Positions 1 through 64,000 of a stretch of DNA of 64,000 nt are shown one piece after another. Made by a program: the position numbers and the translations under genes. Each line of letters starts with the position of its first letter. Within the stretch, counting starts at the first letter, position 1. Location: the NCBI GenBank assembly GCA_964016885.1, contig OZ024740.1, positions 269,452,001 through 269,516,000 of the forward strand, written 5' to 3'. This DNA is from Eledone cirrhosa. Lineage: Eukaryota. The notes under the pieces are model-generated. The model worked only from the letters and a program-made list of their open reading frames with translations. It did not search any database and was not told the DNA's origin.

Positions 1-31
1 TATATATATACATACATATATATATATATAT

Positions 32-90
<59 letters not shown>

Positions 91-181
91 CATACATATA
101 TATATATATATACATACATATATATATATATATATACATACATATATATATATATATATACATACATATATATATATATAT

Positions 182-242
<61 letters not shown>

Positions 243-263
243 CATACATATATATATATATAT

Positions 264-294
<31 letters not shown>

Positions 295-367
295 CATACA
301 TATATATATATATATATACATACATACATACATATATATATATATACATACATACATATATATATAT

Positions 368-398
<31 letters not shown>

Positions 399-418
399 CA
401 TACATATATATATATATA
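1..418. repeat. Compound (TA)n/(TACA)n microsatellite
   Basis: Only TA runs interrupted by CATA units; runs off the window edge. Confidence 0.98.
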
Positions 419-2300
419 ACTTTGAAATGTTTTGGCCAGTATTGGCCCAGACCATGTCTAACTTAATAGCACCACCTGGCGAAGTCTTTCAATTCAGGAT
501 TTGGGCACCATGGCCCATTCGAGAAGAGAATTACTGTTTGCGGAGACATATCCGGGTGTGGGTGGTTTGTCCGGGATTACTTGGAGGAATTTGTCCAAAG
601 ACTTCTTGAATTTTGTGTGGTCAGTTTCTGTTTTGACGTGTCCTGGTGTGATGTTGAAGAGAGCAGGGCCGATTGAGGTGAAATAATTGTGCCGTATTGT
701 TGTTATGAGTTGCGATTTAGATTTTTGAATGGGACGGATAGCACGGGGCCCAAGCCTTGGGTGTATCTTGAAGGCGATGCCAACATCATTTGGGCAGTGA
801 TGATGGAACATTTTCCACATCATGCAGATAATATAACGCTCACGGCGACGTTGGAGTGAGTAAAGTTTCAGGTTTTCCAATCGACCCCAGTAGTCAAGGT
901 CTGACATGCCATCTATCTTTTTCGTGATTGCCCTTTGAGGAGCTTCAAGTTTCATGATACTTTGTTTCGTGTGGGGAGACCACAGTGGACAACAGTATTC
1001 AAGGTGTGGTCGGGCGAAAGTAGAGAAGAGAAGGATAATGGTGCGGGAATCTCTCGACTGGAAGGTTCTGAGGATCCAGGAACACATTCTGCGGGCCATG
1101 TCAACTTTGCTGCTTATATGCGTGGTCCAGCTTATGTTGCTGTCCACGGTTACTCCCAAGTCTCTGATGTTGTTAGATGCCACGAGAGTTTCCCCGGAGG
1201 GAATTGAGTACGGGAGTTTCAGAGCATCCTCTTTTCCAAAGTGGATCAGTTCGAATTTGTCTTCGTTCAGTAACATGTTGTTCTTTTCTGCCCATTGGGT
1301 AACAGCCAGTAGGTCTGACTGAAGGCTTATCCGGTCATCCACGCCATTGATGACCTTTTGGAGCTTGGAATCATCAGCGAAAATTTTAATGTTGCTGTGT
1401 TTGATGATGTCAGTGATGTCATTAATATAGATGATGAAGAGAAGTGGGCCCAACACAGTGCCTTGTGGGACTCCACTACTGACTTTGGCTGGGCTTGATT
1501 TGACTCCCTCAACTACAACATGTTGGGTTCTGTTTGACAGGAAGCTCTTGATCCACTGCAGCAGCTTTCCAGTGACACCAATATTGGACAGCTTTCTCAG
1601 TAGAATGTTATGATCAACCCTGTCAAAGGCCTTGCTGAAATCAAGGTAGATAACATCAGTGTTGGAACCCTCTCCCAAGGCTCTCAAAATGTCATCAAAG
1701 TGATGCAGTAGTTGCGTCAGGCAATCCCTTCCATTACGGAATCCATGCTGGTTGGAGTTCAGCATATTGTTACTCTCAAGGAAGTGGGTCATTCGCGATC
1801 TCACCACTCGCTCAAATACCTTAATGATATGAGAGGTGAGTGAGATTGGACGGTAATTCACGGCAAGGGATTTGTTTCCCTTTTTGAAAACTGGGACAAC
1901 AGACTGGGATAGAAGGTTTTCTGGCACATATCCAGCATCCAGTGAGTTCCGCCACAGATTGGCAAGAGGAGAAGCAAGTTGGTGTTGACACGCCTTCAAG
2001 ACACAAGCAGGGAACCTATCGGGACCTACTGCTGAATTATGCTTGATTTCCTTTATTGCCGCCAAGACATCAGGGGCGCCAAACGTTATGTCCGATAAGG
2101 TGTAATGGGGAGTAACATCGCCGATACAGCCCAGATCGGCCATATCAGGATTGCTGAAAACAGAGCAGTATTGTTTCTGCAGTATCTCACCCATGGTTTT
2201 AGCATTGTCTTGAAGAGTGCCATTTTCATCAATTAGAGGGCCAACAGTAGAGCCAGTGATTTTGTGTTTTTTTGCAAATGAAAAGAACACTTTGGGATTG
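419..2300 (-). mobile_element. 5'-truncated CR1/L2-type (Jockey superfamily) non-LTR retrotransposon
   Basis: Uninterrupted ~600-aa RT frame (494..~2300, minus) with motifs [42 protein letters not shown] and the CR1/L2-like tail [13 protein letters not shown]. Short 3' UTR at 419-493. Both ends abut (TA)n/TACA. Confidence 0.9.
494..2300 (-). CDS. Partial ORF2 reverse transcriptase of the CR1/L2-type LINE (endonuclease domain lost)
   Basis: The real protein starts at [11 protein letters not shown]; the YI-repeat N-terminus of the 954-aa track ORF is microsatellite read-through. Confidence 0.85.
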
Positions 2301-3362
<1,062 letters not shown>

Positions 3363-5579
3363 ATTGGAATAAATGCTCTGAAATAGCGATATATATGTGA
3401 ATATAGACATAGAATATTCGAAAATATTCTGTATGTTTATAATAAACATTTTGAAGACCTAATCGCTATAGAATAGAATACGTCACGTATTACAATTAGA
3501 TTCTCGACAAAAGCAAGGGAAGTAATCAACGCGTTTCATTCTCGTTAGAAATCATCAGGACTACATATCCAGTGCTTTTATCGAGAATGACACAGCTAGA
3601 GACTTATAGAATACTTAGCTGTGTACAGGAACTGGTTTGAAAGAGCGGTTGCCGGTCCGGCAGAAATTAGAAATTGGAATAAATGCTCTGAAATAGCGAT
3701 ATATATGTGAATATAGACATAGAATATTCGAAAATATTCTGTATGTTTATAATAAACATTTTGAAGACCTAATCGCTATAGAATAGAATACGTCACGTAT
3801 TACAATTAGATTCTCGACAAAAGCAGGGAAGTAATCAACGCGTTTCATTCTCGTTAGAAATCATCAGGACTACATATCCAGTGCTTTTATCGAGAATGAC
3901 ACAGCTAGAGACTTATAGAATACTTAGCTGTGTACAGGAACTGGTTTGAAAGAGCGGTTGCCGGTCCGGCAGAAATTAGAAATTGGAATAAATGCTCTGA
4001 AATAGCGATATATATGTGAATATAGACATAGAATATTCGAAAATATTCTGTATGTTTATAATAAACATTTTGAAGACCTAATCGCTATAGAATAGAATAC
4101 GTCACGTATTACAATTAGATTCTCGACAAAAGCAAGGGAAGTAATCAACGCGTTTCATTCTCGTTAGAAATCATCAGGACTACATATCCAGTGCTTTTAT
4201 CGAGAATGACACAGCTAGAGACTTATAGAATACTTAGCTGTGTACAGGAACTGGTTTGAAAGAGCGGTTGCCGGTCCGGCAGAAATTAGAAATTGGAATA
4301 AATGCTCTGAAATAGCGATATATATGTGAATATAGACATAGAATATTCGAAAATATTCTGTATGTTTATAATAAACATTTTGAAGACCTAATCGCTATAG
4401 AATAGAATACGTCACGTATTACAATTAGATTCTCGACAAAAGCAAGGGAAGTAATCAACGCGTTTCATTCTCGTTAGAAATCATCAGGACTACATATCCA
4501 GTGCTTTTATCGAGAATGACACAGCTAGAGACTTATAGAATACTTAGCTGTGTACAGGAACTGGTTTGAAAGAGCGGTTGCCGGTCCGGCAGAAATTAGA
4601 AATTGGAATAAATGCTCTGAAATAGCGATATATATGTGAATATAGACATAGAATATTCGAAAATATTCTGTATGTTTATAATAAACATTTTGAAGACCTA
4701 ATCGCTATAGAATAGAATACGTCACGTATTACAATTAGATTCTCGACAAAAGCAAGGGAAGTAATCAACGCGTTTCATTCTCGTTAGAAATCATCAGGAC
4801 TACATATCCAGTGCTTTTATCGAGAATGACACAGCTAGAGACTTATAGAATACTTAGCTGTGTACAGGAACTGGTTTGAAAGAGCGGTTGCCGGTCCGGC
4901 AGAAATTAGAAATTGGAATAAATGCTCTGAAATAGCGATATATATGTGAATATAGACATAGAATATTCGAAAATATTCTGTATGTTTATAATAAACATTT
5001 TGAAGACCTAATCGCTATAGAATAGAATACGTCACGTATTACAATTAGATTCTCGACAAAAGCAAGGGAAGTAATCAACGCGTTTCATTCTCGTTAGAAA
5101 TCATCAGGACTACATATCCAGTGCTTTTATCGAGAATGACACAGCTAGAGACTTATAGAATACTTAGCTGTGTACAGGAACTGGTTTGAAAGAGCGGTTG
5201 CCGGTCCGGCAGAAATTAGAAATTGGAATAAATGCTCTGAAATAGCGATATATATGTGAATATAGACATAGAATATTCGAAAATATTCTGTATGTTTATA
5301 ATAAACATTTTGAAGACCTAATCGCTATAGAATAGAATACGTCACGTATTACAATTAGATTCTCGACAAAAGCAAGGGAAGTAATCAACGCGTTTCATTC
5401 TCGTTAGAAATCATCAGGACTACATATCCAGTGCTTTTATCGAGAATGACACAGCTAGAGACTTATAGAATACTTAGCTGTGTACAGGAACTGGTTTGAA
5501 AGAGCGGTTGCCGGTCCGGCAGAAATTAGAAATTGGAATAAATGCTCTGAAATAGCGATATATATGTGAATATAGACAT
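3363..5579 (-). mobile_element. Left arm of the 310-bp hammerhead-containing tandem array (retrozyme-like), ~7.15 copies
   Basis: Unit starts at 3363, 3673, 3982 (after a 1-bp deletion), 4292, 4602, 4912, 5222 and 5532; copies are essentially identical. Confidence 0.9.
3501..3587 (-). ncRNA. Type I hammerhead ribozyme, first of 7 minus-strand copies (others 3811-3896, 4120-4206, 4430-4516, 4740-4826, 5050-5136, 5360-5446)
   Basis: Reverse complement of the fold described at 5809-5895. Confidence 0.85.
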
Positions 5580-7572
5580 CGAGAATCTAATTGTAATACG
5601 TGACGTATTCTATTCTATAGCGATTAGGTCTTCAAAATGTTTATTATAAACATACAGAATATTTTCGAATATTCTATGTCTATATTCACATATATATCGC
5701 TATTTCAGAGCATTTATTCCAATTTCTAATTTCTGCCGGACCGGCAACCGCTCTTTCAAACCAGTTCCTGTACACAGCTAAGTATTCTATAAGTCTCTAG
5801 CTGTGTCATTCTCGATAAAAGCACTGGATATGTAGTCCTGATGATTTCTAACGAGAATGAAACGCGTTGATTACTTCCCTTGCTTTTGTCGAGAATCTAA
5901 TTGTAATACGTGACGTATTCTATTCTATAGCGATTAGGTCTTCAAAATGTTTATTATAAACATACAGAATATTTTCGAATATTCTATGTCTATATTCACA
6001 TATATATCGCTATTTCAGAGCATTTATTCCAATTTCTAATTTCTGCCGGACCGGCAACCGCTCTTTCAAACCAGTTCCTGTACACAGCTAAGTATTCTAT
6101 AAGTCTCTAGCTGTGTCATTCTCGATAAAAGCACTGGATATGTAGTCCTGATGATTTCTAACGAGAATGAAACGCGTTGATTACTTCCCTTGCTTTTGTC
6201 GAGAATCTAATTGTAATACGTGACGTATTCTATTCTATAGCGATTAGGTCTTCAAAATGTTTATTATAAACATACAGAATATTTTCGAATATTCTATGTC
6301 TATATTCACATATATATCGCTATTTCAGAGCATTTATTCCAATTTCTAATTTCTGCCGGACCGGCAACCGCTCTTTCAAACCAGTTCCTGTACACAGCTA
6401 AGTATTCTATAAGTCTCTAGCTGTGTCATTCTCGATAAAAGCACTGGATATGTAGTCCTGATGATTTCTAACGAGAATGAAACGCGTTGATTACTTCCCT
6501 TGCTTTTGTCGAGAATCTAATTGTAATACGTGACGTATTCTATTCTATAGCGATTAGGTCTTCAAAATGTTTATTATAAACATACAGAATATTTTCGAAT
6601 ATTCTATGTCTATATTCACATATATATCGCTATTTCAGAGCATTTATTCCAATTTCTAATTTCTGCCGGACCGGCAACCGCTCTTTCAAACCAGTTCCTG
6701 TACACAGCTAAGTATTCTATAAGTCTCTAGCTGTGTCATTCTCGATAAAAGCACTGGATATGTAGTCCTGATGATTTCTAACGAGAATGAAACGCGTTGA
6801 TTACTTCCCTTGCTTTTGTCGAGAATCTAATTGTAATACGTGACGTATTCTATTCTATAGCGATTAGGTCTTCAAAATGTTTATTATAAACATACAGAAT
6901 TTATTATAAACATACAGAATATTTTCGAATATTCTATGTCTATATTCACATATATATCGCTATTTCAGAGCATTTATTCCAATTTCTAATTTCTGCCGGA
7001 CCGGCAACCGCTCTTTCAAACCAGTTCCTGTACACAGCTAAGTATTCTATAAGTCTCTAGCTGTGTCATTCTCGATAAAAGCACTGGATATGTAGTCCTG
7101 ATGATTTCTAACGAGAATGAAACGCGTTGATTACTTCCCTTGCTTTTGTCGAGAATCTAATTGTAATACGTGACGTATTCTATTCTATAGCGATTAGGTC
7201 TTCAAAATGTTTATTATAAACATACAGAATATTTTCGAATATTCTATGTCTATATTCACATATATATCGCTATTTCAGAGCATTTATTCCAATTTCTAAT
7301 TTCTGCCGGACCGGCAACCGCTCTTTCAAACCAGTTCCTGTACACAGCTAAGTATTCTATAAGTCTCTAGCTGTGTCATTCTCGATAAAAGCACTGGATA
7401 TGTAGTCCTGATGATTTCTAACGAGAATGAAACGCGTTGATTACTTCCCTTGCTTTTGTCGAGAATCTAATTGTAATACGTGACGTATTCTATTCTATAG
7501 CGATTAGGTCTTCAAAATGTTTATTATAAACATACAGAATATTTTCGAATATTCTATGTCTATATTCACATA
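5579..7572 (+). mobile_element. Right arm of the same 310-bp array in inverted orientation, ~6.4 copies
   Basis: Reverse complement of the left-arm monomer. GAGAATCTAA recurs at 5581, 5891, 6201, 6511, 6821, 7151 and 7461; one 20-bp duplication at 6901-6920. Confidence 0.9.
5809..5895 (+). ncRNA. Type I hammerhead ribozyme, first of 6 plus-strand copies (others 6119-6205, 6429-6515, 6739-6825, 7069-7155, 7379-7465)
   Basis: Core CTGATGA (5838-5844) and GAAA (5859-5862). Stem II TTCT-AACG-AGAA; palindromic CGCG in helix III; UU cleavage site (cut after 5868). Stem I GTAGTC/GATTAC is extended by GGA/TCC and a 15-bp helix TTCTCGATAAAAGCA/TGCTTTTGTCGAGAA. Confidence 0.88.
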
Positions 7573-11755
<4,183 letters not shown>

Positions 11756-12387
11756 TCAGATGTTGTTTACTCGAGAGAAGGCTACGTTGGTATGGATGCG
11801 CATGAAAGTCGATAGCTGTATAACAAAGTGCAGGGCAATAAAGATAGACGGTAGTCACGGAATAGGCAGACCTAGAAAAACCTGGGACGAGCTGATAAAC
11901 TCCGACATCACACACTTACACCTCTCCAAGACAATGTCACTGGACCGAGACCTTTGGCGGTACTCAGTAACAGAGAAGACCCGCCTTACCTAAATATATA
12001 GTAAAACCTACTCCAGCCAGTAGGCATCTCTAACAAAATACACCCCGTCCCACCACCACCACCCCCACCCCATCCACACCACCCCGTTCTATCTAAAGTT
12101 ATGTTGGTGCCGCGCCACCCAGGCCGAAACAAATGAGATCGTGTAGGTGTCACGACAAAAAAACACACAGTCCACGCTGTAATGTGGGCGTGTAGGCAAC
12201 ACGGTAAAAACCTCCCAGACCCACACTGTAAATGTGGTTGGTGTTAGGAAGGGCATCCAACTGTAGAAAACCTGCCAGACTGTCCTATGCGAGCAAGACA
12301 ATCACTCTTGCCTCAAGTGGGACTACCCCCGTCCAAACCCATGCAAGCGTGGAACACGGACGTTAAACGTTGATGATGATGATGATG

Positions 12388-12388
<1 letters not shown>
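11756..12388 (+). mobile_element. 5'-truncated RTE LINE (C-terminal coding end, 3' UTR and (GAT)n tail)
   Basis: Near-identical to 14684-15071; encodes GIGRPRKTWDELI; ends ACGTTAAACGTT(GAT)n. Confidence 0.85.
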
Positions 12389-12464
<76 letters not shown>

Positions 12465-12539
12465 CATATACATATATACATATATATACATATATAAATA
12501 TATACATACATATATATATACATATATATCTATATGTAA

Positions 12540-15071
12540 ACACTAAATCCCTCCCCCATGAATAATGCACCTCCCAACATAGACTGATAATTAGCGACCT
12601 CATAGTCAGGACGAGACGTACTCGACAGCAGAAGAGGACTATCCTCAGGAGAAAAATATGGAAGCTAAAGGACCCCACAGCCAGAAATAAATTTCAAAGC
12701 ATATTACTTGATGCTTTTGACAGTAAGGAAGAACATTTAGAGTCGGACAATATAGAGGGACAGTGGGAATTTCTGAAAGCAAACCTGCTGTTGGCGACAG
12801 ACGAAGTCTGTGGCTGGAGCAGGCCTGTAGGCAGGGGGAGAGTAACATGGTGGTGGAACAGTAACGTGGAGGGGTCAATTAAGGCCAAAAAGCAGGCTTG
12901 GAAAGTATGGCGGGATGGGGGAAGTAGAGTAGACTATCAAGTGGCCAGGAGGGAAGCTAGGAGAGAAGTGTACTTAGCAAGAAGGGAAGCTGAGGAAAGA
13001 AAGTTCAAGCATGTTCTACAACGTGATGACCAAAAACGTGAGGTGTTCAGGATTGCTAGGCAATGCGTCAAGGAAAACCGTGATATTGTCGGGGAGAAGT
13101 GTGTACTTAACGATGATGGCATACTTGCCATCACCGACACTGATAAGAAGGTAGCTTGGAAGTGTCACTATGAAAGGCTACTAAATGAGGAGAATAAATG
13201 GGAGAAAGACAGTCTCCCCCATATCGACCCAATAGAGGGACCAGCAGTGTTAGTCGAGGGGAGTATAGTAAGTTAGGCAATCAAGGATATGAAGACGGGT
13301 AAGGCGGCTGGGCCTTCGGAAATAGTTGCTGAGATGCTGAAGGCATCTGGCACGGTGGGACACATCATGGTCACCCGCATAGTTAACCAAGTCATACAGA
13401 ATGGGGTTGTTCCGAAGGACTGGCATAGCAGCATCATCGTTAACTGTTATAAGGGTAAAGGTGACGCCCTAGATAGGAGTAACTATAGAGGCATTAAATT
13501 AATCGACCAGGTCATGAAGGTCACGGAAAAAGTAATAGCGCAACTAATCAGAAAGAGAATTGACCTAGATGAAATGCAGTTCGGGTTTGTGTCAGGCAAA
13601 AGTACCACAGACGCTCTTTTCATAGTACAACTACAGGAGAAGTACCTAGCTAAAGGTAAACCCCTCTACTTAGCTTTTGTCGACTTGGAGAAAGCCTTCG
13701 ACAGAGTCCCCCGCTCCATTATCTGGTGGGCTCTTAGAAAACTAGGCGTTGACGAATGGCTTGTGAGGGCTATGACGAATGGCTTGTGAGGGCTATACAA
13801 GCCATGTATAAAGAAACAGTCAGCAAGGTTAGAATTAACAACGAATATAGTGAAGAGTTTAGCGTAAAAGTTGGCGTCCATCAGGGCTCTGTTCTCAGCC
13901 CCCTACTATTTATTATTGCCCTTCAGGCTATTACAGAGGAGTTCAAGACAGGCTGCCCATGGGAACTCCTATACGCAGACGACCTGACACTCATAGCGGA
14001 ATCAATGGACGAGCTAGAGAAGAAATTCCAAACATGGAAGCACGGCCTAGAGTCAAAAGGACTTAAAATTAACCTGGCTAAGACCAAAGTTGTAGTTTGT
14101 AGGAAAGAAAACAAGGCGGCGGTCCCTTCTGGGAAATGGTCGTGCTCGGTGTGTAGGAAAGGCGTAGGTAGAAACTCCATTTTATGTCCTAAATGAAAAG
14201 TATGGGTGCATAAAAGATGTAGTGGGATCACAGGTAAGCTAACTAAGAACATAGATTTTACATGTGGCCGGTGTTCTGGTGCAATAAGTAGCAGCAAGTG
14301 CCCACAAAATACCAGCTCTTTCAATTGCGCAGAGGGTTCTATAGAAATAGTGGACAGCTTCCGTTACCTGGGCGATAAAATCAGCAGTGGGGGAGGGTGC
14401 TCTGAAAGTACTGTAGCTAGAGTCAGAACTGGTTGGAAAAAGTTCAGAGAGCTTATACCACTATTAGCTGCTAAAGGGTTCTCCCTAAAAATGAAAGGCA
14501 GGTTGTACAATGCCTGCATACGAACAGCAATGTTGCATGGCAGTGAGACCTGGGCATTGTGTGCAGAGGATATACGCAGACTAGAGAGGAAAGAAGCTTG
14601 CATGCTCCGCTGGATGTGTAACAGTAATATACGTGAACGGCAAAGCAGAAACGAACTAAGGAAAAAATTAGAGATAAGAGGGATCAGATGTTGTTTACTC
14701 GAGAGAAGGCTACGTTGGTATGGACACGTGATGCGCATGAAAGTCGATAGCTGTATAACAAAGTGCAGGGCAATAAAGATAGACGGTAGTCACGGAATAG
14801 GCAGACCTAGAAAAACCTGGGACGAGCTGATAAACTCCGACATCACACACTTACACCTCTCCAAGACAATGTCACTGGACCGAGACCTTTGGCGGTACTC
14901 AGTAACAGAGAAGACCCGCCTTACCTAAATATATAGTAAAACCTACTCCAGCCAGTAGGCATCTCTAACGAAATACACCCCTGTCCCACTACCCCACCCC
15001 ATCCATACCACCCCGTTCTATGTAAAGTTATGTTGGTGCCGCGCCATCCAGGCCGAAACAAATGAGATCGT
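12540..15071 (+). pseudogene. Disrupted RTE-clade LINE ORF (RT, PHD-like finger, C-terminal domain) with truncated 3' UTR
   Basis: Motifs NYRGIKL, DLEKAFDRV, GVHQGSVLSP, YADD, GSETW, GRPRKTW. In-frame stops at 13274 and 14194; 23-bp duplication at 13751-13796. Confidence 0.92.
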
Positions 15072-15249
15072 AAGGCTTTTTCTTACATAATTATCTCACA
15101 TAATATCAAATCTATGAGATTTTGATATTATTTATTTGATATTTATTTGAGAGCAATACCTTAACATATGAGCAGCCAGTTACGGCCGGTTTGAAAACAA
15201 AGAGGTCAGAGAATTCTGGCCAGATATGACTGGTTTAAATGCTAATGGG
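15072..15249. mobile_element. Truncated piggyBac-like MITE (same family as 22011-22221, opposite orientation)
   Basis: Ends AAATGCTAATGGG followed by TTAA; the body is reverse-complement similar to 22011-22180. Confidence 0.6.
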
Positions 15250-15354
15250 TTAATGCATTCTGCATTAAATATCTTATCACTAACTTAGCTACTGCTTTAT
15301 TCATACAGATCATATCAACAGTATCACAGAGTAATCCATTCTCCTAATATATCA

Positions 15355-15600
15355 ATCATCATCATCACCGTTTTACGTCCGTTCTTCCACGCTAGCATGG
15401 GTTAGACGGGTTGTCCTGTTGTGGGCAGTGTCTGGTCGGCTGACCATGCCTTGCTCATACAGGAACTGATTTGGCTTGATTACACCAACCTCATTTACAG
15501 TGAGTGCTGGGTGCTTTTTCGTGGCGCCTACACGTCCACTTTACAGTGTGGGCTGGGTGCTTTTTTGCCATGGCACCTCCACGACCACCTTGCAGTGGGA
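15355..15600 (-). mobile_element. RTE 3'-UTR-derived fragment
   Basis: (ATC)n tail and reverse-complement similarity to 23700-23995. Confidence 0.65.
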
Positions 15601-16627
15601 GGGTTTGGGGGCATATTGTCTATATGCTTCAGCTTGTACCCATGGGAGGTCGGGTACTCTGTATTACTGCGTGACACCAGAGGTCAATATTTCTATAAAT
15701 GTCCATTTTCATACATTTACATGCTGATTCTTTCATCACTAATTTGTCAAATATGGAACCTATGACTGATTGAAGAGGTCTAATAAAACCAAAATATGCA
15801 CAGAGTCGTTTCTGTTATTTGCTGAAAGACTCAAAATAAGATTTATGATTCATATTGTTTCGTCTGTACTGCATGATTCTAGTTAATATATTTAATGCTC
15901 CCAACATTAAAAATGTCAACACTCATTCAACTATTTATAGAATGGTTTAGTTATTTCCAAAATATTAATTTTTATTCATATGTTCCTATCTACACTATAC
16001 TTCAATCATCTCCAGGTTCTCTGTTTCTAAATATTTACATACTTCTTGGCTGGGTGTGAACTCAGAACCTCTATTTCTAATACAAGTTTTCAGTGTTTGT
16101 TTTATTTATTTATTCAGTTATAGTCCTGTAGAACATCTGAAGATGATTGGAGAGTAGCATGACTAACAATAGTGTGGATAGAAACACAATATAAACTTAA
16201 TATTACTCACGCTATTGTGATTTTAGTCTTCTAAAACTATTGATTAACTGCCTAAATCAGTTTGAAGCCATTATGGGATTTAACTGGTTTTCATAGCAAA
16301 TTCTAATTGTCAATGAATTGTTCATAATCCACATGTTAGACAATGTTATAACAGCAAAACTTTCTCCCAAAACCAATATTCTTACTACGGATATTAATCA
16401 GATAATTTTCCCCTTAGGAATTTCAGATCATTTTAGATGTGAACACAAATTAGATAGAAGTTTAATTTTCAGACTAGAATACACCTCCTCGGTGGATATT
16501 GTATTAGTCTCAAGTTAAATATAAATACATTTGATGTGACCCATTCTCTGGTTATATTACAAAGTTAAATATAAATACATTTGATGTGACCCATTCTCTG
16601 GTTAGATGACAAAATTAAATATGTATA

Positions 16628-16795
16628 CCGTATTCCCCGGCGAGAAAGATGCTACTTTTTTCATAAAATAAGCCTAAAAAATCTACCATGCTTCCTGGAG
16701 GTGGAAGGTTGTTTATTATTTTTTTTCAAATTTTTGGTTGTCAAAATTATGGTGAATCCTTGAGAAAAAAGTGTCTTCAGCACCGGGAAATAGAG
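16628..16795. mobile_element. Tc1/mariner (pogo/Tigger-like) MITE
   Basis: Imperfect TIRs CCGTATTCCCCGGCG / CACCGGGAAATAGAG with TA on both sides. Confidence 0.6.
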
Positions 16796-17320
16796 TAAAT
16801 ACATTTGATGTGACCCATTCTCTGGTTAAATAAATATAAATACATTTGATGTGATCCGTTCTCTGGTTAAATAAATATAAATACATTTGATGTGACCCAT
16901 TCTCTGGTTAAATATATATAAATACATTTGATGTGACCCATTCTCTGGTTAAATAAATATAAATACATTTGATGTGACCCATTCTCTGGTTAAATAAATA
17001 TAAATACATTTGATGTGACCCATTTTCTGGTTAAATAAATATAAATACATTTGATGTGACCCATTCTCTGATTAAATATATATAAATACATTTGATGTGA
17101 CCCATTCTCTGGTTAAATATATATAAATACATTTGATGTGACCCATTCTCTGGTTAAATATATATAAATACATTTGATGTGACCCATTCTCTGGTTAAAT
17201 AAATATAAATACATTTGATGTGACCCATTCTCTGGTTAAATATATATAAATACATTTGATGTGACCCATTCTCCGGTTAAATATATATAAATACATTTGA
17301 TGCGACCCATTCTCTGGTTA

Positions 17321-17848
17321 ATCATCGTTTAAACGTCCATGTTCCACGCTTGCATGGGTTTGGACGTGAGTTTTCCCACTTGAGGCAAGATTGGTTGTCC
17401 TGCTCGTATAGGACTGTCTGGCGGGTTTTCTACGGCTGGATGCCCTTCCTAACACCAACCACGTTTACAGTGTGGGTCTGGGAGGTTTTTACCGTGTTAC
17501 CTACACGGCCACATTACAGCGTGGACTGTGTGTATTTTTGTCGTGACACCTACACGACCTCATTTGTTTCGGACTGGATGTTGTGGTACCAACATAACTT
17601 CACATTTAAGGGGGTGGTGTGGATGGGGTGGGGTAGTGGGACAGGGGTGTATTTCGTTAGAGGTGCCTACTGACTGTAGGTTTCGCTGTGTACTTAGGCA
17701 AGGCGGGTCTTCTGTATAACTGTGTAGCGCCAAAGATCTCGGTCCAGTGACATTGTCTTGGAGAGGTGTAAGTGTGTGAGGTTGTAATTTATCAAGTCGT
17801 CGCAGGTTTTTCTGGGTCTGCCTACTCCGTGGCTACTGTCTATTTTTA
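17321..17848 (-). mobile_element. RTE 3' fragment inserted in the minisatellite
   Basis: Reverse-complement similarity to 11840-12380; encodes GVGRPRKT...SKTMSLDRDLWRY. Confidence 0.8.
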
Positions 17849-19242
17849 TTAACACATTTATAAATAAATATAAATACATTTGATGTGACCCATTCTCTGG
17901 TTAAATAAATATAAATACATTTGATGTGACCCATTCTCTGGTTAAATATATATAAATACATTTGATGTGACCCATTCTCTGTGTATATTACAAAGTTAAA
18001 TATATATAAATAAATTAGATGTGACCCATTCTCTGGTTATATTACAAAATTCAAAGAAATATTTAACACAATATCAATTAATGAATACTCATTTGGACAT
18101 CACACATTCCCTCTTCTCACCCCACTTTCACTCACTCAATCTCTCTCATATTTATTCGGTTCTATCTTTCCTTACTGTTGTAAACAAACAGTTAGGCTGA
18201 CTAAGATACAATACACATGCTTTTTCTAAAAAACAAAATGCATTTTCCAATTAAAGAATTAACAAATAACAAATATAAGGAGATTTATTTATTATATGGT
18301 CAGGATTTTTATGCATTTTACTATTATGCCTGGTTAGAGGGTGAACAGGACATTCTAAAAGAAATGATATTACTATCTACGTAACTATGAATATGAACAC
18401 AGTTTATGCTCCATGAAGTTAATAATTCACTCAGTATATCTCCAAGAATCTTTCTTTGAGGAAGAAAAAAAATCAATTTTATATTTTGCTTAATAGTTAT
18501 AGGGAAGAAATTGGATTTCCTAACTTCAGATGATTCTTAGAAACAAGAGTGGACACTTCAGCAATCAATTAAACAAGCAAACTAAATACAAACAGGGGCG
18601 CCGTTTTCTTGCTAGTTAAATATATCACATAGAAAGAATGATTGTAGTCGTGTATAATATTATTCATAGAGCATTAAATAACAATGAACTGTATTGGAAA
18701 AGTTTCTTTGATAATGGATATTAATTTTCATCACTGTCTGCTGGTGCTAGTGTTATTTTAACTAGTACTATAACATCGGAAATTGTAAATAACCTCGACC
18801 ACTGACACCACCACCATCACTAGCTTAGTTGTTTAGCACTTACAAATCTCTTCACCTCTATTTGTGTAATATATTCATTAAACCAACTCTTTGTCACACA
18901 CATTTAAAAATATATACATATTTTTATTTTTACTCCTTTCTGAGACAAAGTAATCACATTGTGGCACTTTAGTCTTCTATAAATTCCATTTCTTCTATAT
19001 CAAGAAAGTGTCCACATTTAAAGAGTCTTTGTTAAAATATAGAATAGCTTACGAAAGTTAGACTTTTGCTTCTCCCATTATACTATGTTCCAACTTCAAG
19101 GCATTTGGGGGTTGCCTAACAGTTGTCCGATTGAGCTGAAATTTTGCACACCCTATTCTGTTGTTGATTGGAACAGGATTAGTGGGTGGGAGAAGCAAAA
19201 GTCTAAATTTCGGAAAATTACCTATTGCTAAGGGCCACCCTA

Positions 19243-19690
19243 ATATCATCATCATCAACGTTTAACATCCGTGTTCCACGCTTGCATGGGTTTGGACGGG
19301 GGTTTTCCCACTTGAGGCAAGAGTGATTGTCTTGCTCGCATAGGACTGTCTGGCAGGTTTTCTACAGTTGGATGCCCTTCCTAACACCAACCACATTTAC
19401 AGTGTGGGTCTGGGAGGTTTTTACCGTGTTGTCTACACAGCCACATTACAGCGTGGACTGTGTGTTTTTTTGTCGTGACACCTACACGATCTCATTTGTT
19501 TCGGCCTGGATGGTGTGGCACCAACATAACTTTACATAGAAGAGGGGCGGTGTGGATGGGGTGGGGGTGGTGGGACGGGGGTGTATTTTGTTAGAGATGC
19601 CTACTGACTGTAGTAGGTTTTACTATGTATTTAGGTAAGGCGGGTCTTCTCTATTACTGAGTACCACCAAAGGTCTCGGTCCAGTGACAT
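19243..19690 (-). mobile_element. RTE 3' fragment
   Basis: Reverse-complement similarity to 11935-12385; (ATC)n tail. Confidence 0.8.
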
Positions 19691-20177
19691 ATATATATAT
19701 ATTACATAACTAACGTTGAGCTGCTAGAAATAGCAGCTAAATTTCTTTCAAGATTCAGCCAACTATAAAGGGAAAGAATACATATTGTGTCTAGAACTAC
19801 ATATGGTCTTAATTAAGATGAATCATCACAGTAGGAATGATTTTGATCCTAGCTTATCTCTTAATGGACATCACCTAGTTACAAAAACTTAACACAGTGT
19901 ATGTCTTAGCTCAATAAGGAAGTTTGTATGTAGTTATTCTATCTGGCAGAAATGTCAGCCAAACCCCACCTCAAATTATATCTAACCATCTACAGTTTGC
20001 ATAAGAAAAGACATCACATTGTCACAGTTGCAATACCATGGATCATAGGTCTGCTTTTCTTTGGACTAAAAAACAGTAATATTTCATTATTGAAAGTGAT
20101 AGAATATTGTATAATTGACAGGGATTTCTTCGACTGCTTTCTTTGCATACCATACCAGTCACTGTCAAGACCTCTGG

Positions 20178-20188
20178 AGAGAGAGAGA

Positions 20189-20240
<52 letters not shown>
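20178..20240. repeat. (GA)n microsatellite
   Basis: Direct reading. Confidence 0.95.
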
Positions 20241-20244
<4 letters not shown>

Positions 20245-20998
20245 AAAATTAACAACAAAGAACAAGACAACAAACAAAATCAAAACAATTTTTAAGGGGA
20301 AACCTTAAAATATATTTTTTTTTTAAATATACAAATGAAGGACACAGAACTCCATGCCCATTGGCCATTGAGATGGCCTTGGGAAGTTTTGACCCCTACC
20401 AAAAGGTACTGCTGGTTCAACCGAGGCCATAGTGTCTGACATAAGCCAAACACTGTTCAAAGGAGTAAGAGTCGAAAGACAAACATTAAATTATAGCCAT
20501 TAAAGCTATAAAAAAAACATACACATTTTTTGGTGCCTCAGTGAGCACATGAAACATGAGTGAAACAAAGAGAAAAAGAAAAAAAGGAAAAAGATTTCCA
20601 AACTCCAATGTGTACACCTATTCTCTCTCTCTCACCAAATTCTCCATTTCCTGACAAAGGTCTTTCATCTGAAGTACCGAACCCTCATCTACTTCCTCCT
20701 AAGCGTGATTCTAATAAGACTTTGTGTTTTTGCATACGCGTGTTTGTGTTGTCATTTCTTCAACTATATATATTCTAAAAGTGGATTAAAATAAAAATTA
20801 TTTCCATCATATTATACCATAAATATCTAAAAAAATAAAAAATAAAAATATATATATATATATATATTGCCAGATAAATCAACTATGGAGATATAAAAGA
20901 TACAGAAGCGAAAACAAATCCAAACCAAATAGTGAGTGTGTTCTATTATTATTTCTGACAATATTATAACAATATGACCCTCGCCAAATATAACTATA

Positions 20999-21061
<63 letters not shown>

Positions 21062-21439
21062 GGGTTGCCTTGAGAAGTTAACAGATAGGTATATGCGTGT
21101 GTGTGAATTCAACATAAAAGGTCATTGAGTAGGTTAAGGAACTATGTAAATGTCATTTAAGCAAATACACACTTTACTAGACATAAGAGAAAACACCGAG
21201 ATCAGGACATAAATAATATACTTTTCTATACCATTTTTAATCATGGCTGTTCTGTCGGTGATGCGAGCATATTATACTAGTTTATAAATGCCTTCAAAAG
21301 TGATTATCAGTTAAAGAAATACTCTGGGAGAATAAAGTGTCATAGCAACAAAAAAAATAATAATTCAGTCTGAGGAAGTGGGATGTCTATATCTTTTCCA
21401 AATCCTTATGACTAGGATATATGGATAAGAAATTATTGC

Positions 21440-21885
21440 TGACATAATAGAAAGTATCCCGTCCACCCTGTGAAATGGTTGTGCTAATGACCATCCAAAA
21501 AGCACCCAGTCTACCCAGTAAGGTGGTCGTGTTTGTGACACAACAAAAAGCAGCCAGTCTACCCAGTAAGGTAGTTGTAATAAAGACACTACAAAAAGCA
21601 CTCAGTCCAACTTGTAAGTTATTCATGCTGGTAGCACAACAAAAAGCACCCAGTCCACCCTGTTAGATAGTCATTTTGCTGTCATGGTAAATGCACCCAG
21701 GCCAAACTGTAACATGGTTGGTGTTAGGAAGGGCATCCAGCTGTAGAACGAAAACCCAAAATACAGATCAACATGAGCATGTTGGTCTCTAGACCCGACT
21801 TGTCTCATAATGTGACAACCCACCTAACTCATGCAAGCATGCAAAAATGGATGTTAATCAATGATGACAATGATGATGATGATGA
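21440..21885 (+). mobile_element. RTE-type 3'-UTR/SINE tail with internal AAAAAGCACCCAGTC subrepeats
   Basis: Shares TTAGGAAGGGCATCCAGCTGTAG and the (GAT)n tail with the other RTE tails. Confidence 0.65.
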
Positions 21886-22010
21886 CATTCAGTTTGAACT
21901 AATGATGGTCAGAAAGTTGTGAGAAAAACATGAGGAGAAAATTCCAGGATGAGGTTGCACTGGGAAAGAAGGATGAGCTAGAGTATTTAATGCAAGAATA
22001 AGAACATTAA

Positions 22011-22221
22011 CCCTTTAAAATTTAAGCCGGCCAGAATTCTCTCACCTCTTTTTGTTCAAACCGACCATAGCCAGCCACTCATACTGATGTTAAGGTATGG
22101 TTCTCAAAATAAATAATATCAAAATCTCATAGATTCAATATTAAGTGAGATAATTACGTACAGTAAAGCCTTTACTATAATAATATATTAGTAAATAGAG
22201 AGTAATGTAAATGCTAAAGGG
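22011..22221. mobile_element. piggyBac-like MITE
   Basis: TTAA at both flanks (22007-22010, 22222-22225); TIRs CCCTTTAAAATTT / AAATGCTAAAGGG. Confidence 0.75.
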
Positions 22222-22409
22222 TTAAATTCTGACAACAGAAATGATTGTAGAAGAAACAGGGATGAGATCAGTAGTGGGCAAATGTGTGTATTTTACTGAT
22301 GAGTAAAAAATTGTTTTTATCCTGCATATAAGATTTCCATAATGTGGCCCTAAATATATGTATGTGGGTGTGTATGTTTGTGTATGAGTATATGTGTGTA
22401 TATGTATGA

Positions 22410-22625
22410 GTATCACTTTTGAGCTGACTTTTGGGAGGCTCCCATACAGCTCTGAGTTTTTCATCCTCAGTGTATACTGATTAATGTTCAGAGCCATCCT
22501 CAGCATTCTCGTGTAGCACCCATCCACCATCTGAGTGAGTTTCTTGGTCAGTGTCCAAGTCTCAGACCTGTACAGCATGGAAGAGGAAGAACAAGGTTAA
22601 CGTATGTTGATGCCCTAAGGACAGA
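22410..22625 (-). pseudogene. RTE C-terminal fragment
   Basis: Encodes LYRSETWTLTKKLTQMVDGCYTRMLRMALNI. Confidence 0.7.
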
Positions 22626-22733
22626 CAAAGGTCTGTTGGAGACCGCTGGAGAGAACTCGTCATGCACACACACACACACATATCTATATACACATATAAA
22701 TACACACACAGATGCACATATACACACACACAC

Positions 22734-22779
<46 letters not shown>

Positions 22780-22842
22780 AATACACATATACATATACAC
22801 ATACACACACACATACATATATATATCATCATTATATATATA

Positions 22843-23045
22843 TGGACATGTGATGCTCACAGAGGATGGCCGTTGGGTAAAGAAGTGCCAAGAAATCCCA
22901 GTAGAAGGAAGACGCAGTAGAGGAAGACCACGAAAAACATGGGTGGAGGTGGTGAGAGCGGGCCTCAGATCGCTGAAGCTCACTGAGAAGATGACAAAGG
23001 ACCGTGACAAGTGGAGAGATGCTGTGCTGAATAGAACCTGCTTAG
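22843..23045 (+). pseudogene. RTE C-terminal fragment
   Basis: Encodes VEGRRSRGRPRKTWVEVV...DRDKWR. Confidence 0.75.
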
Positions 23046-23218
23046 GAAATAAACAATACACACAAATAACAAAAATGGTATAGAAAAACATTTTAAAAAG
23101 TTGTATCTGGCTATATATATATATTAGGGGGTTGTTCCCTGATGGGTATAGGGTAGTAGCCATGCTTGAAAACAGTACTCAATATGTTAGTTGAGTATAG
23201 GCATCATTATTTTATATA

Positions 23219-23404
23219 GTGGATTGGCAGTATCGGTAGAGAGTCGGGCGCCATGCTTTGCAGCATAGTTACGCCCCTTTATGGTCTGAGTTCAAATCCT
23301 GCCAAGGTTAACTTTGCCTTTCATCCTTACGGGGTCGATAAAATAAAGTACCAGTAATGCACTGGGTTATTGCTGGCCTTGTGCCAAAAGTAGAAACAAT
23401 TATT
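23219..23404 (+). mobile_element. tRNA-derived SINE with Meta-type core
   Basis: A box TGGCAGTATCGG, B box GAGTTCAAATCC, core GCCTTTCATCCTTACGGGGTCGATAAAATAAAGTACCAG, ATT tail. Confidence 0.8.
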
Positions 23405-23533
23405 TTATATTGAAATAACTTATACAGGACTAGAACTATTTCATTCATATGAAATCATCAGAGAAGACTTTCGTAATGATTTCATTTGAATGAAACAGTT
23501 CTAGTCTTGTAACAGTAATTTCTATATAAAATA
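23401..23533. repeat. ~60-bp-arm inverted repeat made of two divergent truncated hammerhead motifs
   Basis: Minus strand reads CTGATGA-TTTCATATGAAT-GAAA-TAGT-TC; plus strand reads GTAATGA-TTTCATTTGAAT-GAAA-CAGT-TC. Confidence 0.65.
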
Positions 23534-23550
23534 AACACTCCCACACACTC

Positions 23551-23685
23551 ACATGGCTTAGTGGTTAGAGCATTGGGCTTGCAATCGAAAGGTTGTGAGT
23601 TCAATTCTCAGACTGGGTGATGTGTTTCCTTGAGCAAGACACTTTATTTTACATTGCTCCAGTTTACTCAGCTGTAGAAATGAGA
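23551..23685 (+). mobile_element. tRNA-derived SINE head (CORE/V-like)
   Basis: TGGCTTAGTGG A box, GAGTTCAATTC B box, followed by CCTTGAGCAAGACACTT. Confidence 0.65.
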
Positions 23686-23699
23686 TGATAGGACTGAGG

Positions 23700-23995
23700 T
23701 CCCTATCGTTCCACTGCAAAGTGGTCGTGGAGGTGCCACGGCAAAAAAGCACCCAGCCCACACTGTAAACTGGACGTGTAGGCACCACGGAAAAAAAGCA
23801 CCCAGCACTCAATGTAAATGAGGTTGGTGTTAGGGAGGGCATCCAGCTGTAGAAATCAAGCCAGAATTAGTTCCCATATAAACAAGACAAGGTCAGCCAA
23901 CCGGACACTGCCCACAACAGGACAACCCGTCTAACCCCTGCTAGCATGGAAGAATGGACGTAAAATGGTGATGATGATGATGATGATGATGGTGA
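23700..23995 (+). mobile_element. RTE 3'-UTR-derived fragment
   Basis: AAAAAGCACCCAG subrepeats and (GAT)n tail. Confidence 0.7.
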
Positions 23996-24011
23996 TATAT
24001 ATATATATATA

Positions 24012-24762
24012 CTAGCAGAATGGCCTGGCATTGCTCAGGCTTCTAAACTTAGATTGGCATGTTTATCCCTCCTTTCTGAAACAGTACAGAGAAGTACGGA
24101 ATACCTCGGCCTGGGGATGGTGTCTACATTTTGTGCTTATAAAAAAAATTTGTCGTAGATTACCAGGGGTTTAACTTAATTGGGTGCCTGAGAGTAAAAT
24201 GTTCAACCCACAAAAGCCAAGACGATAGGGTTAAGTAAAAAGACATTCAACAAACCGAACATGTATTTGTTGTGCTATGGTACAATGAAAGCAAAAGGTA
24301 CAGAGCAGTAAACATGTGGGACTGCAGTGGTGGAGAGCATGAAGGAATTTAGTTGGCTACTTTTAAGGTTACAAAAATCTACCCAATCTGATATAGACTG
24401 TTATATCAAATGCCGAATGCTTCGGAGTTACTATTGGGGTCACCATCATCAATTTCAAGGGATGTACGTTTAAGTAGGGATAATATAGTCTATAAAGAGA
24501 GGTAACTCTTTCAAAATACTATAGAGTTGTCTCTCTTGAACATTGTAGACAAAATTGCCGAACTAAAAGGGCTTAAAGTTTTAGTGAAAAAGACGCCTTT
24601 AACAACAGAAAATTGAAAAATAAAAGCTGCAGTTAATATCTTTAGATCGCAAGGAATATATAAATGCAAGTTTGAAGTCAATCGGAGTAGAAATGTGGAT
24701 TTGTATAGACTTTGCCAAAATTAGGACACAGAGACAACTCCAGTTTTATTTATATGTATAGA
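24012..24762 (-). mobile_element. Non-autonomous Helitron
   Basis: On the minus strand it starts TC, ends CTAG, sits between A and T, and has a subterminal hairpin (CCTGGCATTGCTCAGG on +, 24024-24039). Confidence 0.7.
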
Positions 24763-27700
24763 TAAAACCATTTGATATTGATGGACGTGAAATAGAGTAC
24801 TCAATACCTAAGTAGAGTTTAGATATTCTTTATTATGACTAAGTACATAATGTTGTTACTATGGGTCCAGTATGAGTACAGATGAAACAGGAGAGAAACA
24901 AGATTCATCACTTAACCATATTAAAGTTTGTGTGTGTGTGTTGTTGGGTGGGTGATATGACAAGCTTTTCTATATTTCTGTCCAAATTCATTTACAAGGT
25001 ATTAGTCAGCCATGGAAGCATGGAAAAATGGATATAAAAATGATGATTATGATGATGATGACACTTGCCTCAGGTGGCAGCAATGGAATTCTAGGAATGG
25101 ACACATTTCCTATCATGCAATAGCATGATAGGAAATGTGTCCAGCCATAGAAACATTGCCAAACAAAGAGTTAGAAAGATGTTTCTGGTATGTCAAAGAC
25201 ATGACAACCTCCCTAGTGATGGTGATCTACATGATAAAAAGATTGAGTACGCTATGTAAAGTGCTTGGTGATAGGAAGGGAGCCATCTTAAACCTGCCAA
25301 ACAAAGAGTCAGCAAGACTGTTCAAATATGTCAAAGACATGACATCCTCTCTAGTGCTAGTACTATGATGAAATGCACTCAATTGGGTGTGGATACATTT
25401 GTAAGTGAAGAAGTGGGCTCCTGGTCTGCCTGAGCACCTGGTACAGTGTGAGAAAAGAGACATTATATGGTGATAATAATCCAACCCTTGCTAGCAGGGA
25501 AAATGGATTTTTAAGGTGTGATGATGATGATTGCATATCCAAAAGATCATACTTAACAGGATCATTTTTTACTATTTCATATCTTCAGACTTTTCTGCCC
25601 TATATTTGCCAAGAATCATCTGACACACAGATATTGGAAGCATGCATCATATAATCTAGTCCAGAGATGAAAGGGCTGTGTTCATACCCTTTTTCAGAAC
25701 CTCTGCAATTAACGCAAGGAAGAGTAGTACTCATGGTGTTTTTGCAGGACCTCTGATAGCAGTGGGAAGAAAGTTATCCTCAAACTGAAAACCTAATAAT
25801 GAAATGCATTCCTTTAAAGGCACTCAAAGGTCAGGTGGTGTTGATTAATAGTGTGATAGATTCAGTCCATCATCATCATCATTGTTTAACGTCCATTTTC
25901 CACGCTTGCATGGGTTAGGCATGTCATCAGACAGCGTCATGCTCATTACAGACCTGCATTTTGGCTTGGTTTCTACCTTCCCTGAAACCAACTATGTTAC
26001 AGTATGGACTCTGTGCTTTTTATCGTGGCACCAAAATGACCATCCGAGAAATATACATATACATATGTAGCAATATTTATTGTATAAACGCAAACATAAG
26101 TCAAGGAATATGTAATTCGTCTGTGGTACAAAGTAAGTTTAACTTATTTTATATCTATAGACTAGAAAATGAAAGTCTTTGCCAGGCTGATCTGCCTAAG
26201 ATCTTTAGTTATGTTTCTATAACCCCTAAAGGCTATGCAACACTCTAACTATATTACACACTTTATGAAATGGTACCCCATCAATACAATAATTGGAATT
26301 TAAAGTATACTTTTTAGAACGTGGTATTCTAGCTGAAATAGAAACCCCATAAAACTTGTATAAGTAGGAACATGTTTGTTGCAAATTTTATGGAGTAGGT
26401 CTATAATGGCAGTGAGGTTGTTGTTTAGCTATTGACCATATGGTCTTAGGAGTAAATTTTATGACTGCCATTGTGTTGAACAAGACATATAAGTCTACTT
26501 GATGTAATGTATTTGACTAGCAAAATAACAACAACAAAAAATGTTATTTCATATGTGTGTGAGTAGCTGTAGAAACCTAGCCAAGAGTGTATGAAATAAG
26601 ATATTTCTGAAAACCATATGTAAGAATCAAATGTTATCTTTTCTGGATATTTGAATAACTTCAAGAAATGTTACCTCAGAAAATTATTTCAGTTGGCTGA
26701 TTAAATTATTGCATTGTAATTGATACTAGATGATGGAAGAATCTGAACTGGCATTGATTTATTTCACTAAGATAATCAAATGGGATAAAAATGACTGGAT
26801 TTTCACAGCAATTCTGACTCTTAAATGAAATATTTTGTATTTTAAGCTAAAAAATACCTACTTTATGGTCATCAGTTTAACACTTGTTATAGATAGGAGA
26901 GGATAATTTATTTCTCTGTTTGCTTCACCTCATCAACAGAGCTTAATGTAGGTGATACTTGCACATAATACACAAATAATTGGCAATAGGAAGGGATTCT
27001 AGTTGTTAAAAAATGTGTCAAAGAGTTCACATGCTAATATCCAATTTTGCAGAAACATTCCACTAAGATTGCCATGTATATAAATCTTCAAACAGGATGG
27101 AGGGAGAAACAGAGAATAAATGTTCTCTATATTTACTACTGCAGAGTGTAAGTCCAGAAACCAATTCCAACTTTGATTATTTCTGTTGCGTAATTGTTAT
27201 ATATTAAATAGATTGAAGATGCATGGTGATATAAAACTACTAATTGTTGTTACTGTTGCAACTAATCCTTAAATATTACAATCCTTGGCAACCTTTTAAC
27301 GATTATTGTTATTTGCCTAAGTCAACCTTAATCAAACAGGCTTATGATCAAAACAATTCCAGCCAGGTTTCCTCTATTTCTTTTAAGAGATCTAACAATG
27401 TGGAGGCTGTCGTGGTTAAGAGGTTAGCTTTACAATCATAAGCCTTGGGTCAACAAAAACATTGAAATGTGTTAGACAAAAACTGTATAGAAGCCTGTCA
27501 GAAGGATTACGCCTGTAATTCAAAAGTCTAACCTTATCATATCATGTTACATTGATTCTGCTTGGGAATTATGTCTAGGGTACACATGTTTGTGGAATAC
27601 TCAACCACTCTTATATTATTTTAATGAGTTAGACATTTGAACAATTGAATGCGCATCAAGACTGATCGATGATTGATTATCAAGGATCACATTGTTTAAT

Positions 27701-27779
27701 GTCTTTGGAAGGATGCCCAAGTTCTTCCTCCCAGGTGTCAGTCCTCAGATGATAACTGGGCTGGCAGGCAACTCTAGTA

Positions 27780-28380
27780 GTAATGAACAGTACTTGGTTA
27801 CCCCCATCTTGCTATCTTGTTGGTCAACTAGGTAAAGTTGCCAAATATTAGTTACTTTCTTATCCAGTTGATGAGGATGGCCATCCAGTGCATCAAACTG
27901 TAGCAACCATCAACCTAGTGAGGGTTTACTCCCCTCCCTTATGAATTGTCTTGATAGCTGCTATGAAAATCCGCTTTTTGAATTGTCTGGATATCATTGA
28001 ATGCTTTTTAAGCAAGGGCTCTTCTTTGCACTTTGATATCACTGTCCAAGCCCATAACATGAGCTACTTGAAGTCAGAAAATGGTTTGAGCAGAGCACCT
28101 TTAATGGTCTTGGGCAACTCACATTCAGCTATAATATGGACTATGTATTCTGCCTTCCCAATATTAAGATGTAGCCCAACTTTGTAACCTTCCGTTTTTA
28201 CTCTTGACAATAGGGTCTGAGCAATTGTGAGTTCAACTGACAAGTTGTCAATTGATACTACTGTAAAGCAAAGGTCACCAATATATGAGGTTATGAAAGA
28301 GTGAAATCTTACATGCATTACTTTCAATTCTTCTTATTAATAACTGCATTGTTTCTTTTCAAAAACTATGTTGTAAAATA
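27780..28380 (-). pseudogene. Highly decayed RTE-like RT fragment
   Basis: LLSRVKTEGYKVGLHLNIGKAEYI...FSDFK resembles the RT segment downstream of YADD. Confidence 0.55.
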
Positions 28381-28579
28381 AACCTCATTTGGTCATTCCA
28401 TAAGAGTGTCTTGGTAAGGCTATGAACTTTTCAGCTGACCTTGTAGGCAGGATCACTTCCAACCTTTCCATGAGTGTGGCTTGCAAAGAAATATGCTCGG
28501 CCAAGCTAACTTGTAATGCACAGTAAACAATAATAGCTCCCATGAAACAAGCCCTAGCAAATGGTAAAATGGCTCCCCA

Positions 28580-29100
28580 GAGGTACCTAACAGCTTCTAT
28601 TACTTGGGGGACCAAACTAAGTGAGTGTTCTGAAAGCACAGTTGCCTAAGTGAAAACTGGTTGAAAAAAGTTCTAAGAGTTAATACCACTGTTGGCTACA
28701 AAGGGTTCCTTCCTCAGAGTAAAAGACATTGTATGATGCTTCTGTGTGAATGAGATGCTACATGGAAATGAGACTTGAGCATTATGTTCGGAGAACTTAC
28801 GAAGATTGGAATGAAATGAAGCAAACATGCTCACTTGCATGTGTAATAGTAGTGTGCATAAGCGAGGAAACATCAGCGAGCTGAGAGAAAAACAGAGTAT
28901 AAGAGGGATTGGCTATAGTGTAGAGGAAAGGAGACTGCAATGGTATAAATCTGATGCATGACAGTTGCAGAGTACTTGAAGTGAATGGAGCCAGTGGAAG
29001 GGAAAAACCTAGGAAAATATGGACTTCACTAGAATGACCCAGAATCGAATTGACTGGCAACATTCAGTATTGTAGAAGACTCACTTTCCCATGTCAAGCA
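28580..29100 (+). pseudogene. Decayed RTE C-terminal fragment
   Basis: Colinear with 14355-14920 (e.g. AACTGGTTGAAAAAAGTTC, GGCTACAAAGGGTTC). Confidence 0.7.
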
Positions 29101-29559
29101 AATAGGATGAATCAAGCATGGAGAAAATGGGCCCACCTACCAGTATACTTCAAAATACCAACCCCTATCCACATTTCTCCACATTAATCCTGAAGAAGCA
29201 GAGAGCTGGAATAACAATGAGATCCTTGCCTGCCTGTATACTTCCAATTTCCTCACCTTAATCCCCACTTGCTAAGCCCCCAACAAAATTCTCCACCCAC
29301 TCATATCCTTCCTTTTTCATCCAACCTGTGTCAACATACAAAGTCAGGCTGCTTCACCTTATCTTCACTTCACTCACTTTTCAAATTCACCTTCACTGTT
29401 GAACCCAAACCCGCCCCTTATACTGACATGCCAAACTCCCCTTCCCTGTCTAAAACATGTCAACATCAAAAGCTTGATAAGTCTCACTGCACACTTGCTT
29501 CAAGGCCAGCCCCATTACCTGTTTGTGTGTATATGTTATATACAAATATATAGTAGAAA

Positions 29560-30732
29560 CAAAGTTATGTTGGTACCACAAAACATCCAGCCCACACTGT
29601 AAAGTGGTCATATAGGTATCACGACAAACAACAACTCAGTCCACACAGTAGAGTGGTCATGTAGGAGACATGGCAAAAAGCACACACTGCACACACTGTA
29701 AATGTGATTGGCATTAGGAAGGACATCCACAATGCCAACAACTATACAGTATGTACTGAAAACATTTTATCATGATTCCAATTCTACCACAGGATAGGAT
29801 CATCTTATAGGGTGGATTGCGTACTTTTTATTGTGATAACAGCACTACCCCATTACAACGCTAGGGTGTTTATTAACCTAGGCTGGAATAGAGAGGAGGC
29901 ATTGATAAAAGTATGGGTGAAAAATGAGAGAGTGGTGCAGACTGCATGCCGCCTGTTCAAGGAGGTAGTGTCATACTACTGAGGTACAGGATGCATTGGG
30001 CCATGACTTTCTATGCTGGCATGGGTTGGACAATGAAAAGAGGGATAGGGGTGGATGATGTGAGGTGAAGGGGCTCTTGGGGAATGAAGGTGGTGGGAAT
30101 AGTTAGAGGATTATGGTGGGGAGTGGGTAGCATACACACAATCATCATCGTCACAGTCATCATCACCAACATCATCATTGTCGTCTATTTGCTCTTCCTT
30201 AATGTCGAAAGCATCACGCAACATACATCAACATTTCTTACTGGCTGTGAGGTCCTTCAACTTCCTCATTCATCTCCTCCAGGTTGTTTCCTGTCATTGA
30301 GTTTGTCTAAACCTAACTATAAGGTCGCTAACTACTAGGTTATGTTTGGAGATGCATTTTTCATCAAGGAGGGACTTTGTTTTTACAACCCTCACTCCAT
30401 CTCATCTTCTAGTAATGATAAAATCTATCTGGCTGGTATGCTCCCTTGGTTATAGGTGATCAAGTGATTGTCACGTTTATATATATATATATAGGGGTCA
30501 CGACAAAAAAGCACCCAGTACTCACTGTAAATGAGGTTGGTATTAGGAAGGGCATCCAGCTGTAGAAACCAATCCAGAAATGGTCACCTGATCTAGCATT
30601 GCCCACAACAGGACAACCCGTCTAACACGTGCTAGTGTGGAAAATGGACATAAGATGGAGGCGATGATGATATGTGTATATATATACATATATACACACA
30701 AATATATATATATAACATTATCATGATATATA

Positions 30733-30772
<40 letters not shown>

Positions 30773-31535
30773 GTTGGTACCACAAAACATCCAGCCCACA
30801 CTGTAAAGTAGACGTGTAAGACACAGTAAAAAGCACCCAGCACACACTGTAAATGTGGTTGGCGCTAGGAACGGCATCCAGCCATAAAAAAACAGCCCAA
30901 AACAGTCCTATATGAGCGAAATACGGTCACCCGACTCATATTGCCTCTAAATGGGACAAACCCGTCTAACCCATGCTAGCATGGAAGATGGACGTTAAAT
31001 GATGATGATGATGATATATAGTTAATAAATGAAACAAACAAAACACAGGAGGCAATTTTACACAGTTATATTAGGTTCACGCTTGGTGGAAGTGGAGGAG
31101 GTTTGAATGTTTCGGACAGAAGTCCTTCTTCAGGAAAGTTCTGATAAGGAAGAAACAGATGTATGTATGAGTAGTGTGCATCATCATCATTTCATGTCTA
31201 TTTTCCAAGCTTACATGTGTTAGATGGGTTGTCACTTTATGAGAGCAATCAGGTCCAGAGATCATGTAATGTTCATACAGATCTGTATATTAGCTTAGTT
31301 TCTACAGCTGGATGCCCTTCCTCATGCCAACCATGCTAGAATGTGAACTGGGTGTTTTTTATCATGTCACCAGTACGACCACCTTACATGGTGGACTGGG
31401 TGCTTTTTATCGTGTCACCAGCACAATCATATTGCAGGGTAGTCTGGGCACTTTTTGTTGCGTCACCAACATGACCACCTTACAGGATGGACTGGGTGTT
31501 GTGGCACTTGATCAGCATACAGGGTGGACTTAATG
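29560..31535. mobile_element. Cluster of RTE-tail/SINE fragments (29560-29730 +, 30495-30670 +, 30769-31015 +, 31180-31535 -)
   Basis: Shared AGGAAGGGCATCCAGC, AAAAGCACCCAG and (GAT)n motifs. Confidence 0.6.
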
Positions 31536-32337
31536 CTTTTTGCTTTGCTAATGGCATTGTGGGAGATCAGATGTAGAGAGTGTCCAGATTCCATGATTGT
31601 ATGCATGGATAGGGTAGGCAAGGTGTATCAGGGGCGAGGATTTGGAGGTGGGGAGTAAGCAAGTTTGACATCGACAAGGTGAGTGGGATATTTAGCTAGT
31701 GAGGGTGGAGTTTTAAGATTTGGGAGTGAATGGGAAGAGGTGAAGAGAAGATTATGTCCTCTACGTGTTTGTTTCATTTCATTTTGTGCTTTTAGTAACG
31801 AGGGTCTTCTGCAGTACAACATGATGCCAGAGCTTTCGAAACTGTGTCATCTTCTTTGTGAGGTTTTTTGGGGCAAAGTCAGCTCTAATCACTTCATCTA
31901 TCTCTCTTTATATATATATATATAAAGTGATGAATTGACAAAGTTGTTAGATGAAATAGAATCATTTGCAGTATTCATTTCATCTCCCTATATTCTGAGA
32001 TAAATCCCAGAGAGGTCAACTTCGCCTTTCATCCTTTCAAGATCAATGAAAAGGACTATTAATCCAGTACTAGGGTTGATCCTTCAACTATATCTCTTTC
32101 TCACATCCTCTCTCTCTTCTCTGGAAGAAATCAGCTGGGTTCAGACCTTGAAAAGGATGGGCTCAGTCAGGTTTAAATGCACAAGGAACTGAGCATCACT
32201 AGAGTACCCCAACAACTCCATCAGGAGATATTAGTTCATAAATACATGCACTCATATATATATATATATATATACACATATGTACTCACATATATATATA
32301 CAGATATATACTCACATATATACATACACACACAACA

Positions 32338-33748
32338 GCCAAGTTATGAAAGTGATGGAAAGTATTATAGCACCGCTAATTAGGGAAAGGGTCAAATAAG
32401 ATAAAATACACTTTGGTTTCATACCATGAAAAAGTACTACAGATGCCCTCTTTCTAATGAGGCAACTACAAGAGAAGTTCCTAGTCAAGAATAAGCTCCT
32501 ATATCTAGCTTTTGTTGATCTATAAAAAGCCTTTGACAGAGTACCTCAATCTATTATCTGGTGATCCTTAAGGAAATTAAGTGTAGAAGAATGGCTTGTG
32601 AGAGCAGTGCAAGCCATGAACAGAGAAGCTGTCAGTAAAGTGAGAGTAGAAAGTGAGAGTAGTGAGTAATTCAAGATACAAGTAGAAGTTATTCACTGTT
32701 CAGTTCTTAGCCCACTACTGTTCATCATAGTTCTCTAGGCCATAACAGAAGAGCTTAAAACTGGTTGTCAATTTGGTCCTTATAGCTGAATCCATAAAAG
32801 AACTAAAGAATAAGTTCCAATAATGGAAACAGAATTTGGAATTGAAAGGACTGAGAGTAAACTTAGCCAAATCTAAAGTGCTACTAAGTAGAAAATAAAA
32901 TAGGAGCCTGATTCCTTCAGGAAAATGGCCCTGCTCAATATGTAGAAAAAGAATAGGCATGAACTCCATACAATGTACACAACGTAAATATTGGGTACAC
33001 AAGAGATGTAGTGGAATAATGTGTAGACTAATAGGAAGGCAAGACTTTTGTACATAAAAGTTGCACAGTGGTAATCGTGGGGAAGAATGTTGGTGATATA
33101 AACCTTTTCCAATCACATGAGGGATGCATTGAAGTAGTTGATAGCTTCTGCTATCTAAGTGACTTAATTAAGAAAGGTGGCAAGTGTTCTGGGAGCATAA
33201 TAGCTAGAATAAGGATAGGATGGAAAAAGTTCAGAGAACAACTCCTACTGTGGCCAACAAAATATTTCTTCCTACATACAAAAGGAGGACTGTGTGATGC
33301 TTGTGTGCAAAGTGTGATGCAGCATGAAATATAGGCAGTAACTGTTGAGAACATACATAGGCTGGAGAGAAATGAAGCAGCCATGCTTTGTTGGATGTGC
33401 AATATAAATGTGGGAGAAAGGCAGAACTTGGATAAAATGAGGGAGAAACTGGATTTAAGAGGAATCCAAAGTGCTGGGCAAAAGAGAAGACTGCAAAAGT
33501 ACAGATATGTGATGCACATGGATGATGAATGCTGGATGAAGAAGTGTCAATAAATCTCAGTGGAGGGAAGTCACAAAAGTGGTAGACCAAGGAAGACCTG
33601 AGCAGATGCAGTGAGAGCTCATCACAAGTCACTGAGCTTCACAGAGGACATGACAAAGGAACACGTGAGGAGAGATGCTGTGTTGTAAATAACCCACCTA
33701 ACCCATGCAAGTGTGGAAAAGCAGACGTAAACATGATGATGATGATGA
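32338..33748 (+). pseudogene. Decayed copy of the PHD-containing RTE family
   Basis: Colinear with 13510-14928 (KAFDRVP, PSGKWPC, IGWKKFRE) with many stops; (GAT)n tail. Confidence 0.8.
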
Positions 33749-34399
33749 CACACATGTATATGATGGTTGTCTACTAGATTCTGAGTTTGATAACACTTTT
33801 ACTTATATGATAATTATGAGCCATTGGCATCATAACAAGCTCTTTCGTAGCTTTTTAAACCAGGAAGTGATTTACATTGAATTCTACATATAGGATATAT
33901 CTTTTATCTTTGGCATTTTATTGCCATACCACTTGATGCCTGACTTGGACTTGCATAATTTACCACAGCTCATCAGACTGACAAAATGTCGATTTGGTGA
34001 GCTGTGGAAATAATCTACAGCAAAACGTGCATTTTTAACAGGTGAAAATGTTCTGAATACAACATAAATTAGTATATCACAGCTCATCGCTCAGGCTGTG
34101 TGCTCTACTAGCTTTGGATATAATTTTTTTTTAATGGACTTCACTATATATATATATATATATATATGGTTGTGTGTCACAGCAAAAAGCACCCAGTCCA
34201 CACTGTAGAGTGGTCAGGAAGGCATCATGACAAAATGTACCCAGTACTCACTATGAGGTTGGCACTAGGAAGGGCATCCAGCTGTATCAACCAAGCCAAA
34301 ATTGGTTCTGTATGAGCATGACATGGCCACATGACAGCATTGCTCACAACAGGATAACTCATCTAACCCATGTTAGCATGGAAGAATACACACTAAATG

Positions 34400-35128
34400 C
34401 CCACTTATTCCTGCAAAGGTCATGGGGGCTGAGTCTTCAGACACTCTAACCATCTTGCTCGGTGTCTCCCCGAGTTTCTTGCTGGTTGGTTTTGCCTGTA
34501 AAATCTGTCCAGCAATTCTAACCACATGCCCATACTATCGGAGTTATGATCTCTCAATTCAGAGAAGTAGCGGCTCTACCTGGAGTGACTCTCTGATCTC
34601 CAATCTACACACTCTATCGAGTAATGTTACTCCAAAGACTTTTCGGAGTAACCCTATTTCTGTCACTTGTATTCACGATAATATTCTTTAGGTCATTATC
34701 AGAGATTCATGCCCATAGGTAAGGATTGGCATGAATACCGAATTGAAGATAGCAAGTTTGGCTTTTACACCTACCCTCCTTCTTCTGATGACTGACTGCT
34801 TAAGTTGCACCAACTCCTACAATTCATGCACTTAATTCAGCCTCCTGCCTTCCATCACTCATGAACAGGCCCTGAGACACTAGAACTCCTATACCTGCTT
34901 CAGTGGAACTCCATTCACATGTAGAGTGCACTGTGCAGGCTTCTTTGAGAGGACAAGTGTCTCAGTTTTCAAAGCACTGATTTTCATTCCAGCCATACAG
35001 CACTGGAGTTCAAGATCACCTTCTGTCAAGTTAAGTAATACCATGTTGTCTGCAAATTCCAACTAACTGATTTTCCACCCATCAGTCATAATACCACTTC
35101 CAACCCAGCTGCACATGTTAATCCTAGC
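34400..35128 (-). pseudogene. Decayed RTE RT/C-terminal fragment
   Basis: Reverse-complement similarity to 42260-42760. Confidence 0.7.
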
Positions 35129-35560
35129 AAACCTGGACCAACTGTGGTAATAAACTTCTAGTGGATATGGTGCAATGGATGACAATTGTAGCTCCCAAGA
35201 AAACTCTCACAACCCAATGACAGCTACAACAAAGCAAGTAAAAGCTGCCTCGCGGATTTCAGAAAGTACCAGATTGGTTACTAGCACAAATAAAACCACG
35301 GAAACTGCAATATGATGATGAAAACAAAAAAGAACCATACCCCATCATCCTTCGCACAAGGGATGAGTTTAAGCCTGTTCGAAAAATATATTGCAGTCTC
35401 TATTTCATGTCACAAAAACTGTCGATGGGCCTGCGACCTGTCTGAGATGGACGCACACAATTCCATTCAATACCCAAAGAGGGTTCGGAAGGGAGAAAAT
35501 TATAACAATTGGATATATATATATATATAATATAAGATCAAAAGATGCTTAAAAGAGTTC

Positions 35561-35645
35561 CATGTATTTTATTATGCGCATTTCAAAAACAAATATCATC
35601 ATGGGATGATATTTGCGTTCTCATCAGATAAAATAGGGAGACATG
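35561..35645 (-). ncRNA. Type I hammerhead ribozyme (second family)
   Basis: TATTTTAT-CTGATGA-[GCAAATATCATC/GATGATATTTGT stem II]-GAAA-TGCGCA-TA-ATAAAATA; perfect 8-bp stem I. Confidence 0.8.
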
Positions 35646-36330
35646 ATATGAAGCTTAAAAAACACTTGCGAGCAGTGAAGTGTTAAATCTACATATGAAA
35701 AATAAGATGGATATATGAGATTGGGAAAAAAAAAAGAAGGAAGGGGGAAGGAAAAGGTAAGGAAGAGGAAGAAAGAAAATAAAGGATGACGAGGGAGGAG
35801 TACGAGAGAGGAGGAGAATGAGTGAGAGAGAGAGAGATAGCCTTTAATACCGAGAAACACTGTCTCACAGAGAGAAATTGGAAAAAACGTTGTAAGATAA
35901 TACATAATTTAAAAAAAATTTTGAAATTAAAAGTTAATGATGTTTATGAATGGTGATGCTTATGATTAAAGAAAAAGGAAATAAGAATAGTATTTATTTA
36001 AGATTTATATATTGAAGGGTTTAATAATATGTGCAAAAAGGAATTTATTAATATGTATTATTAAAATAAAAATATTAAGGAGATAAGTTGAATGAAGAAG
36101 AGATTAAATAAATTATGAACTTAGAGGAATTAGTTAGGGTCTAAGTTTGTTTCTATTTATTGTAACATGAAAAGGTAAATAATAGGTTTAATACGAGCAC
36201 GGAAGGAGGAGAAGAAAGGAGAAAATTTAAGGGAGAAAAAATATATAACATCAAAAAAAATATGTTTACAAAATTTACTAGTGGTAATATTAGTATATAT
36301 TAAAAATATAGTTTGAATATAAGGGAAATT

Positions 36331-37178
36331 CTATAGTGAGTAATAATTGTTTCTAATTTAGGCACAAGGCCAGCAATTAACCGTGCATTACTGGTACTAT
36401 AGTGAGTAATAATTGTTTCTACTTTAGGCACAAGGCCAGCAATTAACCAGTGCATTACTGGTACTATAGTGAGTAATAATTGTTTCTACTTTAGGCACAA
36501 GGCCAGCAATTAACCAGTGCATTACTGGTACTATAGTGAGTAATAATTGTTTCTACTTTTGGCACAAGGCCAGTAATTAACCAGTGTATTACTGGTACTT
36601 TATTTTATCGACCCCGTAAGGATGAAAGACAAAGTCAACCTCGGCGGGATTTGAACTCAGATCGTAAAGAGACGTAACTATGCTGGAAAGCATGGCGTCC
36701 GACCCTCTACCGATACTGCCAATCCACCGCGAGTAATAATTGTTTCTACTTTAGGCACAAGGCCAACAATTAATCAGTGTATTACTGGTACTTTATTTTA
36801 TCGACCCCGGCAAAGTCAACCTTGGCGGGATTTGAACACCGCGAGTAATAATATGAGTTAAGAAGTAATTGAGAAGTAAAAGTTACAGGTTAAAGATTAG
36901 AAATTAAAAAAGAAAAAAGGAAAAAAGGAAAAAAAGGATAAAAAAGAAGAAAAATAGGGGACCGCTAACGACATAGAATGAGTAAATTGTATAATATAAT
37001 TGTTTCTACTTTTGGCACAATGCCAGAAAATTACCCAGTACATTACTGGTACTTTATTTTATGGACCCTGTAAGGATGAAAGACAAAGTTAACCTCGACG
37101 GGATTTGAACTCAGATCGTAAAGGGACGTAACTATGCTGGAAAGCATGGCGTCCGACTCTCTACCGATACTGCCAATC
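36331..37178 (-). mobile_element. Meta-type SINE cluster including a ~67-bp tandem stutter of the SINE 3' end
   Basis: Units start at 36331, 36397, 36464 and 36531. Full SINE to ~36729, partial to ~36840, another at 36995-37178. Confidence 0.8.
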
Positions 37179-37387
37179 CTCTTCCTTACCTTTTCCTTCC
37201 CCCCTCTTCTTATATAATATAATATACTGAAATAAGGTAGAAAGATGGGTATATTTAAACTAATTAGGTGGTGAGATATTATACTTCCCCCTTCCTTCTT
37301 TTTTTTTCCCAATCTCATATATCCATCTAATTTTTCATATGTAGATTTAACAATTCACTGCCCGCAAGTGTTTTTTAAGCTTCATAT

Positions 37388-37472
37388 CATGTCTCCCTAT
37401 TTCATCTGATGAGAACGCAAATATCATCCCATGATGATATTTGTTTTTGAAATGCGCATAATAAAATACATG
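37388..37472 (+). ncRNA. Type I hammerhead ribozyme (second family, inverted partner)
   Basis: CTGATGA 37406-37412, GAAA 37449-37452, palindromic TGCGCA, UA cleavage site; one mismatch in stem I. Confidence 0.75.
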
Positions 37473-37787
37473 AAACTCTTTTAACCATCTTTTGATCTTA
37501 TATTATTTATACTCCAGTCCTATAAACTGTTGAGTGCTACTTATCCGATATTTGCATTGCTTTATTGTGCTACAATAAAACTCACCTCCTACATATATAT
37601 ATATATATATATGTGTGAAGTAATTCCGTCGGAAAAGTCCAGGAAAAAAGAGTGCTCTATGTAGGTAACAGAGCTTAATTATTATTATGTAATAAACAAC
37701 ATAAGGCAATTATTCCATTTACCAGTGGTTTCTTAAAAGCAAAAGGTTTTGCTTTCAATCCTCAGAATGAAAAAAAATATATATATA

Positions 37788-37943
37788 CAAGGGTCGGATG
37801 AAAAGTTCATAGGCTGACTATGAATGACTGATGCTAGAACTGTGGAATCTTGCATTGTTTCTTACGAGAGACTATACTGAAAAATAAACCCCATGTTCAT
37901 GAGAATATCTTTGTCAGCCTATGAACTTTTCAGCCGAGCCTTG
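37788..37943. mobile_element. Mariner-type MITE
   Basis: 31-bp TIRs CAAGGGTCGGATGAAAAGTTCATAGGCTGAC with 2 mismatches; TA on the left flank. Confidence 0.8.
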
Positions 37944-39408
37944 TGAATGTTTGTGTGTGTGTGTATATATGTATGTAAAGATCCCCTTCGGTCACGAATG
38001 TCCATGGGACTTGCACCTAAAAAGTTTCCCTCCGAGGCACAAGTCCGGGTAAGGTTGTTTTTGGAAGACCAGCACTCACACATGCATACCAGCCTCCCAT
38101 CTCCACGTCACCGATGTTGTCTAAGGGGATACAGCTTGACACCAGTGACGTCGTAACTCATTTCTACAGCCGAGTAAACTGGGGCAAATCCAATGCCCTA
38201 ACCACTAAGCCATGCTCCTATATATATATAGACATATATTACATGACATACGCACTTTCGATTACATGCAACCACACACACACACAATCTACCACCACCA
38301 CAAAAAAAAAAAAAAACTGTTTTCCTAATACAATTTTACATTGACTGGAAAACAAGTAGATAAAAGATTAAATTTTATTTTCGGGTGTTAAGTGTGTATA
38401 ATAAGGCTTACAGCGGAAGAGACATTTGAAAATATATAAATTTCAAATATACAATACAAAGTAATCTTGGTTCAGATTATCCCTTGAGCAAAGTAATGGT
38501 ACATAAATTTCCCTGAAGAGTTTTGTGAAATTAGGTATTATTAGGCACTAAAGTATAATTTAAAATAATTGTTTCTACTTTAGGCACAAGGCCATAATTA
38601 CCCAGTGCATTACTGGTACTTTATTTTAAAGTACCAGTATAATTTAAAATAATACTATGCTAATACGAAGTATTTATTTCTAGTTATCGGACAGAATATC
38701 TGAGTAATTTTATTCGTTTCCAACTGAATAAATATTGTAACAAGTGAGGTCGATATAAATAAGATATTGAAGTTTCACGTAGTTCCAACACTACTTAACT
38801 AAAAATAAATTCAGATTTTCAGCTAATAATTATAAGAATTTGTTGATTTTGTCGATTTCTAGTCGCAGAAGTAGGAACACTTCAACGAAGTAAGTCGACT
38901 ATCGGTTTATTATTGTTCGGCGGTGTTGTAAATAAATGTTTGTCAACCTATTTGAAGCCCGGCTATCGATTACTAAATAGTACATTTATCATGCAATATG
39001 CGTGTTTAGAATAGTTACGAATGCAAGAGAACGAAATATACATAAGATGTTATTAATGCCGCATTACCATGTTTAGTCAGTTTTAGGCGCCAAGGCTGGT
39101 TAGTAAGCAGTAAATATGTTTTAAGATGATAAACTGATATGCTTTCAGAAAAAAAGACAAAAACGATACACTTATAATAATAAAAGTTATGATAATAAAA
39201 TACCTGCATAGTGGACAGATTTGAAGAAGTAAACAAACGCAATTAAGTTAAACAAAATGTAGCAGACGAGATCAGCTGTACGATTAATCACTTGTTTGTC
39301 ACAGACACATGGCCGGACGGTGTTACTGAAAATTTGTTCCGTAAGAATATATATTCCATAAAGTCTCCCACTAAATAAGCTTCTATAAAATATTTATTTA
39401 ATTCCTTC

Positions 39409-39782
39409 CTCTCGGGTCTTGAATAATCGCCCCACCTCTACCCCTGCTTATTAACTTTTCAGATTTTTTCCAACTTCCTCTATGCTTCTATTCCACCACG
39501 CCCTGCTTATTAAATTTTGTTTACCTATCTCCGCGGAAATTTTATTGTAAGTAATTCATATTGATTCAGAAGCTGGAGAATCTAATAATTATTTTATTTG
39601 ACTTTAAAAAAACCCATTATATATGACAAAAAGTACATTACAAGAAATCCCGAATTTACGAATGTACACTAAACAACTACCGATCAGCCTGTTTATTCCT
39701 CCCTCCTTCACTTATCAGAATGTAAGCAAATGTCCACCCCACCTCCGCTTATCCACCCCTCTTATTATTTGGGACTCGAGAG
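39409..39782. mobile_element. Non-autonomous DNA transposon (TA-targeting, imperfect TIRs)
   Basis: CTCTCGGGTCTTGAATAAT versus ATTATTTGGGACTCGAGAG followed by TA. Confidence 0.5.
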
Positions 39783-39804
39783 TATATACAAGAAGAGGGG
39801 AATA

Positions 39805-41190
39805 TAATTGATGGTTTCTTATATAGGCACAAGGCCAGCAATTTTTGGGGGAGGGGAAAGTCGATTAAATCGATCCAAGTGCGTGACTGGTACTTTATTT
39901 TATCGATCCCGTAAGAATGAAAGGCAAAGTTAACCTCGGTGGGATTTGAACTCAGATCATAAAGGGCCGTAACTCTATGCTGCAAAGTATGGCGTCCGAC
40001 ACTCTATCGATACTGCCAATCCACCGCTTAAGAGGGGAGTACAATTAATAAAATCGATTGCAGTCTATTACTGCTATTAGTATAAAAAGGTGAAACTTAA
40101 CGTTGTTCCCAGTATCTAACAAGATAGAATTAAATATTTCAAACGTTAAATACTTGACACTATTGTAGAATACCCGAGGAAAAAACAATGATTTTTAATT
40201 TGAGCACAAGTCCAGCAAATTTGGAGAGAAAGAAAAGTCGATCAAATCGACTTCAGTACTTGACTGGTACGTTTTTTTATCAACCTCCAAATAATTGTTT
40301 CTACTTTAGGCACAAGGCCAGCAATTACCCAGTGCATTACTGGTACTTTATTTTATCGACCCCGTAAGGATAAAAGGCAAAGTCAACCTCGGAGGATTTG
40401 AACTCAGATCGTAAAGGGACGTAACTATGCTGGAAAGCATGGCGTCCGACCCTCTACCGATACTGCCAATCCACCCAAATAATGAAAGGCAAAGTTGACC
40501 TCAGCGAGATTTGAACACAGATCATAAAAAGTATTATCAAATGCTGCAAAACATTTGCTCTGGTGTTCTACCGATACTACTAATCCACCACACTGCCCGA
40601 ACAAATAATGGTTTCAAATTTAGGCACAAGGTCAACAAGTTTTCTTTTTTATTTGTGTGTGTGTGGGGGGGGGGGGTCGAGTATATTGACCCTAGTTCTT
40701 TATGCTACTTTATTTTATCGACCCGGAAGGATAAAAGACAAAGTTCACCTCAGTAGGATTTGAACTCAGAAGTGCTTGAAGATATACCGCAAAGGAATTT
40801 TATCCGAAGCTATACCAATTTTTCCAATCAACTCCCCAACTCCCCGAACAAATAATGATTTCTACTTTAGGCATGTGGCCAGCAATTTAAAGAGGTACTT
40901 AATTGGTACTTTATCGACTTCGAAAGGATGAAAAACCAAATAACGCGAAGAATCTATCCGACACTCTAACGATTCTGCCAATACACCGCCCTTGCAAATA
41001 ATGGTTTCTACATTTGGCACCAGGGAAAGGGGAAAGTCGAATAACTTGACTCCAGTGCGTTACTGGTGCTTTATTTTAACGATCCCGTAACGATGAAAGG
41101 CAAAGCTAACCTCGACGGGAATTTATACTCAGAACTTAAAGGGTCGTATTATATGCCACAAAGTATGTTGTCCGACGCTCTACCACACTT
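39805..41190 (-). mobile_element. Cluster of at least 6 full or partial Meta-type SINEs, all minus strand, partly nested
   Basis: Repeated GGCACAAGGCCAGCAAT...TTTATCGACCCC...GATTTGAACTCAGA blocks. Confidence 0.8.
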
Positions 41191-41219
41191 ACAAATAATG
41201 AAAAGGGGAGAATACTCTC

Positions 41220-41815
41220 AGCTGCTTAATGCCGAGGAAATCGTTAGAAGTAACGGCCTTATGAGCCTGTGCATTTTGCGGTGGATGCCACTAAATATAG
41301 AACTATATGAAAAGGTGTAGTTATTGTTGGGTTCTGACTTCCTCGTCCACCAAGCTTCCCACTGTACCTTGTAGGTCGCCTTGGATCCGCCAGTTTTGTG
41401 GGCTTCTTTGTCTTTAGGTAGTCTAAAGTTGCAGATAATTAGATGGTGATCAGTTGACAGCCCAGCCACTTAACACAAACATCCAGCCCAGAATCAAAGA
41501 GATCAGACACAATAACAAAATCAATTATTGATCTCTGTCCCTCATTCCTCTTATACCATGTATATTTATGGATGTCTCTGTGCTGGAAGAAGGTGTTTAT
41601 AATAGAGAGTCCATTGCTGGAATAGAAGTCTAATAAAGCATTTCCATTTGTAGTTAGATTGGGGTCACTATTCCTTCCAGTCACACCTTTCCATATCCCG
41701 TGGTCAGTGCTAGCATGTGCATTGAAGGGGCAATCAGGATGTATGACTCAGTCTTAACTACATCTAATGGTGCAGTGACTTCATTAAGGAGGGACCTGTA
41801 TTCGGGCTCCTTGTT
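41220..41815 (-). pseudogene. RTE AP-endonuclease fragment
   Basis: Encodes NGNALLDF...NTFFQHRDIHKYTW...RSIIDFVIVS and STDHHLI. Confidence 0.75.
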
Positions 41816-41829
41816 TAGTCCATAACACA

Positions 41830-42770
41830 TTCTGACAGCCGCGTCCTTTGTTAAACCTCCCCGGTAAAGTTCTGCTAAGTGTCTAGCAAATGTGCAGGGA
41901 GATTGTCGAAGCTAGATCAAGCTAGCTGATGAAGAGTGCGGTGTTCGCTCCGGACACAGCACAGCCGACCAAATATTCACAATGCGGCAGGTCTTCGAGA
42001 AGTCATGGGAGTATTACCAAGAGCTATACGCTTGATTTGTAGATCTCGAAAAGACATATGACCAAGTTCATCGGGACCTGCTGGGGAGGTTGTGCAGGAT
42101 TAAGGGATCGATGGTCAGCTTCTTGCTGCCCTGATGTGTCTATACGAATGCCCGAGTATTTCTGTTCGGATAAATGGTGCTAAATCGAAACCATTCAATA
42201 TGGCAACCAGACTTCGCCAAGAGTGCGTACTGTCACCTCTCCCGTTCATTATTTTCATGAACAGGATTGATATGTGCAGCTGGGTTGGAAGTGATATAAT
42301 GACTGGTGGCTGGAAAATCAGTCAGCTGGGATTTGCAGACGACATTTTGTTACTTAACTCGACAGAAGGTGATCTCCGACTTGCACTTGATAAATTTGAT
42401 GCCGACTGCTGCTTGTCTGGAATGAAAATCAGTGCTGCGAAAACTCAAACACTCGTTCTCTCAATGAACCCTATGCAGTGCACTCTACATGTGATTGGAG
42501 TTCCACTGAAGCAGGTATAGGAGTTCAAGTATCTCGGGGCCGTGTTTACGAGTGATGGGAGGCTGAATTAAGTGCATGAATTGCAGGTGCTGGTGCAGTA
42601 ATGCGCCAGCTTCGGCATTCGGTAATCACAAGATGTATGTGTGAAAGCTAAACTCGCTATCTTCAATTACTTATTCGTGCCAACTCATGCTTGTGGTCAT
42701 GAATCTTGGGTAATGACCAAATGAATACGATCGCTAATACAAGCGGCCGAAATTATTCTCAGTAGCATTT
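41830..42770 (+). pseudogene. RTE reverse-transcriptase fragment
   Basis: Encodes LRQECVLSPLPF, FADDILL, GMKISAAKT, FKYLG. Confidence 0.8.
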
Positions 42771-42859
42771 TCAAAGCTACTGATTACTCTACTTGTAGTC
42801 AACTGATTGTTCCAAGAAAGTTGGTATAGAATGAATGCCTGAAGACGAAACACATGGAT

Positions 42860-44040
42860 GTGTTCCGATTAGCAGAAAGGTTGCGCCCCATTGACGCTCA
42901 CCCTCGCTCTTCCTCCCGAGGAACTGTTTCGCCCTCCCCAAACTCACATTCATGCTGCGCGGTGCACTTTTCCCCCCACCCTACACACGCAGATCTCGGG
43001 GAATTAGACGCCCACCATTCGACACTGTGGGGAACTCATCTGCAATGTCAGTTTCGACAGCGTAGGCTGGCAACAGGCGACACACCCAGCGAGGTTCGGT
43101 GGCCTCGGCCTCTATCTACTCCTGTCGCGTTCTCGTCATCGAGGTTCTCAGCCAGACAGACGAACCTGGCCTGACACCCGAGATGGAACAAGCTCTAACC
43201 TACTGGACAGGCGAAGGCCTCTCTATCCCCCAGTATACCATGGTCCAACGTAACTGGGACCACATCAATTGCAGGTCCTCTGTTAGGCGAATCGAGTCTG
43301 GCTTGGACCAACACTATCTCGTCTACCTCCGCTCCGCTTCTCAGCCCAACAGTGGCGCGTGGCTCAATTCGGTGTTCTCCTCATCAACCGGTACCTTACT
43401 TGATGATGAGTACACTCGCATTGGAGTAGCTCAGCGCCTTCACCTCCGCGTGTGTGAGCCACATAAATGTCGCTGCGGGGCGGTTGTTGACAAGTTCGGC
43501 CTGCACCGTTTGTCTTGCCACCAGAGGGCAAGCTGGTTCCCACAACACGCCGTTCTCAACGACATATTGAGAAGAAGCCAGGACGCAGCTGGCTTTCCAT
43601 CTCAACTGGAGCCAGCAGGCCTAGATCGCGGAGATGGCAAGCGCCCCGAGAAATCCCCCTCTTCCCATTCGAAGGAGGTAGATCTTTCTTATCTGGGACG
43701 CCACCTGCTGCGACACGTTCTTCGCCTCCAACTTAGTCGCTTCGGCCACAAACCCCGGCATCGCAGCCCGCCTCGCAGAAGAACCTAAAATAAACAAATA
43801 TCGGGGGTTGTCCTGCCGCTTCCTCTTCGCACCGGTCGCCGTCAGACCTCCGGCGTTCTTGGGACCCCGTACTTCCCACATCCTCCACAATAATCGGAGC
43901 GTCGGTGGCCCGTCTGAGGAGGGAGCTCCGTGAGGTTGGCTGGCTGTTGCAGGAGGTGTCACTGGCCATAGTCTGGGGGAATGCTTTGCCCTCTTGCCCT
44001 AGGACCAAAGCCCAATCAACCTCCCCTCTCACCGTCCCCT
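42860..44040 (+). pseudogene. Decayed CRE-like non-LTR retrotransposon C-terminus (zinc finger and restriction-like endonuclease)
   Basis: Motifs SGAWL, CRCGAVVDKFGLH..SC, HAVLNDILRR, LEPAGLDRGDGKRP, WDATC, EVSLAIVWGNA; frameshifted. Confidence 0.75.
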
Positions 44041-44294
44041 CTCTTCTGCAACACCAAAGGTTTGCCATCCCCTCCTCTTCCCGTTTTTTTTCTTCTTTCT
44101 CTCTCTACATATTTCCCCATTCTTTCTTACCTTTTGCAACCCCCCCCCCCTTTTTTTTCTTACTAAATTTTATTTTAATAATTTTGATGTTGTAGATGAA
44201 CATATATAATGTGATATATTGTTATGGCTGATGTATATAAATATATATTCATATTTCTAAACCATTTCATAGAAATTACTCTCTTTGTGAGACT

Positions 44295-44770
44295 AAATAA
44301 TGGGTTCTTATATAGGCACAAGGTCAGCAATTTTGGCGGAGGGGAAAGTCGATTAAATCGACACCAGTGCGTGACTGGTACTTTATTTTATCGACCCCGT
44401 AAGGATGAAAGGCAAAGTTAACCTCGGCGGGATTTGAACTCAGATCATAAAGGACCGTAACTCTATGCTGCAAAGCATGGCGTCCGGCCCGCTACCGACA
44501 CTGCCAATCCACCGCCCTTGTTAGACCAAATAATTATTTCTACTTTTGGCACCAGGCCAGCAATTATCCCAGTGCATTCCAAATAATAATTTCTAATATA
44601 GCCACAAGGCCAGTAGTTTGCGGGGAGGCGAAAGTCGATTAAATCGACCCCATAAGGATGAAAGGCAAAGTTAGCCTCGGCGGGATTTGAACTCAGATCA
44701 TAAAGGGACGTAACTATATGTTGCAAAGCATGGCGCCCGACCCTTTACCCATACTGCCAATCCACCGCCC
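44295..44770 (-). mobile_element. Two to three tandem Meta-type SINEs
   Basis: Same family as 23219-23404, reverse orientation. Confidence 0.8.
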
Positions 44771-44949
44771 TACAGAAAAGTAAATAGTTTGAAAGTTGCA
44801 TCCCTGAATATAATTTCTGACGGATTTTTCCAGAGAGTATATTTTGAATTTCAATTTTGTATGCTATATAGCTATGTTTTTGTGTACAAAGTATTTCTTT
44901 TTCTTTTTTTTTTGTGGGGACGTGGGATTTCTGAGTCGATTGGTATAAG

Positions 44950-45113
44950 AACGTTTTCGCAATAATGACCGTACTAGAGCTGATATCGTATATCAGTAGA
45001 GGCCAGAGAAGCTTTGGGATCAACATGAAGTTACGGGTCGAAACAACTGCTGTAGAGGTGTTTTTTCTCTGAAGACCTACTGTCCAGCTCTCCTCCTGAG
45101 AGTTTCTTCCCAC
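44950..45113 (-). pseudogene. Short fragment of a HERO/NeSL-like non-LTR RT
   Basis: PKLLWPLLIYDISSSTV resembles the post-RT motif of RLE-type elements. Confidence 0.4.
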
Positions 45114-45855
45114 TATGTGTATAAATATATTTTGTCTACATTTAATGTTTTATTGCTTTTGTAATTACACATTAATCCTTAAAAATCTAAAGCAGTTGTA
45201 TTTCAAATTTTTAGAAAGCGTAACAGTATAATGCCAATCCATTCAGTATTGAATACAAAAATACTTTCGATATTCCATTAACAGATCTGCCAACGTCTAA
45301 AAACACAAACGGGGTGTACCATGAAAAAAACGAGGAGAAATGAGGCAAAATAGAAAGATTTTAAATAATGAAAACTATACCTATTTTCACAAAAGGAGAC
45401 ATCTCTCACCCACTGAAAAGTGGGTGGGAAATCTCCCCGTCGGACGGGGAGAGTTAACAGGTCTGCATTTATTTACATGTATTACTCATTGAAAGTCATT
45501 GAATATATCACTTATTGGTCTGGTCAAGTTTGGTCTGGTTAGGAGGTAGGACAATTGACCGTGACCTTCTTAGGCTCTCCTTAAGCTGTGATATAACACC
45601 AAATTAATAGGTTGTCCCCGAATCGAATTGGTCCACTATTTTCTATTTCCTATCTTCTATTTTTTGTAACTACTATTTTCTAATTTATGTTTGGGTTCAA
45701 CGCAATCCTATTACATAATTCTGCAAATAACACCTGATGAAATCGCCTAGTCTACATCATAATTGGATGATTGAGCTGGGCCATCTAACTATATATAATG
45801 CTTTCGCGGAATTAAAATTCTAAAGTTAATTTCCCAGTCCGGCCTTCTTTTGATT

Positions 45856-45948
<93 letters not shown>

Positions 45949-45969
45949 ATTAACTCGGTTTTCTCATTA

Positions 45970-46017
<48 letters not shown>

Positions 46018-46034
46018 GAGAAAACTGAGTTAAT

Positions 46035-46086
<52 letters not shown>

Positions 46087-46708
46087 GAGAAAACCGAGTT
46101 AATTACTCACGTTAATGCCCTGAAATTAATGAGCTCAAAGTAAGAGAACTGGGCTCGTTATAATACATAGAAATGAACACACAAAAAAGTATGTTTTGAA
46201 TTACGAGGGTTGAAAACCACATAATAACCGGAAAGAGCTAATTAAAATGAATAGACCATTTCAATAACTATTAGTCTCCTGGACAAACTATTAAGAGTTT
46301 GGTTCGCCGAAAGTGACTGTGTAAAAAATTTCCAGGGCTTGTCAGCAGGAGAAGAGTATATGAACAGCACTGCTAGATAAAAATCAGGTAACTAAATATC
46401 GTACGTGGTATGGAAAGAGACGCGATAGACAGCAAATAGTGGAATGAGTGAATCGTACAAACGCTATATATATATATAGTCATTATATTGATGTTTTCTC
46501 CATCTTCACTGCATGTTAACATGCTAATAAAAATAACCATGTTAGCGTGCGTTGTAGATTATCGAAATATGCACTAACGTCTATATTCTTATTTCACTAT
46601 AAATCAATCTTAAAAGTTGGTGTCGACTATAATCACAACCATGAAAATATTTTAAATTATTATTTAGCAAGTGCAAGGCTTCTAACACGTTCATTAAAAT
46701 ATATAACG

Positions 46709-46754
<46 letters not shown>

Positions 46755-46759
46755 TATAT

Positions 46760-46910
46760 TAATGATTTCTAATATAGGCATAAGGCCAGTAATTTAGGGG
46801 GAGAGGAAAGTCGATTAAATCGACCTGAGTAGTGTTACTGGTATTTTATTTTATCGACCCCGGAAGGATAAAAGGCACAGTTAACCTCGGCGGGATTTGA
46901 ACTCAGACCG
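46760..46910 (-). mobile_element. Meta-type SINE, partial
   Basis: Family core and B box present. Confidence 0.75.
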
Positions 46911-46989
46911 TATATTCATATATTAATGAAAATATTTTATTCCAAGAAGGAATAACAAAGTAATTATACAACTTTATTTTTCATCTCAA

Positions 46990-48350
46990 ATTACTATCCA
47001 ACCAGTAAGAATCTGCCACAATTTCTTTGCACTTCGGGACAAAATTCCTTCCACTTCGGGATACAAATTCTCAACAACTGCTCAGATTTATTTTTTCTGT
47101 CCATTTATACGAAAATATCGCCAAACACTTTAATCATCCTTGTGTCATTTTAAACTGAAAATGTCTTTAATCATTTTGCAAGAGAAATGTTCGTTCAGTC
47201 GTAGCAGATGTTGCAGAAATTACCTGTAAAAGTTCGCCAAGTTTACAAATCAGCAGTCTTTCATGAATTTGTTCTTCAATGTCAGCCAAATGCCGAAACT
47301 CAAGCCTTCAGATAATTAATGAGAATGTAACAAGCGTATCTTTCTTCAGTAGAGTTTATTTCTGATAAAGTATTCTCTTTGTTGAATGCCTTTAAAGGCA
47401 ACGTCTGCCGACTTAAATAAAACTTGTAACTCACCTGAACAAAGCCTTGGTTGTTAGCAAAGATATTTAAGACCATGATGGCCTTCACTAAAATTTAAAT
47501 TCTTTCATATTCATTTTAATTTTTTAGGAGACCATCACTTATGAAAACTGTTCTGATTTGTAATGGTTTAACTTTGCCTTCCGAGTGATATAACCATCTT
47601 CTTCTCTTCTTCTCTTCTTCTTGAGTCATCTCTCCTTCGAATGTGAAGCATTTTTGCTTCTTCTAATAGCTAGATGGGGCTTCGGTCAGGAAACGAACCC
47701 GGATCGCACGGGTGGGAAGCGAGTATTCTACTACTGAAAAATAATCATATAGTGCATGAAATGAAACTTTATTCTTCATAGCTTTCAAAGCTTCTTTACT
47801 AATTTCGGAAATACTCTGTCCTTCTATTGGCATTTTAGTTGTTTATCGATATTTTGATAAATTATATGTTGTTAAAGTGCCGACCAAAATTCATAAAAGA
47901 AAATACTTCAATTTGAGCCCTGTATCCAATTATACGACACATCAGCATTCAACCGAGATAGTGCCCATTATTGTTAACACTAAGACTGAATAATTATCAA
48001 GAATACATTGAGAGCAAGCAGAACATGCTGTCAATCTAGGTATACTTAAAGATGCCACAGGCAGTAATTTGCTTTCCAAATCTTTAATGTTTTTTTTCAA
48101 CTAGGCAAGTTCTTTTTCTTTGGTAAATCTTTGATTAGAGCAGCAGTCTCCTTACTATTGCTCTTCACCTCAGATAGTATCTTGTATTTCATGTAACAGT
48201 TTTCTTGTCACACATACTTAACAAATGTGTTTAACAAAGTTTTGCTAAAGCCCTTGGCTGAAGTTCTTCAAATGCTTCGCCACTTCAAATTTGTTCTCCA
48301 AAATGTTGCTGTTTCCGACAAAGCATACGTCTCCACTGTTGCATAAATAT
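46990..48350 (-). pseudogene. Decayed hAT transposase remnant
   Basis: Minus-strand translation around 47186-47226 gives QVISATSATTERTF, followed by MTQG-LKCLAI, matching the hAT C-terminal dimerisation motif. Boundaries are uncertain. Confidence 0.5.
47679..47737 (-). pseudogene. Truncated tRNA-Gly-like sequence (pseudogene or SINE head)
   Basis: TCAGTAGTAGAATACTCGCTTCCCACCCGTGCGATCCGGGTTCGTTTCCTGACCGAAGC resembles eukaryotic tRNA-Gly but lacks the 5' acceptor strand. Confidence 0.55.
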
Positions 48351-48399
48351 TATTGCAATCTTGTATAAGAGGTTTGACAATTTAATATATTAGTGAAGG

Positions 48400-49620
48400 T
48401 ATTATGTCTGATAGTTAGGTTAGTTAGTTTGGTCCTCCCATTCTACGTGGAAGATTGGGCAGCATGAAAATATCTCAATCTTCTACGGTTTTCTGCAAGA
48501 GATTTGGCATCCCCCACCACTCAACTCTTCCACATCTAGATCCTTCAGGGCTGTCTTCGTCTATGTTGTTAATTGGCGTCTACGTTTCCGTTTTCCACCT
48601 TCTTGCTTTCATTCAAGGGAGAGCCTTGCATGTCTTGTTGATGGCATTTTAAAGACATGTCTAAGAAACCTCAGTCAACAATCTTTCCCTGAGATGCTTA
48701 GTGGTTTCTTCTTGGTTCTCCCATAGACTTCTTCATTGGTTATTTTGCTTTGCCAAGAGATGTTAAAAACTTTTCTGAGGAACCTCTGGTAGAATACATC
48801 TAGCATGTGGGCAAGTCCTGCTGTCATCTTCTACGTTTCACTGGCATAAGTGGCAACTGGAATGACCAGAGAATTGTACAAATGTATCTCACATGTTAGA
48901 CTTATAGAAGGGAAAACCGTGTATTGACCAGATTCTAACTTTTAGGAACACCATTCAACAGAGTATGAAGTTAAACAAAAAACTTCACACCAACTTCATC
49001 GATTTGGAGAAGGCCAAGGGCAGTATATACACAGAGAGACTGTTTCGAAAATAGCCGGGATCTATGGAATTCCTCAAAAGCTTATTAACATCTTTAAGAG
49101 CCTATACAGGAATCCATACTGCTGCATCATAATTAGTAGTGGCTATACAGAGTTCTTCGTTATAGTTTCAGGAGTGCGCCAAGGCTACATATTATCTCTT
49201 CGAGTGTTTCTACTTGGAATTGATTTTTTTATGCGAAAGGCCACAAACGACCCACATCGTGGTTGACTGACCTGGACTTTGAAGATGACATTGCTCTACT
49301 CGGCGCATCAAAACAGTCACTGCAGACGTTGCCGACAACTCGGCAATTAATGCTGCTAAAGTTGGGCTAAGAATCAGCCCAGAAAAGATGAAGGTTATGT
49401 TAGTGAAGGAAGAAAACCTTATCAACACACAACTAAATAACATACGTGTAGACGAGGTTGAGAGTTTCACTTACCTGGGTAGCAGCATTTCTAAAAAGGG
49501 TGACACAGGGTAAGACATGCTGAGCAGAATTGGAAAAAACGGCTGTCTTTTAAAGCCTTAGAAACACTGGTAATCTAATCAGATGACTCTAAAATGCAAG
49601 ATAGCTTTGGTCAATTCTCT
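48400..49620. pseudogene. Decayed RTE fragments in inverted arrangement (C-terminal part minus 48400-48905; RT part plus 48910-49620)
   Basis: Plus strand FIDLEKA, GVRQG, EDDIALL, FTYLGS; minus strand GKRKRRRPI-type C-terminus. Confidence 0.65.
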
Positions 49621-50113
49621 GACCATCCCAGTTATCACCTCTTTCAATATGTCTGATAAGCAATACAAAATCCAAGATATCCTTATAATCACCAAACATT
49701 TGTTGTTCCAACGGACACGTAAACTAAATTGGGCTTTCTTCAATGAATTGGTGTATGCGACAGCAATAATTTGAAATTAAAATAGAAACCCACAAAAAAC
49801 AAGTTTGTATCTATTTCACTAAGAAACCCCTTAAACAGTCTGCTATTATAGAACATAATTTAAAGAGACAAGAAAAATTGAACCGTTTATTGATTGCTAT
49901 CGCTGGGAATTCTCGAAATTACTAGTTATTTTTTTAAAAACCAAACATATTCCTCATAAACTTAACTTGCCAATTTATGATTTGAACACTCTCAAATCTA
50001 TATTGTCATATATGTGCACATAAGTAACTTCTAAAACACAATATATTACCCACTCTACTACCCTAAGTATCGAGTACTCTGGTCTATCTGGTTTCTTACC
50101 ATACTTTCTTTGT

Positions 50114-50128
<15 letters not shown>

Positions 50129-50176
<48 letters not shown>

Positions 50177-53100
50177 CTTTCTTTATTAACCACAAGGGTT
50201 TACATGAAGTAGACATTAAGGACAGTACAGGACAATACAGGACGGTACAAATGGTCATTTCTGCGTGTAAAAAAAACAGGATGTAATAAAAATAACAATG
50301 AAAACTTCCCCAATAGGGGGAAGGCTTCCGAAGGACATTTGTGGAGAAAGCCCATTAAAAGGCCACAGTGACCCAGACCACCAGGGCAAGTGCCCTCTCC
50401 CAGTTTTCCACCTTTAATTTAAAGACACATACTCAGAATAGTCCCATTCACTCGGGCCATACTTGCTTCTCTCACCCACCTTTCAACAAAATGCTGGGAA
50501 GACATCACTTCCCTCTCTACCCTGATTTTCCTTTTCAAATGAAATTTGAAAAAGTTAATCAGGGCATCACCGAAGAGGTAAGTGATCGTCTTCAGCCCTT
50601 TCAAACGTGTCCACCATACTATCTCTTTCGCCATGGCCACCAGACAGATAAAAACTGCCTGCCCTTCCCGGCTAGAGGAAGAGGGCGGGGCAATCCTCAC
50701 GATGGACTCAGCTGATAGCTGTATCCGTCCTACACGTAACAGCAGGTGTTCGACATAAACCCACAAGTCAGCAATGCTCGGACACTGGACGAGTGCGTGC
50801 AGGACGGTTTCGTCACCCTGCACGCATCTCGGACATGCCCGGCTGACGGCACCCCCATGCCTGTAGAGTTTATCCCGAACTGGCAAAGCTCCTCGGTAGC
50901 ACCGCCAGGCCAGGGATTTCTGGAAGTTGTCCATAGGCCCCGGCCCGAAAGTCCTTCCTAAGAGATTGGCTAGTTGATTTTCGTCGACGCCTAGAGTTTC
51001 TCCAAGTACGTCGTCGCTCTTCCCCTCCACTAATCCTGTATAGAACGCCAAGGTGGAGTTTCCAACGATCACATTGCCCGATTGGTCGAGGGCTGTGAGC
51101 GCCTGAAGACATTCCAGTCTCCAAGCGCCTCTCTCGGTCTTCGCTTGACCCATGACTGCAGCTCCGTCAAGGGGACGAGCTGGGGAAAGACGCGTCTAGC
51201 AAACGGAGACAACACCTGATCACCGTCGAGGAAGAGGTGGAGATGTCGTAGCCGGAGCGCGTGTCTGCGCATCATCAGCCACGGCATGTCCAGCCCTCCA
51301 CATAGCGGGTGTTGACAGCAGATGGACCGCCTGACCATCGGATCACGTCCCTTCCACAAAAAGCGAAAGAGCAAACGCTCCAGCACAGTCACGCGAGGCT
51401 TAGGACAAGGCCCGATGGTCAGGCGGCAGTAGATGACGGACGCGATGTACGCATTCGCCACCTCCGCTCGACCTTTCAGGGATAGCTTCCTCTCTGCCCA
51501 TTTCTGAGTGAGAGAAGTCACTCTGCTCGTCACCTCGTCCCAGTTTTTGCCCGTCTGGAGGTCCGGACAGAACCAGACCCCTAACAATTTAACCGGTCCG
51601 TCCGTCCAGTGCCCGACGACGCTGTTGGACGGCATGGACATGCCTCTCCAGATGCCGAGCTGCAGGCCCACCGACTTTTCCTGGTTGATCATTGCTCCTG
51701 TCACCGATTCGTATTCTCTTATTGTGGTACTGATCGCCTCAATGTGTTTGGCGTTCGACACCACTACGGTGGCATCGTCCGCATATGCTGACACGGATCT
51801 TCTGCATCCAGTTGGCGCGGAACCCCCCTCAACGTCTCCAGTTTGTGCAGTAATGGCTCGAGAGTCAATACGTACAAGAGGAACGAGAGGGGACATCCTT
51901 GGCGGACCGAGCGCATGATGTTGAACGGTTCCGAAATGTGACCGTTCACTTTCACCACAGAGCAGATGTCGCTGTGCATGGCAGCGATCCAGCCTCTGAA
52001 GACAGGCCCAAAGCCAGCCGCCCTCAGGACTGCCACCAGATAACGATGGTCGACCCTATCGAAAGCTTTCGACTGATCTAAATTGATCAAAGACCCACCC
52101 GTGCCAGGTTCCCTAGCTACACTCTCCACGATGTATCGCATGAGGTGGAGGTTGTCGTGAATCGATCTGTTTCGAATGGCGCATGTTTGCGCCTCTCCCA
52201 CTAGACCACCAACGACAAGCGCCAATCTCTTTGCTAGCACCTTGGCCAAGATCTTGAACTCTGTGTTTAGCAGAGTTATGGGCCTGAAATTATCTATATT
52301 ATCCACCTTGTTCGGATCCTTTCTCAGCAGCGCCACCGCTCCTCTGTTGCCAGATGCAGTAGACGTCCGCCAAGAGGCCTCCAAACAAGTCTGGCATCTG
52401 TACGTAAAGTTCATAAGGCAGACCATCCAAACCAGGCGATTTACCCCTTGTGCAGCCAGTCATTGCCTCCCGTTTCTTCAGCGGCTGTTATCGGCTTTTC
52501 GCAACACTCCGCCTCAGTGGCCGAGATCCACAGCAGTCCGCCGAGGTAGACACTAAAGTCCATCCCTCGATCCTGCCCGCCGCTGCCCCCGAACAGCTGA
52601 GCGAAGTGTCGAGTAGCATGCGCCCGTCGTGGTCCACCAAAAACCGGATCGTTGCTTTGTTGCCACGACACGCTTCCGCCACTCGGGCCCATTGAATGGC
52701 TTTCGTGCCCTCGTGTCTGAGAGCACACACCCCAGCTTTGACAACGCAGCCTTCGTGCTTTGCATTGAAGAATTGATAAAGGGCCAATTTCACCGCAAGT
52801 ACGTCGGTCGCGATGCCTTTGCTAAGCGCCTCGTCCAATTTTCTAACTAGTTCTCCCTCTGCTCTATTTTTATCTATTGCAAAAGCCTTACTAAACCTAA
52901 TGCACTCTATTCTAATCGCTCATTTCAGAGCAAACCACCATTTGTTGTTGACGATGGCCCACTTCAACGCCCGCTTAACTAGTTCGCTAATCCGGTCTCT
53001 GTAGGTCTTGCCCGCTGTTAATGATGCGTTTAGCTTCCAGTAGCCGGGTCTTAGTCTATGAAGCTTATCTAAGTCAAGCTCACAGATCACGAATTTGTGG

Positions 53101-54413
53101 TCCGTGTAGCTGACTATCTTGAATTGTGGACAGCCTATGCTAGACCTATCTATTTCTCTACAAAATACTCTATGTAGATATGATCTGGATGACCCGATAC
53201 GGTTTGTCCAAGTCCACATTGGCACATTCGGGAAATCCAATTGGTACCTGTCAGACAGTTCAAAACGCCTGAGCAGGTTGGTGAGGCTCTTGCACCCTCC
53301 TCCCCTATCCGCTAATCCCACATAGTCCCAGCGTGCATCTAAGATCCCGTTCCAGTCGCCCACTAACACTAAAGAGCGGGACGTTCCAAGAAAGGTCTCC
53401 AGACGCCAGAAGAAATCAAGCCGCCCTGCTCCTGTCGTGGCATAGACGGCCACTAGCCTGAAACCTTGCCCGTCTCCGCTGGTCACGTCCAACACCACCA
53501 ACTTACCTTCTGGATCCAGGAAGATGGCTCGTATGGCGAGATCCAAATCTCTCCGAAAAAGCACAGCACCCCCCTCCTCCTGATCCAAGACGGCTGGGAG
53601 ATGCGTACACATCGTAGCGCTCGAAGATCGGTGCGAAGGCCCGTGCTTCGGAGGTTCTGGTCTCGCTAATGGCCACCACATCTATGTTAGTTGAGCAGGT
53701 GGCGCTGCTTCCATGACGACCCCAGGCCATGCGCATTTGTGCTGCCTATTCTGAGTGAGGTCATGTTGAAAAGGAGTGGAAAAATATGGGAAAGAACACT
53801 TACCTCACTTTTCGTAGGGGGGGGGGGAGTTTTTCCATCCTTCTCACTGCTTGTGGCCTCCTCCGGAAGGATGTCCCTATAAATCCTCCTGGAGAGTGTT
53901 TGTTGGAAGTCTCTGACGTCTTTGGGGAATTTTTGTTTTAGTGTCGTGTACGTTTTCTGTGTGTTGCGAGTGATTTGTATGTGTGGAGGTGGTGTGAATT
54001 TTGGGGGTGTTGTGTAGTCTTTTTCTGTGATGCTGGTGTTGTGTTGGATGTAGTGTAGTAATTGGTTGTTGTTCAAATTTAATTGTTTCTACTTTTGGCA
54101 CAAGGCCAGCAATTATCAGTACATTACTGGTACTTTATTTTATCGACCCCGTAAGGATGAAAGGCAAAGTTGACCTCGGCGGCATTTGAACTCAGAATGG
54201 AAAGGGCCGTAACTCTATGCGTCAAAGCATGACGTCCAACGCTCCACCGATACTGCCATTAATGCTGCGTAGTGTGTATCGTTTTGGTTGTTTTGTTTTG
54301 CTTTGTTTGCGTTTGTTGTGGGTTTGTTTCTGTTTCGCTTTTTGGTGACTTTTGTGGTGTTGGTGATGATGGTGTTGGGATTAATGATGGTGATGGTGTT
54401 GGTGTTTGTGGTG
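50129..54413 (-). pseudogene. Older, frameshifted copy of the L1/Tx1-type element, 5'-truncated within ORF1
   Basis: Colinear with 54727-58700; ORF2 is broken into several frames; AATAAA then an (ATT)n tail at 50129-50175. Confidence 0.92.
54079..54258 (-). mobile_element. Meta-type SINE inserted in the ORF1 remnant of the older Tx1 copy
   Basis: Family core present; TTAAT at both junctions. Confidence 0.8.
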
Positions 54414-54465
<52 letters not shown>

Positions 54466-54726
54466 TTTCTTTATTAACCACAAGGGTTTACATAAAGTAG
54501 ACATTAAGGACAGTGTAGGACAATGCAGGACGGTACAAATGGGCATTTCTGCGTGTAAAAAAAACAAAAATAGAGGATGTAACAAAAATAACAATGAAAA
54601 TAACAATGAAAAATTCCCCAATAGGGGGGAGACTTCGGAGGAACATTTGTGGAGAAAGCCCAGTAAAAAGCCACAATGACCCTGACCACCAAGGCAAGTG
54701 CCCTCTCCCAGTTTTCCACCTTTAGT

Positions 54727-57700
54727 TTACAGATATATACTCAGAGTCGGCCCATTCACTCGGGCCATTCTTGCTTCTCTCACCCATCTTTCAACAAAAT
54801 GCTGGGAAGAGAGCACTTCCTTCTCTACTCTGATTTTCCTTTTCAAATGAAATTTGAAAAAGTCAATCAGAGCATCACCGAAGAGGTAAGTGCTCGTCTT
54901 CAGCCCTTTCAAACGTGTCCACCATACTATCTCTTTCGCCATGGCCACCAGACAGATAAAAACTGCCTGCCCTTCCCGGCTAAAGGAGGAGGGCGGGGCA
55001 ATCCTCACGATAGACTCAGATGATAGCTGGATCCGTCCTAAACGCGACAGCAGGTGTTCGACATAAACCCACAAGTCAGCAATTTTCGGACACTGGACGA
55101 GTGCGTGCAGGACGGTTTCGTCGCCCTGCGCGCATCTCGGACATGCCCGGCTGACGGCACCTCCATGCCTGTAGAGTTTATCCCGAACTGGCAAGGCTCC
55201 TCGGTAGCACTGCCAGGCCAGAGATTTCTGGAAGTTGTCCATAGGCCCTGGCTCGAAGGTTCTTCCGAAGAGATTGGCTAGTTGATTTTCGTCGACGCCT
55301 AGAGTTTCCCCAAGTACGTCGTCGCTCTTCCCCTCCACTAATCCTCTATAGAACGCCGAGGTGGAGTTTCCACCGATCACATTGCCCGATTGGTCGAGGG
55401 CTGTGAGCGCCTGAAGACATTCCAGTCTCCAGGCGCTCCCTCTCGGTCTTCGCTTGACCCAGGACTGCAGCTCCGTCAAGGAAACGAGCTGGGGAAAAAC
55501 GCGTCTAGCAAACGGCGACCACACCTGATCACCGTCGAGGAAGAGGTGGAGATGTCGTAGCCTGAGCGCGTGCCTGCGCATCATCAGCCACGGCATGCCC
55601 AGCCCTCCACGTAGCGGGTGTTGACAACAGATGGACCGCCTGACCATCGGAGCACGTCCCTTCCACAAAAAGCGAAAGAGCAAACGCTCCAGCGCAGTCA
55701 GGCGAGGCTTAGGACAAGGTACGACGGTTAGGCGGTAGCAGATGACAGACGCGATGTACGCGTTAGCCACCTCCGCTCGACCTTTCAGGGATAGCTTCCT
55801 CTCCGCCCATTTCTGGGTGAGAGAAGCCACCCTGCTCGTCACCTCGTCCCAGTTTTTGTCCGTCTGGAGGTCCGGACCGAACCAGACCCCTAGCAATTTA
55901 ACCGGTCCGTCCGTCCAGCGCCCGACGACGCTGTTGGACGGCATGGACCTGCCTCTCCAGGTGCCGAGCTGCAGGCCCACTGACTTTTCCTGGTTGATCA
56001 TTGCTCCTGTCACCGCTTCGTATTCTCTTAGTGTAGTGCCGATCGCCTCGATGTGTTTGGCGTTCGACACCACTACGGTGACATCGTCCGCATATGCTGA
56101 CACGGATCTTCCGCATCCTAGTTCGCGCGGGACTCCCCTCAACGTCTCCAGTTTGTGCAGTAATGGCTCGAGAGTCAATACGTACAAGAGGGACGAGAGG
56201 GGACATCCTTGGCGGACCGAACGCATGATGTTGAACGGTTCCGACAGGTGACCGTTCACTCTCACCACAGAGCAGATGTCGCTGTGCATGGCAGCGATCC
56301 AGCCTCTGAAGACGGGCCCAAAGCCAGCCGCCCTCAGGACTGCCGCTAGGTAACGATGGTCGACCCTATCGAAAGCTTTCGACTGATCTAAATTGATCAA
56401 GGACCCACCCGTGCCAGGTTCCCTAGCTACCCTCTCTACGATGTATCGCATGAGGTGGAGGTTGTCGTGGATGGATCTGTCGGGAATGGCGCATGTCTGC
56501 GCCTCTCCCACCAGACCACCAACGACAAGCGCCAACCTCTTTGCTAGCACCTTGGCCAAAATCTTAAACTCTGTGTTTAGCAGAGTTATGGGCCGGAAAT
56601 TGTCTATGTTATCCCCCTTGTTCGGATCCTTTCTCAGCAGTGCCACCGCTCCTCGGCTCACAGAACTGGGAATTCTCCCGTTCTGTTGCCAGTTGCAGTA
56701 GACGTCCGCCAAGAGGCCTCCGAACAAGTCTGGCATCTGTACGTAAAGTTCATAGGGCAGACCATCCAAACCAGGCGATTTACCCCTTGTGCAGCCAGTC
56801 ATTGCCTCCCGTACTTCAGCGGCTGTTATCGGCTTTTCGCAACACCTCGCCTCAGTGGCCGAGAGCCGCGGCAGTCCGTCGAGGTAGACACTAAAGTCCA
56901 TCCCTCTACCCGGCCCGCCGCTGCCCCCGAACAGCTGAGCGAAGTGTCGCTGAAAAGCTTCACACATTTGCCCGGGATCGAGTAGCATGCGCCCGTCGTG
57001 GTCCACCAAAGACCGGATCGTGGCTTTGTTGCCACGACGCGCCTCCGCCACTCGGGCCCATTGAACGGCTTTCGTCCCCTCGTGTCTGAGAGCACGCACC
57101 CTAGCTCTGACAACGCAGCCTTCGTGCTTTGCATTGAAGAATTGGTCAAGGGCCAATTTCGCCGCAAGCACGTCGGTCGCAATGCCTTTGCTAAGCGCCT
57201 CGTCTAATTTTCTAACTAGTTCTCCCTCTGCTCTATTTTTCTCTATTGCTAAAGCCTTACTAAACCTAATCGATTCTATTCTAATCGCTCTTTTCAGAGC
57301 AAACCACCACTTGTTGTTGACGATGGCCCCCGTCAACGCCCGCTTAACTAGTTCGCTAATCCGGTCTCTGTAGGCCTTGCGCGCTGGTAAGGACGCGTTT
57401 AGCTTCCAGTAGCCGGGTCCTCGTCTATGAAGCCTATCTAAGTCAAGCACACAGGTCACGAATTTGTGGTCCGTGTAGCTGACTATCTTGAATTGTGGAC
57501 AGCCTATGCTAGACCTATCTATTTCCCTACAAAATACTCTATCTAGATATGATCTGGATGACCCTATGCGGTTTGTCCAAGTCCACATTGGCACATTCGG
57601 GAAATCCAATCGGTACCTGTCAGACAGTTCAAAACGCCTGAGCAGGTTGGTGAGGCTCTTGCACCCTCCACCCCTATCCGCTAATCCCACACAGTCCCAG

Positions 57701-58146
57701 CGTGCATCTAAGATCCCGTTCCAGTCGCCCACTAACACTAAAGAGCGGGACGTTCCAAGAAAGGTCTCCAGACGCCGGAAGAAATCAGGCCGCCCTGCTC
57801 CTGTCGGGGCATAGACGGCCACTAGCCTGAAAGCTTGCCCGTCTCCGCTGGTCACGTCCAGCACCACCAGCTTACCCTCTGGGTCCAGGAAGATGGCCCG
57901 TATGGCGAGATCCAAACCTCTCCGAAAAAGCACAGCAACTCCTCCACCCGATCCAGGACGGCTGGGAGATGCGTACACATCGTAGCCGCCGAAGATCGGT
58001 GCGAAGGCCCGTGCTTCGGAGATTCTGGTCTCGCTGATGGCCACTACATCTATGTTTAGTGACCTGAGGTCGTTGAGCAGGTGACCCTGCTTCCATGACG
58101 ACCCCAAGCCACGCGCATTTATGCTGCCTATTCTGAGTGAGGTCAT
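54727..58146 (-). CDS. ORF2: AP endonuclease, reverse transcriptase and C-terminal zinc-binding domain (1139 aa)
   Basis: NARGL, SET, VYAP, GDWN, SYLDRVF, TDHK (APE); KSPGLDGL, FRPITLLN, DQSKAFD, VRQGCPLS, YADD (RT); CPRC...ETVLHALVQC. Confidence 0.95.
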   Translation of the reverse strand: MTSLRIGSINARGLGSSWKQGHLLNDLRSLNIDVVAISETRISEARAFAPIFGGYDVYASPSRPGSGGGVAVLFRRGLDLAIRAIFLDPEGKLVVLDVTSGDGQAFRLVAVYAPTGAGRPDFFRRLETFLGTSRSLVLVGDWNGILDARWDCVGLADRGGGCKSLTNLLRRFELSDRYRLDFPNVPMWTWTNRIGSSRSYLDRVFCREIDRSSIGCPQFKIVSYTDHKFVTCVLDLDRLHRRGPGYWKLNASLPARKAYRDRISELVKRALTGAIVNNKWWFALKRAIRIESIRFSKALAIEKNRAEGELVRKLDEALSKGIATDVLAAKLALDQFFNAKHEGCVVRARVRALRHEGTKAVQWARVAEARRGNKATIRSLVDHDGRMLLDPGQMCEAFQRHFAQLFGGSGGPGRGMDFSVYLDGLPRLSATEARCCEKPITAAEVREAMTGCTRGKSPGLDGLPYELYVQMPDLFGGLLADVYCNWQQNGRIPSSVSRGAVALLRKDPNKGDNIDNFRPITLLNTEFKILAKVLAKRLALVVGGLVGEAQTCAIPDRSIHDNLHLMRYIVERVAREPGTGGSLINLDQSKAFDRVDHRYLAAVLRAAGFGPVFRGWIAAMHSDICSVVRVNGHLSEPFNIMRSVRQGCPLSSLLYVLTLEPLLHKLETLRGVPRELGCGRSVSAYADDVTVVVSNAKHIEAIGTTLREYEAVTGAMINQEKSVGLQLGTWRGRSMPSNSVVGRWTDGPVKLLGVWFGPDLQTDKNWDEVTSRVASLTQKWAERKLSLKGRAEVANAYIASVICYRLTVVPCPKPRLTALERLLFRFLWKGRAPMVRRSICCQHPLRGGLGMPWLMMRRHALRLRHLHLFLDGDQVWSPFARRVFPQLVSLTELQSWVKRRPRGSAWRLECLQALTALDQSGNVIGGNSTSAFYRGLVEGKSDDVLGETLGVDENQLANLFGRTFEPGPMDNFQKSLAWQCYRGALPVRDKLYRHGGAVSRACPRCAQGDETVLHALVQCPKIADLWVYVEHLLSRLGRIQLSSESIVRIAPPSSFSREGQAVFICLVAMAKEIVWWTRLKGLKTSTYLFGDALIDFFKFHLKRKIRVEKEVLSSQHFVERWVREARMARVNGPTLSIYL

Positions 58147-58181
58147 GTTTAAAATAGAGTGGAAAAGATGGGAAAGACCAC

Positions 58182-60278
58182 TTACCGTACTTTTGGTAGA
58201 GGAGGGATGGTTTTTACATCCCTTTTCACTTGATCGTCTGGTGAAGGGACCGTTGAATCGTCCCTTCGGCTGGTCGTCGGCTCTTCTAAGAGAATGTCTG
58301 AATATACTCTTCGATTAATGGTTCCTCCTAGGTCCCTGAAATCACCAACTGCGTTGGGGAATTTCGTTTTAATGTTTGTGTATTGTTTCTGTGCTATTTT
58401 TAGCAGTCTTATGTTAGTTGGCGTTTTGATTGGTGCTGGTATTATGTAGTCCTGTTGTGAAATGTCTGTGTGTTCAATTATGTAAGTCATTAGTTTCTTG
58501 TTGTGTGTGTTTATTGCCGTGCATTTGTTTTTCTGGGGGTGGGGTGTGGTTCTGCTATTTTCTTGTCGTTGTTGCTGGGTGTGTGTGTTTTGTTGTTGTG
58601 TTTGCGATGTTGGTGCTTGTGGTGGTGGTGTTGAAGGTGTTGTTGGCGGTGGGGTTGTCGCCGGTGGTGATGGTGGTGCTGGTGTGGGTGGTGATGGTGT
58701 TGGTGGTGTTGCTGCTGTGGGTCTCTTTGCAGTAGACTTTACCCTTTTCTCATTTCTTTCCTCCCTTTTCAAAGGCGACGATGCGCTGCTTCTGCGTTTG
58801 TGCCTTCTTGCGACCTTTTGCCATCCCTCTCCCACCTCACACTCCATGTCTGATTCTGTAAGGTCGGGGAGGGGTACCAGCTCCACTCTTTCACTTGTTG
58901 TTGTTGGTGATGTTTGCACTGGAGTCTCTGTTGCAGCTGCATTTGGTATTGCTGTTGTTGTTGTTAATATTTCCACTGCTGCTGCTGTCTTTGATTTCCG
59001 TGGAGTGGGTATGGGTGCCACGGACCTATCGTTCCTGGTTGCCGCTTGTCCTGTTGCTGGTAGCCGTGGAGCCGGATTCGGAAGGAGGGGGGTTTTCTCC
59101 TTTCTCAGGGTCTTCTCGTTGCAGAAGGCCCTGAGGTGAGTCTTCGATCCACAGCGAAAGCATTTCGGGCGTTTGCCCTCAACACTTATGGGCAGTTGAG
59201 TGCCGTTATCGAAGTCTATCACATCCGGGATAGCTTCGATGCACTCCTGGTTGGTTTGGATTAGCATCTCAATGGAGGAGCCGACCCAATCTTCTCTTAC
59301 TTTTTTCTGTACTTGCAGTACAGTTGTTTTGTCCTCGATTCCGACGAGGACAGACGCGGCCAGCCAAGAAGGGGTCATTCCGGGGGGGACGTGGGTCAGT
59401 TTGACCCTCACAATTTTTTGCCCGCAGTAGGAGGGCACCAACACCATTTCCTCGCTCCTTAGGGTCACTACTGATTGGGCCTTTGCCTCCTGGGGTGTGG
59501 CAAAAAGTACGTCTACGGTGGCGTATTTTTTGCCTCGGGTGATGTGCGTTTTCCTCTGCCACACAGACCCCAAGGCTTTTTGTATTTGGGCCTCTGTGGC
59601 TCTTTCCACCCTACGGGATTTTGCACTTACTGTACGGTACGTGACCGTACAGTGCTCTTGGGTTTCGAAAAAATTTTTCGCTGCCTTGCAGATTGCTCGG
59701 TGTCCGTTCTTTGTCACCATCTTCTTCGCTTCCTCTAATTCCTCATTTGTTATGAGGATTGTTTCCAAGTTTTTCGCAATACCTGCAAATGAGATTGGTT
59801 TTTCTCTGCTGTTGTTGTTGTCGTCAGAGCTGCTGGTACTTTTGTTGTTGCTGCAGGTACTACGACTACTGCCTCCGCCGCTGTTGCTGTGGTTGTTGTT
59901 GGTGTTGCTGCTGCTAATGCTGTTGTTGTTTATGCTGCTGGTGATGCTGTTGCGGCTGCTACTGTTGTTTTCATTGTCACTGTTGCTGTTGTTATTACGG
60001 CTGCTACTGCTATTATTCCTGACGTCAGACGAATGAACTGGGTTTTCGTATTTCCCGCACACCTGTTTCGTCGCTGTCGTCGTCGTCGTGGTGAAACCTT
60101 GCACGCTTTGCACGAGACTTTTCTTTTCTTTCGTCACTTGCGAAAGAGAAGGGAGGGAGAGAGACACATTTAAAGAAGGGAGGGAGAGAGACAATCTTCT
60201 CTCTGCTGTAGTGATGATTGAGGAAGAAGAAGACGGAATGAGTGGGAGTGACGTATGAAATTTCATTTTCGTAGCCAT
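58182..60278 (-). CDS. ORF1: gag-like nucleic-acid-binding protein with one CCHC zinc knuckle (698 aa)
   Basis: CFRCGSKTHLRAFC knuckle, Asn/Ser-rich N-terminus and Pro/Thr-rich C-terminus; ends 35 nt upstream of the ORF2 start. Confidence 0.88.
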   Translation of the reverse strand: MATKMKFHTSLPLIPSSSSSIITTAERRLSLSLPSLNVSLSLPSLSQVTKEKKSLVQSVQGFTTTTTTATKQVCGKYENPVHSSDVRNNSSSSRNNNSNSDNENNSSSRNSITSSINNNSISSSNTNNNHSNSGGGSSRSTCSNNKSTSSSDDNNNSREKPISFAGIAKNLETILITNEELEEAKKMVTKNGHRAICKAAKNFFETQEHCTVTYRTVSAKSRRVERATEAQIQKALGSVWQRKTHITRGKKYATVDVLFATPQEAKAQSVVTLRSEEMVLVPSYCGQKIVRVKLTHVPPGMTPSWLAASVLVGIEDKTTVLQVQKKVREDWVGSSIEMLIQTNQECIEAIPDVIDFDNGTQLPISVEGKRPKCFRCGSKTHLRAFCNEKTLRKEKTPLLPNPAPRLPATGQAATRNDRSVAPIPTPRKSKTAAAVEILTTTTAIPNAAATETPVQTSPTTTSERVELVPLPDLTESDMECEVGEGWQKVARRHKRRSSASSPLKREERNEKRVKSTAKRPTAATPPTPSPPTPAPPSPPATTPPPTTPSTPPPQAPTSQTQQQNTHTQQQRQENSRTTPHPQKNKCTAINTHNKKLMTYIIEHTDISQQDYIIPAPIKTPTNIRLLKIAQKQYTNIKTKFPNAVGDFRDLGGTINRRVYSDILLEEPTTSRRDDSTVPSPDDQVKRDVKTIPPLPKVR

Positions 60279-60492
60279 GTTGTTTTTTGTTTAAAATGAA
60301 TATTGGGTACAAAACCCCAATAACTGGTTATTTAACCCCGAAGGGCCAAATAACGGACAGAAAGACCCCTCTCACGAGGAGGAGGGTGTCTTTATCAACA
60401 ATTTGGTTCAAGTTTTAAACAATTTACAATTGTTTTAACGGTTAAAAATTACTATACCTTACAGAGCCGAGCCTCCGTCAACCATGGCATTC

Positions 60493-60905
60493 AATAATAA
60501 TAATAATAATGATAATAATGCTTTCTTTATTAACCACAAGGGTTGACACAAAGTATAACATTAAGGACAACACAGGACAATACAAATGGGCATTTCTGCG
60601 TGTAAAAAACAAAAACAGAGTGTGACAAAAGGAAACAATAAAAAATTCCCCAAAAGGGAACCAACCAGTAACATGTAAATAAACAAGTAAATAAACAAAT
60701 ATAAACACACACAGACACCCGGATGTAACACATGCGCAAACTAAGCACACAACACACACAAAAACAAGATGGCGTAGGACAGAACAAAGGAGAGGCACAA
60801 AAACAAAGAAAAGAATCCCCAGTAACTGAAGAGGTCACATAATGTGTGACGAAAGAACTTTGACAATATATGAACAACCGTCCGGTTGTGGAACCAACCA
60901 ACCAA
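60493..60905 (-). mobile_element. 3'-UTR fragment of a related Tx1 subfamily with (ATT)n tail
   Basis: Shares TTTATTAACCACAAGGGTT...ATTAAGGACA...CATTTCTGCGTGTAAAAAA with the other two copies. Confidence 0.75.
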
Positions 60906-62217
60906 CCGGGAATTTATAAATTCTTAAATTTATAAATTTAATTTATAATAAATTGGAGTGAAAGCAACTGGTCCGTGTGTTTCTTATTGGCAACGTGACC
61001 CTCCCAGAGCATAACAATATCTGTTTCAACACACGTTTTCAGATAAAGAATCTTGCTAAACAAATTCAGAAGCGAAATATATATATATATATATATAAAG
61101 TTCAAGATATATATATATATATCTTGGACTTTCGTCGTTGATGACGAAGAGTGTTTCAGTTGTTTGATCATGGTAAATGCTTGCTTGTGAAATTAACACG
61201 CAAGCACTGAACTGTCCACAAACATGTGTACACTTAACACAATCATCAGAAAAATTCAGCGTGATATGTTGTGTGACCAGGCGGATCATTTGAATTAGTG
61301 GTACGGCTATTTTTATTTTTTATTTTTTTTATTAGCAACGTGAAATATAATGGCTTGCTGAAAGACACAATACACTACCAGGAATCGAACTCCCGACCTT
61401 ACGATCATGAACCGAACACACTCACTACTAATTCATATGCCTTCACATACACATATATCTGCGGTGATTTCAGCACACGGTCTACCATAACTGTCATGTC
61501 TAGTTTAAACCAGCAAAATATGACTTGCAACATTGCATTCAATAGTTGTAATACTCGCTAAGGTTTTAAGCCATTTATAGCATTTATAGTTCTTTTCTAT
61601 ATTACTTCCTTTTTCTCCATATTGGATTAAATATTAAATTCTTTATTATTTTTATGTAATTTTCTCCTAGAAATATATTTGAATATTTTGAAAAAGACTT
61701 AAAATGAAAGAAGATATTAAGAATATAAAATATGCTTACTTAGTTTAATTTACAACAATAACAAAAAAATACTGGCGTAAATAAATTTCATGGTGCGCCA
61801 CAAGGTGGAGTGGCTTTTCCAGAGAGACTCCTTCGCCGTCCTCCGGGACCAATGTATTCTCCATCTTGTCGACCGGGACCAAGAGTTAGTTGGGCGTGGA
61901 GGATACTCGTTCGGACGTCACACATTTCCCCTTCTTACCCCACTTTCATTCACTTTATGTATTATGTATGCGCTTCTTCAAGGTAGGTCGGACTTATGTG
62001 CTACTGGGAAGCCAAAAGTTTCATATGCAAAAACCATATAGGCTTTAGCTTATTCTTGTGAGTAAATTCCACTGATTACTGAAATAATTTTGACATGACC
62101 ACTGTTTAGGATGTTTATAGCGAGTCTTTTTCTTTTGCATGTTTAGTAAACAAACACATAACATACATGCCTTCGTGTATACCTCTGTTGTGAACCTTGG
62201 AATGTTAGTGGTACTGC

Positions 62218-62433
<216 letters not shown>

Positions 62434-62606
62434 AATTCAGCGAGAATCGTATTTCGGCCGATAGAAAAAGCGAAACGAAACGCAAAATCGTAGAAATGCT
62501 GGCAACCGCTCAATAGTTAAAAAAACTACAGGAAAACAATATGTTAAAACGCCATACAAACTGATATCAAAATATTAATAAATGGAGACATTTACATAAT
62601 CAAAAT

Positions 62607-62678
62607 ATATGTTTTATTATATATATTTCGGAGGTACTGTGCTGTTTTTTCAGTACATCCTCATCAGATAAAATATAT
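62607..62678 (-). ncRNA. Type I hammerhead ribozyme (third intact-core family)
   Basis: ATATATTTTAT-CTGATGA-GGATGTACTG...CAGTACCTCC-GAAA-TATATA-TA-ATAAAACATAT; canonical G-C pair closing stem II. Confidence 0.72.
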
Positions 62679-62747
62679 GAATTGATATAGGACATACCTC
62701 AACTGAGTTGATGGTTCAATTTCAGTCTTGGCAGTCATTAACACTTG

Positions 62748-62795
<48 letters not shown>

Positions 62796-62831
62796 CCATT
62801 TGGTATATATATATATATATATATACCAAAT

Positions 62832-62871
<40 letters not shown>

Positions 62872-62903
62872 GAAAAATCAGTGATGCATCTAGACGCAGT
62901 TTA

Positions 62904-63001
62904 TTGCGTGTTACAATTGTTTCGCCGCCAGATAGATCGAGACACGATCATTGTATGGATCTGCCTGATTTTATAACTGCGGGTTCTTCGGACACATGCA
63001 A
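62904..63001 (-). ncRNA. Degenerate type I hammerhead
   Basis: TTGCATGTGT-CCGAAGA-(long stem II)-GAAA-CAATTG-TA-ACACGCAA; core U4 is replaced by C. Confidence 0.45.
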
Positions 63002-63136
63002 TGCTTTCGGAGCAAATTTTCTCACTGGGGTGTTAGCTTCAAAAATTATATTATTTCACACTCTGATCTGTAAGAACATAAGAGTGCTCAACTGGCATAC
63101 CGCCTATGGAAGCAGCATAGCTACCATTAAACACAC

Positions 63137-63200
<64 letters not shown>

Positions 63201-63213
63201 TTGTGTGTGTGTG

Positions 63214-63248
<35 letters not shown>

Positions 63249-63504
63249 AAAGAATAGAGGTGTAACACACAAGTTATTATATATTGGTAAACGGAATAGA
63301 AAATGCTGACAAATTGTTCACAGTTGAAAAATGGTTTAATTAGGAATAAAAGAGTATTAGTAATTGTATGGGTTAGTATTCGAACCCACAACATACACAC
63401 GTCAACATACATACCTACATCAGCACACATCTCTACCCACATATAAACACAATGACATACGTAAATACACATGCTCTATGGTGCAACACAAAAAAATATA
63501 TGTG

Positions 63505-63542
<38 letters not shown>

Positions 63543-63922
63543 AAATATATGTCTGTGTATATATGTATAGTGAATATCATTTCACACCTTTTATTGTTAA
63601 GATTTTTGATGTTCTATTAAGAGAACCGATTTTACTGAAAAAATCGAATAATGTACACCATTTTACCAGGGGGGAGGAAACAAATACTGGTCCACCCACA
63701 CACACACACACACACACACGCACACACACACACATATATATACACACACACATACACACGCGTACATCAACATACAAAGAGACTTATATATACACACACA
63801 CACACACACGCACTTCTCCGTATAAGACAAAAGCTGAAAAATATCTTTTGACATGCTAAAATACCCCCATTGCTTTCAGACACATTCTTACTGACCATCC
63901 CTACCACCACGAATTACCCTGC

Positions 63923-63965
<43 letters not shown>

Positions 63966-64000
63966 ATCTTAATAGCCATTTGACACACATCGCTGCTAAC

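Follow-up and report, generated by a model that had tools for sequence, protein, structure and literature searches.

Metazoan non-LTR retrozymes, as described in the available parts of PMC7229834 and 10.64898/2026.07.22.740005, consist of low-GC tandem units of 150–450 bp, each with a type I hammerhead ribozyme; they have no open reading frame, occur in thousands of copies and are proposed to pass from circle to tandem cDNA by means of Penelope-like elements (PLEs), although their spread through circles by PLE enzymes is not demonstrated in these parts of either source. According to the available part of PMC7229834, most invertebrate ribozymes are efficient as monomers, and HHR_Amex1 and HHR_Amex2, satellite hammerheads of axolotl and newt, cleave well only as dimers; 8/9 Xenopus retrozyme dimers showed no cleavage in the available part of 10.64898/2026.07.22.740005. 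Endonuclease-bearing PLEs are characterized by AT-rich or (TA)n targets, a head-to-head inverted and 5′-truncated copy, a tail of about 30–40 bp at one end, two start sites of reverse transcription and a hammerhead near the 3′ end (PMC8557442, PMC3846280, PMC11167929). With a purified PLE protein, for which a predicted dimer has been reported, both strands are extended, and the tail is delimited by two start sites (PMC11167929).

We analyzed a repeat array in a 64,000-nt stretch of the Eledone cirrhosa genome, referred to as the window in the following. The element is a non-LTR retrozyme, a class already known, and its mechanistic traces are unusually clear. Its ends lie inside the unit, each unit holds a type I hammerhead, and it does not code for protein, the longest ATG-started open reading frame comprising 30 aa in agreement with the original prediction that no meaningful one exists. 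The predicted period of 310 bp was confirmed, and the GC content amounts to 34% over 4001..6000 (retrozyme range: 150–450 bp, GC <50%). The array had been taken for a single tandem run of 13 copies. Instead, two arms stand head-to-head inside a TA microsatellite: The left arm (3363..5579, minus strand) comprises 7.2 units with 7 hammerheads, its outer end, which corresponds to the RNA 3′ end, being site B at monomer nt 165, and the right arm (5579..7577, plus strand) comprises 6.4 units with 6 hammerheads, its outer end being site A at monomer nt ~133–139. The number 13 is correct for the ribozymes but not for the monomers (11 complete, ~13.6 units). At the head-to-head junction (5576..5582), monomer nt ~118 is joined to nt 21 with 1–4 nt of microhomology. 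The array is bordered by (TA)n at both outer ends, and the C interruptions of the TA-rich microsatellite on the left (2301..3364) and on the right (7570..11756) reside on the same strand, which identifies the two flanks as halves of one target tract split by the insertion. The reference monomer from cut site to cut site (5869..6178, plus strand) equals the predicted 310-nt circle. As had been noted, the copies hardly differ: 9/11 complete cut-to-cut units are identical, one has a 1-bp deletion at monomer nt 12 (3824..3827, minus strand) and one a 20-bp tandem duplication (6880..6920, plus strand). In an internal plus-strand unit, site A (AUAUAUAU, nt 132–139) is located at 6000..6007 and site B (nt 165–172) at 6033..6040; the interval between A and B constitutes a tail of 26–33 nt.

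The hammerhead, originally described as complete, is found in 13 CUGAUGA...GAAACGCGUU motifs, one of which spans 5810..5896 on the plus strand with its core from 5838 and a predicted cut after 5868, and the expected bulged stem I of ~24 bp folds as 6+3+16 bp. The word complete has to be qualified with regard to helix III, which has one pair and the palindromic loop ACGCGU, to the U-U at the base of helix II and to a variant GUU triplet. A one-pair helix III with a palindromic tetraloop is shared with HHR_Amex1 and the U-U with HHR_Amex2 in the available part of PMC7229834; the window ribozyme differs from both by combining the two weak features. Cuts are predicted on the plus strand after 5868, 6178, 6488, 6798, 7128, and 7438, which includes the two positions 310 nt apart that had been proposed (5868 and 6178), and on the minus strand at 5387, 5077, 4767, 4457, 4147, 3837, and 3528. 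The proposed cleavage of read-through transcripts every 310 nt agrees in its spacing with these predictions, but with two opposed arms, read-through would have to enter the array from either side. Position H17 (5868, plus strand) is U in all 13 motifs of the locus and A in the family; the mapping site GUU/GAUUAC suggested earlier is hence present, but as an atypical variant of the family site GUA/GAUUAC. Genome-wide, GUU occurs at 14 sites, 13 of them in the window, and the exact GUA ribozyme junction at 14,941. For a GUA transcript with two ribozymes, the unconstrained minimum-energy fold is a double hammerhead (−109.9 vs −91.5 kcal/mol for two single folds), and the family ribozyme is predicted to work in this form between neighbouring units. 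The GUU triplet is predicted to weaken cleavage, for which reason the copy in the window, whose presumed template circle carried GUU, may be a poor parent; a ligation-junction error was considered as the source of GUU. The monomer fold has a z-score of −3.55, none of 100 shuffles being equally stable. The proposed check for stem covariation was positive across related families: In 11 sequences, both partners vary in 12/17 ribozyme pairs (0–3 in slid controls); these sequences were gathered by a scan demanding partial pairing and represent ~three independent lineages. Moreover, the 11 core nucleotides are untouched by all 21 locus-fixed variant types. With the GUA/GUU difference included, three of these 21 types map to nt 310–2, and two of the three may be selected stem changes. 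The proposed Rfam search was negative, as no model matched the array at its gathering score (best HH9 with 15.4 bits vs a cut-off of 52, E 0.84); a tRNA-like match was obtained elsewhere only, and Fluoride matches in the weak-score search were dismissed as chance.

The genome-wide monomer search that had been suggested revealed a dispersed multi-locus family with roughly 2,000 insertions, which, as judged from its sequences, is young and large; identity is 99–100% in the best 150 of 286 listed monomer matches. The family nearly always occurs as two opposed arrays. Its arms reach up to 6 kb of repeats, and the satellite-like DNA derived from it makes up about 0.15% of the assembly. Ends abutting TA are divided into 1,242 A and 1,236 B, and outward-facing pairs combine A with B in 64/64 cases among the ends listed in the first 218 Mb of C1. 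In a set of 61 examined loci, which overlaps these 64 pairs, 55/59 inverted pairs are A+B, none is AA or BB and 4 are unresolved; in resolved pairs, the two ends always differ by 26–33 nt, with arm lengths of 0.3–18 units. A TA tract is present on at least one side in 59/59 inverted pairs and on both sides in 52, (TA)n making a target-site duplication unreadable. Telomerase-like synthesis of the TA flanks was ruled out by the same polarity in 4/4 decidable loci (55 undecidable). The inner junctions lie at scattered monomer positions, mostly with an overlap of 0–7 nt. Two-armed inverted insertions, paired fixed ends and (TA)n targeting are not described in the available parts of PMC7229834 and 10.64898/2026.07.22.740005, nor is within-locus haplotype evidence as presented below; the main text of PMC7229834 as available contains neither 'inverted' nor 'microsatellite'. 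Among the contigs of sequencing runs, X3, X4, and X6 each gave one 340-nt contig that closes on itself at 310, a pattern in which tandem DNA and a circle look alike, and the X1 contigs formed a tangle of 562 variants.

The family shares the inverted copy, the (TA)n target and the one-sided tail with endonuclease-bearing PLEs, from which it differs by lacking an open reading frame, by its multi-turn arms, by a ribozyme with a long stem I and by a tail that is near-absolute, whereas it is frequent or optional in PLEs (PMC8557442, PMC3846280, PMC11167929). A conserved multi-helix RNA domain (5927..6012, plus strand; monomer nt 59–144) overlaps site A and sits just 5′ of site B; in 14 sequences, both partners vary in 4/24 of its pairs, and it is a candidate recognition element for the reverse transcriptase. 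Three autonomous PLE families of the genome, with clade names resting on motifs in PMC8557442, likewise insert into (TA)n as inverted pairs of a short and a long end. The tail measures 58 nt in an insertion-in-fingers family with a C-terminal endonuclease (short plus long in 5/6 two-ended copies), about 91 nt in a Hydra-like family (one locus) and about 43 nt in a fourth family (one locus); a Neptune-like family had an inverted arm >80 bp in 0/16 loci. A sequence partner did not emerge: In the four families tried, PLE ends resemble the monomer no more than shuffles do, and no sequence link to a pLTR emerged in these families; none of 18 loci of older relatives holds a PLE open reading frame flanked by a matching repeat, and the window element has no reverse transcriptase plus GIY-YIG frame. 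One locus (L194) is a head-to-head chimera of a PLE and an older relative. Eight PLE fragments gave one sub-threshold GIY-YIG match and one unrelated weak match in Pfam, and their Atlas search returned clusters that are unnamed or annotated as HTH_animal/RT/GIY-YIG. Young candidate PLE enzymes with 900-aa open frames are present in the genome.

The retrozyme reading of the original prediction is very likely correct: It is supported by the non-coding low-GC tandem unit, the covarying type I hammerhead and the dispersed young insertions, and further by PLE-type ends and by haplotype patterns expected if a monomer circle was copied. In pairs with both arms of at least 2.1 units, a fixed haplotype is common to both arms in 33/35 cases (0.11 by chance; 16 haplotypes). 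A second rare variant occupies two whole arrays and one single unit, a third five arrays, a two-unit run and eight single units. The single haplotype of both arms together with the near-confinement of GUU to the window locus favours rolling-circle copying of one RNA circle with priming at both target ends; the circle is probably the template, and the assembly may lack a parent array of the GUU variant. It is unlikely that the same PLE enzyme instead copied an uncut linear transcript reading through a parent array, with circles as by-product or absent and with later homogenization by gene conversion, in view of the 16 homogeneous haplotypes in 35 loci, of rare variants fixed over both arms of whole loci and of GUU having no second array in the assembly. 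Additionally, arms copied from a linear template could not exceed those of the parent in length, and conversion is not rapid, as about 596 units still hold 86 single-unit substitutions. Such a template would fit the PAc PLE, which inserts from unprocessed RNA in vitro without need for ribozyme cleavage (PMC11167929), two mosaics of two haplotypes among the 35 loci (L037, L076) and three loci whose two arms have a single-unit variant in common (L065, L085, L086), since one circle cannot give mosaics or shared single-unit variants without later gene conversion or template switching. It would equally fit L194, whose 163-bp derivative of the older relative is tandem yet has no ribozyme, which indicates that tandem copies can arise without a hammerhead. 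The 586 crossings of the cut site show no irregularity beyond haplotype variants, and 2/118 inner ends lie within 5 nt of the cut (vs 3.8 expected); this points to a closed or uncut template, which is compatible with circle and read-through transcript alike and rules out a linear cut monomer with template jumps.

In L1 twin priming, both target ends prime on one RNA, and the cDNAs are connected through microhomology in inverted, head-to-head orientation. The window family differs by having no poly(A), by fixed internal start sites and by arms in which one sequence recurs many times, which a circular template makes possible. Priming of both ends on one RNA is reasonably likely here too. If only one target end primed and the second arm were copied by fold-back on its own cDNA or by self-priming on antisense RNA, the latter a model proposed for PLEs (PMC3846280), shared haplotypes would be explained without two enzymes on one circle; the near-mirror distances of the shared L085 variant from the centre (435 and 427 nt) and the enrichment of inner ends at monomer nt 10–30, a stem strand (17/118, p 0.003), would be in keeping with this. 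We nevertheless regard it as improbable: A copied arm could not exceed the first, yet the A arm is longer in 21 and the B arm in 34 of 55 pairs, the second arm would have no reason always to stop at the other site, the shared L086 variant is not mirror-placed, and the junctions are scattered. Amplification of a DNA-level repeat (satellite, MITE or foldback) by unequal exchange, with the hammerhead as a relic, would account for tandem units, an overall palindrome and the Rfam result, and local amplification of a pLTR is favoured by Li et al. (10.64898/2026.07.22.740005, available part); it is highly improbable, being contradicted by the A+B rule, by about 2,000 dispersed loci of variable length with two unequal fixed ends and free inner junctions, by uniformity extending across inverted arms, and by covarying stems around a core free of fixed variants. 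A MITE or foldback DNA transposon was rejected specifically because the ends differ by 26–33 nt in every resolved pair instead of forming matching terminal inverted repeats and the arms range from 0.3 to 18 units, and a plant LTR retrozyme, which would have a type III hammerhead in each of two LTRs, because of the type I topology and the tandem units. An artefact of long-read fold-back or of assembly is a scarcely credible source of the inversion: None of the contig pieces listed for four public runs spans the junction, which may be private to the individual, but length, end point and flank are not the same in the two arms, and the end rule applies on many chromosomes and to protein-coding PLEs as well.

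Rolling-circle copying remains our preferred explanation: With a probability of roughly 0.7, the window contains one insertion of a young non-LTR retrozyme, likely made by a PLE reverse transcriptase that worked from either side of the DNA cut on a single RNA circle. Initially, the double hammerhead between neighbouring units would cut tandem transcripts every 310 nt, and a host ligase would close the monomer. The PLE reverse transcriptase-endonuclease, probably a dimer, would then bind the structured region before A and B and cut both (TA)n strands. In the insertions, A is the start point at one target end and B at the opposite end, which presumably reflects the mechanism of priming, and each enzyme would travel round the shared circle as many as about 20 times. 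Finally, the two products meet at scattered monomer positions with mostly 0–7 nt of overlap. There is an even chance that each insertion in this way records one ribozyme-made circle copied simultaneously by both PLE subunits, each with a different start site.

Array-wide private variants common to both arms point to the monomer circle as the template, and the pairing of one A with one B end, which about 2,000 young insertions follow, agrees with the two start sites and the predicted dimer of purified PLE (PMC11167929). If true, this would be direct genomic evidence for the spread of retrozymes by rolling-circle reverse transcription, and the inversion and one-sided tail of PLEs would arise from asymmetric twin priming rather than from self-priming or endonuclease resolution. 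Owing to the 900-aa candidate enzymes in the genome, the system can be rebuilt in vitro, and reverse transcription from a circle, which would fill TA tracts with up to 6 kb of repeats, deserves attention both as a tool and for the satellite-like DNA that it generates. The insertions of this family are likely a record of how small RNA circles enter genomes.

The 310-bp unit spans 3363–7577 of the window and carries 13 hammerhead motifs, so that both the period and the motif number of the original prediction hold. The single tandem run it had described, however, resolves into two arms: a minus-strand arm at 3363–5579 (7.2 units, 7 motifs) and a plus-strand arm at 5579–7577 (6.4 units, 6 motifs), which meet head-to-head and each enter a TA microsatellite with their RNA-sense 3' end. 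As anticipated, the complete cut-to-cut units differ by a 1-bp deletion in one and a 20-bp duplication in another, the other 9 of 11 being identical, and no coding frame is present (longest ATG-started frame, 30 aa). No host gene was seen in the window on inspection of its ORFs, which outside the array resemble LINE fragments or low-complexity frames. At 50422–60290 (minus strand) two LINE-like copies lie in tandem; one of them has an endonuclease-RT frame of 1,195 aa, preceded by a 702-aa frame. A tRNA-like Rfam match at 23547–23619 (plus strand, 36.1 bits) is probably a SINE head, and similar sequence follows TA tracts in two other loci (L052, L090). A further hammerhead-like motif with a CUGAGGA core lies at 37720–37790 (minus strand), with related motifs in locus L072.

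The array hammerhead has type I topology: stem I comprises 6+3+16 bp, helix II four pairs above a U-U, and helix III is shrunk to the palindrome ACGCGU. The proposed Rfam search does not recognise it, returning nothing at the gathering score (best match HH9, 15.4 bits; cut-off 52). Monomer folding gives z = −3.55. Covariation of the stems, whose absence had been named as a possible refutation, was found in a gap-free alignment of 11 distinct motifs from this family and the related 466- and 484-bp families: 95.7% of cells pair, helix III changes from ACGCGU to ACUAGU, and both sides have changed in 12 of 17 pairs against 0–3 in slid controls, counts that overstate independence because the scan demanded partial pairing and the motifs represent only about three lineages. 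The 11 core nucleotides are touched by none of 21 locus-fixed variant types and by 2 of 86 single-unit substitutions. A subfamily has A-U restored at the helix II base; of its 4,093 pattern matches, most among the first 100 show this. When a transcript contains two ribozymes and the family cut-site triplet GUA, the predicted unconstrained minimum is a double hammerhead (−109.9 kcal/mol; two single folds, −91.5), whereas with the window variant GUU, U17 is predicted to pair with A14, placing an inactive fold ahead by 2.6 kcal/mol. GUU cut sites have lower activity. In axolotl ribozymes with the same weak helices, efficient cleavage requires a dimer, according to PMC7229834.

The proposed genome-wide monomer search reveals a dispersed multi-copy family: the 3.0-Gb animal genome, which by its repeats is probably that of an octopod cephalopod, holds 14,941 exact GUA junction sites (~4.6 Mb) and an estimated 2,000 or so insertions, based on the overlap of listed ends in 218 Mb (100 A, 92 B, 64 paired). 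Here A (about nt 131–139) and B (nt 165–172) denote the two positions, numbered from the predicted cut site, at which outer array ends cluster; exact junctions with (TA)n number 1,242 for A and 1,236 for B. Where listed ends form an outward-facing pair (64 cases), one is always A and the other B; the 36 A and 28 B ends without a listed partner are expected, since exact patterns were used. An overlapping set of 61 examined loci holds 59 inverted pairs, of which 55 are A+B and four ambiguous; AA and BB pairs are absent. Inverted structure occurs in 18 of 20 loci chosen by best match; of the first 40 B ends on one assembly sequence (C1), 37 face an inverted arm that terminates at A; of the remaining three, one involves an assembly gap, one has its arm cut off and one consists of a single arm. 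Arms of A+B pairs reach at most 18 units, and a cut-off arm runs beyond 20; the median is 3.1 units for A arms and 4.8 for B arms, and the A arm is the longer one in 21 of 55 pairs. The inner junctions spread round the monomer, mostly with 0–7 nt overlap and some excess at nt 10–30. TA adjoins at least one side of every inverted pair, and flank polarity corresponds to the split of a pre-existing TA tract in all four decidable loci.

Copying of a monomer predicts that a new mutation fills a whole two-armed array. Among 35 pairs whose arms both reach 2.1 units or more, 33 have the same fixed haplotype in the two arms, with a chance expectation of 0.11 and 16 haplotypes represented. The 14 exact GUU sites genome-wide comprise the 13 window motifs and one unit elsewhere. 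A second rare variant fills two whole arrays plus one isolated unit; a third occupies five arrays and also occurs as a run of two units and in eight isolated ones. The cut linear monomer as template is ruled out by 586 clean cut-site crossings with no inner-end pile-up there. Three kinds of observation count against a pure one-circle picture: a 163-bp tandem derivative without ribozyme (L194), two mosaic loci, and three loci whose two arms carry an identical single-unit variant. To account for them, recombination after insertion, a switch of template or the occasional use of a multimer as template has to be invoked. In the mosaic arrays (L037:3589–9290, L076:476–4494) the central haplotype differs from that on one or both outer sides, a pattern that repair of the palindrome centre from another locus would give. 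Three public sequencing runs, labelled as three other organisms (X3, X4, X6), each contain one 310-nt self-closing contig at least 99% monomer-like, which either tandem DNA or a circle would produce.

From the observed structure, ends, haplotypes and covariation we favor, with a probability of about 0.7, the following mechanism: the retrozyme would be transcribed, cleaved by the double hammerhead and ligated; a Penelope-like element (PLE) protein would bind it, two target ends would be primed at A and B, and the products of rolling-circle synthesis would be joined centrally. That uncut linear RNA served as template is unlikely, and fold-back or self-priming somewhat more so; amplification at the DNA level is very improbable, and an artefact hardly conceivable.

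With regard to the suggested Penelope link, four PLE families were found beside retrozymes, and three of them insert in a similar way. None of the four shows monomer likeness above shuffled controls. The insertions of these three lie in (TA)n and are inverted, pairing a short end with a long end; their tails measure 58, ~91 and ~43 nt. They are unlike a young Neptune-like family (L141–L156), which has (TA)n at its 3' end and no inverted arm in 16 loci. PMC8557442 and PMC3846280 describe inverted PLE copies with a 30–40-bp tail, often at one end only; PMC11167929 describes a purified PLE protein, predicted to be a dimer, that cleaves AT-rich DNA on both strands and extends each of them, and whose two RNA start sites bound the tail. 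The best lead for a partner enzyme is the 43-nt-tail family, which has 900-aa frames, forms inverted pairs and is present in many copies of identical score. At one locus (L194:900–1720 with L195) the 163-bp derivative, which stems from older relatives of the retrozyme, lies head-to-head with a 5'-truncated older PLE of this family without TA between them, which may be a nested insertion. The 58-nt-tail PLE (L173:1–2658, L048:1380–4275) is young and abundant (42,890 candidates); its RT, in which a long insertion separates motifs A and B, its C-terminal GIY-YIG and its hammerhead form a mix that does not match the clade descriptions consulted in PMC8557442.

Further hammerhead retrozyme families have 466- and ~484-bp units with an ACUAGU helix III (L049:1–2750, L055:400–4040, L057, L063, L069, L136, L179); several are likewise inverted and in TA tracts, and the ~484-bp unit contains an internal (TA)n of variable length. 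At L089:3400–5600 a PLE copy and a 484-type retrozyme fragment of like orientation abut directly at the 5' end of the PLE. Older 317–320-bp relatives (L152, L177–L194; 5,489 motif sites) mostly comprise one or two units with the ribozyme core damaged in several, and loss of the ribozyme may be associated with short arrays. They retain an end resembling B, similarly spaced, and at A a helix domain that covaries and is a candidate binding site.

Judged by sequence, the 310-bp family displays every testable feature of non-LTR retrozymes, in line with the proposed retrozyme reading. Such retrozymes and the PLE hypothesis for them are already published, as PMC7229834 and preprint 10.64898/2026.07.22.740005 attest. 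Literature searches whose coverage did not extend to most subscription papers or to Repbase yielded no prior description of this family, and none of a retrozyme with fixed ends in pairs, arrays of two arms or evidence from private variants; the supplement of PMC7229834 may contain paired ends or two-armed arrays. The kind of element itself being known, the main interest of the family lies in its mechanistic footprint.

Follow-up and report, generated by a model that had tools for sequence, protein, structure and literature searches.

Positions 3363-7572 of the window (the whole 64,000-nt stretch of Eledone cirrhosa DNA analysed here) are occupied by a 310-nt repeat that is arranged as two head-to-head chains joined at 5579. 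The copy numbers obtained with TRF are 7.2 and 6.4 of the 310-nt unit. Monomer positions are counted from window position 5869 (position 1), which is the first base 3' of the predicted cleavage site. The following features could be placed at the locus:

2301-3364, no strand: left (TA)n/TACA tract, the target (TRF and polarity count)
3354-3364, plus: left copy of a likely 11-12-nt target-site duplication (11-mer common to both flanks)
3365-5579, minus: left arm, about 7.1 units, ribozyme-sense on the minus strand (target duplication set aside; raw extent 3363-5579)
3528, 3837, 4147, 4457, 4767, 5077 and 5387, minus: hammerhead copies
about 3825, minus: 1-nt deletion in one unit, left arm only
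5579, no strand: inversion join, 1-nt overlap (T5579), monomer 118 against monomer 21, arms out of register
5579-7570, plus: right arm, about 6.4 units, ribozyme-sense on the plus strand (raw extent 5579-7572)
5832-5874, plus: first plus-strand type I hammerhead, read from the sequence, predicted cut after 5868
5832-5837 with 5869-5874, plus: its stem I
5838-5844, plus: its core
5845-5858, plus: its stem II
5859-5862, plus: its GAAA
5862-5867, plus: its stem III, self-complementary, 6 nt
5853-5868 (first unit), plus: locus-wide variants 295G and 310T, in all 13 hammerheads of both arms
after 6178, 6488, 6798, 7128 and 7438, plus: further predicted cuts
6880-6920, plus: 20-nt tandem duplication in one unit, right arm only
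7571-11756, no strand: right (TA)n/TACA tract (TRF and polarity count)
7571-7581, plus: right copy of the likely target-site duplication (same 11-mer)

Once the likely target duplication is set aside, the element spans approximately 3365-7570. In monomer coordinates, the left arm has its outer end at 163-165 (the 'tail' end, B) and its inner end at 118, and the right arm lies between an outer end at 130-134 (the short end, A) and an inner end at 21. The initial annotation had described an array that flips its orientation midway, minus on the left and plus on the right, and the arm coordinates and hammerhead strands confirm this. They also agree with the out-of-register join that it had placed at 5579, where T5579 is the only base common to both arms. 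The seven minus-strand and six plus-strand hammerhead cores include none at an array end or at the join; the ends and the junction thus lie away from the cleavage site, as had been stated. The flanking TACA tracts were likewise correctly described as keeping the same polarity on both sides (TACA/TGTA counts of 91/0 on the left and 255/9 on the right). The two arms are not mirror copies, since the deletion near 3825 and the duplication at 6880-6920 are each confined to one of them.

All 13 units contain the hammerhead core, stems I and II and a palindromic stem III. A search with Rfam at gathering thresholds found no ribozyme in the array, and the alignment to the HH9 model was weak (15.4 bits, E 0.49, below gathering). 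Hammerheads with a weak stem III are described as working in dimers (PMC7761336). Self-cleavage of the repeat RNA is predicted from the motif; because of 310T, the triplet at this locus would be GUU, as opposed to GUA in the rest of the repeat family. The monomer of 310 nt has a GC content of about 0.34. There is no long ORF inside the array and no ORF with RT plus GIY-YIG in the unit.

These properties resemble those reported for non-LTR retrozymes, namely a non-coding tandem unit of 150-450 nt with a type I hammerhead and less than 50% GC, many dispersed loci and target duplications longer than 4 nt. By its DNA sequence the repeat is a known kind of element, with a two-armed, two-site insertion footprint. 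For metazoan non-LTR retrozymes, multimeric cDNA made from a circle and mobilisation by Penelope-like elements (PLEs) have been proposed (PMC7229834; PMC7761336; bioRxiv 10.64898/2026.07.22.740005). In the accessible text of these sources they are described as tandem arrays only, whereas most insertions here are two-armed and have two fixed ends. The word 'inverted' is absent from the accessible text of PMC7229834 and 'tail' from that of bioRxiv 10.64898/2026.07.22.740005, and two-armed retrozyme insertions that carry a single tail were not found described in the main texts searched, as far as these were accessible.

The core of the 310-nt repeat has 15,007 exact matches genome-wide. Exact ends at position 130 that run into TA occur 715 times, and ends at 163-172 have 776 forward-strand matches. 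Our survey comprised 122 fetched stretches, of which 38 were chosen blind to their ends (22 best BLAST hits and 16 consecutive hammerhead loci, same contig as the window) and the remaining 84 were picked through end patterns. The first set, with the window included, held 54 two-arm insertions among 66 segments; the remainder consisted of seven single arms, one double inversion, one segment at a gap, one at an edge and one insertion split into two segments by a 272-nt insert. The fresh set contributed 57 two-arm rows out of 63, and 12 of the 16 consecutive hammerhead loci were two-armed. Every simple inversion in the survey runs minus-then-plus. L194.1 (a tandem duplicate), L187.1 (a fragment) and the two loci L031.0 and L037, which an edge or a gap interrupts, were left out of the pooled set, which then contained 107 joins, 103 of them with both outer ends. 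About 100 young insertions of the family were examined, and their total is probably over a thousand.

The outer ends fall into two groups, A at 125-139 (mode 130) and B at 156-172 (mode 165). One A and one B end were present in 100 of the 103 complete insertions; the exceptions are one B/B element and two with an end outside both bins, and there was no A/A element. A choice of loci by A-end patterns under-represents B/B elements, whereas A/A elements are not selected against. Among the end-blind loci, the pairing holds for 30 of 32 insertions (Fisher p 7e-8). The two start sites are approximately 35 bases apart (about 130 and 165 past the predicted cleavage site). Outer ends at two fixed sites, one per arm, correspond to the 'tail' pattern of Penelope elements. 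They do not support the earlier suggestion that priming took place at chance AT-rich spots and left permuted ends. A survey of other loci for circular permutation had been proposed as a check; the result that would have refuted the model was obtained only by half, with outer ends that are fixed and inner ends that are scattered. Base-pairing strength was considered as the main priming rule and rejected: an 8-nt AU run at 134-139 pairs better, yet only 8 of the A ends in the 30 end-blind A/B loci are found there, while 17 are at 130.

Inner ends occur all round the unit (KS p 0.14). Over 89 joins, the arms overlap by 2.46 nt on average, compared with 0.75 nt for random joins, which supports the proposal that the head-to-head arms were joined by microhomology. 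This microhomology ranges from 0 to 8 nt, and 18 joins have short inserts instead; the script used for the first set tolerated both alleles at position 20, so that a few overlaps, that of the 5579 join included, came out one base longer. Inner ends at first seemed to avoid the surroundings of the cleavage site (0/104), but this gap disappeared in the fresh loci (10/110, 10.3 expected), and an excess at monomer positions 11-23 replicated weakly (9 against 4.6, p 0.04). Only two of the 107 joins are exact mirrors; 12 are symmetric to within 10 nt (7.2 expected, p 0.06). The lengths of the two arms are weakly correlated (rho 0.21, p 0.036) and lie within one unit of each other in 28 of 100 insertions. 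Lock-step arm lengths were not found among these 100, and the weak correlation argues against two enzymes moving in step on one circle. The A arm was the longer one in 23 of 50 cases.

The element was originally read as a real insertion into (TA)n, and this is upheld; (TA)n targets recur across the family (TA-like flanks at 95 of 106 ends). At the locus itself the 11-mer common to both flanks is a likely target duplication, although it begins at about 10-12% of the TA-phase positions in these tracts. At informative loci, where the flanks break the TA pattern, a duplication was present in 7 of 9 cases compared with 6 of 72 shuffled-pair controls, and by our reading all of these fit a length of 11-12 nt. 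The fresh loci yielded no informative target duplications. LINE fragments adjoin the tract.

To what extent the arms descend from one RNA can be judged from their haplotypes. Among 87 loci with both arms of at least 300 nt, 85 carry the same haplotype in both, compared with 11.6% across loci. The haplotype of the locus in the window is nearly private: a 22-mer with 295G and 310T has 14 exact matches genome-wide, 13 of which are here. A shared arm haplotype that is almost confined to one locus favours one monomeric circle as template. Similarly, in the 107-locus variant set (two old copies out, two cut loci in), 18 variants seen in one sampled two-arm locus only were fixed in both arms, in 17 loci, and 140 single-unit variants in 1,069 units had remained unspread. 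Together these argue against fast homogenisation after insertion and for a bottleneck of one unit. The L177 variant has 22 matches genome-wide, 20 of them in L177, and that of L160 has 29, of which 18 are in L160 (the full haplotype was present in none of six other places examined, out of seven); the L191 variant marks a widespread sub-lineage with 114 matches. For three of the four haplotypes checked genome-wide (this locus, L160 and L177), a possible parent array is thus absent from the single assembly searched, from which a homogeneous parent could be missing.

Other loci point towards multimers. In five of the 107 (L032, L123, L140, L150 and L172), a unit-level mosaic is common to both arms, which a monomer circle cannot yield; it would require a multimer template or conversion between arms. 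In L140 and L150 the mosaics of the two arms keep register when counted from the outer ends, and in L150 the same haplotype switch lies two units from both of them. Repeated multi-unit blocks in L201/L202, L123 and L197 indicate local expansion after insertion, so the number of units need not equal the number of copying rounds. We think it rather probable that a monomer circle is the usual template, and the data would fit equally well if the circle were first copied into multimer RNA; that multimers fill this role as a rule appears unlikely, but a minority of insertions likely use uncleaved ones. The circular template of the initial annotation is probably right; it is favoured by the shared, near-private haplotype and opposed by the five cross-arm mosaic loci. 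Its estimate of 6-7 rounds on the circle for each arm is plausible, but it is weakened by the local duplication of arrays and the loci that point to multimer templates.

The closest parallel to this architecture is provided by PLEs, whose often inverted ends had been mentioned in the initial annotation; the A/B one-tail rule and the head-to-head arms match PLE copies. These are often accompanied by a 5'-truncated copy in inverted orientation, with a tail of 30-40 nt confined to one of the two ends, and (TA)n targets are favoured by some clades (PMC8557442). Rotifer PLEs are head-to-head with a one-end tail and 8-10-nt duplications (PMC3846280). How such inverted, one-tailed insertions form is described as undefined (PMC8557442). 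Purified PLE protein cuts both strands of the target, extends each of them and uses two internal RNA start sites, whose distance equals the 30-40-nt genomic tail; a dimer was predicted (PMC11167929). Like PLEs, the Eledone repeat has a head-to-head inversion, one end that is longer by 30-40 nt, targets that are AT-rich or (TA)n, duplications close to 10 nt in length and a hammerhead upstream of the start sites. It differs in being a 310-nt repeat devoid of an ORF, in that both arms are multimers of the terminal unit, in having start sites at +130 and +165 from the cut and in joins that are not palindromic. Priming from both strands is known in vitro for the PLE and is proposed here from the layout of the sequence.

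GIY-YIG matches are abundant in the genome (10,596 candidates). Among the 48 GIY-YIG loci screened, no autonomous partner could be recognised by sequence. Repeat matches beside PLEs were considered as partner evidence and discarded, as they belong to other hammerhead repeat families. In one RT+GIY-YIG family (L084/L088/L096), whose copies are mostly 92-98% identical to one another, a hammerhead precedes ends at about +124 and past +160, and the member L096 is inverted with one end of each kind. In an alignment of this family to the monomer, 42 of 500 shuffles aligned as well, so there is no significant match, and by this analysis the family is a parallel and not an identified partner.

Taken as a whole, we regard it as probable, with moderate confidence, that a non-coding 310-nt hammerhead repeat of the non-LTR retrozyme kind was inserted at the locus once and recently, and that a PLE endonuclease and RT wrote it into (TA)n by priming from both cut strands at two fixed RNA sites, probably while copying one monomeric circle for several rounds. 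Tandem transcripts would cleave themselves, probably via dimeric hammerheads, and be ligated to circles. A PLE protein, perhaps as a dimer, may bind the +60 to +170 region and nick both DNA strands about 11-12 nt apart, which would leave two 3' overhangs. Site A (about 130) would serve one overhang as its priming site and site B (163-172) the other; both cDNAs could then extend with strand displacement and stop at scattered points, after which their 3' ends would be joined and the second strands filled in. A more specific version is that an RT dimer loads both ends of one staggered cut on the two fixed sites of a single ribozyme-made circle, with both subunits rolling. This we put forward tentatively, at slightly less than even confidence. 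If it is true, every insertion preserves one RNA molecule as a clonal record, and asymmetric two-ended priming accounts for the Penelope tail and inversion.

The idea that both target strands acted as primers, already present in the initial annotation, is supported by the two-site pairing and its in vitro counterpart (PMC11167929). The PLE explanation as a whole draws on the near-universal A/B pairing without any A/A element, in the end-blind subset as well, on the in vitro start sites, on the one-end tails and head-to-head copies of known PLEs (PMC8557442; PMC3846280) and on the RT+GIY-YIG family with its similar end spacing and inverted L096. The duplications at informative loci, the overlap at joins, the agreement of arm haplotypes, the fixed private variants and the three parentless haplotypes add to this. 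Against it stand the five cross-arm mosaic loci, the widespread L191 haplotype, the seven single-armed segments among the 66 of the first set, local array expansion and the lack of a significant match between the RT+GIY-YIG family and the monomer. Moreover, the PLE protein took uncleaved RNA in vitro and the ribozyme was dispensable (PMC11167929).

This last point, that unprocessed RNA was the main substrate in vitro, also favours two-ended PLE priming on uncleaved linear (or circular) multimer transcripts, with arrays kept long by unequal crossing-over. The in-register mosaics of L140 and L150 among the 5/107 mosaic loci and the repeated multi-unit blocks fit this alternative, as does the local amplification proposed in the array model of bioRxiv 10.64898/2026.07.22.740005. 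However, about 40 shared single-unit variants would then be expected as an upper bound (0.131 variants per unit in 314 shorter-arm units, for templates as mutated as today's arrays) and three were seen; three of the four haplotypes also have no parent array. We therefore consider it unlikely. Identical haplotypes in both arms would equally result from a single priming followed by snap-back self-priming or by a template switch onto new cDNA or an antisense template, the last of which has been proposed for rotifer PLEs (PMC3846280), and near-symmetric joins are indeed slightly in excess. Exact mirror joins are nevertheless rare, either arm may be the longer one, the second arm ends at the other fixed site instead of the same one, and most single-unit variants are confined to one arm (42 such variants in the overlap). 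The A/B pairing largely refutes this possibility, which is very improbable.

The comparison with L1 twin priming made in the initial annotation did not hold up. In L1, both nicks prime cDNA, and the inverted pieces, which are flanked by target duplications, are connected through microhomology or end joining (PMC2837659). The repeat would share the priming from both nicks and shows the same head-to-head layout inside a likely duplication with microhomology at the join; the LINE fragments adjoining the tract could be taken to point to a LINE enzyme. However, poly(A) is absent, the two ends are internal start sites at fixed positions, and inversion is the rule. L1 pieces are adjacent parts of one mRNA, whereas the two cDNAs here cover overlapping repeated sequence; only 12 of 200 inner ends are within 10 nt of the point where the other arm starts (13.5 expected). 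We give hardly any weight to an L1/LINE-type origin. A fold-back chimera or misassembly has next to no probability: assembly is difficult across long AT tracts and inverted repeats and the 5579 join is known from the assembly alone, but the arms are not mirror images, since they differ in their ends and in indels that only one of them has, polarity is retained in the flanks, and the same rule is followed at about 100 loci with different joins.

The family follows a strict rule: each insertion has one arm per start site, and both arms have the same RNA haplotype. The two start sites that the PLE uses in vitro are thereby linked to the two DNA strands. That retrozyme circles are copied by a rolling-circle process has so far been a proposal (PMC7229834, PMC7761336); the 310-nt repeat offers a substrate for a direct test and makes both this model and models of PLE inversion testable. 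Our results also suggest that many ribozyme 'satellite' arrays are long from the start, being deposited in a single step, and do not grow only via later crossing-over. Two other public sequence records carry the repeat only as a collapsed 340-nt unit.

Mosaics of repeat units that are common to both arms were found in five of the insertions fetched from the same genome (L150, L140, L032, L123 and L172). L150 makes the clearest case for a single multimeric template on which two primings took place within one unit. Among other insertions, L194 contains the entire two-arm insertion as a tandem duplicate, L117 displays a double inversion, and the arms of L124 are separated by 272 unrelated bases.

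Four of the five single-arm insertions chosen without regard to their ends (L045, L100, L109, L112 and L111) end at site A, the arm end near position 130 of the 310-nt monomer. This hints that priming at site A may precede priming at site B (the tail end, near 165). When the joins were pooled, the inner ends were mildly over-represented at monomer positions 11–23, a short way past the predicted cleavage site. The right arm of the window array begins inside this interval, and the excess falls in a long-range stem in which positions 13–28 are paired with 250–265.

We also noticed two further hammerhead repeats. A sister repeat is 75–78% identical to monomer positions 59–165, and in L052 it has an inverted arrangement with one arm tailed.

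Copies of the sister hammerhead repeat (identity to monomer 59–165)
L052, 2440–2870
L095, 8963–9115
L081, 66–223

A third repeat (L083, L086, L090 and L097) shows 74% identity over monomer positions 226–305, and its stem II is almost identical to that of the 310-nt family.

The window contains several LINE sequences and one weak tRNA match, which is possibly the head of a SINE.

LINE sequences and tRNA match in the window
419–2300, minus strand, fragment of a LINE-type reverse transcriptase (E 8.6e-32 for RVT_1)
11757–12390 and 12540–14930, plus strand, second LINE in pieces (ORFs), presumably RTE-like
54727–60290 and 50419–53681, minus strand, LINE whose open frames span 1,195 and 702 codons, with a broken second copy adjoining it (ORFs), which we take to be Tx1/L1-like
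23547–23619, plus strand, weak tRNA match (36.1 bits)

The reverse transcriptase fragment adjoins the array and is flanked by two TA tracts. The second LINE is interrupted by a TA tract. Within the right microsatellite, sequence inspection revealed short non-TA islets at 9297–11680 that recur three and two times, suggesting kilobase duplications inside this tract.

Finally, 0.58–0.79 of the words of window positions 5300–5900 were present in 20 public sequencing runs (17 studies, 18 organism codes), and both of the runs that were aligned contained a collapsed 340-nt unit. Related species, diet or cross-contamination may be the source of these words.
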